Virus record (IMG/VR): IMGVR_UViG_3300033153_006492
Coordinates: 1 to 64,000 of that record
Reading direction: 5' to 3' (one strand)
Source: a virus
Length of the DNA: 64,000 nucleotides
Under the pieces are notes generated by a model, which saw only the letters and a program-made list of their open reading frames with translations, had not been told where the DNA came from and did no database searches. Positions within the stretch are counted from its first letter, which is position 1, and the number at the start of each line of letters is the position of its first letter. Shown piece by piece: positions 1-64,000 of the stretch. The position numbers and the translations under genes are program-made.

Positions 1-4
1 AAAT

Positions 5-76
5 GCTCCCGAAGCTTTAATGGTGAAGCAACGGACTTTTAATCCGTAGAATCTGGATCGTTACCAGACGGGAGTA
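5..76 (+). tRNA. tRNA-Lys(TTT)
   Basis: Cloverleaf; acceptor GCTCCCG/CGGGAGT, anticodon arm ACGGA-CTTTTAA-TCCGT; atypical T loop ATCGTTA. Confidence 0.85.
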
Positions 77-82
77 CAAAAT

Positions 83-155
83 GCTTCCCTATCCCAATGG
101 CAGAGGAGTCCGGCTTAGACCCGGTTCAGTCTCGGTTCAAATCCGAGGGGAAGTA
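83..155 (+). tRNA. tRNA-Leu(TAG), short variable loop
   Basis: Acceptor GCTTCCC/GGGAAGT, loop CTTAGAC, T loop TTCAAAT. Confidence 0.85.
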
Positions 156-166
156 CAAAAATTTAT

Positions 167-240
167 AGGTGATTAGTGTAGTTGGCCTACCACGTCGGTC
201 TCCAAAATCGAAAACACGGGTTCGAATCCTGTATCACCTG
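167..240 (+). tRNA. tRNA-Trp(CCA)
   Basis: Acceptor AGGTGAT/ATCACCT, loop CTCCAAA, G73. Confidence 0.9.
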
Positions 241-242
241 CT

Positions 243-306
243 AACGAGCCGAATGAATAGGATTATCCCTGAATAGATAAAACTCCTATTTGATTATTTG
301 TTCGTT
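243..306 (+). ncRNA. Y RNA-like gene 1 (Ro60-binding, minimal)
   Basis: AACGAGC[C]GAA / TTTGTTCGTT bulged-C helix; GCCGAATG motif; upper stem GAATAGGA/TCCTATTT followed by TTATC; U tail. Confidence 0.75.
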
Positions 307-315
307 TTTATAAAT

Positions 316-389
316 ACTCTCGTAGCTCAACTGGATAGAGTTCCTGATTACGAATCAGGCGGTTGAAGGTTCGAATCCTTTCGAGAGTA
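316..389 (+). tRNA. tRNA-Arg(ACG)
   Basis: Acceptor ACTCTCG/CGAGAGT, loop TTACGAA. Confidence 0.92.
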
Positions 390-390
390 C

Positions 391-478
391 AAATGAGCCG
401 AATGGTAATGGTTATCCCCTTACATAGAGATGGCTTACGGGTTGTGCCGGAGTTCCCATTATCAAAATTTGTTCATTT
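391..478 (+). ncRNA. Y RNA-like gene 2
   Basis: AAATGAGC[C]GAA / TTTGTTCATTT; upper stem GGTAATGG/CCATTATC; TTATC motif. Confidence 0.78.
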
Positions 479-483
479 ATTTT

Positions 484-556
484 GCGTCATTGGTGTTAGT
501 GGCTAGCATTTCAGACTTCCAATCTGACGGGGTCGGTTCGAATCCGACATGATGCT
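484..556 (+). tRNA. tRNA-Gly(TCC)
   Basis: Acceptor GCGTCAT/ATGATGC, loop CTTCCAA, U73. Confidence 0.92.
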
Positions 557-561
557 CAAAT

Positions 562-649
562 ACGAGCCGCTGAGTAAGATTATCGGTTAAAATTGGTTCG
601 AGTCCAATAGTCTCTACGGAGATTATGTTCTTACTCACTATTTGTTCGT
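562..649 (+). ncRNA. Y RNA-like gene 3 with T-arm module (YrlA-like)
   Basis: ACGAGC[C]G / TTTGTTCGT; upper stem TGAGTAAGA/TCTTACTCA; TTATC; internal T-arm ATTGG-TTCGAGT-CCAAT, then hairpin AGTCTC-TACG-GAGATT. Confidence 0.78.
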
Positions 650-677
650 TTTATTTAATTAAAATAAAGGAGAGGTT

Positions 678-842
678 ATGGAAACAAATCTTGTAGATTT
701 AGAACTTGAACTCAATATGGAAACAATGGCTTCATTAATACAAGCGTCAATTGATTCTGGAAAAGATGTTAATACATTAATTGTTGAAGCATTAGAATAC
801 TTTGTAGAGAACGAAAAAATTGAAAAAGATTCATCGAAGTAA
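678..842 (+). CDS. small hypothetical protein (54 aa), possibly ribbon-helix-helix
   Basis: AAGGAG RBS; METNLVDLELELNMETMASLIQ...; below ORF-track cutoff. Confidence 0.6.
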   Translation: METNLVDLELELNMETMASLIQASIDSGKDVNTLIVEALEYFVENEKIEKDSSK

Positions 843-846
843 ATAT

Positions 847-918
847 CCGCGTATAATTCAATGGTAGAAGCCCTGTCTTATATGCAGGTCGCTGAAGGTT
901 CGAATCCTTCTACGCGGA
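847..918 (+). tRNA. tRNA-Ile(TAT)
   Basis: Acceptor CCGCGTA/TACGCGG, arm CCTGT-CTTATAT-GCAGG, T loop TTCGAAT. Confidence 0.82.
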
Positions 919-920
919 CT

Positions 921-1114
921 TCTTCTGTCGTTTAATTTGTAAGACACGATGTTTTTAGATCGCCTTTGCTGTTTAATCAGCCGAATCTAAAGAAGAAATA
1001 AGTTAGGCTGTCGTGAAAACTTGAAAGTAATTCGGCCGGTTAAATGTTAATGAAATCAAGTGAATATCGCTGGCAAACCTTATGCGGAAGTTGGTTCAAA
1101 TCCAACTGGAAGGA
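921..1114 (+). ncRNA. tRNA-like RNA with ~140-nt insertion replacing the anticodon arm
   Basis: D-arm GTTT-AATTTGT-AAGAC, T-arm GTTGG-TTCAAAT-CCAAC, wobble-rich acceptor TCTTCTG/TGGAAGG; insert has CGATGTT/AATATCG helix. Confidence 0.6.
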
Positions 1115-1165
1115 CAAATTTCATCGACACGTTATTTTGATATGTAGATAACAGCGACACGTTAC

Positions 1166-1238
1166 GGGGCTATGGTAGTAATGGGAACTACGAGAGACTT
1201 GCAATCTTTAGTTCAGGGTTCGAATCCCTGTAGCTCCA
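1166..1238 (+). tRNA. tRNA-Ala(TGC)
   Basis: GGGGCTA/TAGCTCC with G3:U70, loop CTTGCAA. Confidence 0.92.
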
Positions 1239-1252
1239 CAATAAAATTAATT

Positions 1253-1329
1253 GGGGCACGGGACTGCAGTGGGGTGGTCACCTGACTTGCAATCAGGAAA
1301 GCAGCCGGGATCGTTCTTCGGGTGCTCCA
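1253..1329 (+). tRNA. tRNA-Ala(TGC), divergent copy
   Basis: GGGGCAC/GTGCTCC with G3:U70, loop CTTGCAA, atypical T loop. Confidence 0.8.
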
Positions 1330-1345
1330 CAATTAAGGAGGGTAC

Positions 1346-1558
1346 ATGGAATATAAATGGCGAGGCATGACATATCCAAAAATATTCACTAATAAATTAG
1401 TTCATTTTTTATGGAAACGATATTTGTGTCCACAAGAAAAACATCTGTTTGATGAAGTTGAAAGTGGAATAGGTGGTGGTGATATTGAACATTATCTTCA
1501 TTGTGATGCATGTGGTTTAATGGTTTACATTGATAAGGTGGAGGAAGACGACGAATGA
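1346..1558 (+). CDS. hypothetical protein (CxxC)
   Basis: AAGGAGG RBS; ORF track. Confidence 0.7.
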   Translation: MEYKWRGMTYPKIFTNKLVHFLWKRYLCPQEKHLFDEVESGIGGGDIEHYLHCDACGLMVYIDKVEEDDE

Positions 1559-1788
1559 GTATAAAAGTAAAAATTAGTATTACTGATATTAGTGTTACTG
1601 ATAATGAAGGTGATATAATAATTGAAGACTTAGAAATAGTAAATACTGGTCATGTGAAAAATGGAGAATTATTATATAGAATAAAGGGTGATAAATACAA
1701 TCACTTAGAAATATATCATAATAGAAAAGAATCTTGGAGTATTTTAATAGAAAAAGTATTAAACAAAATAAATGGCGATATAGCTTAA
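1555..1788 (+). CDS. hypothetical protein
   Basis: ATGA overlap with previous ORF; 3' end overlaps tRNA. Confidence 0.65.
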   Translation: MSIKVKISITDISVTDNEGDIIIEDLEIVNTGHVKNGELLYRIKGDKYNHLEIYHNRKESWSILIEKVLNKINGDIA

Positions 1789-1845
1789 CGGCAGAGTGAA
1801 CGGTTCATATCCGTTTAGGTATTGGTTCGAATCCAATTATCGCTA
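1774..1845 (+). tRNA. tRNA-CAT (Ile2 or elongator Met)
   Basis: GGCGATA/TATCGCT, loop TTCATAT. Confidence 0.85.
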
Positions 1846-1862
1846 CAAGAAAGGAAACCAGT

Positions 1863-2054
1863 ATGTTTTATTATGAGTTAGAATACTCAAATGGTGATAT
1901 TGAAAAAGTAAGTTATGAAACTGAAGAGGAAGCCAATTGGGCTTTTCATAATGCTGGTGATCATTTACTTGTAATTACACCAATTGATAAAGATGGAAAC
2001 GAAATTGATAAATATGGGAGTGTAGCTCAGAATAACGGTAGAGCTCAGGGGTGA
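1863..2054 (+). CDS. hypothetical acidic protein
   Basis: AAAGGA RBS; last ~13 codons run into tRNA-Phe. Confidence 0.6.
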   Translation: MFYYELEYSNGDIEKVSYETEEEANWAFHNAGDHLLVITPIDKDGNEIDKYGSVAQNNGRAQG

Positions 2055-2093
2055 AGTCCCTGGTAGTCGTCGGTTCGATCCCGACTACTCCCA
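2016..2093 (+). tRNA. tRNA-Phe(GAA)
   Basis: GGGAGTG/TACTCCC, arm CAGGG-GTGAAGT-CCCTG. Confidence 0.88.
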
Positions 2094-2104
2094 CAAAACA
2101 AACA

Positions 2105-2278
2105 AGCGATGTAGTGATACGGAAAGTATTCTCATTAATCTGTTGCAACGGATTATGAAAAGGATAATGTTTTGAGATAGCGTTGGGTCGACACGACAAA
2201 ATCATGTTTAATTATTCTGAATGCGATCACGCTCCCGTGCAAGGGAGAAATAGCAGGTTCGACTCCTGGCCGTCGCAA
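2105..2278 (+). ncRNA. tRNA-like RNA with ~107-nt insertion in the D loop
   Basis: Acceptor GCGATG/CGTCGC; D stem GTGAT(2114)/ATCAC(2226); arm CTCCC-GTGCAA-GGGAG (6-nt loop); T loop TTCGACT. Confidence 0.7.
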
Positions 2279-2284
2279 CTAAAT

Positions 2285-2395
2285 GGTGATATAGCTGTAA
2301 AGTCAGAGCTTTAAGCGGATGACGAAATAAGGATAACATCTTATTTTAGGAATAACAGCATGTTTATGTAGGTTCGAGTCCTTCTATCACCGCCA
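2285..2395 (+). ncRNA. tRNA-like RNA with expanded anticodon arm, encoded CCA
   Basis: Perfect acceptor GGTGATA/TATCACC-G-CCA, D arm, T loop TTCGAGT; ~60-nt middle region with AAATAAG/CTTATTT hairpin. Confidence 0.7.
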
Positions 2396-2397
2396 AT

Positions 2398-2470
2398 GGG
2401 ATTGTCGTCTAATAGAGAAGACGCCACCGATTGCAGGTGGAAACGAAGGATCATATCCCTTCCAATCTCA
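2398..2470 (+). tRNA. atypical tRNA (loop GATTGCA, nominal anticodon TTG)
   Basis: Cloverleaf GGGATTG/CAATCTC, CCACC-GATTGCA-GGTGG; lacks U33, non-canonical T loop. Confidence 0.6.
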
Positions 2471-2476
2471 CAAAAT

Positions 2477-2553
2477 GGAGCTGTGGTGTAACTGGTTAGC
2501 ACATCGCCCTGTCACGGCGAAGGCATTTGCGGGTTCGATCCCCGTCAGCTCCG
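2477..2553 (+). tRNA. tRNA-Asp(GTC)
   Basis: GGAGCTG/CAGCTCC-G, loop CTGTCAC. Confidence 0.92.
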
Positions 2554-2577
2554 CAAAATTTTTCTGGAGGAAACGTC

Positions 2578-2805
2578 ATGTCTGCGACAAAATTAATTGA
2601 AGTGAAAGTTTTAATGGAACAAGAAATGCTTGATAAATTAAATGGATTGGCGTCAATGATAGGAAAGAATCGTGATAAGGCTGTAACAGAAGCTATTAGT
2701 ATAGCACATGATTTAGTAGAAACGACGAAAAAGGAAAAGGGTAAAATTTTATTAGAATATCCTAACCATCGGATTGTAGAATTAACTTTAACTTTTTTGG
2801 AATAA
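2578..2805 (+). CDS. hypothetical protein, possibly ribbon-helix-helix DNA-binding
   Basis: GGAGG RBS before ATG 2578; beta-helix-helix pattern. Confidence 0.6.
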   Translation: MSATKLIEVKVLMEQEMLDKLNGLASMIGKNRDKAVTEAISIAHDLVETTKKEKGKILLEYPNHRIVELTLTFLE

Positions 2806-2808
2806 AAC

Positions 2809-2837
2809 TTGACAAGTAACATATTATTTCGTATCTT
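2809..2837 (+). promoter_or_regulatory. sigma70-type promoter
   Basis: TTGACA-17-TATCTT. Confidence 0.7.
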
Positions 2838-2875
2838 TCTGTGTTGGTGAAATTAAATAATAGAAGGAAAATGTT

Positions 2876-3031
2876 ATGGCTAATTATCGTAGTAAAAGTG
2901 GTTTTAATGGTAATCGTAGAAATAAAGGTACTAAAAAACTACAGTGGGTTATGAAGAATAAAAAGGACAAAGAACAACAAACGTATTATATAAAAAGACA
3001 AACAATTTCTGGTAATCGTGAGGAAATTTAA
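2876..3031 (+). CDS. small basic hypothetical protein (51 aa)
   Basis: AAGGA RBS; MANYRSKSGFNGNRRNKG... Confidence 0.5.
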   Translation: MANYRSKSGFNGNRRNKGTKKLQWVMKNKKDKEQQTYYIKRQTISGNREEI

Positions 3032-3331
3032 ATGATAAACTTAACAGAAAAAGAAAATAAGGTTTTGAAATATTTAGTTGCTGAAGGTCTTGAATGTATG
3101 GGCGGAAAGCAACCTACAGATTTAATTGAAGAAAATATGAGTTGGTTTGGAATTAAGGATATTATGTCTTTAGGTTTCAATCGACATCAAGCAGCTGGAC
3201 TAATGAGTAGCTTAAATGAAAAAGAAATGGTAATGGATACTGAAGGTGGAGTACCTGATTTAGATGGTAGAGTAACTTGGATTGTAACAGAAGATGGTAT
3301 TAATATCATTCAAAATTTGAAGGAAATGTAA
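3032..3331 (+). CDS. hypothetical protein, winged-helix-like
   Basis: LTEKENKVLKYL...GLMSSLNEKEMV...WIVTEDG pattern. Confidence 0.65.
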   Translation: MINLTEKENKVLKYLVAEGLECMGGKQPTDLIEENMSWFGIKDIMSLGFNRHQAAGLMSSLNEKEMVMDTEGGVPDLDGRVTWIVTEDGINIIQNLKEM

Positions 3332-3489
3332 ATGAGGTTATCTCAATATTTAGACGCAATGATAGTAAAAGAATTTCCTTCTTCGGCTGATTGGAAGACA
3401 AGGTATTCACATATTTCGAATACAGAAGAACTTAAATCCAATCGTCGTAAGTTAAAAATGTATAAAGATACGACTAAGAAAAAATAATT

Positions 3490-3574
3490 GGTACGGTGGG
3501 AGAGTGGTTAAATCCAGGGGTCTGTAAAACCTCCGCCTTTTCAGGCTACGTTGGTTCAAATCCAACCTGTACCA
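3490..3574 (+). tRNA. tRNA-Tyr(GTA)
   Basis: GGTACGG/CTGTACC, loop CTGTAAA, long variable arm. Confidence 0.92.
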
Positions 3575-3587
3575 CAAAGGTTCAAAT

Positions 3588-3659
3588 AAGGAAGTAGTAT
3601 AAGTAGTACGGTAGAAGCCGAGTCGATGACAGGTATAGGTTCAAATCCTATCTTCCTTA
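3588..3659 (+). ncRNA. tRNA-like RNA without a proper anticodon stem
   Basis: Perfect acceptor AAGGAAG/CTTCCTT and T-arm ATAGG-TTCAAAT-CCTAT; short D arm; unpaired anticodon region. Confidence 0.6.
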
Positions 3660-3670
3660 CTATAACAAAA

Positions 3671-3683
3671 TGTTCTTTGACAA
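3671..3683 (+). promoter_or_regulatory. boxA antitermination element
   Basis: TGTTCTTTGACAA inside tRNA cluster; second copy before tmRNA. Confidence 0.6.
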
Positions 3684-3696
3684 TATAAATTTTTAT

Positions 3697-3782
3697 GGGG
3701 TGATGACTGAATTGGCTAAGGTACGCGGCTGTAACCCGTTAGTCTCGCTGGACGAGTCAAGGTTCGAATCCTTGTCGCCCCA
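3697..3782 (+). tRNA. tRNA-Tyr(GTA), second copy
   Basis: GGGGTGA/TCGCCCC, loop CTGTAAC, long variable arm. Confidence 0.82.
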
Positions 3783-3862
3783 CTTTTTGTTTTCACTTGG
3801 GTTTGTTTAGAAAAATCAAACCTCTGCACATCGGTACTTATTAGAAATAATAAGGCCGATAT

Positions 3863-3934
3863 GGGGCTGTAGCTTAATGGTAGAGCGTCTCCCTGTCGAG
3901 GAGGAAGGTGTCGGTTCAAGTCCGATGGGTCTCG
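3863..3934 (+). tRNA. tRNA-Asp(GTC), second copy
   Basis: Loop CTGTCGA; weak acceptor stem; G73. Confidence 0.75.
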
Positions 3935-3961
3935 CAATATGTTGTAACTAAACAATTTTAT

Positions 3962-4040
3962 GGGTCTGTAGCAAATTACTGGCTTTGCAACTGGCTTTTA
4001 ACCAGTATAAATGTAGGTTCAATTCCTATCAGGCCCACCA
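3962..4040 (+). tRNA. tRNA-Lys(TTT), second copy
   Basis: GGGTCTG/CAGGCCC-A-CCA, loop CTTTTAA. Confidence 0.9.
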
Positions 4041-4059
4041 TAAAAAAAAAGAAGTATAT

Positions 4060-4130
4060 TGGCCTGTGGTGTAATGGAAGCACACCGCCCTTTGAAGGCG
4101 TTAGACATGGTTCGAGTCCATGCAGGCTAG
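4060..4130 (+). tRNA. tRNA-Gln(TTG)
   Basis: TGGCCTG/CAGGCTA-G, loop CTTTGAA. Confidence 0.9.
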
Positions 4131-4142
4131 CAAATGAAAAAT

Positions 4143-4217
4143 TAGCCGATGGTGAAGTGGTTTAACACGCCGGGCTCTGAACCCGGTATTTCGTTGGTTC
4201 GAATCCAACTCGGCTGG
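4143..4217 (+). tRNA. tRNA-Gln(CTG)
   Basis: TAGCCGA/TCGGCTG-G, loop CTCTGAA. Confidence 0.9.
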
Positions 4218-4219
4218 CT

Positions 4220-4359
4220 TTATGGTGGTGTAATATCATATGTAAGTAATTTGATGAATTCTTGAGGGAACGCTTGATGAAAAATGATGAAAACATATGA
4301 CAACAACACATTGCCCGTGAAGGGGTAACGCTACAAGTGTAAATCTTGTCCATAATCCA
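4220..4359 (+). ncRNA. tRNA-like RNA with ~74-nt D-loop insertion, encoded CCA
   Basis: TTATGG/CCATAA-T-CCA; D stem GTGT/ACAC enclosing TCATATG/CATATGA helix; arm TTGCC-CGTGAAGG-GGTAA; T-like arm ACAAG-TGTAAAT-CTTGT. Confidence 0.65.
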
Positions 4360-4362
4360 TAT

Positions 4363-4461
4363 AAGCGATATGTGCAGGTAGTTACCGTATGAATAACGTT
4401 TAACATATGGATAAATTTACTATACAAATAAACTGGCATCCCTTGATCAGGGTCGTCGCTT
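4363..4461 (+). ncRNA. unknown structured RNA
   Basis: Closing helix AAGCGAT/GTCGCTT, inner CCGTATG/CATATGG and CCCT/AGGG hairpins, U tail. Confidence 0.45.
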
Positions 4462-4486
4462 TTTACTTAAAATGAAAGGTTATGTT

Positions 4487-4654
4487 ATGATGGGTCACAA
4501 AGGTCACATAAAGACTATTGATGAAGATGATGCCTTAACTCGTGTATGTCGTTTGGATTTGTATAAACCAGGACAACGTAAGGCTTATAAACAGGCTTAT
4601 AATCGTCGTATTCGTCGACAAATGAAACAAAAAGATTATGACTCAATGTCGTAA
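4487..4654 (+). CDS. small basic hypothetical protein
   Basis: AAAGG RBS; C-terminal RKAYKQAYNRRIRR. Confidence 0.65.
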   Translation: MMGHKGHIKTIDEDDALTRVCRLDLYKPGQRKAYKQAYNRRIRRQMKQKDYDSMS

Positions 4655-4660
4655 TTAAAT

Positions 4661-4733
4661 TCCAGCATAGCTCAGTTGGTAGAGCAGGTGACTGTTAATC
4701 ACTTTGTCGTAGGTTCAAGTCCTACTGCTGGAG
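4661..4733 (+). tRNA. tRNA-Asn(GTT)
   Basis: TCCAGCA/TGCTGGA-G, loop CTGTTAA. Confidence 0.95.
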
Positions 4734-4745
4734 CAAACAACAAAT

Positions 4746-4936
4746 ACCGATATAGCTCAGTTGGTAGAGCGCCACCGCGAAAGGTGGATTCACGAAGTAT
4801 TATGATGTTCCTGCAGGGATTGATTGATGATTAGTGATAGAGGATTTAATCCTGAACACATAATAATTGTACAATAAAAATGTTAGTATGGAGATAAAAA
4901 TCTGAAGAGTCGTAGGTTCAAGTCCTGCTGTCGGTA
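4746..4936 (+). ncRNA. tRNA-like RNA with ~120-nt variable-arm insertion
   Basis: ACCGATA/TGTCGGT; canonical D arm GCTCAGTTGGTAGAGC; CCACC-GCGAAA-GGTGG (6-nt loop); canonical T arm. Confidence 0.72.
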
Positions 4937-5044
4937 CTATACAATGAAAGCATAATTATATATGACCCGATGCCTTATCCGGGTGGAAGATTAATCATTC
5001 TGAGTAAGATGCATACGAAAGGAAATGGTAGATAAGGTAGATAT

Positions 5045-5118
5045 TCATGGGTAGTATTAATGGTTAAAACGTCGGTCTGTTAAACCGAGAGATCTCAGTT
5101 CGAATCTGAGCCCATGAG
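5045..5118 (+). tRNA. tRNA-Asn(GTT), second copy
   Basis: TCATGGG/CCCATGA-G, loop CTGTTAA. Confidence 0.85.
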
Positions 5119-5130
5119 CAAAAAATAAAT

Positions 5131-5202
5131 GGTCGCGTAACTCAATGGTAGATTATCCGTCTGATACGCGGAAGGTTGTTGGTTCGACTCCAACCGCGAC
5201 TA
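5131..5202 (+). tRNA. tRNA-Ile(GAT)
   Basis: GGTCGCG/CGCGACT, loop CTGATAC. Confidence 0.9.
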
Positions 5203-5225
5203 CAAAAAGAAATATGTCAATATAT

Positions 5226-5300
5226 GGCGAGAAAAACGAATGGTGAGTGAGCGGTGTTACATACCGCGTGTCCTCGGTTCGAATCCGAGTCTCGCTACCA
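5226..5300 (+). tRNA. tRNA-Val(TAC)
   Basis: GGCGAGA/TCTCGCT-A-CCA, loop GTTACAT. Confidence 0.85.
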
Positions 5301-5319
5301 ATTTTTAAGGAGCATCTAT

Positions 5320-5523
5320 ATGGGTGAATTATATAATCGCATATTTGTAGATAAAGATAATGGAATAAGTTCTATGTCACAAAGAGATAGAGATGTAACA
5401 AAAGCCTTTTCTTTAGTTTCACATGGAATTTTACGATTAAAGGGTTACATAATAACTAAAGATGAATTCCAAGATTTTGAATTTTGGTTTAATACATTAA
5501 AAAACCAAGTTAGTAAGGAGTAA
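5320..5523 (+). CDS. hypothetical protein
   Basis: AAGGAG RBS before ATG 5320. Confidence 0.65.
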   Translation: MGELYNRIFVDKDNGISSMSQRDRDVTKAFSLVSHGILRLKGYIITKDEFQDFEFWFNTLKNQVSKE

Positions 5524-5582
5524 CTATTTATGGGTATGGTAGAATATTTCCCTTAGTGTTAGTTTAACTAAGGAGAATCAAA

Positions 5583-5807
5583 ATGAAAGAAACATTAAAA
5601 ACTACCACTAATAATAGTGTATTCAAAAAACTTCGTACTCGACAAGGCAAATATATTTGTCTTATTTGTTTTAAGAGAAGTAATCGTGGTGATATATATG
5701 CAGGTTGTGCATATATGTTTAGACCTGACAGAACACGGAAAAGTTGGAAACATTATCGCAAAAATCAATATAAAACTGTGGAGAATACATATGGCGAAGA
5801 AACTTAA
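5583..5807 (+). CDS. small basic Cys-containing protein
   Basis: AAGGAG RBS; CxxC...C, RKSWKHYRKNQYK. Confidence 0.7.
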   Translation: MKETLKTTTNNSVFKKLRTRQGKYICLICFKRSNRGDIYAGCAYMFRPDRTRKSWKHYRKNQYKTVENTYGEET

Positions 5808-5937
5808 TGGATTTGTATGTGATGTATGTAGAAAATTTTTTAGAAGTGATGAACCAATTACTGGACAAGGAAGAAAACGCAATCTTCATTTTTGTACATT
5901 AAAATGTAAGGCGAAGTGGGTAAAGAAAACTGTTTGA
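5791..5937 (+). CDS. small zinc-finger protein (TRASH/MYM-like)
   Basis: GGAG RBS; CDVC...HFCTLKC. Confidence 0.65.
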   Translation: MAKKLNGFVCDVCRKFFRSDEPITGQGRKRNLHFCTLKCKAKWVKKTV

Positions 5938-5980
5938 AATATAAGGAACATATTTCAGTAATTAGCGTTATATATAATAT

Positions 5981-6053
5981 GGTGCGGTAACTCAATTGGT
6001 AGAGTGTCGGTGTGAAGTACCGATGGTAGTCAGTTCGATTCTGACCCGTACCA
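5981..6053 (+). tRNA. tRNA-Phe(GAA), second copy
   Basis: GGTGCGG/CCGTACC, loop GTGAAGT. Confidence 0.88.
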
Positions 6054-6054
6054 C

Positions 6055-6177
6055 AAAAATCGTTGACCGGATAGTAGAGCGAATCGTATGTCGGCTATCT
6101 ACCGTCCATAGTTCAAGAGAAAAGCGTATCTTTTCAATTCCTTCAAGAGTAAGACTACGTGAGAAGGAACGATTTTT
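6055..6177 (+). ncRNA. unknown structured RNA
   Basis: 10-bp closing helix AAAAATCGTT/AACGATTTTT with three internal hairpins; directly after tRNA-Phe. Confidence 0.45.
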
Positions 6178-6199
6178 ATTTTTAATATAAGGAGTTATA

Positions 6200-6463
6200 A
6201 TGAATCCTGATAGATCATATTTTGGAAAAATGTTTAAGCCTGAAGTATTTAATCTTACACCTGATAATTGTGATAACGATGAAGAATTTGTTGAACTTGT
6301 TACAGAGGAAACTTGGAATTTAGATGAGTGGACTCCTGAAGGTATAATGATGTTAAAACATTTTGTTTTTAAAACAGTAACAAAAGATGTACCGGAAAAA
6401 CATGATATAGATATTGATTATTTACTGATTTTAATTAAAGAACATTGGGATAAAATTAAATGA
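6200..6463 (+). CDS. hypothetical protein
   Basis: AAGGAG RBS; ORF track. Confidence 0.7.
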   Translation: MNPDRSYFGKMFKPEVFNLTPDNCDNDEEFVELVTEETWNLDEWTPEGIMMLKHFVFKTVTKDVPEKHDIDIDYLLILIKEHWDKIK

Positions 6464-6473
6464 TGGAGGTTAC

Positions 6474-6701
6474 ATGACTGGATTAACTGATTTTTTAAAA
6501 GATTTGAAAGGAAGTAAAATAGTTGGGCTTTTATTTGGTAGTGGTATTTTAGTATTTTTGTTTTTTGCGTTAGCTATCATATTATCATTATTTAAAGGTG
6601 GATTTTTTATTACACTCGCAGTTTTTATGATTATATCTGGTTGTGTATCACTTATATTCTTTTTTATTGCAATTGGAATGATATACGACGAAATGAATTG
6701 A
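6474..6701 (+). CDS. hypothetical membrane protein
   Basis: GGAGG RBS; two hydrophobic segments. Confidence 0.7.
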   Translation: MTGLTDFLKDLKGSKIVGLLFGSGILVFLFFALAIILSLFKGGFFITLAVFMIISGCVSLIFFFIAIGMIYDEMN

Positions 6702-6702
6702 T

Positions 6703-7032
6703 ATGAACACAATTACAGTAAATGGTCGTCGTTATTCTGGAGATACAATAGTGGTTGGTTCCGGTGAAATTCGTATTGATGGAAACACCATTAAAACTCC
6801 AGACGAAAAAGAAATTAACATTCATGTTGATGGTAATATGAAAAAATTAGATATTATGTCGTGTAACAATCTCACTATAAAGGGTGATGTTGATAATGTG
6901 GAATCTCAAAGTGGTGATATAAATGTTATAGGAAATGTAACTGGTGATGTTGAAACTATGTCTGGTGATGTTCATGTCTCCGGAGGTATAGGTGGTGGTG
7001 TTGAAACTATGACTGGTAACATTACACGTTAA
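6703..7032 (+). CDS. beta-solenoid repeat protein (xTxSGDV repeats)
   Basis: ESQSGDI/ETMSGDV/ETMTGNI repeats. Confidence 0.65.
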   Translation: MNTITVNGRRYSGDTIVVGSGEIRIDGNTIKTPDEKEINIHVDGNMKKLDIMSCNNLTIKGDVDNVESQSGDINVIGNVTGDVETMSGDVHVSGGIGGGVETMTGNITR

Positions 7033-7039
7033 AAAAATT

Positions 7040-7115
7040 GGGAGTATAGCAAATTATTGGTCTTGCAGTAGGCTCTTAACCTTCATAAATGTCGGTTCGA
7101 TTCCGACTGCTCCCA
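7040..7115 (+). tRNA. tRNA-Lys(CTT)
   Basis: GGGAGTA/TGCTCCC, loop CTCTTAA. Confidence 0.88.
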
Positions 7116-7225
7116 CAATCCTGTGGTGGATCGTTACCACCGTCCAGTTGTCAATCCTCGAGGTAGACTTTGGTGTGAAGCTGACAAAGAATATGGTATT
7201 CGCAGGTACTTTTTGTAAAATAAAT

Positions 7226-7254
7226 TTGACTTTCTATTTTAATTGGTTTATATT
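7226..7254 (+). promoter_or_regulatory. sigma70-type early promoter
   Basis: TTGACT-17-TATATT-CTG. Confidence 0.7.
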
Positions 7255-7282
7255 CTGGTAAAGAAATAATGAAAGGTTACAA

Positions 7283-8137
7283 ATGGAAGTTCAAAGTTTA
7301 TCAATTTTAATTCCCGCAGGATGCCCAAACAGGTGTCCTTTCTGTGTTTCTCACATGAATAAAGAAAACAAAAAATTTAGAACAAATGTAAATATTGATT
7401 TGGATTCTGTCAAACGAAGAATGGAATTTGCTCGCGACAATGGAACAAATACTTTAATGATTACATCAACTGGTGAAGCATTAGAAAATATGGATTATGT
7501 GATTCATATTCTCGATATAAATAAAAGATTGCCGTCTCCTTTTAAATGGATTGAATTACAGACAAGTGGTGTTGGTTTAATGGATTGTATAAATGAATAT
7601 GGTTATAGTATGAATAAGATTAATACGATTAGCATCAGTGTTGTCGACATATTCAGTTCTGAATATAATTCTAAATGGATGAAAATGCCTGCTGGTCGTG
7701 AAGTTGATTTGGATGAATTGGTTAAGTTTTTGAAAGAACGAAATTTTAATGTTCGTATATCAATTAATTTAACTAACATATATAATAATATTGCTGTTGA
7801 AGATCTGTATCAACGACTGGGAGAATTGGATGTTGACCAAGTAACATTTCGGAAATTATATTTGAATGGTAATGGAAGCAAACAAGATAACTGGATTGAA
7901 AAAAATAAACTTGATTATGAAACTTTCAATGATATAATTGAATATGTAGAAGATAATGGAAACGCTCTTGAATTATTACCATTTGGCGCAATGAAATATT
8001 CGTTGAATGGAATATCAACAGTAATTGATGACGACTGTATGAGTAAAGAAGTTAGAAATGTGTTGAAGTATTTAATTATCCGTGAGAATGGAAAATTATA
8101 TTCTCGTTGGGATGATAAAGGTTCTTTAATTTTTTAG
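7283..8137 (+). CDS. radical SAM protein
   Basis: CPNRCPFC (CxxxCxxC) and TGE motif; ends in TAG. Confidence 0.85.
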   Translation: MEVQSLSILIPAGCPNRCPFCVSHMNKENKKFRTNVNIDLDSVKRRMEFARDNGTNTLMITSTGEALENMDYVIHILDINKRLPSPFKWIELQTSGVGLMDCINEYGYSMNKINTISISVVDIFSSEYNSKWMKMPAGREVDLDELVKFLKERNFNVRISINLTNIYNNIAVEDLYQRLGELDVDQVTFRKLYLNGNGSKQDNWIEKNKLDYETFNDIIEYVEDNGNALELLPFGAMKYSLNGISTVIDDDCMSKEVRNVLKYLIIRENGKLYSRWDDKGSLIF

Positions 8138-8149
8138 AAAGGTTATGTT

Positions 8150-8353
8150 ATGAACGAATATAAAATAATTACTGCAAGTTCTGCAGGTGAATTAACAAAA
8201 AAAGTAAATAAAATCATGATGGAAGAACATTTTACGCCGAATGGTTCACATCATGTAATTGAAATACATCGTCAAAATCGTTATAGGGGAACTGAACTTA
8301 TTGATACGGTTATTACACGAGAGTATTCACAAACAATGAAATTGAAAATTTAA
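8150..8353 (+). CDS. small hypothetical protein (DUF1737-like)
   Basis: YKIITA...LTKKVN...YSQTM pattern. Confidence 0.6.
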   Translation: MNEYKIITASSAGELTKKVNKIMMEEHFTPNGSHHVIEIHRQNRYRGTELIDTVITREYSQTMKLKI

Positions 8354-8598
8354 AAGGAATGTGATGTGAAAACGGATAGTTTCTTGGTGGACGGGACACG
8401 GCCAGAACCCAATAACAAATGCTTCACCTGATAACTATTTGAGAAACTGGCGCATCGATCTGTCTTAGAATAATTTCATGTGAGGTTCACATAATATTAT
8501 TTGTAGAGTAGCTCTCAATAAAAGACAATTTAGTGGACAACCTTAATAACCACATTAAGATCGCTCTGGAAAGAAATTACTCTCACATCACATTTTTT
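8354..8598 (+). ncRNA. unknown ~245-nt multibranch RNA
   Basis: Perfect 12-bp closing helix AATGTGATGTGA/TCACATCACATT with nested helices; fills the whole intergenic gap. Confidence 0.6.
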
Positions 8599-8624
8599 AT
8601 TGATAACTAATTTAAAGGAATGAT

Positions 8625-9011
8625 ATGGATAATATTTTAACTGATTTGTACAAAGCACTTTTGTATAAAGATTATACATTAAAGGATGTTTTTATTGGTT
8701 TCAAAAATAGAACGACAAATACACATTATAGGTTTCCAAAACGAACTGATTATAAATATTTTAAACGTATAACATATGTGTATGATTGGTTTTTTGTGTG
8801 GGCTGCTGTATCCAAAGTATCATATGGAATTGTAATATCATTGAGTTTAATGGATATAGTTATGATATGTTTTGGGAACTGGTATTTTATGATATTTTTA
8901 GGAATGAAAGCTTTTTATTTATATGATCTTTATCGCTATGTTTGGTTAAATAAATTAGATGAAAATATTGCTCCTAATTTGTTACAAGATTGGGATGGAC
9001 AATTAATATAA
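8625..9011 (+). CDS. hypothetical membrane protein
   Basis: RBS; hydrophobic C-terminal half. Confidence 0.65.
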   Translation: MDNILTDLYKALLYKDYTLKDVFIGFKNRTTNTHYRFPKRTDYKYFKRITYVYDWFFVWAAVSKVSYGIVISLSLMDIVMICFGNWYFMIFLGMKAFYLYDLYRYVWLNKLDENIAPNLLQDWDGQLI

Positions 9012-9028
9012 ATTGAAGGGAAAAGGTT

Positions 9029-10189
9029 ATGATACATTCGATGTTAGATAATGATTTGTATAAGTTTTCAATGCAACAGGCAGTAATGAAATTATATCCC
9101 AGTGCAAAAGTGAAATATAAATTCATTGATCGAGGTGCTACGTATTTTCCTGAAAAAATGGTCGCTGAATTGAAACAGGCTGTTAAGGATATGGAAGGTT
9201 TGTATCTTACTTTTAATGAACGTAAGTTTTTAGAAGAAAAGGTATATTTCTTTAATCCTGTTTATGTTGATTTCTTAAATGGTTATCGTTATAAATCTGA
9301 TGAAGTTGATATTAACTGGGATTCTGGCGAACTACAAATTACCATTGAAGGATATTGGTTTCGTACAATCTTATGGGAAGTACCTTTAATGGCTTTGGTT
9401 TCTGAATTATATTTTAAACATACCGGTGCTTCAGTTATCTGGAGCGATTTAGATATTCGCAACGAACATAAGGCTGAAGATTTTAAGGAATTGGATGTTA
9501 AGATTGCTGATTTTGGAACTCGTCGTCGGTATTCATATAAAAGCCAACAAAGATTAGTTGAAGAATTTAATAAATGGAATTTCTTTGTTGGAACAAGTAA
9601 TATGCATTTCGCAGAAAAATACAACTTAACTCCAATTGGAACACAGGCTCACGAATGGTTTATGTTTCATGCTGCTAAGTATGGATTTCATCAAGCTAAT
9701 TCTATTTCGTTGGGTCGTTGGGTTGATGTATATAATGGTGATTTGGGGATTGCATTGTCTGATACTTTTACAACTGAATCATTTTTCAAATCGTTTGATA
9801 CATTGTATGCTAAATTATTTGATGGTGTTCGTCACGATTCAGGTGACGCTATCAAATTTGGAAATGAAGTTGAAAAACATTATGAAAAGTTAGGGATTCC
9901 ACCTACCAGCAAAACAATTGTATTTTCTGATGGATTGGACTTTGATGAAGTACAACGTATAGAATCATATGGCTGGAAAATAAAACGGTCATATGGTATT
10001 GGAACTTGGTTATCAAATGATATTCCTGACGTTCATCCGCTAAATATGGTAATTAAAATGGTAGCTGCTAAACCAAGTGGTGAAGACGAATGGATTAACA
10101 CAATAAAGTTAAGCGACGATGAAGGAAAACATACTGGAAATCGGAAAACAATTGAATTAGCAAAAAATGTACTTAATATAAAGGAGTAA
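9029..10189 (+). CDS. pncB: nicotinate phosphoribosyltransferase
   Basis: DNDLYKFSM, DFGTRRRYS, GTQAHEW, RHDSGD, VFSDGL, YGIGT motifs. Confidence 0.95.
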   Translation: MIHSMLDNDLYKFSMQQAVMKLYPSAKVKYKFIDRGATYFPEKMVAELKQAVKDMEGLYLTFNERKFLEEKVYFFNPVYVDFLNGYRYKSDEVDINWDSGELQITIEGYWFRTILWEVPLMALVSELYFKHTGASVIWSDLDIRNEHKAEDFKELDVKIADFGTRRRYSYKSQQRLVEEFNKWNFFVGTSNMHFAEKYNLTPIGTQAHEWFMFHAAKYGFHQANSISLGRWVDVYNGDLGIALSDTFTTESFFKSFDTLYAKLFDGVRHDSGDAIKFGNEVEKHYEKLGIPPTSKTIVFSDGLDFDEVQRIESYGWKIKRSYGIGTWLSNDIPDVHPLNMVIKMVAAKPSGEDEWINTIKLSDDEGKHTGNRKTIELAKNVLNIKE

Positions 10190-10193
10190 TTTA

Positions 10194-10397
10194 ATGAAAC
10201 TTGAAATGAGATCAATACTGGTTATTATTGTAATTGTATTAGTTTTTGTAATGTCGTGGGCGTCATTCAATCACATTGACAATTCATATATAATGAAAGA
10301 CGACATTGAACTTGAACGATTACAGTCAGAAAATGATAGTTTGAAAACTGTCATTAAAGATTTACAGCCTAAAGACAAAGGAGATACTGATGAGTAA
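10194..10397 (+). CDS. hypothetical membrane-anchored protein
   Basis: N-terminal TM segment, short coiled coil. Confidence 0.6.
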   Translation: MKLEMRSILVIIVIVLVFVMSWASFNHIDNSYIMKDDIELERLQSENDSLKTVIKDLQPKDKGDTDE

Positions 10398-11799
10398 TTT
10401 ACAGCAAATTGGTGAAAACATTGCCGACAAACTCGGTCATGAAGAAACCATTGTAATGAGAACTAACGATGCTCGCTATCGTTATTATCAGTGGTTACGA
10501 GATTGGTATGGTATGGGTCAACAAGAAGCAACGAATAAATGTCCATTCTATCAATTTATGTTTTGGGGTAGTTTAATAATGTTGGTTTCTATTATTCCAA
10601 TTATTTTATTGAAAATCACTGAATGGGTTGTTCTTAAACCGTTAACATGGGTTGTTCCTGATGTAATTGATGATATATACAAAAAAATAATTAATCCCAG
10701 TAAAATGATAGCGGCCTGGCTTTTAACGTTTGTTTTGTTTGTTGTTGCTGTGGTTATAACTCTATTTGTTTATGGCGAACTTCTTTACTGGATAGGATTT
10801 GGAATTCTTTTTGTTTATGCTATTCCGTATGCTATTATATGGGCGATTGGAACTGGGCTTGTGGTGGTTGTAACACTTGGATTACCTATGATGTTTACTG
10901 GTATTGGGATAGGATTCAGTTATTTGTTCAATGGTATCGGATTAGTTCCCTGGGGTCAAATGTTTATATATTTAGGGCTTGGGATAGCATTTTTATTTGT
11001 GTTTCTGGTTTTATTGGTATCAATATATCAACTTACTATTCTTTTATTTGAATCTAAATTTTCTAATTGGGTTATTAAAAAGTCATGTATTATTCGTGAA
11101 AATAGTATTGGAAAAAATAAAGAACGTAGAGAACGAATTATAGCTAATCAAGAATTAAAAGAACAAGCTCAATTAAAATGGAATTTGGAACATAAAGATG
11201 AACTTGAACTTGAAAGAATAGAAAGCGAAGCACGATGTAAGGAACGAGATGAATCTATTGAACAATGGGTAGAATCTATTATTGGATTGTTTGGGTTTGT
11301 TTGGTCTGGTTTGAAAATTTTTCCAGGTTACCCTTTTATTTGGGCTTGGTTACTCATTAAACAAATTGGACTTGGCATTTGGTGGGTTATGAAAAAAATT
11401 GGTGATTTTTGTGTTATCGTATGGTCACTTGCTACTGAGACTGTTAGCAATCATTGTCCTCCAATTGATTTTATATTTAATGTAAATGATGAAGGTTTAT
11501 TAATCGCACAACGTAAATACGATGGTTATGTATTTCTTTGTGAAAACGAAGAACGTACTATTGTTATTGAAGAATTACCAGACACATTTGATATTAAACC
11601 AGGATTGAAAGATGGTTTAAAGTGTCGTATCCAATGCACTATTTGTACTAAAGATGTTGAGACAGCGCAATATGATAAAGCTAATAACTGGAGTAGCGTA
11701 TATGAAAGTCTTATACATCCATCACCTGTGTATGAAATTCAATCGTTGGAATATGTTAAAGTACCAAAAAAACGAAAAAGTAAGAAGGTAACAAAATGA
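10390..11799 (+). CDS. polytopic membrane protein, unknown function
   Basis: 469 aa, multiple TM segments and a charged linker. Confidence 0.8.
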   Translation: MSNLQQIGENIADKLGHEETIVMRTNDARYRYYQWLRDWYGMGQQEATNKCPFYQFMFWGSLIMLVSIIPIILLKITEWVVLKPLTWVVPDVIDDIYKKIINPSKMIAAWLLTFVLFVVAVVITLFVYGELLYWIGFGILFVYAIPYAIIWAIGTGLVVVVTLGLPMMFTGIGIGFSYLFNGIGLVPWGQMFIYLGLGIAFLFVFLVLLVSIYQLTILLFESKFSNWVIKKSCIIRENSIGKNKERRERIIANQELKEQAQLKWNLEHKDELELERIESEARCKERDESIEQWVESIIGLFGFVWSGLKIFPGYPFIWAWLLIKQIGLGIWWVMKKIGDFCVIVWSLATETVSNHCPPIDFIFNVNDEGLLIAQRKYDGYVFLCENEERTIVIEELPDTFDIKPGLKDGLKCRIQCTICTKDVETAQYDKANNWSSVYESLIHPSPVYEIQSLEYVKVPKKRKSKKVTK

Positions 11800-12053
11800 T
11801 AAGATTTTTCAAAACATATATGGGTATCTTTAAGGTGCCCATATTTTGGGGTGTTGTTATATTCTTTTTCCTTACAGCGATATTGGGAAACGCTTCCGGC
11901 CCATTAATTTTACTTTTCATAAAATCTGTGGCGTTGGCAATGATAATGGCTTTTTTGGCTGTTGTGATGAAATTTCTTGAACAAAAATATGGAAAAGGTA
12001 ATAATTTTCTGGAACAAAAATATGGAAGAACAGGGAACAAAAATAAAAAATAA
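11796..12053 (+). CDS. hypothetical membrane protein
   Basis: Two TM segments; duplicated FLEQKYG tail. Confidence 0.6.
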   Translation: MIRFFKTYMGIFKVPIFWGVVIFFFLTAILGNASGPLILLFIKSVALAMIMAFLAVVMKFLEQKYGKGNNFLEQKYGRTGNKNKK

Positions 12054-12058
12054 TCGTT

Positions 12059-12070
12059 TATATATTTATA
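12059..12070 (+). promoter_or_regulatory. candidate phage late promoter
   Basis: TATATATTTATA, recurring in intergenic gaps. Confidence 0.55.
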
Positions 12071-12100
12071 AGTGTAATCTAAAAAAGAAAGGAAACCATT

Positions 12101-12163
12101 ATGTTTGAATATTGGTTAGGAAATTACGGTTAGGGTTTTCCGTAGATAAATAAACCTCCATAA
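12101..12163 (+). CDS. leader peptide MFEYWLGNYG*GFP*INKPP with two in-frame TAG codons
   Basis: AAAGGA RBS, ATG 12101, TAG at 12131 and 12143, CCT-CCA-TAA at 12155-12163. Confidence 0.65.
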
Positions 12164-12219
12164 TTTTTCTTTATTCTTAAATGTTATTAACTAATCGAAA
12201 TAAGAATAAAGGAGAATTA
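12161..12219 (+). promoter_or_regulatory. RBS-sequestering hairpin (translational attenuator)
   Basis: 19-bp stem 12161-12179/12201-12219 (17 Watson-Crick + 2 GU) covering the AAGGAG of ORF 12222. Confidence 0.75.
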
Positions 12220-12221
12220 AA

Positions 12222-12608
12222 ATGATGAATCATAAAGAATTTTATCAATCGAAAAAGTATTATCTTAAAGGTTTAGCACAACAACTTCATGATCTTAGAC
12301 TTGAATTCAAAGAATCACAGCGTAATAATCGAGGTGAAGGTGATTATAGATTATGGATGAACATTCAAAAAATAAGGTATGAATATCGGCATCAACATAT
12401 AGCGAATACATTAGCACGTAAACTTAACGCTAACACTCATACTGAAAATGGAGTTTTAACTGCTGAAGCTATTGAATGGTATAACAGAATTGAAGCAAAG
12501 GTAAAGGATGGAAATGAAGCGAATTTTGACTACATTGGACGACTTTCTGAAGAGTATCCCTCTTTACAGGAGGTATATGATGAAACGTCTGTATGTGTTG
12601 ACGCGTAA
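12222..12608 (+). CDS. hypothetical protein upstream of pth2
   Basis: AAGGAG RBS; YEYRHQHIA motif. Confidence 0.75.
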   Translation: MMNHKEFYQSKKYYLKGLAQQLHDLRLEFKESQRNNRGEGDYRLWMNIQKIRYEYRHQHIANTLARKLNANTHTENGVLTAEAIEWYNRIEAKVKDGNEANFDYIGRLSEEYPSLQEVYDETSVCVDA

Positions 12609-12939
12609 TGACTTAGGTGCGGTTTATCAATCAGTTCAAGGAGCACATGCAGTTGCACAATTTATGTTAGATTATCCTGATAATGAATGGAAGAATGGTT
12701 ATCTTATTTTTCTTGCCGTGGAAAATGAAAAAGAATTGTATGATTGGAAAGAACAAGTTGTATTTAAGAATTCAACAAAATCAATTCTGAAACAAACTCC
12801 CGTGTCAGGCTTTTTTGAACCTGATTTAGATAATCAATTAACTGCAGTTGCCGTGTATTCTACTGGTTCTAAATTCAGTAAGTTACCTATTGTTACTGCA
12901 CCAATTATGGATGATGCTGACAATGATGGTGCGGTGTGA
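12577..12939 (+). CDS. pth2: peptidyl-tRNA hydrolase 2-like protein
   Basis: LYVLTRNDL...QGAHA...IFLAV...FFEPDLDNQLTAVA; GGAGG RBS before ATG 12577. Confidence 0.8.
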   Translation: MMKRLYVLTRNDLGAVYQSVQGAHAVAQFMLDYPDNEWKNGYLIFLAVENEKELYDWKEQVVFKNSTKSILKQTPVSGFFEPDLDNQLTAVAVYSTGSKFSKLPIVTAPIMDDADNDGAV

Positions 12940-12946
12940 TATTAAT

Positions 12947-12972
12947 ATGGCGGCGGTAATGTCGCCATTTTT
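12947..12972 (+). terminator. intrinsic terminator-like hairpin between pth2 and suppressor tRNA
   Basis: ATGGCGGC-GGTAAT-GTCGCCAT plus T run. Confidence 0.6.
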
Positions 12973-12974
12973 AT

Positions 12975-13049
12975 CTGCTTGTAGCTCAGCCCGGTAGAGC
13001 GGAGAACTCTAAATTCTCGCCAGCGTCGGTTCGAATCCGACCAAGCGGA
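12975..13049 (+). tRNA. amber suppressor tRNA (CTA)
   Basis: Canonical cloverleaf: CTGCTTG/CAAGCGG-A, D arm GCTCAGCCCGGTAGAGC, GAGAA-CTCTAAA-TTCTC, GTCGG-TTCGAAT-CCGAC. Confidence 0.92.
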
Positions 13050-13074
13050 CGACAAGGATAGGAGAATAAATACA

Positions 13075-13344
13075 ATGATTAGTGAAGAAAAAAGAGCATT
13101 GGATGAAGCAAAACAACTGATTAAGACATATGGACAAAAGTATTTAATCAAGCATTTAATGGACATTGAAACTATTATAATGAAAATTGATACACCAGCC
13201 TCATTAGAATGTAATGGAATTGTTGTTTTACCAAAGCCGAAAATTAAAAAAGAATCTACTGATAAATTCAATAAAAATAATTTCCTATTTGGTATATTGA
13301 TTGGAATTTTATTTGGTATTGTATTTACAGTAGTGCTTATATAA
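13075..13344 (+). CDS. hypothetical protein, C-terminal TM
   Basis: AGGAG RBS. Confidence 0.65.
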   Translation: MISEEKRALDEAKQLIKTYGQKYLIKHLMDIETIIMKIDTPASLECNGIVVLPKPKIKKESTDKFNKNNFLFGILIGILFGIVFTVVLI

Positions 13345-13359
13345 CTAAGGAGAAATTAT

Positions 13360-13836
13360 GTGGACAACATAACATATTTTATATTATTTATTTTTATACT
13401 TGGAATTTTGAATAGATTGCGGGAATTTTCTGACAACACAGGTTTTGATTCGTGGTGGGAAAACAGTTGGTTCGCAAAAATTAAAAATCAATTTTGGTTC
13501 AAATGGTTTAGGTCTAATCCATCGGATAAACACAAGCGAATATATTTATTACGATGGATTGGATTTATTGAAAGATGGAATCTGAAATTTACTAAATCTG
13601 AAACGTGGAAACGAATAAAGAATTTTAGTATTCCAAATCATCCAGCATTTTATGATGGTTATCATAATTTTAAATCAATCACATTGTTAGTGATATCTGT
13701 TTATGCAGGTATTCAATTTGGTTGGTATTGGATATTTGTATCGTGGCTTGCTTGGTATGTTGGACAAAAATTAACATACGCTGCTTTATTACGAAGCACG
13801 TGGGATTGGATTAAAAAAGTTATGTGGTTCAAATAA
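13360..13836 (+). CDS. hypothetical Trp-rich membrane protein
   Basis: AAGGAG RBS; DGYHNFK motif. Confidence 0.65.
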   Translation: MDNITYFILFIFILGILNRLREFSDNTGFDSWWENSWFAKIKNQFWFKWFRSNPSDKHKRIYLLRWIGFIERWNLKFTKSETWKRIKNFSIPNHPAFYDGYHNFKSITLLVISVYAGIQFGWYWIFVSWLAWYVGQKLTYAALLRSTWDWIKKVMWFK

Positions 13837-13854
13837 AATAGTAAAGGAAATAAG

Positions 13855-14052
13855 ATGATTAATAAAATGACGCTTCATACTGGAGAAAGTGATAATATTA
13901 TTTACATTGATTGGGATGGAAAACAGAAAAAACAAAAAGATATGATGCGTGTTGAAATAAAAGTACATAAAAATCATACTGTTAGAGTACTTGAAATTAA
14001 CATAAATGATGAAAATATAGTAACATTATTAGATGAGGAAGAAGATGCCTAA
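13855..14052 (+). CDS. hypothetical protein
   Basis: ORF track, RBS. Confidence 0.55.
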   Translation: MINKMTLHTGESDNIIYIDWDGKQKKQKDMMRVEIKVHKNHTVRVLEININDENIVTLLDEEEDA

Positions 14053-14680
14053 AAAAATACAAAGATTAAATATAATTGATTTGGAGTCGACATGCTGGCC
14101 TGATCAAATTGCTCCAAATGGAGCACCTCAAAGATTCGCGTCTGAAATAATTGAAATAGGAATAGCTCAAGTAGATGTAAAGTCGCTTGAAATTTTAGAA
14201 AAGAAAAGTTATTTGGTTAAGCCAGTAACATATCCTAAATTGAGTAAGTATTGTACTGATTTAACAAGTATAACCAATGAAATGTTAGATGAAGAAGGAA
14301 CGACGTTAGCCTATGCTATTGCTCGAATGTTATCTGAATTTAAGACGATGAAGTATGAATGGGCTTCGTGGGGAGATTATGACAGAAGCCAATTCCAACG
14401 AGAATGTGAGCATAAGAATATACAATATCCTTTTCACAAGACACATCTTAACTTGAAATATATATTATCTACGTTAATAGGAAGCAAAGTACAACGGAAC
14501 ATGGATGGTATAATGGAATTCTTAGATATGAAATTTGAAGGAAGCGCTCACAGAGGTGTTGATGATGCTTATAATACAGCGAAGATATATATTAAGATTA
14601 TGGCTGCTATTGGTGAAACAGTTAATTCGAGAGTACTCTGTCAACTTTGGGGAGACGACTTCCACAAGGAAAATAGTTAG
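14045..14680 (+). CDS. DEDDh 3'-5' exonuclease (ERI1/KapD-like)
   Basis: IIDLESTC, EIIEIG, WGDYD, HRGVDDAYN. Confidence 0.9.
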   Translation: MPKKIQRLNIIDLESTCWPDQIAPNGAPQRFASEIIEIGIAQVDVKSLEILEKKSYLVKPVTYPKLSKYCTDLTSITNEMLDEEGTTLAYAIARMLSEFKTMKYEWASWGDYDRSQFQRECEHKNIQYPFHKTHLNLKYILSTLIGSKVQRNMDGIMEFLDMKFEGSAHRGVDDAYNTAKIYIKIMAAIGETVNSRVLCQLWGDDFHKENS

Positions 14681-14681
14681 A

Positions 14682-14805
14682 TGATATAATGACATCTTTT
14701 TATGATAATGATGTGACATAATGACACAACAATTTTCTATTCGCTATCTGTGAATTATGAAGTTCTTAAAAAACAATAGGTTACGACTTTGGTACGATAT
14801 TTGTA
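14682..14805 (+). promoter_or_regulatory. sigma54-type promoter with enhancer repeats and IHF-like site
   Basis: TGGTACG-ATAT-TTGTA (14790-14805); AAACAATAGGTTA (14771-14783); TGA(T/C)ATAATGACA at 14682 and 14714. Confidence 0.6.
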
Positions 14806-14853
14806 GTGTATTATAGTAATTAAATAATATTACTTACTATAAAGGAGAACACT

Positions 14854-15270
14854 ATGAATCATTTACGCAAATATCGTAACAATCCATTTTTATCAACTAC
14901 ATTATTCGATGAAATGTTGGGTGAATTATTTCAACCGCGCGTTTCATACGACGCAGCTAAAATTGATGTTAAGGAATATGATGATAAAGTTGAAGTTATT
15001 GCAGAAATTCCTGGGTTTACAAAAGAAGACGTTACACTCGAATATGAAAAAGGACATCTGACAATTACTGGCGAATTAAAAAAGGATGCTGCTGAAGAAA
15101 CTGGTAAATTTTTACACAAAGAAATTGGTAGCCGGTCATTCGCTCGCAAATTTAATCTTGGAGATTTATTTGATGTATCTAAAATTGATGCTACGTTCAA
15201 TGATGGTATACTAAGTATTACATTACCAAAGAGTGAAGACGAAAAGTCTCGCAAAATTACCATCAAATAA
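14854..15270 (+). CDS. small heat-shock protein Hsp20
   Basis: DVKE...AEIPG...SFARKF...ATFNDGILSITLPK. Confidence 0.95.
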   Translation: MNHLRKYRNNPFLSTTLFDEMLGELFQPRVSYDAAKIDVKEYDDKVEVIAEIPGFTKEDVTLEYEKGHLTITGELKKDAAEETGKFLHKEIGSRSFARKFNLGDLFDVSKIDATFNDGILSITLPKSEDEKSRKITIK

Positions 15271-15290
15271 CAACTGTAGGAGAAGTACCA

Positions 15291-15506
15291 ATGGACATTA
15301 TTGATTTTCAAGATAAACGATGGCAAGTAAAACATAGAGTCCGAGACGAAGGAATAACGTCTGAGGGATTAGAATGGTTTAAGTGGTACAAAGGAGCCAC
15401 AATGGTTTTGAAAAAAGATGGTGTCCTTCTTTTCGTTGACGAAATAGTTGACGCTGAATTTGAAGATTTTCCATATAAAAAAGATGAAAAAACACTTGAC
15501 AATTAA
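15291..15506 (+). CDS. hypothetical protein
   Basis: AGGAG RBS. Confidence 0.65.
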   Translation: MDIIDFQDKRWQVKHRVRDEGITSEGLEWFKWYKGATMVLKKDGVLLFVDEIVDAEFEDFPYKKDEKTLDN

Positions 15507-15524
15507 GTTTTTTATACTTATATT
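15496..15524 (+). promoter_or_regulatory. sigma70-type early promoter
   Basis: TTGACA-17-TATATT-CTG. Confidence 0.72.
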
Positions 15525-15548
15525 CTGGGTACTAATAAGGAGAAACTT

Positions 15549-15842
15549 ATGAATGGTGTTATTGAAATTGTATTAGTTAATGTTAGAGCAATGATGGAAG
15601 TTACTAATCGTATTCGAAAGGCAGAAGAATTTTTTGAAAAGGAAATGGCATTTATTGATGATATTGATGTGGATACATTTCATTCATATTCAGAAGAACT
15701 ATTTCATATAAAAGAAGCTTTCAATGAGTGTGAAATAAAATATGAAAAAGGCGAAAATGTTTTTCTTGAAGTATTGTCGATATATCGTGCTTCTTTTGGG
15801 GTCGAACATTACATTCAGAGTATGAGTAAAGAAGATTATTAA
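15549..15842 (+). CDS. hypothetical protein
   Basis: AAGGAG RBS. Confidence 0.7.
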   Translation: MNGVIEIVLVNVRAMMEVTNRIRKAEEFFEKEMAFIDDIDVDTFHSYSEELFHIKEAFNECEIKYEKGENVFLEVLSIYRASFGVEHYIQSMSKEDY

Positions 15843-16000
15843 AATAAATGGAACTTTATTGAAATTAAATCGTGTAATTAGGTATGTTTGAAAAAAATAT
15901 ATATACTTATACTTGTATATATAAAATTTAAGAAGAATAATAAAAATTTAAAAGAAGGGAGATTGTCATGAATATGTGAAACTAAGAAGGAGAACATATC

Positions 16001-16162
16001 ATGGCAAAATCTCGAAGTGGATACAAACACCGTAAGCATGGTCGCGATAAAGTGAACTGTGAACGGTATCGTCGTGAAGGTCGTCGCGAAAAGAACAAAG
16101 CGCGTCGCCAAGCGAAACGTGAACGTCGTTTAGAAAAACGTCGTATACGCAGAGGTCTTTAA
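16001..16162 (+). CDS. 53-aa Arg/Lys-rich peptide
   Basis: AAGGAG RBS; MAKSRSGYKHRKHGRDKVNCERYRREGRREKNKARRQAKRERRLEKRRIRRGL. Confidence 0.7.
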   Translation: MAKSRSGYKHRKHGRDKVNCERYRREGRREKNKARRQAKRERRLEKRRIRRGL

Positions 16163-16166
16163 CAAC

Positions 16167-16396
16167 TTTTAGGGTCGGAGATGCAACGTTACCTCAGACG
16201 AAGCTGAAGAGAAGGTGAGTTTTCATACTTTACTCACTAACCATTCTATAAAACGAAGCCGAAAGGTTAGAATGGTCAGTATAAGTGTCTTGATAATAAC
16301 AAACAAGTAAAAAGTCATTGATATAACAATGTAAATAAAAACGTGGAATAAACTACGGAATAAACAATTCTTCGTTGGTCATAATTTATCCTAAAG
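16167..16396 (+). ncRNA. Y RNA-like gene 4 (large cargo domain)
   Basis: TTTTAGGGT[C]GGA / TTTATCCTAAAG; upper stem GATGCAACG/CGTTGGTC; TTACC; ~170-nt internal domain. Confidence 0.68.
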
Positions 16397-16401
16397 CATT
16401 T

Positions 16402-16511
16402 TAAATGGGTCGCTGGTACAGGGTTACCTCAATCGAAAACTGCGGCGTTCGCGCCGTAGGTGAAGCAGGACGTGATGCTCGTCAATCTCCTTGTCCACTT
16501 TTATCCGTTTA
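16402..16511 (+). ncRNA. Y RNA-like gene 5
   Basis: TAAATGGGT[C]G / TTTATCCGTTTA; upper stem TGGTACAGGG/CCTTGTCCA; TTACC; internal CTGCGGCG-TTCG-CGCCGTAG hairpin. Confidence 0.72.
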
Positions 16512-16528
16512 TATTTTTAACATTACAT

Positions 16529-16602
16529 TGCGGGGTAGAGCAGTCTGGTAGCTTGCTTGGCTCATAACCAAGTGGTCGCTGGTTCAAATCCAGCCCCCGC
16601 AA
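16529..16602 (+). tRNA. tRNA-Met(CAT), initiator-like
   Basis: TGCGGGG/CCCCGCA, D arm GAGCAGTCTGGTAGCTT, loop CTCATAA. Confidence 0.88.
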
Positions 16603-16634
16603 CTTTATAGGTCTTTCACAATATAATAATACAA

Positions 16635-16958
16635 GTCCTCGTGGCCGAATAACACGTATAGGCGTGTAAGGCATTGTAGCCCCAGCTGAAAAGCTTGGGG
16701 AGCGAGTTACGAACTTGGTGCGGATAAGGTGGCGACGTTCTGGAAGTGAGATCAACTTTTGGGGTTGAAATAAACAGAAACGAGCGCACGATTGCAGAAA
16801 TCCCCTAATACTTGGCATATAGCTACTATCTGTGATTATGAAGGTACAATCAATCCTTCCACTATTTAAAGATAAATTTCGACGGAGATTTATTGGTGTG
16901 ACTGAAAAATCCAAGTCCAGGCGTACGTTTGTGGGTAGATGCGAATCCCACCGAGGCA
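16635..16958 (+). ncRNA. ~324-nt RNA with tRNA-like ends and ~250-nt structured insert
   Basis: CCTCG/CGAGG acceptor, Leu/Ser-type D arm GCC-GAAT...A-GGC, T stem GTGGG/CCCAC with enlarged loop; several internal hairpins. Confidence 0.62.
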
Positions 16959-16987
16959 TTTTTTTATTAAAGTAACAAAACATTATT

Positions 16988-17049
16988 ATTGGGTCGTGAA
17001 TGATGGTCATCGAGCATTCGTAAAAAACATCATTCAACATTTATCTGGT
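16988..17049 (+). ncRNA. Y RNA-like element 6 in the ro60 leader
   Basis: ATTGGGT[C]G / TTTATCTGGT; upper stem TGAATGATG/CATCATTCA; TCATC. Confidence 0.68.
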
Positions 17050-17064
17050 TAATATTTTTAAGTG

Positions 17065-17096
17065 AACCCGCCAGATATTTCTGTGCGGGTTTTTTT
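17065..17096 (+). terminator. intrinsic terminator upstream of ro60
   Basis: AACCCGCCAGA...TCTGTGCGGGTT plus T run. Confidence 0.75.
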
Positions 17097-17141
17097 GTTT
17101 ATAAATTAGAGTCATTAATTCTAAATCAGGAGGTACATATC

Positions 17142-18830
17142 ATGCAAAAGTATAACAAACATGTAAACACACAAAAGACTTCACAACAAGAAGCAATTTT
17201 AGGTCGTGAAAAAGAAATGGCAAAGAACTATGCTGGTGGTGTAGTTTTTAAATTAGACGATTGGAAGGTACTTGATAGGTTCTTAATTCTTGGAAGCGAC
17301 AAACCTACTTACTATGCGTCTGCTCAAAAATTGACTAAAGAACATGCTAAGAATGTAATGGGATTAATTCAGGAAGATGCTAAGCGTGTCGTAGACCGTG
17401 TAGTTGAAATTTCATTAGCTGGTCGCGCACCAAACAACGATCCAGCATTATTCATTCTTGCGATGGTTGCAGGATTGGCTGACGACGAAGGAAAGAAATA
17501 TGCACTTAGTGTTCTTTCTAAAGTAGCCCGTATTGGAACACACTTATTTCACTTTGCAGAATATGTACAAGGGTTTCGAGGTTGGGGTCGTGGATTAAGA
17601 AATGGAATTGCCAAATGGTATCTTGAAAAGGATATTGATAAATTGGCTCTTCAAGTTGTAAAATATCAATCTCGCGATGGATGGTCTCACCGAGACATTC
17701 TTCGTAAGACTCACGTACAAGCCTTCAACGATGATATGAACAAAATTTTCGCTTGGGTTACACATGGAATTGGCGGCGAAATGAAAGTTAAGGGTGGAGA
17801 AACTGTAGAGACATTTCCACATACTGTTAATGATGTAAAGGACATTAAATTGATCTATGCATTTGAAATGGCTAAGAAAGCAACGTCGGAAGATGAAATC
17901 GTTGCTTTGATTAAGGAATACAGATTGCCAAGAGAAGCTATTCCTACGAATTTCATGGGTAAGAAAGTTTACCGAGCTCTTTTACCAGGGATGCCTATGA
18001 CTGCGTTAATTCGGAATTTAGGTAACCTGTCGAAGAATGGAATTCTTGTTGCTGGAAATTTTGACGACATTAATATGGTTGTTGAAAAAATTACTAACGA
18101 AGAAAACCTTAAAAAAGCAAGAGTTCATCCTATGCAATTGTTGATGGCAATGAAAACTTACGGAGCTGGACACGGAATGCGTGGGAAAGGTGAATGGAAA
18201 GTTGTACCACAGATCGTTGATGCTTTGGATGAAGCATTCTACAAAGCATTCTCATTTATTGTACCATCTGGAAAACGAATTCTTATTGCGCTTGATATTT
18301 CCGGTTCAATGGGTATGGATTACGGTGTGGCTGGTATTACTGGATTTACACCAAGAGAAGCATCTGCTGCTATGGCAATGGTAACGATGAAGGCAGAAAA
18401 GAATTGGGCAATTGTAGGATTTTCTGGTGGATATGGTAATGGGAGTTGGAATAATAACCGTGATGAATTAATCACATTGGATTTATCACCGAACATGAGA
18501 TTGAATGATGTTGTTAGAAAGGTAAGCAATTTACCATTTGGGTCTACTGATTGTGCATTACCTGCTGTTTGGGCGAAAAAAAATAAACTGGACTTTGATG
18601 CGATCTACATTTATACAGACAGCGAAACTTGGGTTGGAAACATTCAACCGGTTCAAGCGATGAGAGATTATCGTAAAGCTGTTGGACATGATGTTAAACT
18701 TGTTGTGGTAGCAATGACCTCGACTGGATTCACAATTGCTGATCCAAAAGACGCCTCTATGCTTGACGTTGTAGGATTTGATAGTAATGCACCTGCAATA
18801 ATGTCAAGCTTTGTAGACGATAAATTATAA
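17142..18830 (+). CDS. rsr: Ro60/Rsr RNA-binding protein (TROVE + vWA)
   Basis: LDRFLILG, GWGRGLR, KYQSRDGWSHRDILR, MPMTALIRNLG, ALDISGSM (MIDAS), TDCALP, YTDSETW, MLDVVGFD. Confidence 0.96.
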   Translation: MQKYNKHVNTQKTSQQEAILGREKEMAKNYAGGVVFKLDDWKVLDRFLILGSDKPTYYASAQKLTKEHAKNVMGLIQEDAKRVVDRVVEISLAGRAPNNDPALFILAMVAGLADDEGKKYALSVLSKVARIGTHLFHFAEYVQGFRGWGRGLRNGIAKWYLEKDIDKLALQVVKYQSRDGWSHRDILRKTHVQAFNDDMNKIFAWVTHGIGGEMKVKGGETVETFPHTVNDVKDIKLIYAFEMAKKATSEDEIVALIKEYRLPREAIPTNFMGKKVYRALLPGMPMTALIRNLGNLSKNGILVAGNFDDINMVVEKITNEENLKKARVHPMQLLMAMKTYGAGHGMRGKGEWKVVPQIVDALDEAFYKAFSFIVPSGKRILIALDISGSMGMDYGVAGITGFTPREASAAMAMVTMKAEKNWAIVGFSGGYGNGSWNNNRDELITLDLSPNMRLNDVVRKVSNLPFGSTDCALPAVWAKKNKLDFDAIYIYTDSETWVGNIQPVQAMRDYRKAVGHDVKLVVVAMTSTGFTIADPKDASMLDVVGFDSNAPAIMSSFVDDKL

Positions 18831-18886
18831 TACAGAACGCCGGGTGACTAAGGAGAGCCAGGAGAGTTGTGTACACAACCACATAC

Positions 18887-18914
18887 GCCGCCCCATTTTA
18901 GTGGGCGGCTTTTT
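18887..18914 (+). terminator. intrinsic terminator
   Basis: GCCGCCC...GGGCGGC-TTTTT. Confidence 0.8.
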
Positions 18915-18939
18915 ATTCTAAAAAAATCTAAAAATAAAC

Positions 18940-18968
18940 TTGACTGTCGCTGCTAAATTTCGTATCTT
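18940..18968 (+). promoter_or_regulatory. sigma70-type early promoter
   Basis: TTGACT-17-TATCTT-CTG. Confidence 0.65.
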
Positions 18969-19001
18969 CTGTGATAGCCAAAAATTAATGGAGGATAAAT
19001 T

Positions 19002-19289
19002 GTGTTGAAAGATGTACATAGTCATTCGATTGATAATGCTAAAGAAATATTAGAAAGTGAATATTATGGCTGTTTTTCTTGTGTTGAAGTTCATACTGTT
19101 GATGAAGGTATGAAAGCACAAGCCGAATATAGTTTATTGCATCCTGTGACGAATCCGAGTGGGTTAATAGAATCAACGGTATTTTGCCCGAAATGTATGA
19201 TTGATTCAATCATAGGAGACGCTACGGGGTATAAGATTACTCATGAACTTATGAGTGAGTTAGAAAAACATTGGTTTGGTGAAAAATAA
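19002..19289 (+). CDS. zinc-binding hypothetical protein
   Basis: GGAGG RBS; GCFSC...TVFCPKCMIDSIIGD. Confidence 0.75.
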   Translation: MLKDVHSHSIDNAKEILESEYYGCFSCVEVHTVDEGMKAQAEYSLLHPVTNPSGLIESTVFCPKCMIDSIIGDATGYKITHELMSELEKHWFGEK

Positions 19290-19291
19290 AG

Positions 19292-19320
19292 TTGATTAGT
19301 AAGGTCAAATTTCGTATATT
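19292..19320 (+). promoter_or_regulatory. sigma70-type early promoter
   Basis: TTGATT-17-TATATT-CTG. Confidence 0.65.
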
Positions 19321-19350
19321 CTGTTATAATTAAAAAATAAAGGTTATGGA

Positions 19351-22044
19351 ATGGCTAAAAGTAAGAAACGTATTGAAGAAACTCGACGAGCTAAAGTTAT
19401 GAAATGGAAGTCGAAATTTAAAGCAAAACGAGTAGATAAATCTATCCATGAAAATCAAATATTATATGATATGGCTGGAACTGATCATTGGGAAGATCAT
19501 TTACAAGCCGGTCATACTCCCTGGTCTAAAGCTGGAGAATCTGTATTGAATGATAATAGATTGGTTGATAATCGAGCAAAAGAACATGATAGATCGGCTG
19601 CATCTATGCGACCTATGTTACAAGATGGAGCACCAAGATGGTCATATTCATTAACGGACAAAACAGGATATGCAATGTATCAAATGGATAATCAGCACTG
19701 GATACCTTATATGGAAAAACAAGGTTGGGTTGAGGTTACACGTAATGATAAAAATGTTGTTGAAACGGTTCAATTTAATGCAGCAATGTATAACGATGAA
19801 ATAGTATTTTTTGAAAAAGATCCGGATTATATTCCACCTGCTGATGATTCACCACACAAAAGAAGTTTGAAGTTGGCTGTATTTCCCGATGGTCATATGG
19901 AAGATCTTTCGGACAGAGAAAATTATGAAAAGATTTTATTTACTCCATTATTGACCTTTGCGATTGAAAGTCTTTTAAATGACAGTGAAGTACGACAAGA
20001 ATATTTACAAGATAGAGGTTCAAATAGAGCCGCGAAAAGAAAATATTTTAGAGTAATGTTAAAATATTTTGGTCGTAATGGAATAAAATTAAATAAACAA
20101 AGAGTAAATGAGTTGTGTTTTCTTTTGGGTATGACGACAGGTACCGGAAAAACTGAACAATTTATTAATTATGCTATATGGGCTACCCGTCATTTTGGAA
20201 TGCCGAATATCCATCTTATAGTGTCTCCATGGCCGGATACTTTGAAGGAATTTCAAGGTCGGGTAAATAAATGGCAAGATTTTATAGATGAATCTGTTGA
20301 ATACATTGATTCTAAAAAGTTTTCCAATAAAAGTAAAATTGAAATACTGAATTATGATAAGAACAAAATATATTTGATTGGTGTTTCGATGCAAGATATT
20401 AAAATGAAGATGGTTGATAAAAAGGGTGGAAAACAAATAGTTGAGATTAACGATGTAAATGAATTTGTAACTGAGGTTTTTGAGAAAAGATTTTCAAACT
20501 TAGCAGATTATAAATTTGGGTTGTTGGGGATTGATGAAGCCCACTTTGGGACTCGGACAACTCGCTGGCAAGAGGTTCAAACAAGAATTAATTATCAAGC
20601 GTCAGTTTTCATAACTGCTACACCACATGATTATCTCGCTGATTCATATTTTCCAGATGAATTTCGGTTTTTATATTCTTATGAAGATATAATGGCAGCT
20701 AAAATAAATGGCGAAAAATGGGCAGAAGTATTTCCTACAAGAGATCTTTATATGTTGAACATTGCTTCAGCAGTTTTAATGTATAGAGAACGTGGCTACT
20801 CATTACCAGAAGATTTTAACTTTGAAAAGTTGTTCGATTATGATAAAAATAATGTTGACAATGGACATTATGGGTTTAAATACGGATCTGTGTTGGTTGA
20901 ATTGTTTAAAGAAATGTTTAAAACTGGTGATGGTCAACTTACTATAACTGGATTAAATGGTTTGTGTGATTTTTCTAAAAATCATGGTATAATGTCTGTT
21001 CCAACAGGTGATAGTGACGCTGTGGTTCGCGCATTAAAGAATCTTTTAATAAGAGATATACATACAATATTTGGGAAAAATGCCGACGAATCGAAAAGAA
21101 CTAAAATCTTCACGAAGGCTGATAATAAAATCAGTGAAATACAAGATTTTACTGATAAAAATGCCATTGGTGGAACATGGAAGAGTTTGACATTAACTTG
21201 TAATCGTTGGTTAACTGGTGTAGATGTTCCGGCGTGGGGATATTTGGTACTTCTTAGGTCTATTAAGGACATCAAATTACAAGAACAATCATTTGGTCGC
21301 GTGAATCGTCCAGTTTGTGAAAAGGGTATAATTATGAAGCCCAATTGTGCGATTTTTATTGCTGATCCTGAATATACCATTTCATTATCAACAAAAGCGT
21401 GGAGTGATTCAATGAAACACGGGATTAGTATAGAAGCAATGGCGAGGGAAATGTATAGAACATATCCGGTATTTTATGGAGATGGTAATGGTTGGATAAA
21501 AGCCGATGAAGAATATGTATTGAAACTTATCGTTGATAGTGATCCATGTGGAATACGAACATTGAGAAATTTACATAAGTTTGATTTGACAAATAGAGAA
21601 ATACCTTCTGAAGAAGAAGAATTGATAAAATCTTTAACTTTAAAAGATAGCCAAAAATCAGTTTTCACAAAAAAGAAAAATAAAAATGGAACTGATAAAG
21701 CTAAGACTTTTGTTAATTTGGAAAGATTCCAAAAAGCTAATAAAAAGGAAAAAGATCCGAATAAAATGTACAAATTGTTGTTGAGGGAATTTATTATACG
21801 GATACCCGAATTACTTGAGCTAACTAATTGGAAAGTAAAATCAATTGGAGAGTTATTCAATTTAACTACGATTGAACAACATGGTATTGAAATGTCAATG
21901 GATGAAGCACTGGATTTTGATAGAATGATAATGGTAAGAGCTATTGAGCACCGAATTGTGGATGTTTTTGAGTATGATAGATGGATTGAAATATATATCC
22001 AAACAATGAAAAAAGATGAATTTTTTCGGAAATTACTTGAGTAA
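19351..22044 (+). CDS. SF2 helicase, restriction-subunit (ResIII)-like
   Basis: TGTGKT, IDEAH, TATP, TGVDVP, QSFGRVNR. Confidence 0.85.
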   Translation: MAKSKKRIEETRRAKVMKWKSKFKAKRVDKSIHENQILYDMAGTDHWEDHLQAGHTPWSKAGESVLNDNRLVDNRAKEHDRSAASMRPMLQDGAPRWSYSLTDKTGYAMYQMDNQHWIPYMEKQGWVEVTRNDKNVVETVQFNAAMYNDEIVFFEKDPDYIPPADDSPHKRSLKLAVFPDGHMEDLSDRENYEKILFTPLLTFAIESLLNDSEVRQEYLQDRGSNRAAKRKYFRVMLKYFGRNGIKLNKQRVNELCFLLGMTTGTGKTEQFINYAIWATRHFGMPNIHLIVSPWPDTLKEFQGRVNKWQDFIDESVEYIDSKKFSNKSKIEILNYDKNKIYLIGVSMQDIKMKMVDKKGGKQIVEINDVNEFVTEVFEKRFSNLADYKFGLLGIDEAHFGTRTTRWQEVQTRINYQASVFITATPHDYLADSYFPDEFRFLYSYEDIMAAKINGEKWAEVFPTRDLYMLNIASAVLMYRERGYSLPEDFNFEKLFDYDKNNVDNGHYGFKYGSVLVELFKEMFKTGDGQLTITGLNGLCDFSKNHGIMSVPTGDSDAVVRALKNLLIRDIHTIFGKNADESKRTKIFTKADNKISEIQDFTDKNAIGGTWKSLTLTCNRWLTGVDVPAWGYLVLLRSIKDIKLQEQSFGRVNRPVCEKGIIMKPNCAIFIADPEYTISLSTKAWSDSMKHGISIEAMAREMYRTYPVFYGDGNGWIKADEEYVLKLIVDSDPCGIRTLRNLHKFDLTNREIPSEEEELIKSLTLKDSQKSVFTKKKNKNGTDKAKTFVNLERFQKANKKEKDPNKMYKLLLREFIIRIPELLELTNWKVKSIGELFNLTTIEQHGIEMSMDEALDFDRMIMVRAIEHRIVDVFEYDRWIEIYIQTMKKDEFFRKLLE

Positions 22045-22085
22045 TACGAAAATTTTGTATATTATAGTATAAAAAAGGAATATTT

Positions 22086-23312
22086 ATGCAAGCATTATTA
22101 GATTTACGAGAAAGCCGGTATGCTGAAACATACACCAACAAAAAAGATGGATTGATTATGGATTCAGAAATTTTAATAGATGAATTTCGTGACGCAAAAG
22201 CTGCTGATGTATTATTTGATAAACTCGTATTAATGAACAATTTGCGTATAATTATTACTGAAAAAATGGGGAACTTTTCTCATTTTGTAATGTTAAACCT
22301 ATTGAAGAGAGGCTTGACAGAAAAACAAATTATTGAAGATATTCTTTATATTGAATGTCTTGAGAAAAGAGGAATTATATTAACTAAAAATCTTATAAAT
22401 CCACAAAATAAGTTTAGTGATAATATTGTATTATATGAAGGAAAATCAATGGAAAAAAAGGGGAGTATAGTGTTACAAAATCCACCCTATAACAAATCAA
22501 AGGGTGAACATTCAGGTATGGGTAATGCTCTTGCATGGACGAGTCATGTAGAGCAACGTAAAGCTGAAGTTATATCAGGTGGTTATTGTTTAAATGTACA
22601 TCCTGCTGGATTAAGAAAACCTGACAATAAGTTAGGTAGAGAAATGTTTGAAAATCAAATAGATTATATGGAAGTACATAATCTTGCTGATGGTCATAGA
22701 ACATTTCGTGCTGGGACTCGATATGATTGGTATATATGGCAAAATAGTATATGGAAAACTAAAACAGAATATCGTGATGAAGATGGTATAACTCATTTTA
22801 TTGATTTGAGAGAATGGCCATTTGTTCCAAATTGTTCGTTTGATTTAGTAAAACGAATTATTGATTTTGATGCTGTTGTAGATTTTAACGGTAGTTATAA
22901 CGGTAGAGTAATATTTAGTGAACATTATAAGCCAGGGAAAAATAATGTGTATTTGTCGGATGTGGAAACTGATGTGCATAAACATAAAGTGATTCATACT
23001 ATTTATGTCGGTGAAAAGAAAGAGCCTAAAGTTTATTTTAGTTCTACAAATGAATTGGGTGATTTTTGTACTAAAAAGGTTATTGTTGGGGAAAATGGTA
23101 ATGTGATGGCGGATTTTACCGGAAATTTGTTGTTGTCACAAAATGCGTTTGCCATTCCTACAAAAACTAATAAAGATACTGAAGATTTGGTCAAATTTTT
23201 TCATTCAAATGAGTGGAATGAAATAAGAAGAGCAACTTCTTGGAGTAATTTTAGAGTTGTATGGAGAATGTTTAAATATTGTAAACCTAATTTTTGGAGA
23301 GAGTTTATATAA
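22086..23312 (+). CDS. adenine DNA methyltransferase, catalytic/TRD part
   Basis: VLQNPPY, GGYCLNVHP; no clear SAM-binding motif I. Confidence 0.75.
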   Translation: MQALLDLRESRYAETYTNKKDGLIMDSEILIDEFRDAKAADVLFDKLVLMNNLRIIITEKMGNFSHFVMLNLLKRGLTEKQIIEDILYIECLEKRGIILTKNLINPQNKFSDNIVLYEGKSMEKKGSIVLQNPPYNKSKGEHSGMGNALAWTSHVEQRKAEVISGGYCLNVHPAGLRKPDNKLGREMFENQIDYMEVHNLADGHRTFRAGTRYDWYIWQNSIWKTKTEYRDEDGITHFIDLREWPFVPNCSFDLVKRIIDFDAVVDFNGSYNGRVIFSEHYKPGKNNVYLSDVETDVHKHKVIHTIYVGEKKEPKVYFSSTNELGDFCTKKVIVGENGNVMADFTGNLLLSQNAFAIPTKTNKDTEDLVKFFHSNEWNEIRRATSWSNFRVVWRMFKYCKPNFWREFI

Positions 23313-23863
23313 TGGGTATTACAATAGAAGAAAAAATACAAAAACACTTGGACGATAAATATAATACGATAGAAAAAGTAAAAACTTATGGTGAAGTTTT
23401 TACCCCGTTTTGGTTGATACGTGAAATGTTAGACAAAGTACCAAAAGATGTGTGGAAAAACCCACATGAAACATGGCTTGATCCATGTGCTGGACTTGGT
23501 AATTTCCATTGCATAGTATTGGAAAGATTATTAATTAGTTTGTCTGATTGGGAATCTGATATAGAAAAACGTTATAAACATATCATTGAGAAACAATTGT
23601 ATTTCATTGAATTAAATCCTAAATCTGTAAAATTTATAGAAGAAATATTTAATCCTGAAAAGAAGTATAAAATGAACCTTGTATGTGCTGATTCATTAGA
23701 TCCTGATCATCCTGGTTGGGATGAAGTTGGTTATATGTGGGATGAAGACGATAAAGAAATAATAAAAAGTCGTAGAGAATATAAAAAGGTATTTGAACGT
23801 AAACAGGTTAAAAAAATTGAAATAGAAGTAGACGAAGATACGGAATTATATAGGAAAGAATGA
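23312..23863 (+). CDS. DNA methyltransferase SAM-binding part
   Basis: GEVFTP, WLDPCAGLGNF, YFIELN, CADSL; no NPPY. Confidence 0.8.
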   Translation: MGITIEEKIQKHLDDKYNTIEKVKTYGEVFTPFWLIREMLDKVPKDVWKNPHETWLDPCAGLGNFHCIVLERLLISLSDWESDIEKRYKHIIEKQLYFIELNPKSVKFIEEIFNPEKKYKMNLVCADSLDPDHPGWDEVGYMWDEDDKEIIKSRREYKKVFERKQVKKIEIEVDEDTELYRKE

Positions 23864-23906
23864 ATTTTGATATTGAAAACCGTAAACTTATTAGAGAGGA
23901 CTACTC

Positions 23907-24470
23907 GTGAATTTATTTGAATATAGATTGGATTTTGTAGCGTTATTTTTAGTTCACTTCAACGAAAAACTGCGACAACTTATGGATGTGTTTGAAATAG
24001 ATAATTGGGAGGATTTTCTGGTTGAAGAGGACGAGAAACAACGGACATCGAAGAGGGCTTCATTTTTATCACCGATGGTAGATTTGTGTATACAGAAGGC
24101 TGCTAAGGAATTAAAATTAGATTGGAAATTTATTGCTGGTGATGGATTTGATAGTATTTTAGAAGGTGAACAAATAGAACATAAATTCTCATTATCGACT
24201 GGGAATTCTTGGACTGGTCATCCATATTCAAATAAAGTTCCAAAACACTTATTAATAAAAACAGAAATATCTAATAATATATTAGACAAATTATTTATCG
24301 GAGTGGTTGAATTGGGTGATATGAATTACAGATCATCGGCTAATGGTACAAGTAGTTTTTCAAGCATAAAGATACACAACGATGATTTGGAACGCTGTAA
24401 TTTGCTATATGGTGGTCTACAACCTAAGATAAAATGGTGTAATGTTATTCCTCATTGTGTTGGAACTTAA
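23907..24470 (+). CDS. putative PD-(D/E)xK restriction-like endonuclease
   Basis: GDGFDSILEGEQIEHK pattern; adjacent to MTases. Confidence 0.5.
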   Translation: MNLFEYRLDFVALFLVHFNEKLRQLMDVFEIDNWEDFLVEEDEKQRTSKRASFLSPMVDLCIQKAAKELKLDWKFIAGDGFDSILEGEQIEHKFSLSTGNSWTGHPYSNKVPKHLLIKTEISNNILDKLFIGVVELGDMNYRSSANGTSSFSSIKIHNDDLERCNLLYGGLQPKIKWCNVIPHCVGT

Positions 24471-24544
24471 TCGAGTTTCCAGCGTTTATATATTTATACT
24501 AAAGGGTTATTACCCAATCTATATTATCATAAGGAGATATATAA

Positions 24545-24727
24545 ATGCGATTAAAGAAGAATGTGTTAGAAATTACAGATAAAATGGAAACATTATTAGA
24601 GGCATCATCGGGTGCTATGAAAAAACATACCATTACACCTGATCAATTATATAAAAATCTTGTTCAATTACAGAAAGATTTAGAACGTGCGGTTGTTTTA
24701 ATTAAGCGTGAACCTTCTGAGCAATAA
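24545..24727 (+). CDS. hypothetical protein
   Basis: AAGGAG RBS; after TATATATTTATA motif at 24487. Confidence 0.65.
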   Translation: MRLKKNVLEITDKMETLLEASSGAMKKHTITPDQLYKNLVQLQKDLERAVVLIKREPSEQ

Positions 24728-24729
24728 TT

Positions 24730-26172
24730 ATGCCATTAATTAAAACAGAGAGTAGATTTTTTATATTTCTTGTCGCTATAGCCGCCACATCAGTTGCAAC
24801 GTGGGCTGCTATATTTTCGGTTACAGGATTATCAATGTTATATTCTGGAGCATTGGTATATGTAGCAATAGCGATGGGAGTATTAGAATTTGCCAAGATA
24901 ATAGTAGCATCATATTTATATCGTCATTGGGAAGATACAGCGAAGTGGTTAAGAGCATATTTAACGACTGCTTTAATTTTATTAATGTTGATTACGTCTG
25001 GTGGTATTTATGGGTATCTTACTAACAGCTATCAGGGTGCAACACTTGGTTTAGATAAGATAAATTCCCAAACACAAGTATTTGAACGAATGAAGGTAAA
25101 TTTAGTTGCTGAACGTGAACGATTAACTGGTGATATAGCAACATTAAGAAGCGAACGACAATCGACAATAGAAAATCGAAACGCTGAAATTGCTGCTAAC
25201 AATATGGCTACAGATTCTTCATCAGTAAAATATAGGGCTTGGAGAAATGGACAAGTTCACAAAAGGTATAATGTTGAATTAACGAATATAGATAGTAACG
25301 TTTCTAAGTATGTAACGAATTTGGATTCAACGAATGTGCGAATATCAAGAGCGGAACAGACGATATCTGATAAAAAATTAGAATTGATTGATACAGGAAT
25401 TGATGTTGGGCCTCTTGTGTATTTATCGAGAATGTTCAATACCAGTATGGATTCAGTTATGAAATGGTTTACTCTTGTGATTGTATTTGTATTCGATCCA
25501 TTGGCTATTGCTCTTGTGTTGGCTTTAAATGCTATCATTGTTCGTAAACAAGAAACACAATATACAATAGGAGTTGATCCAGCAATACCGGGAAGTGATA
25601 CTACTGCTATTGTAGTTGGTACTGTTGAAGAAGACGAAATCAAAGTAGCACTTGATTCAATCACATTGGAAGATGAAACTGATGATATATTTGAAGATGC
25701 AAAACCTGTCGAACAAGCATTTGAAGATATAAAGGAACGAATTGATGAACGACCAAGATTCAGTGAGCCGAATAAAAAAGTAGTATCAATACCAGACAAT
25801 GAATTGATTGGTATTTCGATGGTCAAAGAAGGTGGAGAACCTATAACAGAAGTTGAAACAATTGAACCATATGAATATTCTCAACGACCAGACATAGAAT
25901 CTCAAAGTATATTACAAGAATTTGTTGATGTACAACCTATGAAGGCTCCAACTGATGTTGAATTTAATACTGATTTTGGTGATCCTGAAGAACAATATAA
26001 CAAGGACATAGAACCAGAAGAAACAATAACAGAACAAGAAATAACAGATACATTTGAAGATTCTGCACGTGAAATGAGAAAGAAACAATTTGGACAAGTA
26101 TCAAATGTAGTTTATGAATCAGGTGGAACAGTAACAGTAGATCATTCTATTCAAGAAGATGGAGAGGTGTAA
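24730..26172 (+). CDS. membrane protein with coiled coil and acidic tail
   Basis: Three N-terminal TMs (LEFAK, TSGGIYGYL), coiled coil, VGPL...VFDPLA TM. Confidence 0.8.
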   Translation: MPLIKTESRFFIFLVAIAATSVATWAAIFSVTGLSMLYSGALVYVAIAMGVLEFAKIIVASYLYRHWEDTAKWLRAYLTTALILLMLITSGGIYGYLTNSYQGATLGLDKINSQTQVFERMKVNLVAERERLTGDIATLRSERQSTIENRNAEIAANNMATDSSSVKYRAWRNGQVHKRYNVELTNIDSNVSKYVTNLDSTNVRISRAEQTISDKKLELIDTGIDVGPLVYLSRMFNTSMDSVMKWFTLVIVFVFDPLAIALVLALNAIIVRKQETQYTIGVDPAIPGSDTTAIVVGTVEEDEIKVALDSITLEDETDDIFEDAKPVEQAFEDIKERIDERPRFSEPNKKVVSIPDNELIGISMVKEGGEPITEVETIEPYEYSQRPDIESQSILQEFVDVQPMKAPTDVEFNTDFGDPEEQYNKDIEPEETITEQEITDTFEDSAREMRKKQFGQVSNVVYESGGTVTVDHSIQEDGEV

Positions 26173-26173
26173 A

Positions 26174-26968
26174 ATGGCTATACCTAAAGATTTAACAGAA
26201 GGTATTGTATTAAAAAAAGATGGATTATATCGTTATAATTGGGATGATGGTCAGCATATACATACAGCTGATTCATTAGTTCGATGGTTGCGAGAACCAC
26301 TTTATATTGATGATGGTGTTACATTTGAAACATTTTTCGATCTGGTTATGCTTGAATCGGAAAAGATTTCTGATATTTTTCAATCACATTTGGGAGGGTA
26401 TGATTTGTCTGATTGGGCTGATGAATGGAATCAACCAGATAAAACTCTTGATGATGCTGAAGAAGAACAAATTGATCATGTTGAATTGCGGTGGTCTGTT
26501 GAATATCATTCTGATAATCCTGAATACGGTTTAGATGATTGGGTTGATTTTGGTGGTCGTGGGCGTATGAAGAGTAAGGAAGCATTTGGAGATGATGAAT
26601 GGCATGATACTAATTTTGGATTTTCTTTTACTCCAATCAATGAAATAAAACATTATCCATTTAAGATACGGGATGAATGGAGAATTTTTGATTGGAATTT
26701 TGATGCTAATTTAGAGTTACCATCTGAAGAACGGTATGAAGCTGGTTTTATTTTTAATAGCACAAAAGTAATGACAGTGTATGATGTAATTGGCGCTATT
26801 TTATTTGATATTTCATTTTATGGTCCTCCAACAGAACGACAAGATAAGAGTGATGAATTAACAGAACAAGTGGAACATATCAAAGAACATCCTGAAGAAT
26901 GTATAACAATGGATGTTGATGAATTCATAAAGAAAGTGGAGGAGGAGGATTTAGATGAGGAAGTATAA
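26174..26968 (+). CDS. acidic hypothetical protein
   Basis: GAGG RBS; long ORF. Confidence 0.75.
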   Translation: MAIPKDLTEGIVLKKDGLYRYNWDDGQHIHTADSLVRWLREPLYIDDGVTFETFFDLVMLESEKISDIFQSHLGGYDLSDWADEWNQPDKTLDDAEEEQIDHVELRWSVEYHSDNPEYGLDDWVDFGGRGRMKSKEAFGDDEWHDTNFGFSFTPINEIKHYPFKIRDEWRIFDWNFDANLELPSEERYEAGFIFNSTKVMTVYDVIGAILFDISFYGPPTERQDKSDELTEQVEHIKEHPEECITMDVDEFIKKVEEEDLDEEV

Positions 26969-27134
26969 CAGATATAGTGCTGATGAATTGAGAAACTGGA
27001 CTTGTGATGCTGAGATAGGTGGTAAATGGGTAGCAGCAAGACCGGTTGTTTTATGGGGATTTTTTCGTAGATTATCTATGGCATGGGAAGTATTCACAGG
27101 AAAATCTGATGTATTAACTTGGTACAAACAATAA
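26955..27134 (+). CDS. small hypothetical protein (59 aa)
   Basis: GGAGG RBS; WVAARP...RRLSMAWEVFTGKSDVLTW. Confidence 0.65.
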   Translation: MRKYNRYSADELRNWTCDAEIGGKWVAARPVVLWGFFRRLSMAWEVFTGKSDVLTWYKQ

Positions 27135-27390
27135 AGCTTGTTCGCGAATTTCGCTTGTTCGTGTTTTCCATACAAGAGTGAAAAGCGAACACTAAAAAAT
27201 AATTTTTATATATTTATATACAAATAGATAGATAATTCACATTCATTGGTCAAGAGCCTGTTGAAGGCTTTAGAATGTTTTGGACGAAACTTAATATCTG
27301 ACATCCTATACTCTGACTGTATAGGAGTTTCGTTTAAGACATAAATTGATTGGTGGATATTTTATTAACATAAAATAGAGGAGAATTGCT

Positions 27391-28194
27391 ATGAGAAAAA
27401 GAGCAAGAACCCGCCGTCTCAATACTGAGACATCACATCCTGACGTATTTTTAACAATTAACAAAAACCGTCTAAAAATTTACAATGGAAATTCCATTTT
27501 TCTTAAACATGGAGACGAGTTTGAATTAGAATTTGATAATAGAACTCGTACTAAGTGGTTAGCGAAGATTAAACTTAATGGAGAATGGGTATCTAATTCA
27601 GGGCTTGTACTTCGTCCTGGGGAACATATTTTTTTAGATACACCTAATTTAGATTCTCACGACAAACATCGGTTTAGTTTCGAAACATATGAAATAGAAA
27701 GTGGTCGAAGTCATCTTGTTCAAGAGAATGGTCGAGTTGAAGTATTTTTCCATAAACAACAACAGTTAATAGATTGGTGTGGGAGTTATACTTATACATC
27801 TCATATAGACAATACAACACTTCCTCCATTTAATTGGAGAAGTTCTGGTACTCATCATTATGATTCGAATAATGGAGATGGAGTTTCTATTAGTAATACA
27901 AGTGGACTTACATCTAATTCTGACTCTATATTGTATTGTTCTACTCCTGTTGCTGCTGCTGGTCCTCCAATGGAAGAAACAGGTAGAATTGAACAAGGTT
28001 CAGAATCTAACCAAGATTTTGTTAATTCACAAGACTCATTTGAGAGTTTTCATTCTCATTCAGTGGAATATATAATTCTTCCTGTGTCGAAGAAGTCTAC
28101 AACGATTCAGGACATCAAGCAGTATTGTTCTGGATGTGGAAAACGTCGCAAAAAGAATGATAATTTCTGCCCGAGTTGTGGAACTAAGTTTTAA
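27391..28194 (+). CDS. hypothetical protein with C-terminal double zinc ribbon
   Basis: GAGGAG RBS; CSGC...FCPSCG. Confidence 0.8.
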   Translation: MRKRARTRRLNTETSHPDVFLTINKNRLKIYNGNSIFLKHGDEFELEFDNRTRTKWLAKIKLNGEWVSNSGLVLRPGEHIFLDTPNLDSHDKHRFSFETYEIESGRSHLVQENGRVEVFFHKQQQLIDWCGSYTYTSHIDNTTLPPFNWRSSGTHHYDSNNGDGVSISNTSGLTSNSDSILYCSTPVAAAGPPMEETGRIEQGSESNQDFVNSQDSFESFHSHSVEYIILPVSKKSTTIQDIKQYCSGCGKRRKKNDNFCPSCGTKF

Positions 28195-28262
28195 TAGTGT
28201 TGTATAATTATATATAGAAACTATTAAAAGGTTATGTTCATAATGCCTCCGAGGTTACATTT

Positions 28263-28295
28263 AGGGCGATTTGTGATGAACAAGTCGCCTTTTTT
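28263..28295 (+). terminator. intrinsic terminator
   Basis: GGCGATTTGT/ACAAGTCGCC plus T run. Confidence 0.75.
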
Positions 28296-28297
28296 AT

Positions 28298-28326
28298 TTG
28301 ACATTGAGTTGTGGATTTAGTATATT
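28298..28326 (+). promoter_or_regulatory. sigma70-type early promoter
   Basis: TTGACA-17-TATATT-CTG. Confidence 0.75.
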
Positions 28327-28354
28327 CTGTAAAACTAACATAAGGGAAAATGTA

Positions 28355-29116
28355 ATGACTGATAGTTTAGGTGATCGGATGAAGAAATATGAAAAACAAG
28401 CATCTAATCAAATTGATGCTAATCTTCCTGTATTTGTACGATTGGATGGTAAAGCCTTCCATACATGGGTAAAAATTATGGGATGTGAGAAACCATTTGA
28501 TGAATCACTTTCATATCTTTTTCAAACAGCAACAGTTAATACTTGTCAAGATATTGGACAAGTGATTATGGCTTATAGTCAATCGGACGAAGTGACATTT
28601 TTATTAAGTGGTTGGCAGCATCTTGATTCCCAGATTTATTTTGGTGGGAAGAGTCAAAAGATTACGTCTGTTATTGCATCTATATTTACTGGTCATTTTA
28701 TCAGGACTTTGTTAGGTATGAATGAATATGCTGTATTGGCTGATGGTGAAATCAAATTACCTTCATTTGATGCTCGTGTATTTAATGTGCCTGTACATGA
28801 AATTGAAAATGTTTTTATTTGGCGACAGATGGATGCTAAGAGAAATTCTATTCAATCAATAGCCCGTTCATTGTATAGTCATAAAGAATTAAATGGAAAA
28901 TCATCTAAGATTATGTTAGATATGATTAAAGCTAAAGATTTAGATTGGAACGATTTACCTATTATTCAAAAGCTTGGATTTGTTGTTAAAAAGGATGAAT
29001 ACATTGTTCCGTCTGATACTGGTAATGTTGTTCGTACTCGTTGGATAATTGATAATGATATTCCATTTTTTGTAGATGAATCTGAATATATTACTGATTT
29101 AATTTCAGCAGAATAA
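28355..29116 (+). CDS. thg1: tRNA(His) guanylyltransferase Thg1-like (3'-5' polymerase)
   Basis: RLDGKAFH, YSQSDEVTF, FDARVF, WRQMDAKRNS. Confidence 0.93.
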   Translation: MTDSLGDRMKKYEKQASNQIDANLPVFVRLDGKAFHTWVKIMGCEKPFDESLSYLFQTATVNTCQDIGQVIMAYSQSDEVTFLLSGWQHLDSQIYFGGKSQKITSVIASIFTGHFIRTLLGMNEYAVLADGEIKLPSFDARVFNVPVHEIENVFIWRQMDAKRNSIQSIARSLYSHKELNGKSSKIMLDMIKAKDLDWNDLPIIQKLGFVVKKDEYIVPSDTGNVVRTRWIIDNDIPFFVDESEYITDLISAE

Positions 29117-29126
29117 AGGAAAGGAA

Positions 29127-29447
29127 ATGAAAATAATAAATAAAACTATTGGAATTTTATTGTTATTAGTTTGTTTAGGATTTGCTCAAACTGATAGATG
29201 GCGTTTAGCTATTTATCAAGATTCAGAACCTGGTATAGAGTTGTATCGAGTTTATAATACAGAAGCGCCAATATCAACACCTGAAATAATGGATAGTATT
29301 TATCATTTTATTGAAGATGATTCCTTATTGGAGTATATACATTTACTCGATAGTTGCGATGTATTGAATTATTATAGAATTACTGAGGTTAATAGAACAT
29401 CAGCTGTAGTGAATATGGGAAGTGATTTAATAAAAATGAAGGTATAA
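29127..29447 (+). CDS. hypothetical secreted protein
   Basis: Signal-peptide-like N-terminus. Confidence 0.55.
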   Translation: MKIINKTIGILLLLVCLGFAQTDRWRLAIYQDSEPGIELYRVYNTEAPISTPEIMDSIYHFIEDDSLLEYIHLLDSCDVLNYYRITEVNRTSAVVNMGSDLIKMKV

Positions 29448-29737
29448 CGATATTAGCTTATGGTGATATATTCGAAGATAATTCATTGGATACTTTAATT
29501 GGTTATATTGTAGAAACTGTTGATGTGCAAGTTGAAATAAATAGTTTGGGGTATGTATTTGTTTCTGGTACTAACCCAGGATTTTTAGAAAATGGAACCT
29601 TTAAATTAGTTGTAACTGATACTGGTGGTTTTTATGATAGTATTTTTATGACGGTTGCGCTTAATGACCCATTATTATTTTTTCCACTTTCACCAGCAAG
29701 ATTACGAATAAAATAAGTAGAATAAAGGGAGTATTAT

Positions 29738-30094
29738 ATGGGAAACACAAAAGTAACATTTCACACTCCGAAAACAACTGGGAAATCAATGTGGCAAATT
29801 TTTGTTCCAGTGACTGGTATTGATGGTTACGACATACAATTAAGTCATCATCAGAAGTGGGATCGACAGGTGAGAAAACTTGCAGGTGGTTTAACTATTA
29901 ACAAAAAGGCTCGTGGGATATGGCAAAATCCAATGACAGGGAAATTATTTGAAGAAAAGATGATACCTGTTTTAATCGGGTGTTCGTTTGAAGAAATGGA
30001 AACTATATTAGAATTTACATTAGAGCATTACATTCAAGAGGCTGTAATGTGTTACAAAGTGAGTGACACAATAGTAATAATGGAAAGGACATGA
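29738..30094 (+). CDS. hypothetical protein
   Basis: RBS; GGLTI...GIW...HYIQEAV. Confidence 0.7.
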   Translation: MGNTKVTFHTPKTTGKSMWQIFVPVTGIDGYDIQLSHHQKWDRQVRKLAGGLTINKKARGIWQNPMTGKLFEEKMIPVLIGCSFEEMETILEFTLEHYIQEAVMCYKVSDTIVIMERT

Positions 30095-30255
30095 TATGAG
30101 TTTTTTATGGCGAAGAACATATGATGATAATGGTATAATTGGTCCTGGTTATAGTCGTTGGTGTACATCAAAAGAATTAAATACAGGTAACATTGCATTG
30201 GTTATATCAATTATAGTATTAATTTTGGTAGTGGTTTTTATTGTGTGGAGGTGAG

Positions 30256-30669
30256 ATGGGAATTGGTAAATCGGCTGGATTGGCAATAGTATGTGGTGAT
30301 GAAATTTTATTAGTTCATCCTACGAATGCGCCTTGGACTGGAACATATTCAATACCAAAAGGGTTGATAGAAGATTTTGAAACAGCGTTTGAAGCTGCTA
30401 TTCGTGAGACGAAAGAAGAAATAGGATTAGATATTACTGTAGATATGATTGAATCACCCGGTGATATTATATATTATAGAAAGGCTAATAATAAAATATA
30501 TAAAAAGGTTTTTTATTTTATAGTTCGATTGGATAAAAAACCTGAAATTAAAAAAGAGAATCTCCAATTGGATGAAGTTGACTGGGCAGGTTTTGTTCAT
30601 AAAGATGAAGTTGAAGAAAAAATTTTCTGGAGATTTTTACCAATTTTGGAAAAGGTGTTTGAACGATAA
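30256..30669 (+). CDS. NUDIX hydrolase
   Basis: PKGLIEDFETAFEAAIRETKEEIG Nudix box. Confidence 0.92.
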   Translation: MGIGKSAGLAIVCGDEILLVHPTNAPWTGTYSIPKGLIEDFETAFEAAIRETKEEIGLDITVDMIESPGDIIYYRKANNKIYKKVFYFIVRLDKKPEIKKENLQLDEVDWAGFVHKDEVEEKIFWRFLPILEKVFER

Positions 30670-32654
30670 TGGCTAATTTTGATAAACATTATGTAGTTAA
30701 TTTTGCTCGCTTAGTATTAGAGTATGAAACTAAAGGTAAGATACTGGGTATAGCGTCGTCTGATAAAATGCTTCTTAGTCATGTGATGCGGGGTAAAATA
30801 AAAGAGTACGACGTTGTAAAGTTGATTGATAAAGCTTTATGTAAGTATGTAACTTTATTTTCATCTTATGGGATAAACTATAAGTCCTTAGCAATATCGA
30901 ATGATGATATAACTGCTGGAAAACGGGTATTTGATAAGTTAAGTATTTATGTTGATTTACAAAGCAACATGTTAGAAATACGATTACCGTGGTTGACGCG
31001 AAATAAATTTGATCCTTTGATACAATTCTTCAGAGAAGATTTGAACATGGAATTTGAAAAGCGTCAAGATAAGGATCCTGTTTGGTTTACTCTTGTACGA
31101 GATGAAGGAGTATTTGATGAAATAAAAAACAATCCATTAGTACAAGAAATTGGTTATGAAATGGATGACAGACAGATATTAGATTCGATTGCAAAGGCTA
31201 GAGTTGACAAGGAAAAACAAAAGAAGTTATTTGGGCTTTCAATGACAGCCAATCTTGGAATAGAATCCGGCGAATTCAAAGGATTATTTGCTAAGTTATA
31301 TCCATTCCAACAAGTTGCTATTGAGTATTCTAAATTTAGAAATGGTATATTAATTGCTGACGAAATGGGATTAGGGAAGACGCTTCAAGCTCTTGCTATC
31401 ACAGAATATCATCAGTTATATCCTGCTGTGATTGTAGTTCCTGCGATGTTACGACAGAATTGGAAACGCGAAATTGAATTATGGTTACCTCATAAGAAGG
31501 TGTCTGTGATTACTTCAAAAAAGGTTATACCTCCTGGAGAAATATATGTAGTTAGTTATGGAATGGTATCAGATTTGGGTAGTCGATTTTATATTAAGAA
31601 ACCAAAAGTTATTATATGTGATGAATCTCATTATTTGAAAAATCCTGACGCTGCTCGTACAGAATTTGTATTGAAGTATTTTAAGGATGTACCATTTAAG
31701 ATATTAACTACTGGAACACCGATATTAAATAAAACTCTTGAATTAGTACCTCAATTGGATTTGATTGGAGTTTTGGATTCACACTTTGGTGGTCGTAGAA
31801 AATTTATTAAACGATATGCTCCACCTCAATTTAATGGATATGGAACAACATACGGAAGCGCTAACGAAGAAGAATTACAAGTAGAATTACGAAAATCGTG
31901 TATGCTTCGTCGATTGAAAAAAGATGTATTAACTGAATTACCAGATAAGATTCGTCAAATTGTTTTATTGCCATTATCTGATAGAGCGGCTTATGAAAAG
32001 GTAGAACAGGATTCAATTAATTGGTATGAAACAAAACTTAAACGACAAGATTTATCTAAAGAAGAAGTTGATAAACAAGTTCAACAAAAATTGGCAACTC
32101 GTAGTTCTTTTGCTGAAAGAATGATTCGTGTAGAATATTTACGACAAGCCGCTGTTGATTACAAAATGAAGGCTGTATTTGAATGGATTGATGATACATT
32201 AGAACAAGTTGATAAATTAGTAGTATTTGCTTATCATAGAAACACTGTTGAACAATTATATAAACGATATGAAAAAATGTCTGTTATGTTATATGGTGGT
32301 ATGAGTGGTCAAGTTGATAGTATTGTAAATAAGTTTGTGACTGATAAACAAACTCGGTTATTTATAGGTTCAATGAAATCGGCTGGAATTGGTATTGATG
32401 GACTTCAGGAAGTGTGTGATAGAGCCGTATTTGTTGAATTAGATTGGACACCAGCAATAATGGCTCAGGCTGAAGATAGATTACATAGGATAAAGCAAAA
32501 GAATACTGTACACATATATTATTTGATTGGTGAAGGAACGATTGAAGAATATGTACATAGCATAGTTGTTGAGAAGGAAGAAATTTTCGAAAAGGCGACG
32601 AACATAAGCAAGTTATTTACTTGGATGAAGAAACGCAAGGCAGCGAAAGAATGA
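30669..32654 (+). CDS. SNF2-family helicase (SMARCAL1/HARP-like)
   Basis: ADEMGLGKT, DESH, TGTP, QAEDRLHRI. Confidence 0.93.
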   Translation: MANFDKHYVVNFARLVLEYETKGKILGIASSDKMLLSHVMRGKIKEYDVVKLIDKALCKYVTLFSSYGINYKSLAISNDDITAGKRVFDKLSIYVDLQSNMLEIRLPWLTRNKFDPLIQFFREDLNMEFEKRQDKDPVWFTLVRDEGVFDEIKNNPLVQEIGYEMDDRQILDSIAKARVDKEKQKKLFGLSMTANLGIESGEFKGLFAKLYPFQQVAIEYSKFRNGILIADEMGLGKTLQALAITEYHQLYPAVIVVPAMLRQNWKREIELWLPHKKVSVITSKKVIPPGEIYVVSYGMVSDLGSRFYIKKPKVIICDESHYLKNPDAARTEFVLKYFKDVPFKILTTGTPILNKTLELVPQLDLIGVLDSHFGGRRKFIKRYAPPQFNGYGTTYGSANEEELQVELRKSCMLRRLKKDVLTELPDKIRQIVLLPLSDRAAYEKVEQDSINWYETKLKRQDLSKEEVDKQVQQKLATRSSFAERMIRVEYLRQAAVDYKMKAVFEWIDDTLEQVDKLVVFAYHRNTVEQLYKRYEKMSVMLYGGMSGQVDSIVNKFVTDKQTRLFIGSMKSAGIGIDGLQEVCDRAVFVELDWTPAIMAQAEDRLHRIKQKNTVHIYYLIGEGTIEEYVHSIVVEKEEIFEKATNISKLFTWMKKRKAAKE

Positions 32655-33187
32655 AAATCATATTTTTAGATTTTGATGGAGTGGTTTGTATATGGAATTC
32701 AATACATAGCGCTCGTAAATTATTTAAGGATAGTATAAATATCTCAGACAGGGATGCTTGTCATATACAAATGATTGATCCTACTTTAGTTGAAAATCTT
32801 AATAAAGTTATAGAACAAACTGATGCTAAGGTGGTAATATCTTCGTCGTGGAGATATGGAAATACGACTGATGAATTATTATTATATTTACAAAAACAAG
32901 GATTTACAGGAGAAGTTATAGACAGAACTCCTGTGTGGAAGGAATATAAAGATGAATTGGGTTCACTTACAGCGAATGAATTCATCCGATTTTGGGAATA
33001 TACTCGTGGAAATGAAATACATATGTGGTTAGAAAAACATGATGTTGAGTCTTTTGTTATACTTGATGATGAGGTTTCTGACATATTTCCTGTATTTCCC
33101 GATAATTATATACGGACGGATATGGAACGCGGATTTCACAGCGAACTTATTCAAGAGGCTATAGATAAATTAAACAAGGAGGCATAA
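32651..33187 (+). CDS. HAD phosphatase (Swiss-Army-knife RNA repair-like)
   Basis: IFLDFDGV, VISSSWR, RGNEI, FVILDD. Confidence 0.85.
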   Translation: MKIIFLDFDGVVCIWNSIHSARKLFKDSINISDRDACHIQMIDPTLVENLNKVIEQTDAKVVISSSWRYGNTTDELLLYLQKQGFTGEVIDRTPVWKEYKDELGSLTANEFIRFWEYTRGNEIHMWLEKHDVESFVILDDEVSDIFPVFPDNYIRTDMERGFHSELIQEAIDKLNKEA

Positions 33188-33189
33188 CA

Positions 33190-33630
33190 ATGGGTACTGG
33201 AGTTAAAAAAATAAAAAAATCAAAAAGCGAACAAAAGGAAGCTATACTTCCTGTTGAACCAACTATAATTGCTGACGAACCAAAGCGTAAATCACAAAAG
33301 GTAAATGTATTGGTTTCTATATTTCGTTATGGTGATAAAATTGTTTCACATTTAGGTATTCCTCATCCTACACATGAAATAGAACATAGAATACCAAAGA
33401 AGAATCTGAAACCAGAAGAAATTTTTAATATCATTAGTGCTTTGACTAATGAACCATATTATAAGAATTCAAATGATGGTCGTTGGGAAACGACTGTTAA
33501 ATGTGCTCTTGATCAAAATTTTCCTGAAATTCCGATTCCTAAACAAAAAGCATCTATTCTCAGTTCACGACCAATAGGTAAATTGGTTCATGAAATTTTG
33601 AATGTGGAAATTGAATTATTCTTAAAATAA
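33190..33630 (+). CDS. hypothetical protein
   Basis: GGAGG RBS. Confidence 0.65.
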   Translation: MGTGVKKIKKSKSEQKEAILPVEPTIIADEPKRKSQKVNVLVSIFRYGDKIVSHLGIPHPTHEIEHRIPKKNLKPEEIFNIISALTNEPYYKNSNDGRWETTVKCALDQNFPEIPIPKQKASILSSRPIGKLVHEILNVEIELFLK

Positions 33631-33644
33631 CGAAAGAGTGAATA

Positions 33645-33827
33645 ATGGCTAAAAAATCAAAATTTGATACAGACCCTGATGTAATTAAAAAGGGATTCAA
33701 TTATTATTGTTTTGCGTGTAAAGAATCGTACAGGTGGGGTAAATTGGTTGCGAAAGAAATGGGCGTGTTTGAAATGATGACATGTCCGGAATGTGGTGAA
33801 ATGGTGACTGATCTTAAAAGAAAGTAG
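33645..33827 (+). CDS. small zinc-ribbon protein
   Basis: CFAC...CPECG. Confidence 0.65.
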   Translation: MAKKSKFDTDPDVIKKGFNYYCFACKESYRWGKLVAKEMGVFEMMTCPECGEMVTDLKRK

Positions 33828-33835
33828 GCTTATTA

Positions 33836-34021
33836 ATGGATGGAGTACTAATTCCAGAAGTTTTTTTCAAAGGTGTTGAAGGTAAAACAATAATAAAATA
33901 TCGTTTAGCATTTGAGTGGAAAGGCACTGGTATATTAGTATGTATTCCAGCAAATGGCGATAAACCATATGCAAAGACAATTAAGATGGATGAATTATCA
34001 AGTGTGCGGTATTATCGGTAG
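33836..34021 (+). CDS. hypothetical protein
   Basis: ORF track; ends in TAG. Confidence 0.55.
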   Translation: MDGVLIPEVFFKGVEGKTIIKYRLAFEWKGTGILVCIPANGDKPYAKTIKMDELSSVRYYR

Positions 34022-34036
34022 GAGAAATAACACAGG

Positions 34037-34267
34037 ATGTATAAAGCAGGAGAGTTTGATTTTGAATTCAAGTTACCATTTAAATCTAATAATTTCAATG
34101 TTGTAATTTATAAATGGAAAATAATAGACACAAAAAGATATGGTCGTAAAGTAGTTGTACAAGGCTATGGAAATGATGGCGAATTGTATGATGGACAAGC
34201 GAGCATAACTGCTAAGGGTGTCATAAAGAATGTTCATGTAGATATTAACAGTGGGAGGTGGGAATAG
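34037..34267 (+). CDS. hypothetical protein
   Basis: ORF track; TAG directly followed by in-frame ATG. Confidence 0.6.
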   Translation: MYKAGEFDFEFKLPFKSNNFNVVIYKWKIIDTKRYGRKVVVQGYGNDGELYDGQASITAKGVIKNVHVDINSGRWE

Positions 34268-34597
34268 ATGCTTGTTCAAGAATGTTACAGAATAGTTGAA
34301 GTAAAGAATGGTGATTATTATAGTTTATTTCATGGAACGAAAAGGTCACGAAAATTAGAACGTGGTAAATGGTTATCAGCCGACAAGAAAATTGTAAATG
34401 ATGGTTCGTGTGCTACGAAGTATGAATCTGGTTGGCATGTCTTAAAATCTAAAGAAGAAACAGAACAATTTTTAGAAAAAATGTTTCGTGTAAAAAAGGA
34501 TCGAAGAGTTATACCTGTTTTAGTCATGGGGCTTCGCCCAAAATCACACAGTCGACATGAAGTATATTTAGCAGACGAAATGTTTATATTTGAATGA
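34268..34597 (+). CDS. hypothetical protein
   Basis: GGAGG RBS; SLFHG...YESGWH. Confidence 0.7.
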   Translation: MLVQECYRIVEVKNGDYYSLFHGTKRSRKLERGKWLSADKKIVNDGSCATKYESGWHVLKSKEETEQFLEKMFRVKKDRRVIPVLVMGLRPKSHSRHEVYLADEMFIFE

Positions 34598-34860
34598 AAG
34601 TAGGAGGTTGCATGAAAACAATTCATATTACTGTAAGTTCCGCTGCTGGTAGCGGAAAATCAAGAGTGCTTTATTTAATTAAAGAAACGTTGCGTAATCG
34701 AGGATTTGATGTTAAATTTAATGGAGGTATGGATTTTTCAACTGAAAAATCTTTTGATGAACAGATGCATGAAAACATTTATGAAGTGATTGATTCAATT
34801 GCTGATATGTCAGAAATTGTTATAGAAGAAAAACAACTTAATAGAAATGTGAAGGAATAA
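34594..34860 (+). CDS. hypothetical protein with P-loop-like motif
   Basis: SAAGSGKS; start may be ATG 34612. Confidence 0.6.
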   Translation: MKVGGCMKTIHITVSSAAGSGKSRVLYLIKETLRNRGFDVKFNGGMDFSTEKSFDEQMHENIYEVIDSIADMSEIVIEEKQLNRNVKE

Positions 34861-34877
34861 AATAGAAGGGAAAATTA

Positions 34878-35084
34878 ATGGACGTTAGGAAGAATCAATT
34901 AGTTAAATTCACACCGCCAGTTGGATATGAGGATGAATATCCATTTGAAAAAGATGAAGTGGTTTTGTTTCTGGGTGAAATTGAATTAATGAGTGGACAT
35001 TGTATTGTAGTTAAAAAAACTGGGCAAGTATTGTGGGGATACCACACTGATAATTTTATACCGATCACAGAGGAGGAAATATGA
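34878..35084 (+). CDS. hypothetical protein
   Basis: FLGEIELMSGHCIV...GYHTDNF. Confidence 0.65.
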   Translation: MDVRKNQLVKFTPPVGYEDEYPFEKDEVVLFLGEIELMSGHCIVVKKTGQVLWGYHTDNFIPITEEEI

Positions 35085-35560
35085 TAAATTGGGAACGAGA
35101 AACAGATACACACATATATTTTTGGAATGGTATTTTTTCCAACTTTCATTCAGTGGAATTTGAATATAAGGATCACATATTTCAAAATACTGAACAGGCT
35201 TTTATGTGGGAAAAGGCTATGTATTTTAATGATATGGTAATGGCAAACAAAATACTTAATACTCCAATACCTGGGAAAGCAAAGGCATTAGGGCGGAAGG
35301 TGAAGAATTTTGATGATAAAAAATGGACTCTTATTTCATATCAAATTATGTGTAATGTCAATCGGGCGAAATATGGTCAACATTCTGATTTACAAAAAGT
35401 GTTATTATCTACAGGCTCCAAAATTATTGTTGAAGCATCTCCTTATGATAAAATTTGGGGAGTTGGATTACATTGGTCTGACGACAAACTTCTTAATGAA
35501 TCAAATTGGGATGGATTAAATTTATTAGGAAAATGTTTAATGGAAGTAAGAAATGGATAA
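35081..35560 (+). CDS. NADAR (YbiA-like) protein
   Basis: FSNF, EQAFMWEKA, KALGR, EASPYDKIWGVG, GLNLLGKCLM. Confidence 0.93.
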   Translation: MINWERETDTHIYFWNGIFSNFHSVEFEYKDHIFQNTEQAFMWEKAMYFNDMVMANKILNTPIPGKAKALGRKVKNFDDKKWTLISYQIMCNVNRAKYGQHSDLQKVLLSTGSKIIVEASPYDKIWGVGLHWSDDKLLNESNWDGLNLLGKCLMEVRNG

Positions 35561-35831
35561 ATGTGAATTATGTGGACGAGAAGTAGAAGTTATTACGAGA
35601 CATCATTTAAAGCCTAAGAGTCGCGGTGGAAGTAAAGGCGACGTTGCTATGTTTTGTTTATCGTGTAAGGATATGGTTCATCGTTTGATACCAAACAAGG
35701 ACTTGGATAGAAAGTATGATACTGTAAAAAAACTACTTGACAATCATGGTATTATTCATTATATTGCCTGGGTAAAGAAACAAAAGAAAGAACATATAAC
35801 AATCGCAACCAAAAAGAAGAGAAACAGATGA
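35553..35831 (+). CDS. HNH endonuclease-like protein
   Basis: CELC...TRHHLKPK...CLSC...H. Confidence 0.8.
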   Translation: MDKCELCGREVEVITRHHLKPKSRGGSKGDVAMFCLSCKDMVHRLIPNKDLDRKYDTVKKLLDNHGIIHYIAWVKKQKKEHITIATKKKRNR

Positions 35832-36277
35832 ACCAAGAATTTAAAGAACTATATCAGGAAATTATTTTAGAACACAATCGTTCTCCCAGAAATTTTGGTA
35901 AACTTGAAAATGCTACTCACACGATGGAAGGTATAAATCCACTCTGTGGAGATCAGTATACGATTTATCTTAACATCGAAGATAACATTATTAAAGAAGT
36001 GGGATTTGAGGGATCGGGTTGTGCTATCTCAAAGGCGTCTGCTTCAGTGATGACGACTACAATAAAAGGGAAAACCCTGGAACAAGCAGAAGAGTATTTT
36101 GCTGTATTCCGTAAAATTGTTACAGGTGAAGCGGGTACAGAGGAAACTTTCGATAACGTGGGTAAAATTGCTGCCTTTACCGGAGTCGCAGAATTTCCGG
36201 TGCGTGTGAAATGTGCTTCTTTGGCTTGGCACACAATGCTTAACGCTTTCAACGACAAAAATAAAACAACTATCTAA
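35828..36277 (+). CDS. sufU: SUF-system NifU-family Fe-S assembly protein
   Basis: LYQEIILEH, NPLCGD, GCAISKASAS, RVKCASLAW. Confidence 0.95.
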   Translation: MNQEFKELYQEIILEHNRSPRNFGKLENATHTMEGINPLCGDQYTIYLNIEDNIIKEVGFEGSGCAISKASASVMTTTIKGKTLEQAEEYFAVFRKIVTGEAGTEETFDNVGKIAAFTGVAEFPVRVKCASLAWHTMLNAFNDKNKTTI

Positions 36278-36286
36278 AAAATAAAG

Positions 36287-36315
36287 TTGACTTCATATAA
36301 AAAATGTTGTATATT
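36287..36315 (+). promoter_or_regulatory. sigma70-type early promoter
   Basis: TTGACT-17-TATATT. Confidence 0.65.
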
Positions 36316-36357
36316 GCCTGTGAGTTAAGGATAAAACTAAACTTTTTGGAGCATATA

Positions 36358-37005
36358 ATGACAAAGGTTATGGAACTTAGAAATAAAATCAATGAAAACG
36401 GTGTATCAGAAGACGGGATATGGCAATCTATTCTCGACATAGGTTACGATGAATGGGTAAATCATCAAAAGTGGTCATATGATGATATGCTTAAATGGAT
36501 GAATAAAAATTATGGTGATTTCGCTACTATGGCTATTTTGATTGGTAAATACAATCAACAAGTTTGTAACGGTGGACATCTTCAATATTTTGATAATGGG
36601 TATGCTACAAGTGGTGGTGGAATGTTTAACCTCCATTCAGAAGATATTCATTTACATAATGAGATGATGGAATTGATGGAAAAATTTGAATTGAATACAA
36701 TGGACGAATTAACCGTTGCTGTTTTTAATATTATGATTGATTTTAATGTCCAATTGGATGAAGAACAATATTGTTACGACCATTGTTCAGAATGTGGTGG
36801 TAGAGGAACTATAAATAGTATTGATGAAGAGGAAGAAGAATGTCCTGATTGTGATGGTGGTGAAATAGAATATGAAAATCCTGACTTTAATCATCCTACG
36901 AATCAAGATGATTGGAATAAGCTTGACACTCGTTATTATGAAGTGTCTGACAAATGGGAAGATTGGTTTGAATTGTTTGTAGAAAAAACGGTGTTTGGAA
37001 AATGA
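36358..37005 (+). CDS. DUF4375/DMP19-like protein with DnaJ-type zinc finger
   Basis: QVCNGGHLQYFDN; CSECGGRG...CPDCDGG. Confidence 0.65.
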   Translation: MTKVMELRNKINENGVSEDGIWQSILDIGYDEWVNHQKWSYDDMLKWMNKNYGDFATMAILIGKYNQQVCNGGHLQYFDNGYATSGGGMFNLHSEDIHLHNEMMELMEKFELNTMDELTVAVFNIMIDFNVQLDEEQYCYDHCSECGGRGTINSIDEEEEECPDCDGGEIEYENPDFNHPTNQDDWNKLDTRYYEVSDKWEDWFELFVEKTVFGK

Positions 37006-37028
37006 TATTAAAAATATGAGGGTCATTT

Positions 37029-37577
37029 ATGGAAACAAAACACGGACTTAGCGAACAAGAAATTAAAGATGCATTTGATAAGATGTCTGAGCAGATTAAA
37101 ACTGCTGCAGCACGTCCTACAGGTGCATCTACTCCAGAATATACTCCTCCTATCATATCAAGATTTATGGATGATCAACCAATAGATGAACCAGATCCAC
37201 TCAGTTCAATCAATTCACAACCAACAGCGTCATTGAACGATAATCCTGTTCACCAAATTAATATAGAATATGGTTCACAGGCATTTGGTTCAACTATGCA
37301 TACTGGAACTAATTATTCAGGTCGTCCAGACATAGAAGATTATCGTTTGCGTACAATACGGAACGAAATTCAAGCACGACAATCTAAACAATCCAATATG
37401 GAACAAAATGAACTTAGAAACGTTAAAACTGTTAATCGTAGTGTACAAATTCTAAAGGTGGTAACAAACTTAAATAAGTTATTCTTATTCTGTATTACTA
37501 AAATCAAACATTTTTCTATCATTACATATAAAGGTTTTTATGGTTGGATAACATATGAAGAAATAACGAACAAATAA
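37029..37577 (+). CDS. hypothetical protein
   Basis: ORF track. Confidence 0.6.
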   Translation: METKHGLSEQEIKDAFDKMSEQIKTAAARPTGASTPEYTPPIISRFMDDQPIDEPDPLSSINSQPTASLNDNPVHQINIEYGSQAFGSTMHTGTNYSGRPDIEDYRLRTIRNEIQARQSKQSNMEQNELRNVKTVNRSVQILKVVTNLNKLFLFCITKIKHFSIITYKGFYGWITYEEITNK

Positions 37578-37593
37578 ATAGGAGGACAAGGCT

Positions 37594-37806
37594 ATGTATT
37601 CATTTTCAGGCTTTATGGTATTGTTGGTTTGTCTGGGTTTAGCGTATTATTATATCATGAAATGGTATGATATTAGGCAGGCAGAAATCGAAGAAAAGAT
37701 AAACGATGCTAAAGAAATTGGTGAATTAGATGACAAAGTTAAAAAGGTTAATGTTGATAAACTTAAAAAACAGAAAGGGAATATAAAGAAATTTGAAAAT
37801 AGTTAA
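37594..37806 (+). CDS. small membrane protein upstream of SPFH gene
   Basis: GGAGG RBS; N-terminal TM. Confidence 0.7.
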   Translation: MYSFSGFMVLLVCLGLAYYYIMKWYDIRQAEIEEKINDAKEIGELDDKVKKVNVDKLKKQKGNIKKFENS

Positions 37807-37841
37807 TTAATTATTCATTAAACAAAAAGGGAGGTCTTTTT

Positions 37842-39047
37842 ATGAAGATCAGTAAATCCAAAATTGGATTAGTTTTTATTGGAATAGCAATTGTTATAGT
37901 TGCTGTTTTATTCGGCCGGTTGGCTGAAACAAATGATGCAGGGTTTTTCCGGATTAAACAAGCGGCTTTTACAGGTGACATGACTGTAAGAATTTTACCT
38001 GGAATGTATGGACAATGGTTCGGGGATATTTTTATTTACAAAGAAGTGGCTACTATTGGTATTGGAGATCAAGAAGGTGAAGGTTCAGCAGATTTACCTG
38101 CTGTGAGGGTTATTTTTAATGATGGTTCTATGGCTGATATTAGTGCTTTAGTTCGTGTTCAATTACCTCGAACAGTGGAACAAATTAAAAACTTAAAGAA
38201 AGAATTTTCTGGCGGTTATGACCATTTCATCAGGTCAGGAGTTGTTCCTATTGTAGAAAATGCTATTAAATTATCTGCTAACTTACGTTCTGCACAAGAT
38301 GCTTATACTACATTAGCTTTATTCCAGCAAGCTATTGAAGATCAATTGCGTAATGGAATTTATGTTACGAAAAGTGATAAAGTTATAGTTACTCGTAGCA
38401 CAGGTGATACTGAGGAACAAAAAATTACTGCTGTGGTATATCATCCAATGGACAGCGATAAACTTGATGTTAATGGTCTTCCTTTAGCTGGAAAACCAAT
38501 GCGGATGCAAAATCGTTTTGCTGAACTTGGTTGTGAAGTTAAGGAATGTGTAATCAGCAAACCTCAATTTGATCCTAAAGTTGATGAAATGATTGCAGCT
38601 CGTAAAGACGAAGCGATGAAGACTGAATTAGCTAAACAAGAAGCTATTCGTGCGAAACAGGATGCTATTACAGCCGAAGAAAAAGGTAAGGCGAATGTAG
38701 CTACTGCTAAATACGAAAAGGAAGTTGAACTTGTTAAGGCTACGACTAAAGCTCGCGAAAAATTTGAAGTTGCGCAGTTTGGTGCAAAGGAAGCTCTTGA
38801 AGCAAAGAAAAAGAAGATTTCCATTGCTCAAGGTGTGAAACAAGAATTGCTTATTGCTGATGGATTGTCTGCTCGTGCAAAGTTTCAAATTGAAAAAGAT
38901 GTAGAACGCGACATTGGTGTGGCTCAACATATGTCTAAGTGGGTTGGACCTCAAATTGTTATGACTGGTGGTTCTGATGGTAAAGGTGGGTCTGGAATTG
39001 AAAATGCGTTAATGATTCAAATGATGAAAGAAATCATTAAAAAGTAG
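37842..39047 (+). CDS. SPFH/band-7 domain membrane protein
   Basis: N-terminal TM, SPFH-like core, Ala/Glu/Lys coiled coil. Confidence 0.8.
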   Translation: MKISKSKIGLVFIGIAIVIVAVLFGRLAETNDAGFFRIKQAAFTGDMTVRILPGMYGQWFGDIFIYKEVATIGIGDQEGEGSADLPAVRVIFNDGSMADISALVRVQLPRTVEQIKNLKKEFSGGYDHFIRSGVVPIVENAIKLSANLRSAQDAYTTLALFQQAIEDQLRNGIYVTKSDKVIVTRSTGDTEEQKITAVVYHPMDSDKLDVNGLPLAGKPMRMQNRFAELGCEVKECVISKPQFDPKVDEMIAARKDEAMKTELAKQEAIRAKQDAITAEEKGKANVATAKYEKEVELVKATTKAREKFEVAQFGAKEALEAKKKKISIAQGVKQELLIADGLSARAKFQIEKDVERDIGVAQHMSKWVGPQIVMTGGSDGKGGSGIENALMIQMMKEIIKK

Positions 39048-39274
39048 AAGATATTAATTCGTGGGGAGGGTGAAATTCCCTTCCCTTTATTATTATGAGG
39101 AAAGTTATGAAAGAAGTTACAATATCTCTATATGTTAAATCTTTATTTTTTAAAATAGTAATGGCTATATTGATATTTGCTGTTGCTATGTTATTATATA
39201 GAATTTATTATCCTGTCGAAAAAGAAGAAACAATAATACAACGAACATATTTTGTGGATAGAGGAGAACATTAA

Positions 39275-39622
39275 ATGCCAACTTTTGAAATTTTACGAGA
39301 CGATGATGTAGTTGTATTTCAAGAAGCATTAACTCGACAAGAATTAGAATCTGATTACTTATTAGAACTTCGTTCAGAAAATAAAGAAAATTCTTATACT
39401 GTATTTAAGCTGGACGATGATTTGGTTCGAATAGGAACATCGAAAAACTATATTCCATATTCAGAAGATAAGGATATTCCTATAAAATCTGTTTTTCATA
39501 ATAATCTTTTTTCAGATTTATTAAACACATTTAATATGAGGGGATTACATGGATTATCTGGATTATCTGATGGTGAATTACCTGAATTGATTGATGAATT
39601 TGGAGGAGATGAAGATGAGTAA
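39275..39622 (+). CDS. hypothetical protein
   Basis: GAGGAG RBS. Confidence 0.65.
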   Translation: MPTFEILRDDDVVVFQEALTRQELESDYLLELRSENKENSYTVFKLDDDLVRIGTSKNYIPYSEDKDIPIKSVFHNNLFSDLLNTFNMRGLHGLSGLSDGELPELIDEFGGDEDE

Positions 39623-40097
39623 TGGTATTATAGAAGTTAAGAAAAAGAAATCATTCCGTCAATCTACAGATAAATATGTTTTTTGTAGGAAATGCGGAAT
39701 TAAAGAAGTTAAAATATCAGAAGAAGCCATTAGTGGAATTTGTTGGTTGTGTGTATTAAAAGGAGTTGACCCTCCAATTCAACTTATGTTAGAGCGAAAG
39801 AGACTTGAACGAGAAAAACATCCACCTAAACAACGTGGTTGGCAGTTTATGAAGGAATATGTTGATGAAGAAGGGAATGTGTATCATAAGGGAGTAGAAC
39901 AGCCTGATTTGAAGGACACATTACCGTCGACACCAAAAAAAGAATCAAAGAAGAAGTCCTTTGAAGAAAAACAAATTCACGAAGAAAAGAAACATTCCAA
40001 GTTAATCAAACGTTTTGAGAAGGCGAAAAAAGAAAAAAAGAAAAAGCAAAAAAATAAATTTACGAATAAACCGTTACGAACAAGAAACAAAAAATAG
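39609..40097 (+). CDS. zinc-finger basic hypothetical protein
   Basis: CRKC...CWLC; RGWQFMKEYVDEEGNVYHKGVEQP. Confidence 0.7.
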   Translation: MKMSNGIIEVKKKKSFRQSTDKYVFCRKCGIKEVKISEEAISGICWLCVLKGVDPPIQLMLERKRLEREKHPPKQRGWQFMKEYVDEEGNVYHKGVEQPDLKDTLPSTPKKESKKKSFEEKQIHEEKKHSKLIKRFEKAKKEKKKKQKNKFTNKPLRTRNKK

Positions 40098-40107
40098 GAG
40101 GTGTATT

Positions 40108-40867
40108 ATGAATGTACATTTATTAATTATCGATCCACAGAATGATTTTAGTAATCCACAAGGTTCATTATTTGTTCCTGGTGCTGATGATGATATGAAA
40201 CGTTTAGCGACAATGCGTTACGCTTGATTCACATCGTACCGTTGATATTGCTCACCCTGTTTTCTGGAAAGATTCAGCTGGGAAACATCCAAATCCTTTC
40301 ACAATCATAACGTTACAAGATGTAGAAAATGGAACATGGCAAGCTACGAATCCTGGATTCTCTGCTCGTGCATTAGATTATGTGAAACAATTGGAAACCA
40401 ATGGTCGTTATCCATTGTGTATTTGGCCTGAACATTGTATAATTGGTACCTGGGGTCATTCAATTTATCCTGAACTTTCTGATTCTTTACTTGATTGGGA
40501 ACGTGACAGATTTGCGATTGTTGATTATGTAACAAAGGGTAGCAACGTATTTACTGAACATTATTCTGCTGTTCAAGCTGATGTACCTGATCAGGCTGAT
40601 CCTTCAACGATGTTAAACAGTCGTTTGATTGATATTTTACAGGATGCTGATTTGGTTGCTATTACAGGTGAAGCATTGAGTCATTGTGTGGCTAACACAG
40701 TTGGCGACATCATTGATAATTTTGGTGCTGAAAATGTTAAGAAACTTGTTTTGTTGGAAGATACGACAAGCAACGTCACTGGATTTGAAAATCTTGGTGA
40801 AAATTTTGTAAAGGATGCTGTTGCTAAGGGAATGCAGGTTTCTACATCTACGGATTTTTTGAAATAA
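40108..40867 (+). pseudogene. pncA: nicotinamidase/isochorismatase, frameshifted by an apparent short deletion
   Basis: IIDPQNDF...LFVPGA in one frame; VTLDSH, IWPEHC, GEALSHCV in another frame from 40217. Confidence 0.85.
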
Positions 40868-40881
40868 ATGGAGAATAAACA

Positions 40882-41112
40882 ATGTCAGATTATCTTAACT
40901 ATGTACCGGGACTTCCGATAAAATGTAATAGTCCATCACGCGATCCGCAACAATCACAGATACCGCATATTGTAGGTGTTATTAATATTATTACGGGTGA
41001 TGATGGAAAACAACGGTATGTTGGTGATACATATGAAGTAAATGAAGAATATTATTCAGAATATTCATATTTGATAAAATTATTTATGAAAGAACATGGA
41101 TTAATTAAATGA
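40882..41112 (+). CDS. hypothetical protein
   Basis: GGAG RBS. Confidence 0.6.
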   Translation: MSDYLNYVPGLPIKCNSPSRDPQQSQIPHIVGVINIITGDDGKQRYVGDTYEVNEEYYSEYSYLIKLFMKEHGLIK

Positions 41113-41124
41113 GGAGGATAAGTT

Positions 41125-41862
41125 ATGCCTTTATTAATGGATGAAACTCAGGAACAAATAAAATCCGGCTCGAATTATAAGTTCAGTGCGGTGAAATTAG
41201 ATTCACTTGGAGCCAGTGAATATACATTGGTTACAATTGTCGTAGACCGTTCGTCTTCTCTATATGGTTATGACAGGGATCTTGAAAAGATGATTAAAGA
41301 ATCAGTAGATTCATGTAAAAAAAGTGGTCGTGTGGAAAATCTTCTTATTAGATTAGTATCATTTAATCAGCAGGAATCTGAAGAACATGGATTTAAGTTA
41401 TTGAATACGATTGATTTAGTTGATTATGATAACTTAATTAAAACATCTGGTTCAACTCGTTTGTTTGATTCGGCATATCATGCTATTGAAGCGACAGCCG
41501 AATATGCAAAGATTATGGCTAAACAGGATTATTTCTCTAATGCCATTATATTTGTTATAACTGATGGTGATGATAATTCGTCAACATATGGGCCTGGACA
41601 AATAAAGACGCTTCTTGAAAAGGTTCGTCAATCAGAGGATTTGGAATCTATTGCTGTTGTACTTGTTGGTATGAATGGAGAAGCATATGTTCAACAATAT
41701 CTTGACGACTTCAAAAAGGATGCTGAACTTGATGAATATATTGATATGGGTGATGTATCGGCTTCTAAACTTGCCAAACTTGCCGGTTATATTAGTAGAA
41801 GTATAAGTTCAACTTCTCAGGCACTTGGTGGTGGTGGAAAATCAACATCATTGTCATTTTAA
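41125..41862 (+). CDS. vWA domain protein (TerY-like)
   Basis: VVDRSSS MIDAS, TRLFD, VITDGDDNSS. Confidence 0.88.
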   Translation: MPLLMDETQEQIKSGSNYKFSAVKLDSLGASEYTLVTIVVDRSSSLYGYDRDLEKMIKESVDSCKKSGRVENLLIRLVSFNQQESEEHGFKLLNTIDLVDYDNLIKTSGSTRLFDSAYHAIEATAEYAKIMAKQDYFSNAIIFVITDGDDNSSTYGPGQIKTLLEKVRQSEDLESIAVVLVGMNGEAYVQQYLDDFKKDAELDEYIDMGDVSASKLAKLAGYISRSISSTSQALGGGGKSTSLSF

Positions 41863-41874
41863 GGAGGTTAAAAA

Positions 41875-42231
41875 ATGGGATGTTTTAGTTATGTGTGCCA
41901 AATATGTGGAGACCCAGTAAATTCTGATAGTTTTTCTGGTGAACATGTTAAGTTATTTCTGTTAAAAGAGGGAAAGGTCATTGAAAAACTAAGTGGACAA
42001 TATGATAGTTACGGTAGAGTATTTGATGAAAATATGAAATCTATTGAATGGAAAATGGATTGGACTGATGTATGTGATTTAGAATTTAGCAAAGATAAAT
42101 CAAATGGTATCGCTGCTATTCATACAGATTGTTTTGATGGTACTATTCCAATAGAAAGATCAGAATCCGATCCTGATCAGGGATGGGGCGAATATAAACA
42201 TTCTACGGATGGTACAAATAACGAAGGGTGA
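41875..42231 (+). CDS. hypothetical protein
   Basis: MGCFSYVCQIC...GQYDSYG...PDQGW. Confidence 0.7.
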   Translation: MGCFSYVCQICGDPVNSDSFSGEHVKLFLLKEGKVIEKLSGQYDSYGRVFDENMKSIEWKMDWTDVCDLEFSKDKSNGIAAIHTDCFDGTIPIERSESDPDQGWGEYKHSTDGTNNEG

Positions 42232-42235
42232 ATAT

Positions 42236-43039
42236 ATGAATTCAGATAGTCATTTCTTAATAGGGCATAGTCATAATGTATGTGAAGATTATGCCCTTTC
42301 AGGTAAACATGATGATTTACATTATGCTATTGTATCAGATGGTTGTTCGGCGTCAAAGGATGTAGATATTGGTGCTCGAATTTTAGCGAAGACGGCTGAA
42401 TCTGTTATTAAAGCTGTGTATACACATCCGTATCAACCTCATTACTATTGGAATATCATAGGTAGCATGATTATATCAAATGCTCAGAGGACTATTCGTA
42501 GTCTCGGGATAGCAGATACAGCACTTGATGCTACGTTATTATTTGCAGTTGGATATGAAGATAGAGAATCTTTTTCTCTCTTTGCTTATGGTGATGGTTC
42601 ATTTTCGTATTATGACATTGATAATAAATTACATATCATTGATATTGAATATGAAAGTGGTGCTCCATATTATCTGTCTTATCGGCTCGACAAACAAAGA
42701 CAAGAGGGTTACCGTGAGAATTTTCCTGGGAAAGTTAATATAAATCATTATTATGAAAATGATGATGGAAAATTAGATATTAAGGTTGGAAGTGTTGAAC
42801 ATTATGATTTTGAATTTTGTTTAGATGTTCCAGTTGGGTCATATATATCTGTTTTTTCAGATGGAACACACACATTTTCTGGATTAAAATTTACTGAAAC
42901 AGCGAAAGAATTTATGAACTTCAAAAATCACACAGGTGATTTTGTAAAACGGCGAATGAATGTTATTAAACGACGATGTGATAAAGAAGGGATTAAATAT
43001 TCTGACGATGTTTCAATGGCAAGTATTTATGTAGGATAG
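42236..43039 (+). CDS. PP2C-like protein phosphatase
   Basis: GHSHNVCEDY, VSDGCS, GDG, FSDG, DDVS. Confidence 0.88.
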   Translation: MNSDSHFLIGHSHNVCEDYALSGKHDDLHYAIVSDGCSASKDVDIGARILAKTAESVIKAVYTHPYQPHYYWNIIGSMIISNAQRTIRSLGIADTALDATLLFAVGYEDRESFSLFAYGDGSFSYYDIDNKLHIIDIEYESGAPYYLSYRLDKQRQEGYRENFPGKVNINHYYENDDGKLDIKVGSVEHYDFEFCLDVPVGSYISVFSDGTHTFSGLKFTETAKEFMNFKNHTGDFVKRRMNVIKRRCDKEGIKYSDDVSMASIYVG

Positions 43040-43043
43040 TATT

Positions 43044-43253
43044 ATGAATAAAAATAAAAAAATAGTTTTATATCCAATCGAAGTACCAAAAGGAATGTAT
43101 TGTATGGAACATAAAGCACCATTTGCTATATGTGAACATTTGGATAATGAAGGTGGTGTTTCAATATGTAATCTCAATTTTCCATTTCTTAATGATACTG
43201 AATATGGAATTACAAAATCTCCCATTTGTGTGAATTTAAAGGATAAAAAATGA
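43044..43253 (+). CDS. small Cys-rich protein
   Basis: ORF track. Confidence 0.55.
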   Translation: MNKNKKIVLYPIEVPKGMYCMEHKAPFAICEHLDNEGGVSICNLNFPFLNDTEYGITKSPICVNLKDKK

Positions 43254-44947
43254 AAAAACAAGTTCATATCGAAAATGTTGGGAATGTAGCTCTTACTGAT
43301 AAAAATTATATTGGTGCTGGTGGTGAAGCGTCTGTTTATCAGTCCGGTAAATTGGCTGTAAAGATTTATCATGATTCAGTCAAAGCAATACCTAAAGATA
43401 AAATGTTAGAACTTGGGAAGATACAGGCTGTTAATGTTCTAAAACCATTGCATGTAGTTTACGACTTAAAGAATAAAGATGTAATTGGATATGCTATGCA
43501 GTATATAAAAAACACTGAAGCATTATGTAAATTATTTACAAAGTCATTTAAGCAACAACATAATTTAACTCCACAAATTATTATGGGGTTGATTCAAAAG
43601 ATGCAAGAAACTGTTGCTCAAGTTCATTATGATGATTGTCTTATTGTAGATTTGAATGAAATGAATTTATTGACTTCAAATGATTTTAAGATACCATATT
43701 TTATAGATACAGACAGTTATCAAACTCCAAACTATAAAGCTACGGCTATAATGGATTCGATTAGAGATAGAACGACTTCACATGGTTCATTTAGTAATTT
43801 AACTGATTGGTATGCTTTTGCTATCATTGCTTTTCAGTTATATATTGGTATTCATCCTTACAAGGGTAAACATCCAAACTATAAGCCGAATCAATGGCAA
43901 CAGCGAATGGACGATGGAATATCTGTTTTTGATAAAGCAGTATCTCTTCCACCAGTGTGTAATGATTTCAGTGTTATTCCGCATCGCCATCGTACATGGA
44001 TGGAAGATTTATTTTTACATAACAATAGAAGTGAACCACCTCAAATTAGTGTCAGTGCTCCAATAGCATTTGTTCCTAAGATAGTTATCATTAATTCATC
44101 TGATACAGTAAATGTTGATTTAGTTGTAGATTTGGATTCAAAGAAATATGGTATTCAAAGTGTGTATAGTTTTATGGGTACAAAGTATTATCTTACTAAC
44201 GACTCTATTTACAAAAATAATAAATTGGTGGTTACAAGAGGATTTCGTTCATACGATAAAATTTTATTATGCGAAACGAATGCTATGACTCCTGTCATAT
44301 GTAAATTAATACATAAGACATTAACATTTGAAAGTGGTAGAGATGAAATAGGGAAACTTCAAACCGATGGTATGATGTATAAGCATGGAAAAATTTATAC
44401 AATGTCTGGTGGTAATTTATATAGAAATTCATTTCGTGAGATTAATAATAAGACATTGCATCAAATAGATTTTATTTCTCAAGTAAGCGAACATTCATCA
44501 AGAATGTTTGAAGGATTTGTATATCAAGATTTATTAGGTAAGCCATATTTTACCATTCCACTTGACGACAAATGTAAAAATTATTACATAAAGGAATTAG
44601 AAGGACATAGAATACTGGATGCTAAGGTGGAACGTAATGTATGTGTGGTAATGGCAGAACGTAAAGGGAAGTATCACAGATTTGTAATTATATTTGATTA
44701 CGACAAAGATACATATAATGTAAGAAAAACAGAAGATGTGTCGTATGATACGGTTAATTTTACTGTCATACAAAAAGGAGTTTGTATTTTGGCTATTGAA
44801 AACAAACAGGCTGAACTATTTATAGATAATGTAAAAATTAAAGTCATTGATAATACTCCATTTGACACATCAACGAAATTGATAAGTTTTGATAATGGTG
44901 TTTATTTTATTCATGACGATAAATTATTTGCAATTACAATGAAATAA
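43250..44947 (+). CDS. Ser/Thr protein kinase-like protein
   Basis: IGAGGEASVY, AVKIY, DLNEMNLL, FIDTDS, DWYAFA, HPYKG. Confidence 0.88.
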   Translation: MKKQVHIENVGNVALTDKNYIGAGGEASVYQSGKLAVKIYHDSVKAIPKDKMLELGKIQAVNVLKPLHVVYDLKNKDVIGYAMQYIKNTEALCKLFTKSFKQQHNLTPQIIMGLIQKMQETVAQVHYDDCLIVDLNEMNLLTSNDFKIPYFIDTDSYQTPNYKATAIMDSIRDRTTSHGSFSNLTDWYAFAIIAFQLYIGIHPYKGKHPNYKPNQWQQRMDDGISVFDKAVSLPPVCNDFSVIPHRHRTWMEDLFLHNNRSEPPQISVSAPIAFVPKIVIINSSDTVNVDLVVDLDSKKYGIQSVYSFMGTKYYLTNDSIYKNNKLVVTRGFRSYDKILLCETNAMTPVICKLIHKTLTFESGRDEIGKLQTDGMMYKHGKIYTMSGGNLYRNSFREINNKTLHQIDFISQVSEHSSRMFEGFVYQDLLGKPYFTIPLDDKCKNYYIKELEGHRILDAKVERNVCVVMAERKGKYHRFVIIFDYDKDTYNVRKTEDVSYDTVNFTVIQKGVCILAIENKQAELFIDNVKIKVIDNTPFDTSTKLISFDNGVYFIHDDKLFAITMK

Positions 44948-44991
44948 ATACTCACCTGCCATTCGTAAGATGTAAGAGCCGAAGCGAGATG

Positions 44992-45017
44992 GCTCCGCCT
45001 TTGAGCGGAGCTTTTTT
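44992..45017 (+). terminator. intrinsic terminator
   Basis: GCTCCGC-CTTTGA-GCGGAGC-TTTTTT. Confidence 0.8.
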
Positions 45018-45019
45018 AT

Positions 45020-45048
45020 TTGACAAGCATATTTAATTTGTGTATATT
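45020..45048 (+). promoter_or_regulatory. sigma70-type early promoter
   Basis: TTGACA-17-TATATT-CTG. Confidence 0.75.
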
Positions 45049-45074
45049 CTGGTATTAAAAAATAAAAGGAAATA

Positions 45075-45704
45075 ATGATAATACAAGATGAAAAATTTTT
45101 ACGACAAATAAGCGTACCCGCGACATTAGATGAAGCGAAAGAAATAGCTGAAAAATTATTTGTAGAATTATTACAATGTAAGGATACTGACGTTGGTTTA
45201 GCTGCTCCTCAGATTGGGATATTGAAACAAGTTTGTGTTATTAGAGCGATGAAACCGATAGTATTAGTTAATCCTCGTATTGTTAGTGCCGAAGGTGAAA
45301 CATGGTATCAGGAAGGGTGTTTATCCTTCCCAGGAGCGTCCGTGAGGACACGTAGGCACACCGATATAGTTGTGAAGGTAGATTATTTAGGCGTTGGTAC
45401 AGAGGTCATACAGGAATGGAAAGAAGATGTAGAATTAGCATTTTCTGGTGATGGATTTCATCAAATTGAAGAAGATATGGCTTTACTTGAATGTGTAGCC
45501 GTGCAGCATGAAGTGGATCATTTATCAGGAGTTTTATTTTTTGATAGAGAATGGAAGAATGAACCTGTGAAGGCGAAAAAGAAATATAGTCCAAATGAAA
45601 GAATTGATATTATTCATCTTGGAACAAAAGATAGACTTGAGCGTATAAAATATAAAAAGTACGTTAAAGATTACGAACCAGGAGGGTGGAAAATAGATGG
45701 ATAG
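45075..45704 (+). CDS. def: peptide deformylase
   Basis: GLAAPQIG, EGCLS, QHEVDHL. Confidence 0.95.
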   Translation: MIIQDEKFLRQISVPATLDEAKEIAEKLFVELLQCKDTDVGLAAPQIGILKQVCVIRAMKPIVLVNPRIVSAEGETWYQEGCLSFPGASVRTRRHTDIVVKVDYLGVGTEVIQEWKEDVELAFSGDGFHQIEEDMALLECVAVQHEVDHLSGVLFFDREWKNEPVKAKKKYSPNERIDIIHLGTKDRLERIKYKKYVKDYEPGGWKIDG

Positions 45705-46026
45705 GATAATTTACGAATATGATTTCGATGATGAATTTGGTCACTTGGATGAATTGGATGAAGAAAGAGAACCAACCAGAATTATATATGAATATGAAAA
45801 TGATTTTAACATATTTGAATTTAAGTTATTATGTATTAAATTGGCTGGGAGTATTGGATACAGTCCAGATTCAATCAATGAAGCGTTTGGGAAGGATTCA
45901 CTTCCGTTAGAAAAGGAAGCATTACGACAAGCTCAAATAAAAGATTTAATATGGAACACAACTTGGCCGGAGGAGAAGTCTGGTATACCATTACATAGAT
46001 CAGCGAGCGAAGATGAGCGAAGATGA
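45697..46026 (+). CDS. hypothetical protein
   Basis: ORF track. Confidence 0.65.
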   Translation: MDRIIYEYDFDDEFGHLDELDEEREPTRIIYEYENDFNIFEFKLLCIKLAGSIGYSPDSINEAFGKDSLPLEKEALRQAQIKDLIWNTTWPEEKSGIPLHRSASEDERR

Positions 46027-46058
46027 AGGTGTTTAATTTAATTTTATATATTTATATG

Positions 46059-46070
46059 TGTTCTTTGAAA
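46059..46070 (+). promoter_or_regulatory. boxA antitermination element
   Basis: TGTTCTTTGAAA just after the TATATATTTATA motif, ~100 nt before tmRNA. Confidence 0.6.
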
Positions 46071-46168
46071 TAATTTGTGTTGAATATAAAGCCTTAAAAC
46101 ATAACAGAAAGGTTTTGAGTTATGCTAATGCCGATGTGCAGGTATCCTTATTTAACACACAACTTTAT

Positions 46169-46504
46169 GGGAGCGTTCATGGATTCGATCAGAGGATAAA
46201 AGTAAATGACAGCAATACGTTGGGAAACGTAAAATCTAATAAAGAATAATTAACAACTCATATCAACTTGCTGCGTAATTAATTGCGTAGTCGTCAATCC
46301 ATCTTTTGTCGAGAGGTGGAAATTGACGCCGTATTCGACAAGAACTTTTGGTGGTAGGTCAAAACAAAAATATCTACTCGTGGGTAATAAATTTTCTTGT
46401 TTATTTTTAGTTTATTTTACACGTTAAAATTTAAGAATAAACTATTATTGTAGAAGTCATTTAAGTTTGCTTTTGAGACGCGGGCTCGATTCCCGCCGCT
46501 TCCA
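46169..46504 (+). ncRNA. ssrA: tmRNA
   Basis: GGGAGCG/CGCTTCC-A with G3:U70, GGATTCGA, T arm GCGGG-CTCGATT-CCCGC; tag frame (A)NNSYQLAA* at 46252-46278. Confidence 0.93.
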
Positions 46505-46532
46505 CTTTTAATTTAATACAAAGGAGAATTGA

Positions 46533-46745
46533 ATGGGATTTTTTTCAAACATTTTTAGTTCAAATGATACTTCAAACGCAGCACGTAATGAGCGTACAAG
46601 TAATGATCATAAGACTGCTTGGATGACGAATAAACAAACTTATGGAAAATGGTTATCTGCCGCTGATTATGAAGCCAAGACTGGTCGGAGAGGTATACTC
46701 GATTCAAACAGTTTAGCCGAAAAACTAGCCAGCTTGGATGATTAA
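46533..46745 (+). CDS. hypothetical protein
   Basis: AAGGAG RBS. Confidence 0.65.
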   Translation: MGFFSNIFSSNDTSNAARNERTSNDHKTAWMTNKQTYGKWLSAADYEAKTGRRGILDSNSLAEKLASLDD

Positions 46746-47053
46746 TGAGATTAAAACCAAAGGAAAAAGCTAAGTTAGATACACGACGAAAAATGTGGAA
46801 GTTGTTTGATTGGCATTGGGCTCATCAGAGAACTGATGGTGGATATTACAAAACAGATTATACGTCCAATGAAGATGAATGTAAAGGTTATGGATATTTT
46901 AAACATAATCATTCTTTATCTTGTACTGATCATGCGACTTGTAGAATGCAATTATCAGAAAAACGGCGGGAAAGAAAAAGAGACCGCCGATTAAATAAAA
47001 AAGAAGATCGTAATTTAATGAAGGTTATTAACTGTCACGGTGAAATCGAATAA
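46745..47053 (+). CDS. basic hypothetical protein
   Basis: Translationally coupled to previous ORF. Confidence 0.65.
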   Translation: MRLKPKEKAKLDTRRKMWKLFDWHWAHQRTDGGYYKTDYTSNEDECKGYGYFKHNHSLSCTDHATCRMQLSEKRRERKRDRRLNKKEDRNLMKVINCHGEIE

Positions 47054-47072
47054 TTAAATAAAATTTATAGAA

Positions 47073-47144
47073 GTGCCATAGGTGTTACTGGAAGCACGCC
47101 ACGTTGCCAACGTGGAGGAACGAGTTCAAGCCTCGTATGGCGCT
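47073..47144 (+). tRNA. tRNA-Gly(GCC)
   Basis: GTGCCAT/ATGGCGC-T, CCACG-TTGCCAA-CGTGG. Confidence 0.88.
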
Positions 47145-47181
47145 CTTTTTTTATTATACTCAAAAACGAAGGAGAATTAAG

Positions 47182-47922
47182 ATGAACTTATTTACTAAAA
47201 CGAAGTATGCTATTTTAAGCAGACTGGTTTTTGTTAGAGTGTGGTATGAAAATTTAACAAAGGTAAACATAATGGCATTTGCAATTAGTGTTCTTATGCT
47301 GTTACTTGTTAATGTAGCATTTCATACACAAACTATAAAGTGGGAAGTTTATAAACAAGAAAAACACATCAGTAGATTAACTGATGATATTTATAGATTA
47401 AATAATGATGTTCAACATAAAGATTCGGTAATAGTTGCTGTAAATACTGAACATCAACAAATGAAAGATTTTATTAAGGATGTATTTACCACTGATTATT
47501 ATACAACCAGTTTAACAGGTTACCATCCAGTAGTTGAACAATGTGATTCAACTCCTGATATTACTGCTGATGGAACAAAGATTGACATAAATAGAGCTGG
47601 AGAATATAAATATGTTGCTCTTAGTCGTGATTTGTTAACTCACTTTAATAGTCGTGGTGCGAAAATACGATTTGGTGATTATATCATGGTTAAAGGAACT
47701 ACAAACAATGATGGTATTTATCAAGTTAGAGATACGATGAATGCTCGACATACTGAATGGATTGATATTTTATTGACACCTGGAGAAAAATCGTTTTATT
47801 ATAGAAATATCTTAATGACGAAAATAACGAATCCAATATATATTAGTATGTTACAAGATGTGTATAATTTTCCAACACATGCTCCATTAGCTATGGGTGA
47901 ACCTGAAGTAAAAATAAATTAA
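47182..47922 (+). CDS. membrane-anchored 3D-domain (MltA-like) protein
   Basis: TM, coiled coil, TGYHP..QCDSTPDITADG, VALSRD, VRDTMN...IDIL. Confidence 0.8.
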   Translation: MNLFTKTKYAILSRLVFVRVWYENLTKVNIMAFAISVLMLLLVNVAFHTQTIKWEVYKQEKHISRLTDDIYRLNNDVQHKDSVIVAVNTEHQQMKDFIKDVFTTDYYTTSLTGYHPVVEQCDSTPDITADGTKIDINRAGEYKYVALSRDLLTHFNSRGAKIRFGDYIMVKGTTNNDGIYQVRDTMNARHTEWIDILLTPGEKSFYYRNILMTKITNPIYISMLQDVYNFPTHAPLAMGEPEVKIN

Positions 47923-47982
47923 ATTTGACTTTTAACGCTCCATTCATTATATTATCTGTATACAAAATGAATGGAGCTTTAA

Positions 47983-48774
47983 ATGAAAAAGAATTATCTG
48001 CACGAACATCAATCAAAGGGGAAGTCAATTGTTTCTCGTCGTTGGAAACTTGATGTACGAGATGTAGTTAATAATTATGATTTTGGTTTTATTGATGCAC
48101 ATGCTAAAGGTGGAAAATGTGAATTGTGTGGTAATAGTTTAACTTATGTTGCTGTTATTGGTGGTAATCATTTACATGAATCTAATAATTACAAAAAATA
48201 TTCTGTAGGATTTGATTGTTTACAATTAGTATTTGGTCGTGATTGGAATGATTATCGTAAAGCCAAATATGCCATTGACCAATTGAAAAAAGAAGCGGCT
48301 CGTCAACGGCGAATTGTTGATTATGCTGTGCGTTATGATGATATAATTGATTGGTTAAATGAATGGTCTGAGTATGTCGAAAGCAATTGGTTTCTTAGAA
48401 GTATGAAAGATGTTTTGCTTTCTGGTTCGAAAGTTTTTACTGTGAACATGGAAGGTTCTGTTCGTACTCAAATGGAAAAAAGTGTTTATTCAGCTGATGA
48501 ATATACAAAAAAATTAAAACATCACAAAGAACATGTTTTACCTCGTTTGAAGTTACTGTATGATTTGGTTTGCCGTGTTGATAAAATTACTCCTGGAACA
48601 TTGACTGAATTTAACGACAAAAGTAATTATGCTTTTGTTAATAGTGTTTATTACAAAGCAAAGAAATATAATAAAATATCACCTTCTCAGTTAGAATGGA
48701 TGAATAAACTATATGACCGATATACAGAACGTGAACAAAATGTAGTTGTCGATACATCAGACATTCCATTCTAA
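47983..48774 (+). CDS. hypothetical protein (CxxC...VGFDC)
   Basis: Own promoter TTGACT-17-TATATT at 47925-47953. Confidence 0.75.
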   Translation: MKKNYLHEHQSKGKSIVSRRWKLDVRDVVNNYDFGFIDAHAKGGKCELCGNSLTYVAVIGGNHLHESNNYKKYSVGFDCLQLVFGRDWNDYRKAKYAIDQLKKEAARQRRIVDYAVRYDDIIDWLNEWSEYVESNWFLRSMKDVLLSGSKVFTVNMEGSVRTQMEKSVYSADEYTKKLKHHKEHVLPRLKLLYDLVCRVDKITPGTLTEFNDKSNYAFVNSVYYKAKKYNKISPSQLEWMNKLYDRYTEREQNVVVDTSDIPF

Positions 48775-48918
48775 AATAACAAATCTGTTTACAAATTAAC
48801 CCGACCAGTAAGGTTCACCTGAAAGTTGGGTTTTTTTATTTAAAATGGAACTTAAATACAATAGAATAAGTATAATAAAGGTAATGAATAAAAACTTTAC
48901 TATATTTAAGGAGAAAGT

Positions 48919-49737
48919 ATGATTGATGAAAAACAAATAGAAACTAATTGGAACAATTTAATTACCTTTATTGAGAATTCGTTTGAAGGAGAACGTGAAG
49001 AACGGTTACTTAAATTATATACGGAATACGCTGATAGAATTGCTACATCACCAGCTTCTGGTAAAATCAATTATCATTCTTGTTATACTGGTGGGTATGT
49101 ACAACATGTATTAAATGTAATTGAATATGTAAACAAGGTATCAAAACTTTGGCAGGGTATTGGTGGGAAAGCGACATATACAGAAGAAGAATTAAATTTT
49201 GCTGCCCTTAATCATGATTTAGGAAAAATTGGTGACCTCAATTATGAGTATTATGTTCAAACAGATGAACAATGGAAAATTAAACGCGGACAATTATATG
49301 ACTTTCATCCACTGTTACCTTATATGGGTGTTCCTGACAGGTCGATTTTTTGGTTACAACATTATGGGATAACAATTACTCACACAGAATATCTTGGTAT
49401 TAAACTTCATGATGGGCTTTACGAAGAAGGCAATAAAAGTTATTATATGACATATGATCCTCGATTTGGATTGAGAACTATGTTACCATTTGTTATGCAT
49501 TGGGGTGATATGATGGCGTCCAAACTTGAGTATGAACAATGGTTAGCTACATCAGATGGTATTCGTTTTATGGAAAGTGGAGGAAGCAATGCAGGAGGTA
49601 TTGTTGCTCCGAAAAGGAAGGCTAAGAAAACACCGTTTACACTTGAACCTGGAGTGGCTACAGAGGGAGTTGATATAAAGTCATTTGAAGAGTTATTTGA
49701 AGCCATTGATATGAAAAGCGAGAAGAAAAATGATTGA
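48919..49737 (+). CDS. HD-domain phosphohydrolase
   Basis: PAS...YH...GGYVQHVL, LNHDLGK, HDG, HWGD. Confidence 0.85.
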   Translation: MIDEKQIETNWNNLITFIENSFEGEREERLLKLYTEYADRIATSPASGKINYHSCYTGGYVQHVLNVIEYVNKVSKLWQGIGGKATYTEEELNFAALNHDLGKIGDLNYEYYVQTDEQWKIKRGQLYDFHPLLPYMGVPDRSIFWLQHYGITITHTEYLGIKLHDGLYEEGNKSYYMTYDPRFGLRTMLPFVMHWGDMMASKLEYEQWLATSDGIRFMESGGSNAGGIVAPKRKAKKTPFTLEPGVATEGVDIKSFEELFEAIDMKSEKKND

Positions 49738-50143
49738 AATAATAATTATAGCTGTTTTAGTGAGTATGGTCATTGCCGAAGGAATTATTATTCGGCGTAA
49801 AATGGCACAAAACAATAGATACCAAAATGTTCTTACTTCATATGAAACTTGGATAGAAAATTTTACATTAACTATAGCATCAATTGATTCTGAATTAGAT
49901 CGATTGGATGATGCTGGAACATTTCGTTCTGATGATGAAATAGGTTTCTTTTTTCAAGCGATATATTCAGTGTTAAAAAAATTATCAGAGTATGGTTTAA
50001 TTGACGATCCAGACGAAAAGCCACAAGAACCAGTAGAATATCCAAATGAAATTACTGAAAAGGATAAAACATATAATAGAGTAAAAGAAAGAAATAGATT
50101 AGGCATAGATATGTCTGATGTACAGAATTTGTTGAAAAAATAA
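49730..50143 (+). CDS. hypothetical membrane-anchored protein
   Basis: N-terminal TM; GTFRSDDEIGFFF. Confidence 0.7.
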   Translation: MIEIIIIAVLVSMVIAEGIIIRRKMAQNNRYQNVLTSYETWIENFTLTIASIDSELDRLDDAGTFRSDDEIGFFFQAIYSVLKKLSEYGLIDDPDEKPQEPVEYPNEITEKDKTYNRVKERNRLGIDMSDVQNLLKK

Positions 50144-50174
50144 TGTTAATATTGGATAGCAATGGAGAAGATTA

Positions 50175-50885
50175 ATGGCGAGGAATAAAATTTATTTTAC
50201 GAAGGATGCTGAGAATGCAATTGTTCAATTTAATGGAATGGATGATCAAGTAGCGAAGTCAAAGTTATATCGGGAAAAAATAGAAAAGCCTATAAATAAA
50301 TTGGTTGAAAATATAATAAATCGTTTTAAGTTTCCATACTTTCAAGGTGTATCAGAAAATTTACAAGCTGAAGTTGTTTCATTTTTAGTTTTGAATATGC
50401 ATAAGTATCAACAAGATAAGGGTAAAGCGTTTTCTTATTTTTCTATTTTGGCAAAGAATCATTTAATCTTAAATAACACTGACGAATATAAATACAAGAA
50501 GACAAAACAACGAATTGATGTAGGTGAAAGCGAATATGTATTTGACATTGTTGATGAGGATCAAGAAAGAAAATTTAATGATGATGTTCCTGAATTTATA
50601 GTATTAATGATTGAGTATTGGGAAAAAAATCTATCATGTATATTTACGAAACGGCAAGAAATTATGATAGCTGATGCCATTATTACTTTATTTAGACGAT
50701 CACAATCAATAGAAAATCATAATAAAAAATCTCTTTATTTGATGATTCGTGAAATGACTGGATTACGAACTCAGTACATTACTGCTGTTGTTAATAAAAT
50801 GAGGGAACACATAGTTGCCTTACAAAAATCGTATGCTAATACAGGTTATTTCAATACGAATGAATATTTTGATGAATTTATTTGA
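50175..50885 (+). CDS. phage late sigma factor (T4 gp55-like)
   Basis: IINRFKF..., KYQQDKGKAFSYFSILAKN sigma region-2 pattern; sits at the start of the structural module. Confidence 0.65.
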   Translation: MARNKIYFTKDAENAIVQFNGMDDQVAKSKLYREKIEKPINKLVENIINRFKFPYFQGVSENLQAEVVSFLVLNMHKYQQDKGKAFSYFSILAKNHLILNNTDEYKYKKTKQRIDVGESEYVFDIVDEDQERKFNDDVPEFIVLMIEYWEKNLSCIFTKRQEIMIADAIITLFRRSQSIENHNKKSLYLMIREMTGLRTQYITAVVNKMREHIVALQKSYANTGYFNTNEYFDEFI

Positions 50886-50910
50886 GTTAATTAATTAAAA
50901 ATAAACAACG

Positions 50911-50943
50911 AGGTCTCGCCTATTTAGGTTGAGACCTTTTTTT
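50911..50943 (+). terminator. intrinsic terminator
   Basis: AGGTCTC...GAGACCT plus T run. Confidence 0.75.
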
Positions 50944-50994
50944 GTTTACTTTTATATTTATATATGATGAAATATGATTACAATGGAGATTATT

Positions 50995-51429
50995 ATGGAC
51001 GACAAAAAAGGATACGAAATATTTGAAGGAAAAACGCTTTCTAATTTATTTGAAGATATTTATAATAATTCTAGCACTACACGGAGCCGAGTTGATACTC
51101 TTATAGAACAATTAAAGAAATTTGTTACTAATATTGATAGTGCAATAGTTGTTGTTCCTCTTATTAAGGAATATCTTGATATAAAAGTAAAGAGCGACGA
51201 ACATTTGGTTAAATTATCTGATACTATACAACGAATGTTGCGCAATGAAAAATCATCTGATGAAGATGGAACTCTTATATCAGAAGATGAAAAAAGACAA
51301 ATACTTGAAAAGGTGCCAACATATGAAGAGGTTAGAATAAAAGAACAAAAACGATTATCTGAATTAGGTAATCAATTTGATGAGATTAAAACTAAATTAG
51401 ATGTTGATGTTACTGTGGAGAAAAATTAA
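50995..51429 (+). CDS. conserved phage protein (late module)
   Basis: After ATATTTATA motif; VPLIKEYLDIKVKSDEHLVKL. Confidence 0.7.
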   Translation: MDDKKGYEIFEGKTLSNLFEDIYNNSSTTRSRVDTLIEQLKKFVTNIDSAIVVVPLIKEYLDIKVKSDEHLVKLSDTIQRMLRNEKSSDEDGTLISEDEKRQILEKVPTYEEVRIKEQKRLSELGNQFDEIKTKLDVDVTVEKN

Positions 51430-52637
51430 TGGCATTTAGTATAGATAAAAGTTCGGGAGGTAGTCGTTATGGTAATAAACAGGGGATAGCCACACAAGGA
51501 ACAGATCCTTCTCGAGGAATTGGAGCTCCTAATTATGAATTTTATGAACTTGAATCAGCTGAAGTTATTGATGTTATTTTAAATGAAGAACATCCTGATT
51601 TTGAAACATATGAAGATATTGGAAAAGCCAAAATTCGTTTTATTACAAGTGAAGTTGGGAAGGAAGAATCATTATTATCTTGGGCTAAACCGATTGATCC
51701 TAATATAAAAGTTTATCCACTTTTACATGAAATTGTAATTGGGGCTGTATTATTTTCAGATTTATATTATACTCAACGACTTAATATATTTAACAATCCC
51801 AATGAAAATTCTTATCCCGGTGCGAGTTTGCCTGATTTGTCCAGAGAATATAAATCTAAAAGAAAAGCAAATGACTATGAAGATGTGTCTAATTCTGGTT
51901 CTCCAAACAAGAAACCCAAAGCTGGAGATGTTAAGTTAGGAAAAACATTTAAAGTTGGTGATGTTAAGCCAATGCTTCCAATGGAAGGCGATTTAATAAT
52001 TGAAGGTAGATTTGGACAGTCAATTCGGTTTGGTTCTAATCCTGAAACACAATTGCCAAATTTTAAATTAAAGGTTGGGCAACCAGACGAAATTTCTGAT
52101 GAACCACTTCAACTTATAGAGGAAAATATAAATGATGATCCGAATTCCATATGGATTAGTTCAACAGATGAAGTAATTGAGCTTTTACCAGCGACGGCTG
52201 AATCAAAGGTACACTTACAATTTTACGACGACAAACCAAATGAATTTATTGGAAATCAGATATTTATCAATAGTGATAGACTTGTTTTTAATTCAAAGGC
52301 ATTTGAAACCATGATGTTTGCGAAGAAGGCAATAAATTTAGTCACTGAAGGAGTATTTACTGTTGATGCTGATCGTGATATGACTTTGAATACACCAGCA
52401 CAAATGATATTGAATAGTCCTAAGATTTATTTGGGTAGTGAAGATGCTACTGAACCTGTAGTATTGGGTGAAGCATTGAAGACATTATTAGAGGAAGTAA
52501 TTGATATGTTATTAAAACATATACATTTAACTGGAACAGGACCATCCAGCATGATGATACCGCCGGAACAAGCTCAAATAAATCAATGGAAAAGCAAACT
52601 TAGTTCTGCTCTTTCAAAACAAAATTTTAGCTTGTAA
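51429..52637 (+). CDS. baseplate hub/spike (gp5-like) protein
   Basis: YPLLHEIV, EGRFGQSIRF, INSDRLVFN, EPVVLGE, HIHLTGTGPS tip motif. Confidence 0.75.
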   Translation: MAFSIDKSSGGSRYGNKQGIATQGTDPSRGIGAPNYEFYELESAEVIDVILNEEHPDFETYEDIGKAKIRFITSEVGKEESLLSWAKPIDPNIKVYPLLHEIVIGAVLFSDLYYTQRLNIFNNPNENSYPGASLPDLSREYKSKRKANDYEDVSNSGSPNKKPKAGDVKLGKTFKVGDVKPMLPMEGDLIIEGRFGQSIRFGSNPETQLPNFKLKVGQPDEISDEPLQLIEENINDDPNSIWISSTDEVIELLPATAESKVHLQFYDDKPNEFIGNQIFINSDRLVFNSKAFETMMFAKKAINLVTEGVFTVDADRDMTLNTPAQMILNSPKIYLGSEDATEPVVLGEALKTLLEEVIDMLLKHIHLTGTGPSSMMIPPEQAQINQWKSKLSSALSKQNFSL

Positions 52638-52646
52638 GGAAACAAT

Positions 52647-53201
52647 ATGCCAATAAATTGGACGATTTTTAAACAAAATATAACAAGATACTTTGATGAT
52701 AATATGCGAGGTGAGGATAAGGAAAATCCAACAGCGAAGGATGTTTCAACGAAAATCGCCAATGAATATGAAACTGCTGTGAAGTTAGGTGGAGATTTAA
52801 TGTATAAGAATCCAGTGACTACATATAATAAACCTGGATTACAGATAAGTATACAAAATGCATTTGACATTGGACAAACTACTCCGTCGACCAGCGTCAT
52901 CCCGACATTATTTGGTGGTTGGTTTTCGACTGGGTTGATTCAATTTTGGACTGGAGCGCAGTTGGGGATGTTAATTCCGCCTCCTGGTTCGGTTAGTATA
53001 ATTTCAAATGTAGTATTGAGCCCTGGTGTTCCAGTACCTGTTATGAATATAAAAAATACAGAAAATAAGAATGAATTTGTAGATAGTATGATAGATTTAT
53101 TCAAATTACATTTACAATCAGTGAGTGGATTAACAACAGCATTTTTACCAACTGTTCCGGCACCAACACCCACTCCTTTCCCGTGGACGGGATATGGTTA
53201 A
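52647..53201 (+). CDS. virion structural protein
   Basis: Position in baseplate module; Pro-rich C-terminus PFPWTGY. Confidence 0.65.
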   Translation: MPINWTIFKQNITRYFDDNMRGEDKENPTAKDVSTKIANEYETAVKLGGDLMYKNPVTTYNKPGLQISIQNAFDIGQTTPSTSVIPTLFGGWFSTGLIQFWTGAQLGMLIPPPGSVSIISNVVLSPGVPVPVMNIKNTENKNEFVDSMIDLFKLHLQSVSGLTTAFLPTVPAPTPTPFPWTGYG

Positions 53202-53218
53202 TATAGGAGATATTTGAT

Positions 53219-53875
53219 ATGGCTTTAACAAAAAAAGATTTACGACTTATGATAAGCGAGGCTGTTAGGGATACAATTATTAAGGAAATAAAGCCTTTAA
53301 TAAAAAAGACAATCAAGCAAGAATTTTATAAGATATTAGAAGAAGCGGAAACTGTGCGTCCAACTAAACCAACAGCTAAACCAGTGATTGCTGAATCAGA
53401 TGATTTGAGTTTAACTCAATTATTAGATTCTCCACTTGAAGAAGATGAAACTCGACAAGCTGTTCAAGAAAAAATCTTTAGTGGTGGTCGTGGTGGTAAA
53501 TTTGCTGACATACTTAATCAAACAGCGACGGAAGTATCAACAGGTCAAACATTAACTTCTCCAGGTACAGGTGGACAACGAGAAATTGTATTAAATGAAT
53601 CTCAACCAGAGAAGGCATTTGACTCGGCTAAACTTACTGAACAGTTAGGATATGGAGATGGATTTACTAAAGTTGGGGCTGGTTCAAGGATACCCGGAAC
53701 TGAAGCAAGGTCGAAGGGTTCACTTGACAAGGTATCATTACCGACGACAAATCCAAATGGTTCTCCAATAGATTTTAGTAAAGTACCTGTAGACATAGTA
53801 AAAAATATGATGAGAGATTATAGTGGATTATTGAAAAAAACAGATCAAAAAGTAAGTAGAACGAGAGGTAATTAA
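53219..53875 (+). CDS. conserved phage structural-module protein
   Basis: DILNQTA, MRDYSGLLK. Confidence 0.65.
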   Translation: MALTKKDLRLMISEAVRDTIIKEIKPLIKKTIKQEFYKILEEAETVRPTKPTAKPVIAESDDLSLTQLLDSPLEEDETRQAVQEKIFSGGRGGKFADILNQTATEVSTGQTLTSPGTGGQREIVLNESQPEKAFDSAKLTEQLGYGDGFTKVGAGSRIPGTEARSKGSLDKVSLPTTNPNGSPIDFSKVPVDIVKNMMRDYSGLLKKTDQKVSRTRGN

Positions 53876-54262
53876 ATGGCTGAACCAATTGGAGTTGTAG
53901 TGCCTATACAACTTGGCAATACAGGATATTTTAATCAGACTTTCACTTCTATTGATGAAGCAAAGGCGAACATGTATAATTTATTATTGACTCAGAAGGG
54001 TGAACGACCAATGCAGCCTAATTTTGGAACAAGCATATATGGTCGTCTTTTTGAACCGATAACAAGGGATTTAAAGGCTACAATAGAAAGCGAAATCCAA
54101 GAAGCAATAGAAATGTGGTTGCCGTATGTTGAGGTAGTTGATTTAGAGGTTGATATATCAGACGTAAACATTGATAATAACCGTATAGATATTAAATTAG
54201 GTTTTGGATTAAAGCGTAATATAAAAGAATATGCTGAAATAATAGTAACATTTGCACCATAA
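53876..54262 (+). CDS. baseplate gp25-like protein
   Basis: NLLLTQKGERPMQPNFGT...LFEP. Confidence 0.92.
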   Translation: MAEPIGVVVPIQLGNTGYFNQTFTSIDEAKANMYNLLLTQKGERPMQPNFGTSIYGRLFEPITRDLKATIESEIQEAIEMWLPYVEVVDLEVDISDVNIDNNRIDIKLGFGLKRNIKEYAEIIVTFAP

Positions 54263-54275
54263 ACGGAGATAAATA

Positions 54276-56165
54276 ATGCCAAAAAAAGAGGTGAGATATT
54301 TAGGTCGTGATTTCTCAGGATTAAGAGATGATTTAATGAACTTTTCTAAAGTTTATTTTCCTCATACATATAAAAATTTCAATGAAAGTTCGGTTGGAAT
54401 GATGTTTATAGAAATGGCGTCCTATGTTGGGGATGTACTTTCTTATTATACTGACAATGCATTGAAAGAAAGTTTGTTATTATACGCTGAAGAAGAACAA
54501 AATATATATGCTTTAGCTCATACATTAGGATATAAACCATCTTTATCAGTTCCAGCATATACTGATATTGATGTATATCAAATTGTTCCTGCTGTTGGAA
54601 CTGGGGCTGATGCTGTACCTAATTATCAATATGCTTTAATTCTTAATTCTGGAATGCAAGTACAAAGTGAAGCTGAATCGAATGTAATTTTTAGAACATT
54701 AGAAGATGTGAATTTTTCTGTATCAAGTTCTGATAATCCTACAGCAACATCAATATTTGAAACTGATGATAATGGGAATGTTACATTTTTTGTATTAAAG
54801 AAACCTGTGAGGGTGTCGGCTGGTGAAATTAAGAGTGTATCCTTTGCTTTCGGTGAACCAACAAGATTTGAAAAGAAGATATTAACTGAACCAAATATAA
54901 TTGAAATACTCGATGCGACTGATTCTGATGGTAATACATGGCATCATGTTCCATTTCTTGCACAAGATACTGTATTTGTTCAACTACGAAACATCGCTGC
55001 TAATGATAAAGATTTAGCGCAATATAATGATACGGCTCCGTATTTATTGAAATTACAAAAAACGGCTCGACGATTTACTTCAAGAATTCGTGGTGATAAG
55101 TCAATGGAATTACAATTTGGTGCTGGTGTATCTGATGATGCTGATGAATTATTAATTCCAAATCCAGCCAATGTAGGTTCAAATGTATTTGGAAGTGTTA
55201 CCTTTACAGATAATCCAATTGATCCAGCGAACTTTTTACATACGAGAACATATGGACAAGCGCCTCATAACACATCACTTACTGTAAATTATGTTGTTGG
55301 TGGTGGGTTTCCTTCAAATGTAAATCAAAATGATTTAACTAAAATTACTTTGGTTGATCATACGATTGATGATGATGCATTAGATACTGATATTTTACAA
55401 CAAGTTAAAGATTCCGTTGCTTGTAATAATCCAACAGCTGCCAATGGTGGTCGTGATGGTGAAACAGTTGAAGAAGTTAGACAAAATGCCTTAGCACATT
55501 TTCCTACTCAACTTCGTGCTGTTACGAAAGAAGATTATATTGTTCGTGCTTATTCGATGTCTCCTCGATATGGAGCAATTGCTAAAGCATATATTTTACC
55601 GGATGATCAATTGTCTGAGTCACCTGATACAGCGCCATTAGAAGGAATTGACAGAACACGAGTTCCAAATCCATTAGCATTGAATATGTATTTATTGGGG
55701 TATGATAACAACAAACGACTTACAGTATTGAATAAAGCGATAAAGGAAAATCTTAAAGTTTATCTTGGGCAGTATAGAATGTTGACAGATGCAATTAATA
55801 TTAAGAATGGATTTATAGTTAATATAGGACTTCAATTTTCGGTTGTCGCATTCAAGAATTACAATAAACGAGAAGTGATATTGAATTGTGTTGATAAATT
55901 GAAAGATATGTTTTCTATTGACAAATGGCAATTTAATCAGCCAATTATTCTCGCTGATATTCAAACAGAATTATTTAGTGTTGAAGGAGTTCAATCTGTT
56001 GTTAATGTTGAAGTGACTAATAAATGGCAAACGAGTGATGGGTATTCAGGATATATTTATGATATTAAGGCTGCGACGAAAGAAGGAGTAATTTATCCAT
56101 CATTAGATCCTTGTATTTTTGAAATTAAATATCCAAATCAAGACATTGAAGGGAGAGCGATATAA
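54276..56165 (+). CDS. baseplate wedge subunit (gp6/J-like)
   Basis: YLGRDF, EMASYVGDVLSYY, FGAG, GGRDGETVEEVR, RAVTKEDY. Confidence 0.9.
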   Translation: MPKKEVRYLGRDFSGLRDDLMNFSKVYFPHTYKNFNESSVGMMFIEMASYVGDVLSYYTDNALKESLLLYAEEEQNIYALAHTLGYKPSLSVPAYTDIDVYQIVPAVGTGADAVPNYQYALILNSGMQVQSEAESNVIFRTLEDVNFSVSSSDNPTATSIFETDDNGNVTFFVLKKPVRVSAGEIKSVSFAFGEPTRFEKKILTEPNIIEILDATDSDGNTWHHVPFLAQDTVFVQLRNIAANDKDLAQYNDTAPYLLKLQKTARRFTSRIRGDKSMELQFGAGVSDDADELLIPNPANVGSNVFGSVTFTDNPIDPANFLHTRTYGQAPHNTSLTVNYVVGGGFPSNVNQNDLTKITLVDHTIDDDALDTDILQQVKDSVACNNPTAANGGRDGETVEEVRQNALAHFPTQLRAVTKEDYIVRAYSMSPRYGAIAKAYILPDDQLSESPDTAPLEGIDRTRVPNPLALNMYLLGYDNNKRLTVLNKAIKENLKVYLGQYRMLTDAINIKNGFIVNIGLQFSVVAFKNYNKREVILNCVDKLKDMFSIDKWQFNQPIILADIQTELFSVEGVQSVVNVEVTNKWQTSDGYSGYIYDIKAATKEGVIYPSLDPCIFEIKYPNQDIEGRAI

Positions 56166-56716
56166 TGATTAGATTAAAAGAATTATTAACAGAGAAAACA
56201 GTTAAAGTAAAAGGATATTTCAAAAACGAAAAGGCTATACAAGATTTTATGGCTAAACTTGGTGCTAATGATAAAGTAGGTGATGATGTTATTGATGGTG
56301 AAACTGGCGAAGTAATAATGAATAAAGGCGAAACCAAAACGAAATTAGCTAAACGTGACAGAAAAAGTTTAGAAAAGTATGGTAACTGGGATAAATGGGA
56401 TTCATTTACATTTATCAATGATAGAAATTCACATAAAGAGGACTTTGAAGAATATTTCAATGTAATTTATCGAGACAATGCTAAAGGTATGAGCGATGAC
56501 GAAAAAGAAATGTTTCGTCAAGGTGATTATGAGTATGATTTTCAACTTCCAAGTAAAATAAAAAGAAAAGATGGAAAACCTTTTACTGATAATGACAAAC
56601 AAAATATAGAAAATTTTGGTGAATGGTATGGTCAGTATGTTTTATCTGGTGGTAACATTCATATTAGTGTGGGTATTGGCAAAAAGGTCGCTGATGGCGA
56701 ACCGCAATATATATAA
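56165..56716 (+). CDS. hypothetical virion protein
   Basis: N-terminal MIRLKELLTE. Confidence 0.7.
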   Translation: MIRLKELLTEKTVKVKGYFKNEKAIQDFMAKLGANDKVGDDVIDGETGEVIMNKGETKTKLAKRDRKSLEKYGNWDKWDSFTFINDRNSHKEDFEEYFNVIYRDNAKGMSDDEKEMFRQGDYEYDFQLPSKIKRKDGKPFTDNDKQNIENFGEWYGQYVLSGGNIHISVGIGKKVADGEPQYI

Positions 56717-56729
56717 TGGAGAATAAATA

Positions 56730-58340
56730 ATGCATTACTTTCTTTTCCCAGAAAAAGATAGCACAATATATGAAGATTCAGTAACACAGAATGCTGGGCT
56801 TGATCAGATATTAGAATTAGAAAAACGATTGGTTCATGAATTGGGTGATGTTCCGTGGAATTCGAGGATGTTAATTAAATTTGATTTAGATACCTTTTCT
56901 GCATCCCTTGATTCCGGTGAATTGGGTGGAACTGACATGAGATATTATCTTAATCTTTATACTTCTGAAGCTGTAGAAATCCCATTGTCGTATACTGTTT
57001 ATGCTTATCCTGTATCTCAATCGTGGGAAATGGGTACTGGTAAACGGGGAGACAGTCCCATATCAACAATAGGTGTTAGTTGGGAGTTGCGTGATGGTAT
57101 AACTCTTGCTGGTACGAGTGGTAGTACATGGGAAGCAACGGGAAGTGATTTCATAAGTGGTAGTGGATATGAAGCGAGCCAATCATTTGATTTTCAGACA
57201 ACTGATCTTCATTTGGATGTTACGACTATGGTTGAATCGTGGTTAGATGGTACACTTGATAATCACGGATTTTTAATTAAACGAAGTGATGCTGATGAAC
57301 GCAGTGTTCTTAATCATGGGAATCTTCAATTTTTCTCTAATGAAACTCACACGATTTATCGCCCAAGATTAGAAGCTATTTGGAAAGATTTTACATATTC
57401 TCCATATACAATAACGACAACGAGTCAAACCGGGACAAGCTCAATTGATGTTGATAGTAAAACGACAACTCCAATAATATCTTATACAACACTAACATCA
57501 TATACTGGAAGTGGAATAAGTGTAAACACTGGATATTTTACTCAGAGTGCTAATATCAACACTTGGTATAGCGAAAGTTATTCGTGGATAACTTCTTCAC
57601 TTTATTCGTATACATCGAGTTTGGGATTATATCACAGTTCCAGTGCGATTTATACATATACGACTGCTTCATCTAATATATATGTGAGTGCAAGTAATAC
57701 ATGGATCAGTAGTAGTTTTAATCGACCAGCTACTGTAAGTGATTTTTATACAGCGAGTCTTGGTCCTGAATATGAAAGCGGTAGTGTATATTTTAGTAGT
57801 GGTTCAATAACATCGAGTGATGCTGTATGGACATATAACTCTACAACTGGAGTATATAGCAGTCAAAGTTTAGTTGCTGTGAATGCAAATTATATATGGA
57901 CGAGTTCGAGTTTATCGAGTTCGATTATAGAATCAAGCACGACGACACAGATGATGTATCCGATAACATCAGAAGGTTTTGTATCATGGATACCAAATAT
58001 ATATGATGAATATCGTCAAAATACAAAAGCACGCTTTAGAGTGAATGGTAGAGAATTGTATCCAAGAAAAACATATGTGACTGAAAGTTGGGATTATTCA
58101 AGGAATACACAATTTTTGCCTACTCAATCGTATTATTCTATACGGGATGCTTGGACTGAAACTGAATGGATACCATTTTCATCTTATACACAACTTTCGG
58201 TTGATACGTCTGGTAGTTATTTTGATTTACGATTGCAAGGATTAGAACCTGAAAATGTTTATAGAATTATGTTTAAGATTATACAAGATGGAATAGAAAA
58301 AATAATTGACAATGACAATATGTTTAGGATAATTAGATAA
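56730..58340 (+). CDS. virion structural protein with Ser/Thr-rich insert
   Basis: KDSTIY...GLDQILEL, FFSNETHTIYRPRL; S/T-rich middle segment. Confidence 0.75.
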   Translation: MHYFLFPEKDSTIYEDSVTQNAGLDQILELEKRLVHELGDVPWNSRMLIKFDLDTFSASLDSGELGGTDMRYYLNLYTSEAVEIPLSYTVYAYPVSQSWEMGTGKRGDSPISTIGVSWELRDGITLAGTSGSTWEATGSDFISGSGYEASQSFDFQTTDLHLDVTTMVESWLDGTLDNHGFLIKRSDADERSVLNHGNLQFFSNETHTIYRPRLEAIWKDFTYSPYTITTTSQTGTSSIDVDSKTTTPIISYTTLTSYTGSGISVNTGYFTQSANINTWYSESYSWITSSLYSYTSSLGLYHSSSAIYTYTTASSNIYVSASNTWISSSFNRPATVSDFYTASLGPEYESGSVYFSSGSITSSDAVWTYNSTTGVYSSQSLVAVNANYIWTSSSLSSSIIESSTTTQMMYPITSEGFVSWIPNIYDEYRQNTKARFRVNGRELYPRKTYVTESWDYSRNTQFLPTQSYYSIRDAWTETEWIPFSSYTQLSVDTSGSYFDLRLQGLEPENVYRIMFKIIQDGIEKIIDNDNMFRIIR

Positions 58341-59830
58341 TGGCTACTACATTAAAAAAAGCATTGGATGTTCAAGATCAACAAGTTTGGATAACTGACA
58401 AGAAACGTTCTCTTGATGGAGCACAGATACGTTCTCTTGATGAACGGTTGAAAGCTCAATTAGATACTCAAGCATCTGGAGGTATTGTTCCGACGAAACG
58501 GGATGAAATAGGAAACATTCTTTTGTATGAAGATCCAGTATTTGAAAATTCACAATTACAACGGACAGACCAATATATTTCTATTGGTTTAGTGAAACCT
58601 GATTATGATGACGAACAAGTAAAAGAAGTTTTGGACTTAGACATAAAAGAATTATTTACGACGGCTGATTTAAGTGAAATTGAACGTTTGAGAAAAGAAT
58701 TGGAAGACGCTCGGAAAGATTTGAGGGATGCTAATGCACGAATTATTATTAATGAAACAATTATCCCAACTGCACCAACAGAAGAACGGCCTGGAGAACC
58801 TACTGGTTCATTTTCTGGAGAGTTTCCAAAAATCGTTCATATATTACCTGATTTAGAATCTGGGTTGCCATCTGCAAGCGATTTGAAATTTGGTGTTAAT
58901 ACATCAATTTTTAATGACGAAACATATACATTAGAAAATATGGGTTCTCCAAATCCAGTTAGTATTAAATGGTGGGTCATTGATCATATGTCAGAAATCG
59001 TATTTGCTAAAGGAGTTTCAGATACGTTATATGATGTAGAACAAGATATTAATGGATTTTCGTTTTTGGAATATTCAATAGATTTAGATGTTGTTCTTAT
59101 GTTAGAAAACATTCCATCAAATTTTAATGGTTGGTATGTAAATGATCAATCTCAAGGAGTTCTTGAAGAATATACTAAATTTTCTGATGTACCTGAGGTA
59201 AGATTTAGATTTATGAGAAGGAAGGGTACTGGTATTCCTTTCATTGATGAACATAGAAATTTTTATTATATTTTAGCAACATTTCTACGTGAACCTCCAG
59301 TTATTCCATCGGGTGATATTACTAAAGTCAATGTTACGACAGCAAAAATGTTGGATGGTTTTGTGGGAGTGAAAAGTAGCTTTAATGTGGAAATGAGTGT
59401 AACAGAATTTGATGCTGTAGGAAATAGAGTTGGTGGAGAATCCATAACAGTTCCGTATATAATTGTTGGACAAACCGGTAATACAGTTATGATCACGACT
59501 GACCCTGTTGTTAGCGACGCGTATATTACTGGAAGAATTGGCGAAGAAAATAGATACCGATTTGATGGTTGGTATGGTTCTCCAAATCATGTAACTGGTG
59601 TTAGTGCTAAATTAGGAAATGATCTTTCTATAACTGTTGAATTGAAAGGTGTCTACACAAACATTGTTGCTGGATATGTGATTGATGATACAGTACCAAC
59701 ATATCCACCATTAGATGATCCACCTTCATATGAACCACCAATGCCTGATCCTCCTGACGAACCATTACCTCCTGACGAACCAGTTGATGACCCTCGACGA
59801 GGAGATTGGAATTTTGATCCATCACCATAA
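58340..59830 (+). CDS. putative virion protein with beta-rich domains and Pro/Asp tail
   Basis: FNGWY/FDGWY repeats, PPxD tail. Confidence 0.7.
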   Translation: MATTLKKALDVQDQQVWITDKKRSLDGAQIRSLDERLKAQLDTQASGGIVPTKRDEIGNILLYEDPVFENSQLQRTDQYISIGLVKPDYDDEQVKEVLDLDIKELFTTADLSEIERLRKELEDARKDLRDANARIIINETIIPTAPTEERPGEPTGSFSGEFPKIVHILPDLESGLPSASDLKFGVNTSIFNDETYTLENMGSPNPVSIKWWVIDHMSEIVFAKGVSDTLYDVEQDINGFSFLEYSIDLDVVLMLENIPSNFNGWYVNDQSQGVLEEYTKFSDVPEVRFRFMRRKGTGIPFIDEHRNFYYILATFLREPPVIPSGDITKVNVTTAKMLDGFVGVKSSFNVEMSVTEFDAVGNRVGGESITVPYIIVGQTGNTVMITTDPVVSDAYITGRIGEENRYRFDGWYGSPNHVTGVSAKLGNDLSITVELKGVYTNIVAGYVIDDTVPTYPPLDDPPSYEPPMPDPPDEPLPPDEPVDDPRRGDWNFDPSP

Positions 59831-59844
59831 AGGAAGGTGAATTA

Positions 59845-60345
59845 ATGTGGAAATATAATGAAGTAATTGAAACGGAAAAAAAACCAAATACTCCCACACT
59901 AAAAAAATATCATATGTGGAAGGACATATTTTTATCATTTAATAATATTGATAAATATAAAGTTTGGTTATGTGGAAAATTTTTAGATGGCAATGATACA
60001 AAAGACATTGATATTGTATTAACAGACAGCGATGATATAAATTATACTGAAATTGAAAAGATATTAATTGATGGTATACGATTAGGATTAGATAAATTTA
60101 ATATGTTTGTAGATGTTCAATATCAGCATGTTCCTCCATTTTATGATGGCGAAAAAACATTTGTAACAAAAAAATTAATAGCGACGAATAAAGTAATACA
60201 AGATAACAAAGTTTTAGTTGATTGGGAAGATGGAAAACAAGTTAGTGATAATTTGTGGGAATATGAACGGACGTTACCGTCTGAAAAACAATTAAAAAGA
60301 ATACGTGGCGGATATGTATATAAGACACCGATTTTATTAAATTAG
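59845..60345 (+). CDS. nucleotidyltransferase-like protein
   Basis: WLCGKF...TKDIDIVL...VD pol-beta-like motif. Confidence 0.5.
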   Translation: MWKYNEVIETEKKPNTPTLKKYHMWKDIFLSFNNIDKYKVWLCGKFLDGNDTKDIDIVLTDSDDINYTEIEKILIDGIRLGLDKFNMFVDVQYQHVPPFYDGEKTFVTKKLIATNKVIQDNKVLVDWEDGKQVSDNLWEYERTLPSEKQLKRIRGGYVYKTPILLN

Positions 60346-60353
60346 AGAGACTG

Positions 60354-63300
60354 ATGGATATAAAAACATATAAAAATTTTGATGAAATAAAAGCTGCTAC
60401 TGATCAAATTAGAGGTGAAGTATTTAAGCAAGAAGATTTAGATTTAATTTGGTTAGGCGGAGCAGAATCATATATTTTGGAAACATATGGAACGATAAAC
60501 ACTGATACGGTAGAATTATCTGTATATGATATGGATGATAATTTACTTTCATGGAATGTATTGCGTGAACCTCCACAGATATATAATAAAAACATTGTAT
60601 TGTCTCCAGGTAAATCTCTTAGAGACTTAGAATTCAGAAGAGGACAGTATAGAATATCATATAATCTTTTTAGAAATATGCTTGGTTCATCTGAAGGAAG
60701 TAAATTATATATTGAAGAAATATCACCTTCGAGAAAAGAAGTTCGAGTTCGTCCAGTCAAAACAGCAAGTCCTGAAAGAAATATAATATTTAATGGGCAA
60801 GTAGAAAATTTTTCTGACAAGGGTATTGAAGCAGATCAATTTAAAATATTTTTTAATAGACAACTTAATTCTTTACAAGCCCATGAAGTAATTCAAGACA
60901 GATCATCGTATGAATACAAATTATTAGAAAATGATATATTAGTATTGAAGAAATCAACAATAAAATATTTATCTAATACTCTTTCTAAATATCATATGAA
61001 GATATTAAATATTGGACATCAACGACGATTGATCTCTAAAGCCGTAACACTCGCTATGACTGAAACATTTGGTGTTGGTTGGAATAAAACGGCAATTGCA
61101 CATGTATTAATTCCATTTAAAGCAGTATTAAGTACATTTGTAACTGTTACTGATTATAGTGGAAATATCAATTATTATTTAAATTTTGGTAATAATAATC
61201 AGGCTGTTGTAACGAATTGGGTTAGAGATGACATAAAATATCCAGATTCACCATATTCAATTGTATTCAAATTATATGAATCATTACCAAAGGACATAAA
61301 AGAAAAACAGCAATTATGGATTTCTTATTTAATTAATCGTCCAGTAATTGAAAAAGTTTTTATGCTTGGATTAGAAAATGAAATTGAAAATGGATTCATA
61401 ATAAGACCAGCAAATTTTGATGTTAATGTAGGTGGAATGACTGGTCGTGACACAGGTTATCAAACATGGACGGATTTAGTATCTACTCAGCCGACGACTA
61501 CAGAAGCTGTTCTTGATTATTACATGAGCGCTTCCGATTCTGGTGATATTGAACTTAACATTGATTATTCTGATTACGCTAATTTCATTCATTTTGGTTC
61601 AGCTGAAGAACGATTGAAAAATTTTAAATATAAGCTTGAATTAATTGAATCTTATAATGCTAACATTGCAACAATAGAATCATATACAGTCAGTTTATAT
61701 ACGTCTCAAAGTGTTGCTGGGTTTCAAACAAAAATACGACAAGTAAAGAATGGATTTGATTCGTATGATAGGCATTTATATTATACATCTGGCTCACAAT
61801 ATTCTGGTTCATTAGTATCAAATGAAACATATTTATTTAATGCTATAAATGAGTGGCCTAAGAATAATACAAAATATCCATATACTTTATATGGAACAAC
61901 AGCATCTGAAGCTACTGACTGGTATGCTAATCAATTGGCTATCACTCAACGATTTGATACTGACAATATCCATAATTTTAGAAATAATTTACCAGCGTAC
62001 ATAACGACCGACGAAAACAATGAAGATTACTTGAATTTCACATATATGATTGGTCAACATTTTGATACGACGTACACATATATAAAACAATTAACATTAA
62101 CATCAAATCGTGATGAATCCTTGTATGAAGGATTGGCTAAAGATTTAACGTATCATGTAGCATCGTCTCAAGGTTTTGATATGTTTAATGGCAATGATAA
62201 TGCTGATCTTTGGAGATGGGCATTTGGATATAATGAATATGGAACATATCATACAGGAAGTGTGAGTGGCTCAAATGAAGATTGGTTGCCATATAGTGAT
62301 GTATCAAAAGAGATATGGTTAAGGATTCTTAATAATTTACCATATATTTTAAAGACGAAGGGTACTGAACGTTCAATTAAGGCTCTGTTGGCTTGTTATG
62401 GAATACCAACATCAATGATGACTATTCGCGAATATGGAGGACCTGATCCAAGAGATTATCCAGATATTCAAGATAAGTCGGCTTATATATTTGAAGATTT
62501 TGTTTATGGAGCTGATTTTGAAGGAAGCCAAAGTGTTGATTTTACTTGGGGGAATATATCAGGTAGTCATATACCTTATTCAACAGAAATTAGATTTGCT
62601 GCTGCTCCGACGACAAAACCAACTCAATCAATTTTTGGAACGACGACATGGGGAGTAACGCTTCATAATAATCAAGATGGAACGGGATATTTACAAATAC
62701 AAGATGGTTCCTCTGCAGCAAGAACGGAAGATTATAGATATTTTGATAATGAATTTAATAGTATATTAGTTAGAATGAGTGGAAGCGACTTTGATGATGT
62801 TCAACTTCTTACGAAAAAAGCTGAATATGATAGAATCATTTGGCATTCATCGGCAAGTATTACTGGTGATATAACAACTGGTGGAACATTTTATATTGGT
62901 GGGAATGCGGCTTATACATTTGGTCAACAATTTACTGGTTCAATTCAAGAATTTCGTTGTTATTATAGTGCGCTATCAGAATCTACATGGAATAATCATG
63001 TGAGGTGGCCTAAGGCTTATAATGCTAATGACCCTAAAAGAACTTATTATGATTTGATATTACGATATTCATTTGATGATCCAAAAAATCATTCGTCTGA
63101 TACTTCTGTAAGTGACATAAAAGCGAATCAAGGATTTACTACTCCTGGAACAGCAGTTAATTTTGATGATTGGGTGAATTACACACCGAGAACTGAAGAA
63201 TTCGCTGCATTAACTCCTAACATCGGCGGTGGACGCTTTATAAAGAATAAAATACGACTTGAAAATAATGAATTGATTGGTGATTTAAGTCCTCGCCAAC

Positions 63301-64000
63301 GTTCGGAATTAAGTTCATATGATAGAGCCCCAAATGATTCTGCTAAGTTAGGAATTTATTTTAGCCCATTAGATGCTATAAATAAAGATATAATAGCGAC
63401 ATTTGCTGGAATTGATTTGGCTGGCGAAATGGGTGATCCAAGAGATAGATACGAAGAAACATATAGAGATCTCGTAGAATTACAAACAGAATATTGGAAG
63501 AAATATACTGATAGACCTCAGGTTAATGATTTTATTAGAGTAATACGACAATTTGACCAATCATTTTTCAATCAATTGAGATCATTGATTCCTGCTCGTG
63601 CTAAACCTGTTATTGGTGTATTAATTGAACCAACTATACTTGAACGTGATAAAATAAAATGGCAAGCTCCAAGCTATGAACGAAATGATTATGAAGGAGA
63701 TCCAATAAATGTTGAACATCAATTAACTCAGAGTTGGGATTACATTAAGTATGAAGGTAATTTATCATTTTCATATGCAAGTTCGTCTGAATATATATTA
63801 TATGAAGGATTGCGTGATCTTGGATTATGGGCAACATCAAGTTATTATGTGGGTGAACAACAATATATTCCAATGGTTAAACCTATTCAAGATACTCAAA
63901 CAGGTTCATTTACCATACGACAAGTTTATGCTTATATAACATCGTCAATTGATGCTGGTGGGGCTGTTACATATAGTCGTTTATCATCAAGGACTCTTTC
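60354..64000 (+). CDS. large baseplate/virion protein (partial, runs off window)
   Basis: Frame from ATG 60354 with EISPSRKEVR, FGSAEERLKNF, MIGQHFD, LKTKGTERS and LamG-like FTGSIQEFR; absent from ORF track because no stop lies in the window. Confidence 0.85.
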   Translation, partial: MDIKTYKNFDEIKAATDQIRGEVFKQEDLDLIWLGGAESYILETYGTINTDTVELSVYDMDDNLLSWNVLREPPQIYNKNIVLSPGKSLRDLEFRRGQYRISYNLFRNMLGSSEGSKLYIEEISPSRKEVRVRPVKTASPERNIIFNGQVENFSDKGIEADQFKIFFNRQLNSLQAHEVIQDRSSYEYKLLENDILVLKKSTIKYLSNTLSKYHMKILNIGHQRRLISKAVTLAMTETFGVGWNKTAIAHVLIPFKAVLSTFVTVTDYSGNINYYLNFGNNNQAVVTNWVRDDIKYPDSPYSIVFKLYESLPKDIKEKQQLWISYLINRPVIEKVFMLGLENEIENGFIIRPANFDVNVGGMTGRDTGYQTWTDLVSTQPTTTEAVLDYYMSASDSGDIELNIDYSDYANFIHFGSAEERLKNFKYKLELIESYNANIATIESYTVSLYTSQSVAGFQTKIRQVKNGFDSYDRHLYYTSGSQYSGSLVSNETYLFNAINEWPKNNTKYPYTLYGTTASEATDWYANQLAITQRFDTDNIHNFRNNLPAYITTDENNEDYLNFTYMIGQHFDTTYTYIKQLTLTSNRDESLYEGLAKDLTYHVASSQGFDMFNGNDNADLWRWAFGYNEYGTYHTGSVSGSNEDWLPYSDVSKEIWLRILNNLPYILKTKGTERSIKALLACYGIPTSMMTIREYGGPDPRDYPDIQDKSAYIFEDFVYGADFEGSQSVDFTWGNISGSHIPYSTEIRFAAAPTTKPTQSIFGTTTWGVTLHNNQDGTGYLQIQDGSSAARTEDYRYFDNEFNSILVRMSGSDFDDVQLLTKKAEYDRIIWHSSASITGDITTGGTFYIGGNAAYTFGQQFTGSIQEFRCYYSALSESTWNNHVRWPKAYNANDPKRTYYDLILRYSFDDPKNHSSDTSVSDIKANQGFTTPGTAVNFDDWVNYTPRTEEFAALTPNIGGGRFIKNKIRLENNELIGDLSPRQRSELSSYDRAPNDSAKLGIYFSPLDAINKDIIATFAGIDLAGEMGDPRDRYEETYRDLVELQTEYWKKYTDRPQVNDFIRVIRQFDQSFFNQLRSLIPARAKPVIGVLIEPTILERDKIKWQAPSYERNDYEGDPINVEHQLTQSWDYIKYEGNLSFSYASSSEYILYEGLRDLGLWATSSYYVGEQQYIPMVKPIQDTQTGSFTIRQVYAYITSSIDAGGAVTYSRLSSRTL

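What the first reader, a model, noticed from the sequence alone, without database searches (positions are those of the whole stretch)
16988..17142. Y-RNA mimic plus terminator in the ro60 leader: candidate Ro60-sensing attenuator
Seen: Y-like element 6 has the weakest terminal helix (4 GU of 7 bp). Its 3' strand TATCTGGT (17042-17049) can instead pair with GCCAGATA (17070-17077), which supplies six base pairs of the terminator at 17065-17096 located just before the ro60 RBS. The antiterminator therefore excludes both the Y stem and the terminator. Inference: free Ro60 clamps the Y stem, the terminator forms and ro60 transcription stops. Without Ro60 the antiterminator forms, which would balance Ro60 against its Y RNAs.
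Basis: partly seen in the sequence, partly recalled or inferred. Interest (0 to 1): 0.8.

Follow-up and report, generated by a model that had tools for sequence, protein, structure and literature searches.

The report
Y-type RNA and terminator before ro60
In an uncultured large phage, a small RNA of the kind that partners the Ro60 protein sits with a strong transcription stop signal just before the Ro60 gene; it can fold in two competing ways, so it may let Ro60 limit its own synthesis, but the sequence evidence is only suggestive.

Summary
A 62-nt Y-type hairpin (16988-17049, terminal helix 7 bp with 4 G-U), a strong intrinsic terminator (17064-17096) and an 8-bp alternative helix (17042-17049 with 17070-17077) are all in the sequence, 45 nt before ro60.

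The alternative helix excludes both the Y helix and six terminator pairs. It dominates the predicted ensemble only while the transcript ends at 17077-17083. After that the terminator wins by about 11 kcal/mol.

ro60 lies between two terminators and lacks the consensus promoter that other genes of this phage carry. It is probably reached by read-through.

The exact pairing is not conserved. Three related lineages each show their own complementarity between a strand of the Y helix or its flank and their own terminator, and each upstream segment pairs best with its cognate terminator. Against composition-matched shuffles this is above chance (p 0.002-0.12). In absolute energy it is no stronger than what ordinary terminators of this phage show.

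Two distant ro60 loci have the same layout without complementarity.

My odds:
- plain Y RNA gene with a leaky terminator: 0.5
- Ro60-sensing attenuator: about 0.27

Unchecked notes of this scan describe the same theme in other phages.

The parts
15496..15524 (+). Consensus sigma-70-type promoter (TTGACA-N17-TATATT), the likely start of the transcription unit that runs through ORF 15549-15842, ORF 16001-16162 and the ncRNA array to the terminator at 17064
   Evidence: one of 7 such sites on the + strand, 6 of them directly before ORFs with a Shine-Dalgarno sequence. That it drives this unit is inferred.
16167..16960 (+). Upstream part of the ncRNA array: two longer Y-type RNAs (about 16167-16396 and 16402-16511), tRNA (16529-16602) and a conserved structured RNA of about 330 nt (about 16620-16958)
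   Evidence: Conserved, in partly different order, in L002, L005 and L007.
16988..17049 (+).
   Evidence: Helix kept in relatives with one-sided changes and one two-sided change. Ensemble probability of the terminal helix is only 0.48-0.54 in the full leader, against 0.83-0.90 in L005 and L002.
17042..17077 (+). Alternative (antiterminator-like) helix: 17042-17049 pairs with 17070-17077, 8 bp, 20-nt loop
   Evidence: P=0.91-0.96 in transcripts ending at 17077-17080. The best structure with this helix forced is -20.9 kcal/mol, against -32.4 for the MFE.
17064..17096 (+). Intrinsic terminator: 12-bp stem with one bulged U (17084), loop UAUU, run of 7 T
   Evidence: hairpin -14.1 kcal/mol for the core. 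Homologous terminators in L002, L005 and L007.
17097..17141 (+). 45-nt spacer with GTTTATA (17097-17103) and Shine-Dalgarno AGGAGG (17128-17133); no consensus promoter
   Evidence: GTTTATA after a T run is common behind unrelated phage terminators.
17142..18830 (+). ro60 (562 aa; TROVE plus Ro60 vWA domains)
   Evidence: Relatives at 84, 71 and 66% identity.
18887..18968 (+). Terminator after ro60 (18887-18909), followed by a sigma-70-type promoter TTGACT-N17-TATCTT (18940-18968) for the next genes

Best explanation
The hairpin 16988-17049 is a real Y-type partner RNA of the phage Ro60. It is the last gene of an array of non-coding RNAs (three Y-type RNAs, a tRNA and a 330-nt RNA). The hairpin at 17064-17096 is the array's intrinsic terminator. 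ro60 has no recognisable promoter of its own, so it is transcribed by the minority of polymerases that read through this terminator. That fixes a high ratio of RNAs to ro60 mRNA without sensing anything. On this reading the 8-bp alternative helix is either incidental or only raises the basal leak. Shown: the elements, their energies, the lack of a consensus promoter, and the recurrence of the layout. Inferred: read-through as the source of ro60 mRNA, and the absence of ligand control.
For: Y RNAs encoded directly upstream of ro60 and processed from one precursor are the known arrangement (PMC4201824 for M. smegmatis and D. radiodurans; PMC12135203 for Thermus phage phiLo). The same order, with a Y RNA, a terminator and ro60 about 45 nt further on, occurs in a distant phage (L038) and in a Rhodospirillales MAG (L185). 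Neither shows complementarity upstream of the terminator (p 0.15-0.98). At equilibrium the terminator state is 11.5 kcal/mol better than the alternative state, and it takes over once the transcript reaches about 17086. In all four lineages the G+C-rich base of the terminator (AACCC/GGGUU) is left free by the alternative helix, which gives a toehold for displacement. Upstream complementarity of the same absolute strength (-11 to -11.7 kcal/mol) is found at ordinary terminators of this phage (28265, 44992). Against real 20-mers of the phage the pairing is p=0.09. Two relatives (L010 at 67% and L039 at 55% Ro60 identity) have ro60 directly behind other genes or a tRNA, with no such leader.
Against: Complementarity between the Y-helix region and the terminator is above composition-matched chance in W, L002 and L005, and weakly so in L007. 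Each upstream segment pairs best with its own terminator: diagonal -10.9, -9.2, -11.6, -6.1 kcal/mol against -2.3 to -7.2 off the diagonal, and the same holds for the 45-nt segments. L002 and L005 differ by two-sided changes, GAUAU with AUAUC against GUUUU with AAAAC. This suggests selection on the alternative helix. In W the three changes that weaken the Y helix (CCAAG to CUGGU) are the ones that create the pairing with CCAG of the terminator.
Confidence: 0.5

Rival explanations
1. Ro60-sensing attenuator. The Y terminal helix acts as an anti-antiterminator, 17042-17049/17070-77 as the antiterminator, and 17064-17096 as the terminator. Free Ro60 clamps the weak Y helix on the nascent RNA, the antiterminator cannot form, and transcription stops, which releases one more Y RNA. 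When Ro60 is scarce the antiterminator forms first and polymerase reads into ro60.
For: All three structures exist and exclude each other as required. The antiterminator dominates the ensemble of transcripts ending at 17077-17080 (P 0.91-0.96), while the unaided Y helix has P about 0. The barrier from the alternative state to the terminator is about 11 kcal/mol by findpath in a nested model, an upper bound. No consensus promoter lies after the terminator. In all four lineages the alternative helix uses a strand of the presumed Ro60-binding helix: 7 of 8 nt in W, 4 nt in L002 and L005, and the 5' strand in L007. The complementarity is specific to each lineage. The logic is proven for other RNA-binding proteins: L10(L12)4 on rplJL (PMC4538822) and L20 on infC (PMC1865079).
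Against: The relatives use another register, which reaches into the 3' strand of the terminator and so cannot fully form first. In L002 and L005 the Y helix is stable by itself (P 0.83-0.90) and coexists with most of the alternative helix. The terminator base is never sequestered. An H-type pseudoknot intermediate could allow fast displacement, so the true barrier may be low. The out-group loci L038 and L185 lack the complementarity. There is no evidence of Ro60 binding, and no paper on Ro60 autoregulation was found.
Confidence: 0.27
2. A functional read-through tuner that does not sense Ro60. The alternative helix is selected because it delays terminator folding and sets the leak. It may respond to elongation speed, temperature or another factor that binds the A/U-rich spacer 17050-17063.
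For: The same statistics and lineage-specific complementarity as above apply. In L002 and L005 most of the alternative helix lies outside the Y helix.
Against: No candidate sensor was identified. The overlap with a Y-helix strand in all four lineages would then be a coincidence.
Confidence: 0.13
3. ro60 has its own promoter of a phage-specific class, in or just after the terminator. The terminator then merely insulates it from the RNA array.
For: GTTTATA(T)AA directly after the T run is kept in all four lineages. An A/T-rich motif TTTATATATTTATA recurs in the window, for example before the tmRNA at 46043, and shares its first half with it.
Against: There is no -35/-10 pair with workable spacing. 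A -10 at 17121-17126 would start the mRNA inside the Shine-Dalgarno sequence. TATAAATA is not linked to ORF starts (0 of 20). GTTTATA after a T run is common behind unrelated terminators.
Confidence: 0.1

Closest known systems
Bacterial and phage Y RNAs bound by Ro60/Rsr (Yrn1/Yrn2, YrlA/YrlB, phiLo Yrl1/Yrl2; PMC4201824, PMC12135203)
   Same: Encoded just upstream of ro60 on the same strand, several per locus and next to tRNA genes. The 5' and 3' ends pair in a helix with an unpaired C, with a second helix above.
   Different: No match to any Rfam model, even at E up to 10. Only 62 nt long, with no tRNA-like module. Followed directly by a terminator that is also the barrier before ro60. Ro60 binding untested.
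L10(L12)4 autogenous attenuation of B. subtilis rplJL (PMC4538822)
   Same: The proposed logic is identical: the protein stabilises an anti-antiterminator that resembles its normal RNA target, the antiterminator fails to form, and the leader terminator acts.
   Different: There the three structures and the protein effect were shown by binding, in vitro transcription and mutations. Here only sequence and predicted energies exist. Here the antiterminator is short (8 bp) and covers half of the terminator's 5' strand.
L20 control of the B. subtilis infC-rpmI-rplT leader (PMC1865079)
   Same: Molecular mimicry of the protein's RNA site in a leader, with premature termination on binding.
   Different: That leader is 200 nt and phylogenetically conserved. 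Here the terminated product would itself be a functional partner RNA, and conservation of the switch is only partial.
tRNA or ncRNA genes co-transcribed with a downstream protein gene through a partial terminator (own knowledge: for example E. coli thrU-tyrU-glyT-thrT-tufB)
   Same: Stable RNA genes and a protein gene in one unit, with the ratio set by transcription and processing.
   Different: A strong terminator lies between the RNAs and the gene, and the protein is the binding partner of the RNAs.

Membership tests
Y RNA (Ro60 partner RNA) | Encoded next to ro60, same strand | tested here: met
   Hairpin 16988-17049 lies 93 nt before the ro60 ATG at 17142.
Y RNA (Ro60 partner RNA) | Terminal helix formed by the 5' and 3' ends, with an unpaired C and a second helix above, conserved among copies | tested here: met
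   Fold. The layout GGGUCG...UUUAUCC is shared by elements at 16167 and 16402, and GAGCCG...UUUGUUC by those at 243, 391 and 562. Kept in L002, L005 and L007.
Y RNA (Ro60 partner RNA) | Match to the curated covariance models of Rfam (Y RNA families) | tested here: not met
   No Y RNA family among matches at gathering score or at E up to 10 in 15800-17300.
YrlA subfamily | tRNA-like module (T and D arms) in the loop | tested here: not met
   The loop is 22 nt with a 3-bp mini hairpin. Canonical T/D-arm modules are seen in the out-groups L038 and L185.
Y RNA (Ro60 partner RNA) | Bound by Ro60 | not testable with these tools
   Needs EMSA or co-purification.
Autogenous transcription attenuator (anti-antiterminator / antiterminator / terminator) | Intrinsic terminator between promoter and regulated gene, with no promoter after it | tested here: inconclusive
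   The terminator is clear. No consensus promoter lies in 17097-17141, but phage-specific promoters cannot be excluded.
Autogenous transcription attenuator (anti-antiterminator / antiterminator / terminator) | Antiterminator excludes both the terminator and the protein-binding structure | tested here: met
   17042-17049/17070-17077 uses 7 nt of the Y 3' strand and six terminator stem positions. In L002 and L005 the overlap with the Y helix is 4 nt.
Autogenous transcription attenuator (anti-antiterminator / antiterminator / terminator) | Alternative pairing conserved, with covariation, in homologous leaders | tested here: inconclusive
   The exact pairing is not conserved. Lineage-specific complementarity is present, in other registers. 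Only four lineages were available.
Autogenous transcription attenuator (anti-antiterminator / antiterminator / terminator) | The encoded protein binds the leader and increases termination | not testable with these tools
   Needs in vitro transcription with purified Ro60.

The most novel reading that the evidence does not exclude
A Y RNA that is at once a partner RNA and a cis-acting sensor. Ro60 clamps the nascent Y helix, which blocks an antiterminator and stops transcription before its own gene, so each termination event yields one more Y RNA and no ro60 mRNA. This would be the first autoregulatory circuit described for Ro60 and the first Y RNA with a cis-regulatory role. Different phage lineages would maintain it by different base-pairing solutions.
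Probability: 0.27. Interest if true: 0.8.

Novelty: new variant of a known kind. Interest (0 to 1): 0.55.

Why it matters
How cells or phages keep Ro60 in balance with its Y RNAs is not known, and no autoregulation of Ro60 was found in the literature searched. If the switch is real, it extends Nomura-type autogenous control by molecular mimicry from ribosomal proteins to the Ro60/Y RNA system. It would also give a compact construct of about 160 nt for testing Ro60-RNA recognition co-transcriptionally. If it is not real, the locus is still a clear example of a minimal 62-nt Y-type RNA without a tRNA-like module, in a phage that places ro60 behind a terminator with no promoter of its own.

Tried and rejected
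The contigs of eight further Ro60 relatives at 64-73% identity (P0003-P0010, P0013) could not be fetched, so the covariation test rests on four lineages.
- Sequencing runs: none was listed and no RNA holder is listed.
- Megablast against the phage records found no match.
- Genome contigs: the first scan found nothing. The second found only relatives at 51% identity or less.
- DNA pattern scans of viral contigs gave only the L001/L002 lineage plus spurious hits: L092, L093, L094-L107 and L188-L207.
- T4-type late promoter TATAAATA as the ro60 promoter was rejected: 0 of 20 sites lie before an ORF start.
- Leader-peptide attenuation was rejected. The mini-ORF at 17000-17023 has no Shine-Dalgarno sequence, and its frame and stop are not kept in L002 (read).
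- A DNA operator (an inverted repeat bound by a protein) was rejected as unlikely, because the sequence and spacing of the repeat (20, 25, 29 nt) differ between lineages while complementarity is kept.
- The automatic alignment of the four leaders misaligns the spacer and was not used for pair counts.

Full report
**Context**

The window is part of a 78.7-kb fragment, about 37% complete, of an uncultured phage. It has 33% G+C, 26 tRNA matches and a tmRNA.

ORF 17142-18830 is a Ro60 orthologue: TROVE 1.4e-35 and Ro60 vWA 8.8e-59. The nearest named relatives are 'Ro-like RNA binding proteins' of actinobacteriophages, at 46% identity or less.

Upstream, 16160-17100 holds no credible ORF. It carries an RNA array:
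- two long Y-type elements
- a tRNA (16529-16602)
- a conserved RNA of about 330 nt
- the hairpin in question

**Observation**

- The hairpin 16988-17049 has a 7-bp terminal helix with four G-U pairs, unpaired CG, a 9-bp upper helix and a 22-nt loop.
- The terminator is a 12-bp stem with one bulge, followed by seven T (17064-17096).
- TATCTGGT (17042-17049) can pair with GCCAGATA (17070-17077). That stretch supplies six terminator stem positions.
- AGGAGG lies at 17128-17133.
- The layout GGGUCG...UUUAUCC is shared with the two upstream elements. A variant, GAGCCG...UUUGUUC, is shared by three elements at 243-649. This supports the Y-type reading, although no Rfam family matches even at E up to 10.

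**Energetics**

- The full leader folds into the Y helix plus the terminator at -32.4 kcal/mol. Forcing the alternative helix gives -20.9.
- In transcripts ending at 17077-17080 the alternative helix has probability 0.91-0.96, and the Y terminal helix about 0.
- By 17086 the alternative helix has dropped to 0.07.
- The unaided Y helix is marginal even in the full leader: 0.48-0.54, against 0.83-0.90 in two relatives.
- findpath gives a barrier of about 11 kcal/mol from the alternative state to the terminator. This is an upper bound, because the free AACCC/GGGUU base could nucleate through an H-type pseudoknot that the nested model cannot represent (inference).

**Promoters**

- The phage has a clear promoter class, TTGAC[AT]-N17-TATATT. 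There are seven on the + strand, and six lie directly before ORFs.
- Three of these sit immediately after terminators at 28265, 44992 and, as TTGACT-N17-TATCTT, at 18940 after the ro60 terminator 18887-18909.
- One at 15496 probably starts the unit that contains the array.
- None lies in 17097-17141.
- ro60 therefore sits between two terminators without a recognisable promoter. Read-through is the simplest source of its mRNA (inference).

**Relatives**

Four lineages carry the homologous leader:
- the window (W)
- L004/L005, at 84% Ro60 identity
- L007, at 71%
- L001/L002/L006/L011, at 66%

The Y helix is kept in all four:
- UUUGGGU with AUCCAAG in L005 and L002
- UUUGGGU with AUCUAAA in L007, where the upper helix has been lost
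- AUUGGGU with AUCUGGU in W

In L002, CAAGAUAUUU-GU can pair with ACAAAUAUCUUG, the apex of its terminator. In L005, CAAGUUUUU-G pairs with CAAAAACUUG. The two differ by two-sided changes. In both, only 4 nt overlap the Y helix, and the helix reaches 3 nt into the 3' strand of the terminator. In L007 the best competitor is the Y 5' strand paired with the terminator's 5' strand and loop.

These helices are transiently populated (P 0.7-0.8) in prefix ensembles.

**Statistics**

| Test | W | L005 | L002 | L007 |
|---|---|---|---|---|
| Shuffles of the 20-nt segment, p | 0.002 | 0.019 | 0.002 | 0.066 |
| Dinucleotide shuffles of the 45 nt upstream, p | 0.0055 | 0.088 | 0.0105 | 0.12 |
| Real 20-mers of the phage, p | 0.094 | 0.145 | 0.027 | 0.40 |
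| Cognate duplex energy, 20-nt segment, kcal/mol | -10.9 | -9.2 | -11.6 | -6.1 |

- The W terminator ranks first of 22 by z-score (-2.4) among terminator-like hairpins of the window.
- In a cross test, every upstream segment pairs best with its own terminator. Non-cognate pairs score -2.3 to -7.2 kcal/mol. The 45-nt segments give the same pattern.
- Counterweight: ordinary terminators of this phage show upstream complementarity of the same absolute size, -11.0 to -11.7 kcal/mol.
- L002 and L005 share the CAAG/CUUG core by descent, so they are not independent.

**Out-groups**

- Among 153 other ro60 loci, few have a terminator within 260 nt upstream.
- Two do: phage L038 and a Rhodospirillales MAG, L185. 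Each has a canonical tRNA-like YrlA, then a terminator, then ro60 about 45 nt later. Neither shows complementarity (p 0.15-0.98).
- L010 (67% identity) and L039 (55%) have no such leader.

**Literature**

- Y RNAs upstream of ro60 are the known arrangement (PMC4201824, PMC12135203).
- No report of Ro60 autoregulation was found.
- The proposed logic is that of L10(L12)4 on rplJL and of L20 on infC (PMC4538822, PMC1865079).

**Verdict**

I give:
- 0.5 to a plain Y RNA gene whose terminator lets a fraction of polymerases into ro60
- 0.27 to Ro60-sensing attenuation
- 0.13 to a tuner that senses something else
- 0.1 to an unrecognised promoter

Unchecked notes of this scan report the same theme upstream of ro60 in several other phages. 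I treated them as leads, not as evidence.

Noticed in passing
window 16620-16958; L002 2460-2770; L005 2440-2770; L007 about 500-650: Conserved structured RNA of about 330 nt with tRNA-like ends (T-arm-like GUGGG...CCCAC, followed by CAUUUUUUU). The only weak Rfam hit is manA RNA (E=3.8, 16641-16805).
   Followed up: partly
window 16001-16162: 53-aa ORF, very rich in Arg and Lys, with a good Shine-Dalgarno sequence. It ends 10 nt before the first Y-type RNA and is conserved in L005 (its end is at about L005 1900-1930). No Pfam match at E up to 0.1.
   Followed up: partly
L007 737-1585 and 1599-4075: In this relative a GIY-YIG/NUMOD3 homing-endonuclease-like ORF (Pfam E 1.5e-4 and 2.2e-4) is inserted between the leader terminator and ro60. 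ro60 itself is split into two ORFs (1599-2036 and 2810-4075) by a third ORF (2040-2807). The Y-type element is reduced to a 7-bp mini hairpin.
   Followed up: partly
L005 2305-2415: The homologue of the tRNA at window 16529-16602 carries an insertion of about 50 nt right after the anticodon loop region. It may be an intron or an insert.
   Followed up: no
window 7226, 15496, 28298, 35737, 36287, 45020, 47925 (+ strand): Clear promoter class TTGAC[AT]-N17-TATATT, often followed by CTG. Six of the seven lie directly before ORFs, several immediately after terminators.
   Followed up: yes
window 12057, 24485, 27205, 46043, 50957: Recurring motif TTTATATATTTATA in intergenic regions, for example 126 nt before the tmRNA. 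It may be a second, phage-specific promoter class.
   Followed up: no
L038 1790-1960; L185 1780-1960: Canonical YrlA-type Y RNAs with T and D arms, each followed by an intrinsic terminator about 45 nt before ro60, in a distant phage and in a Rhodospirillales MAG.
   Followed up: partly
L039 1560-1950: A tmRNA-like 3' end and a tRNA lie directly upstream of ro60, with no terminator, in a relative at 55% identity.
   Followed up: no
L002 2805-2840; L005 2800-2835: A hairpin (GAGAUUGUA...UACAAUCUC in L002, GAAAUUGU...ACAAUUUC in L005, with two-sided changes) lies between the 330-nt RNA and the Y-type hairpin. It is absent from the window. In L002 it overlaps a possible TTGTAA-N16-CATAAT promoter.
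   Followed up: no
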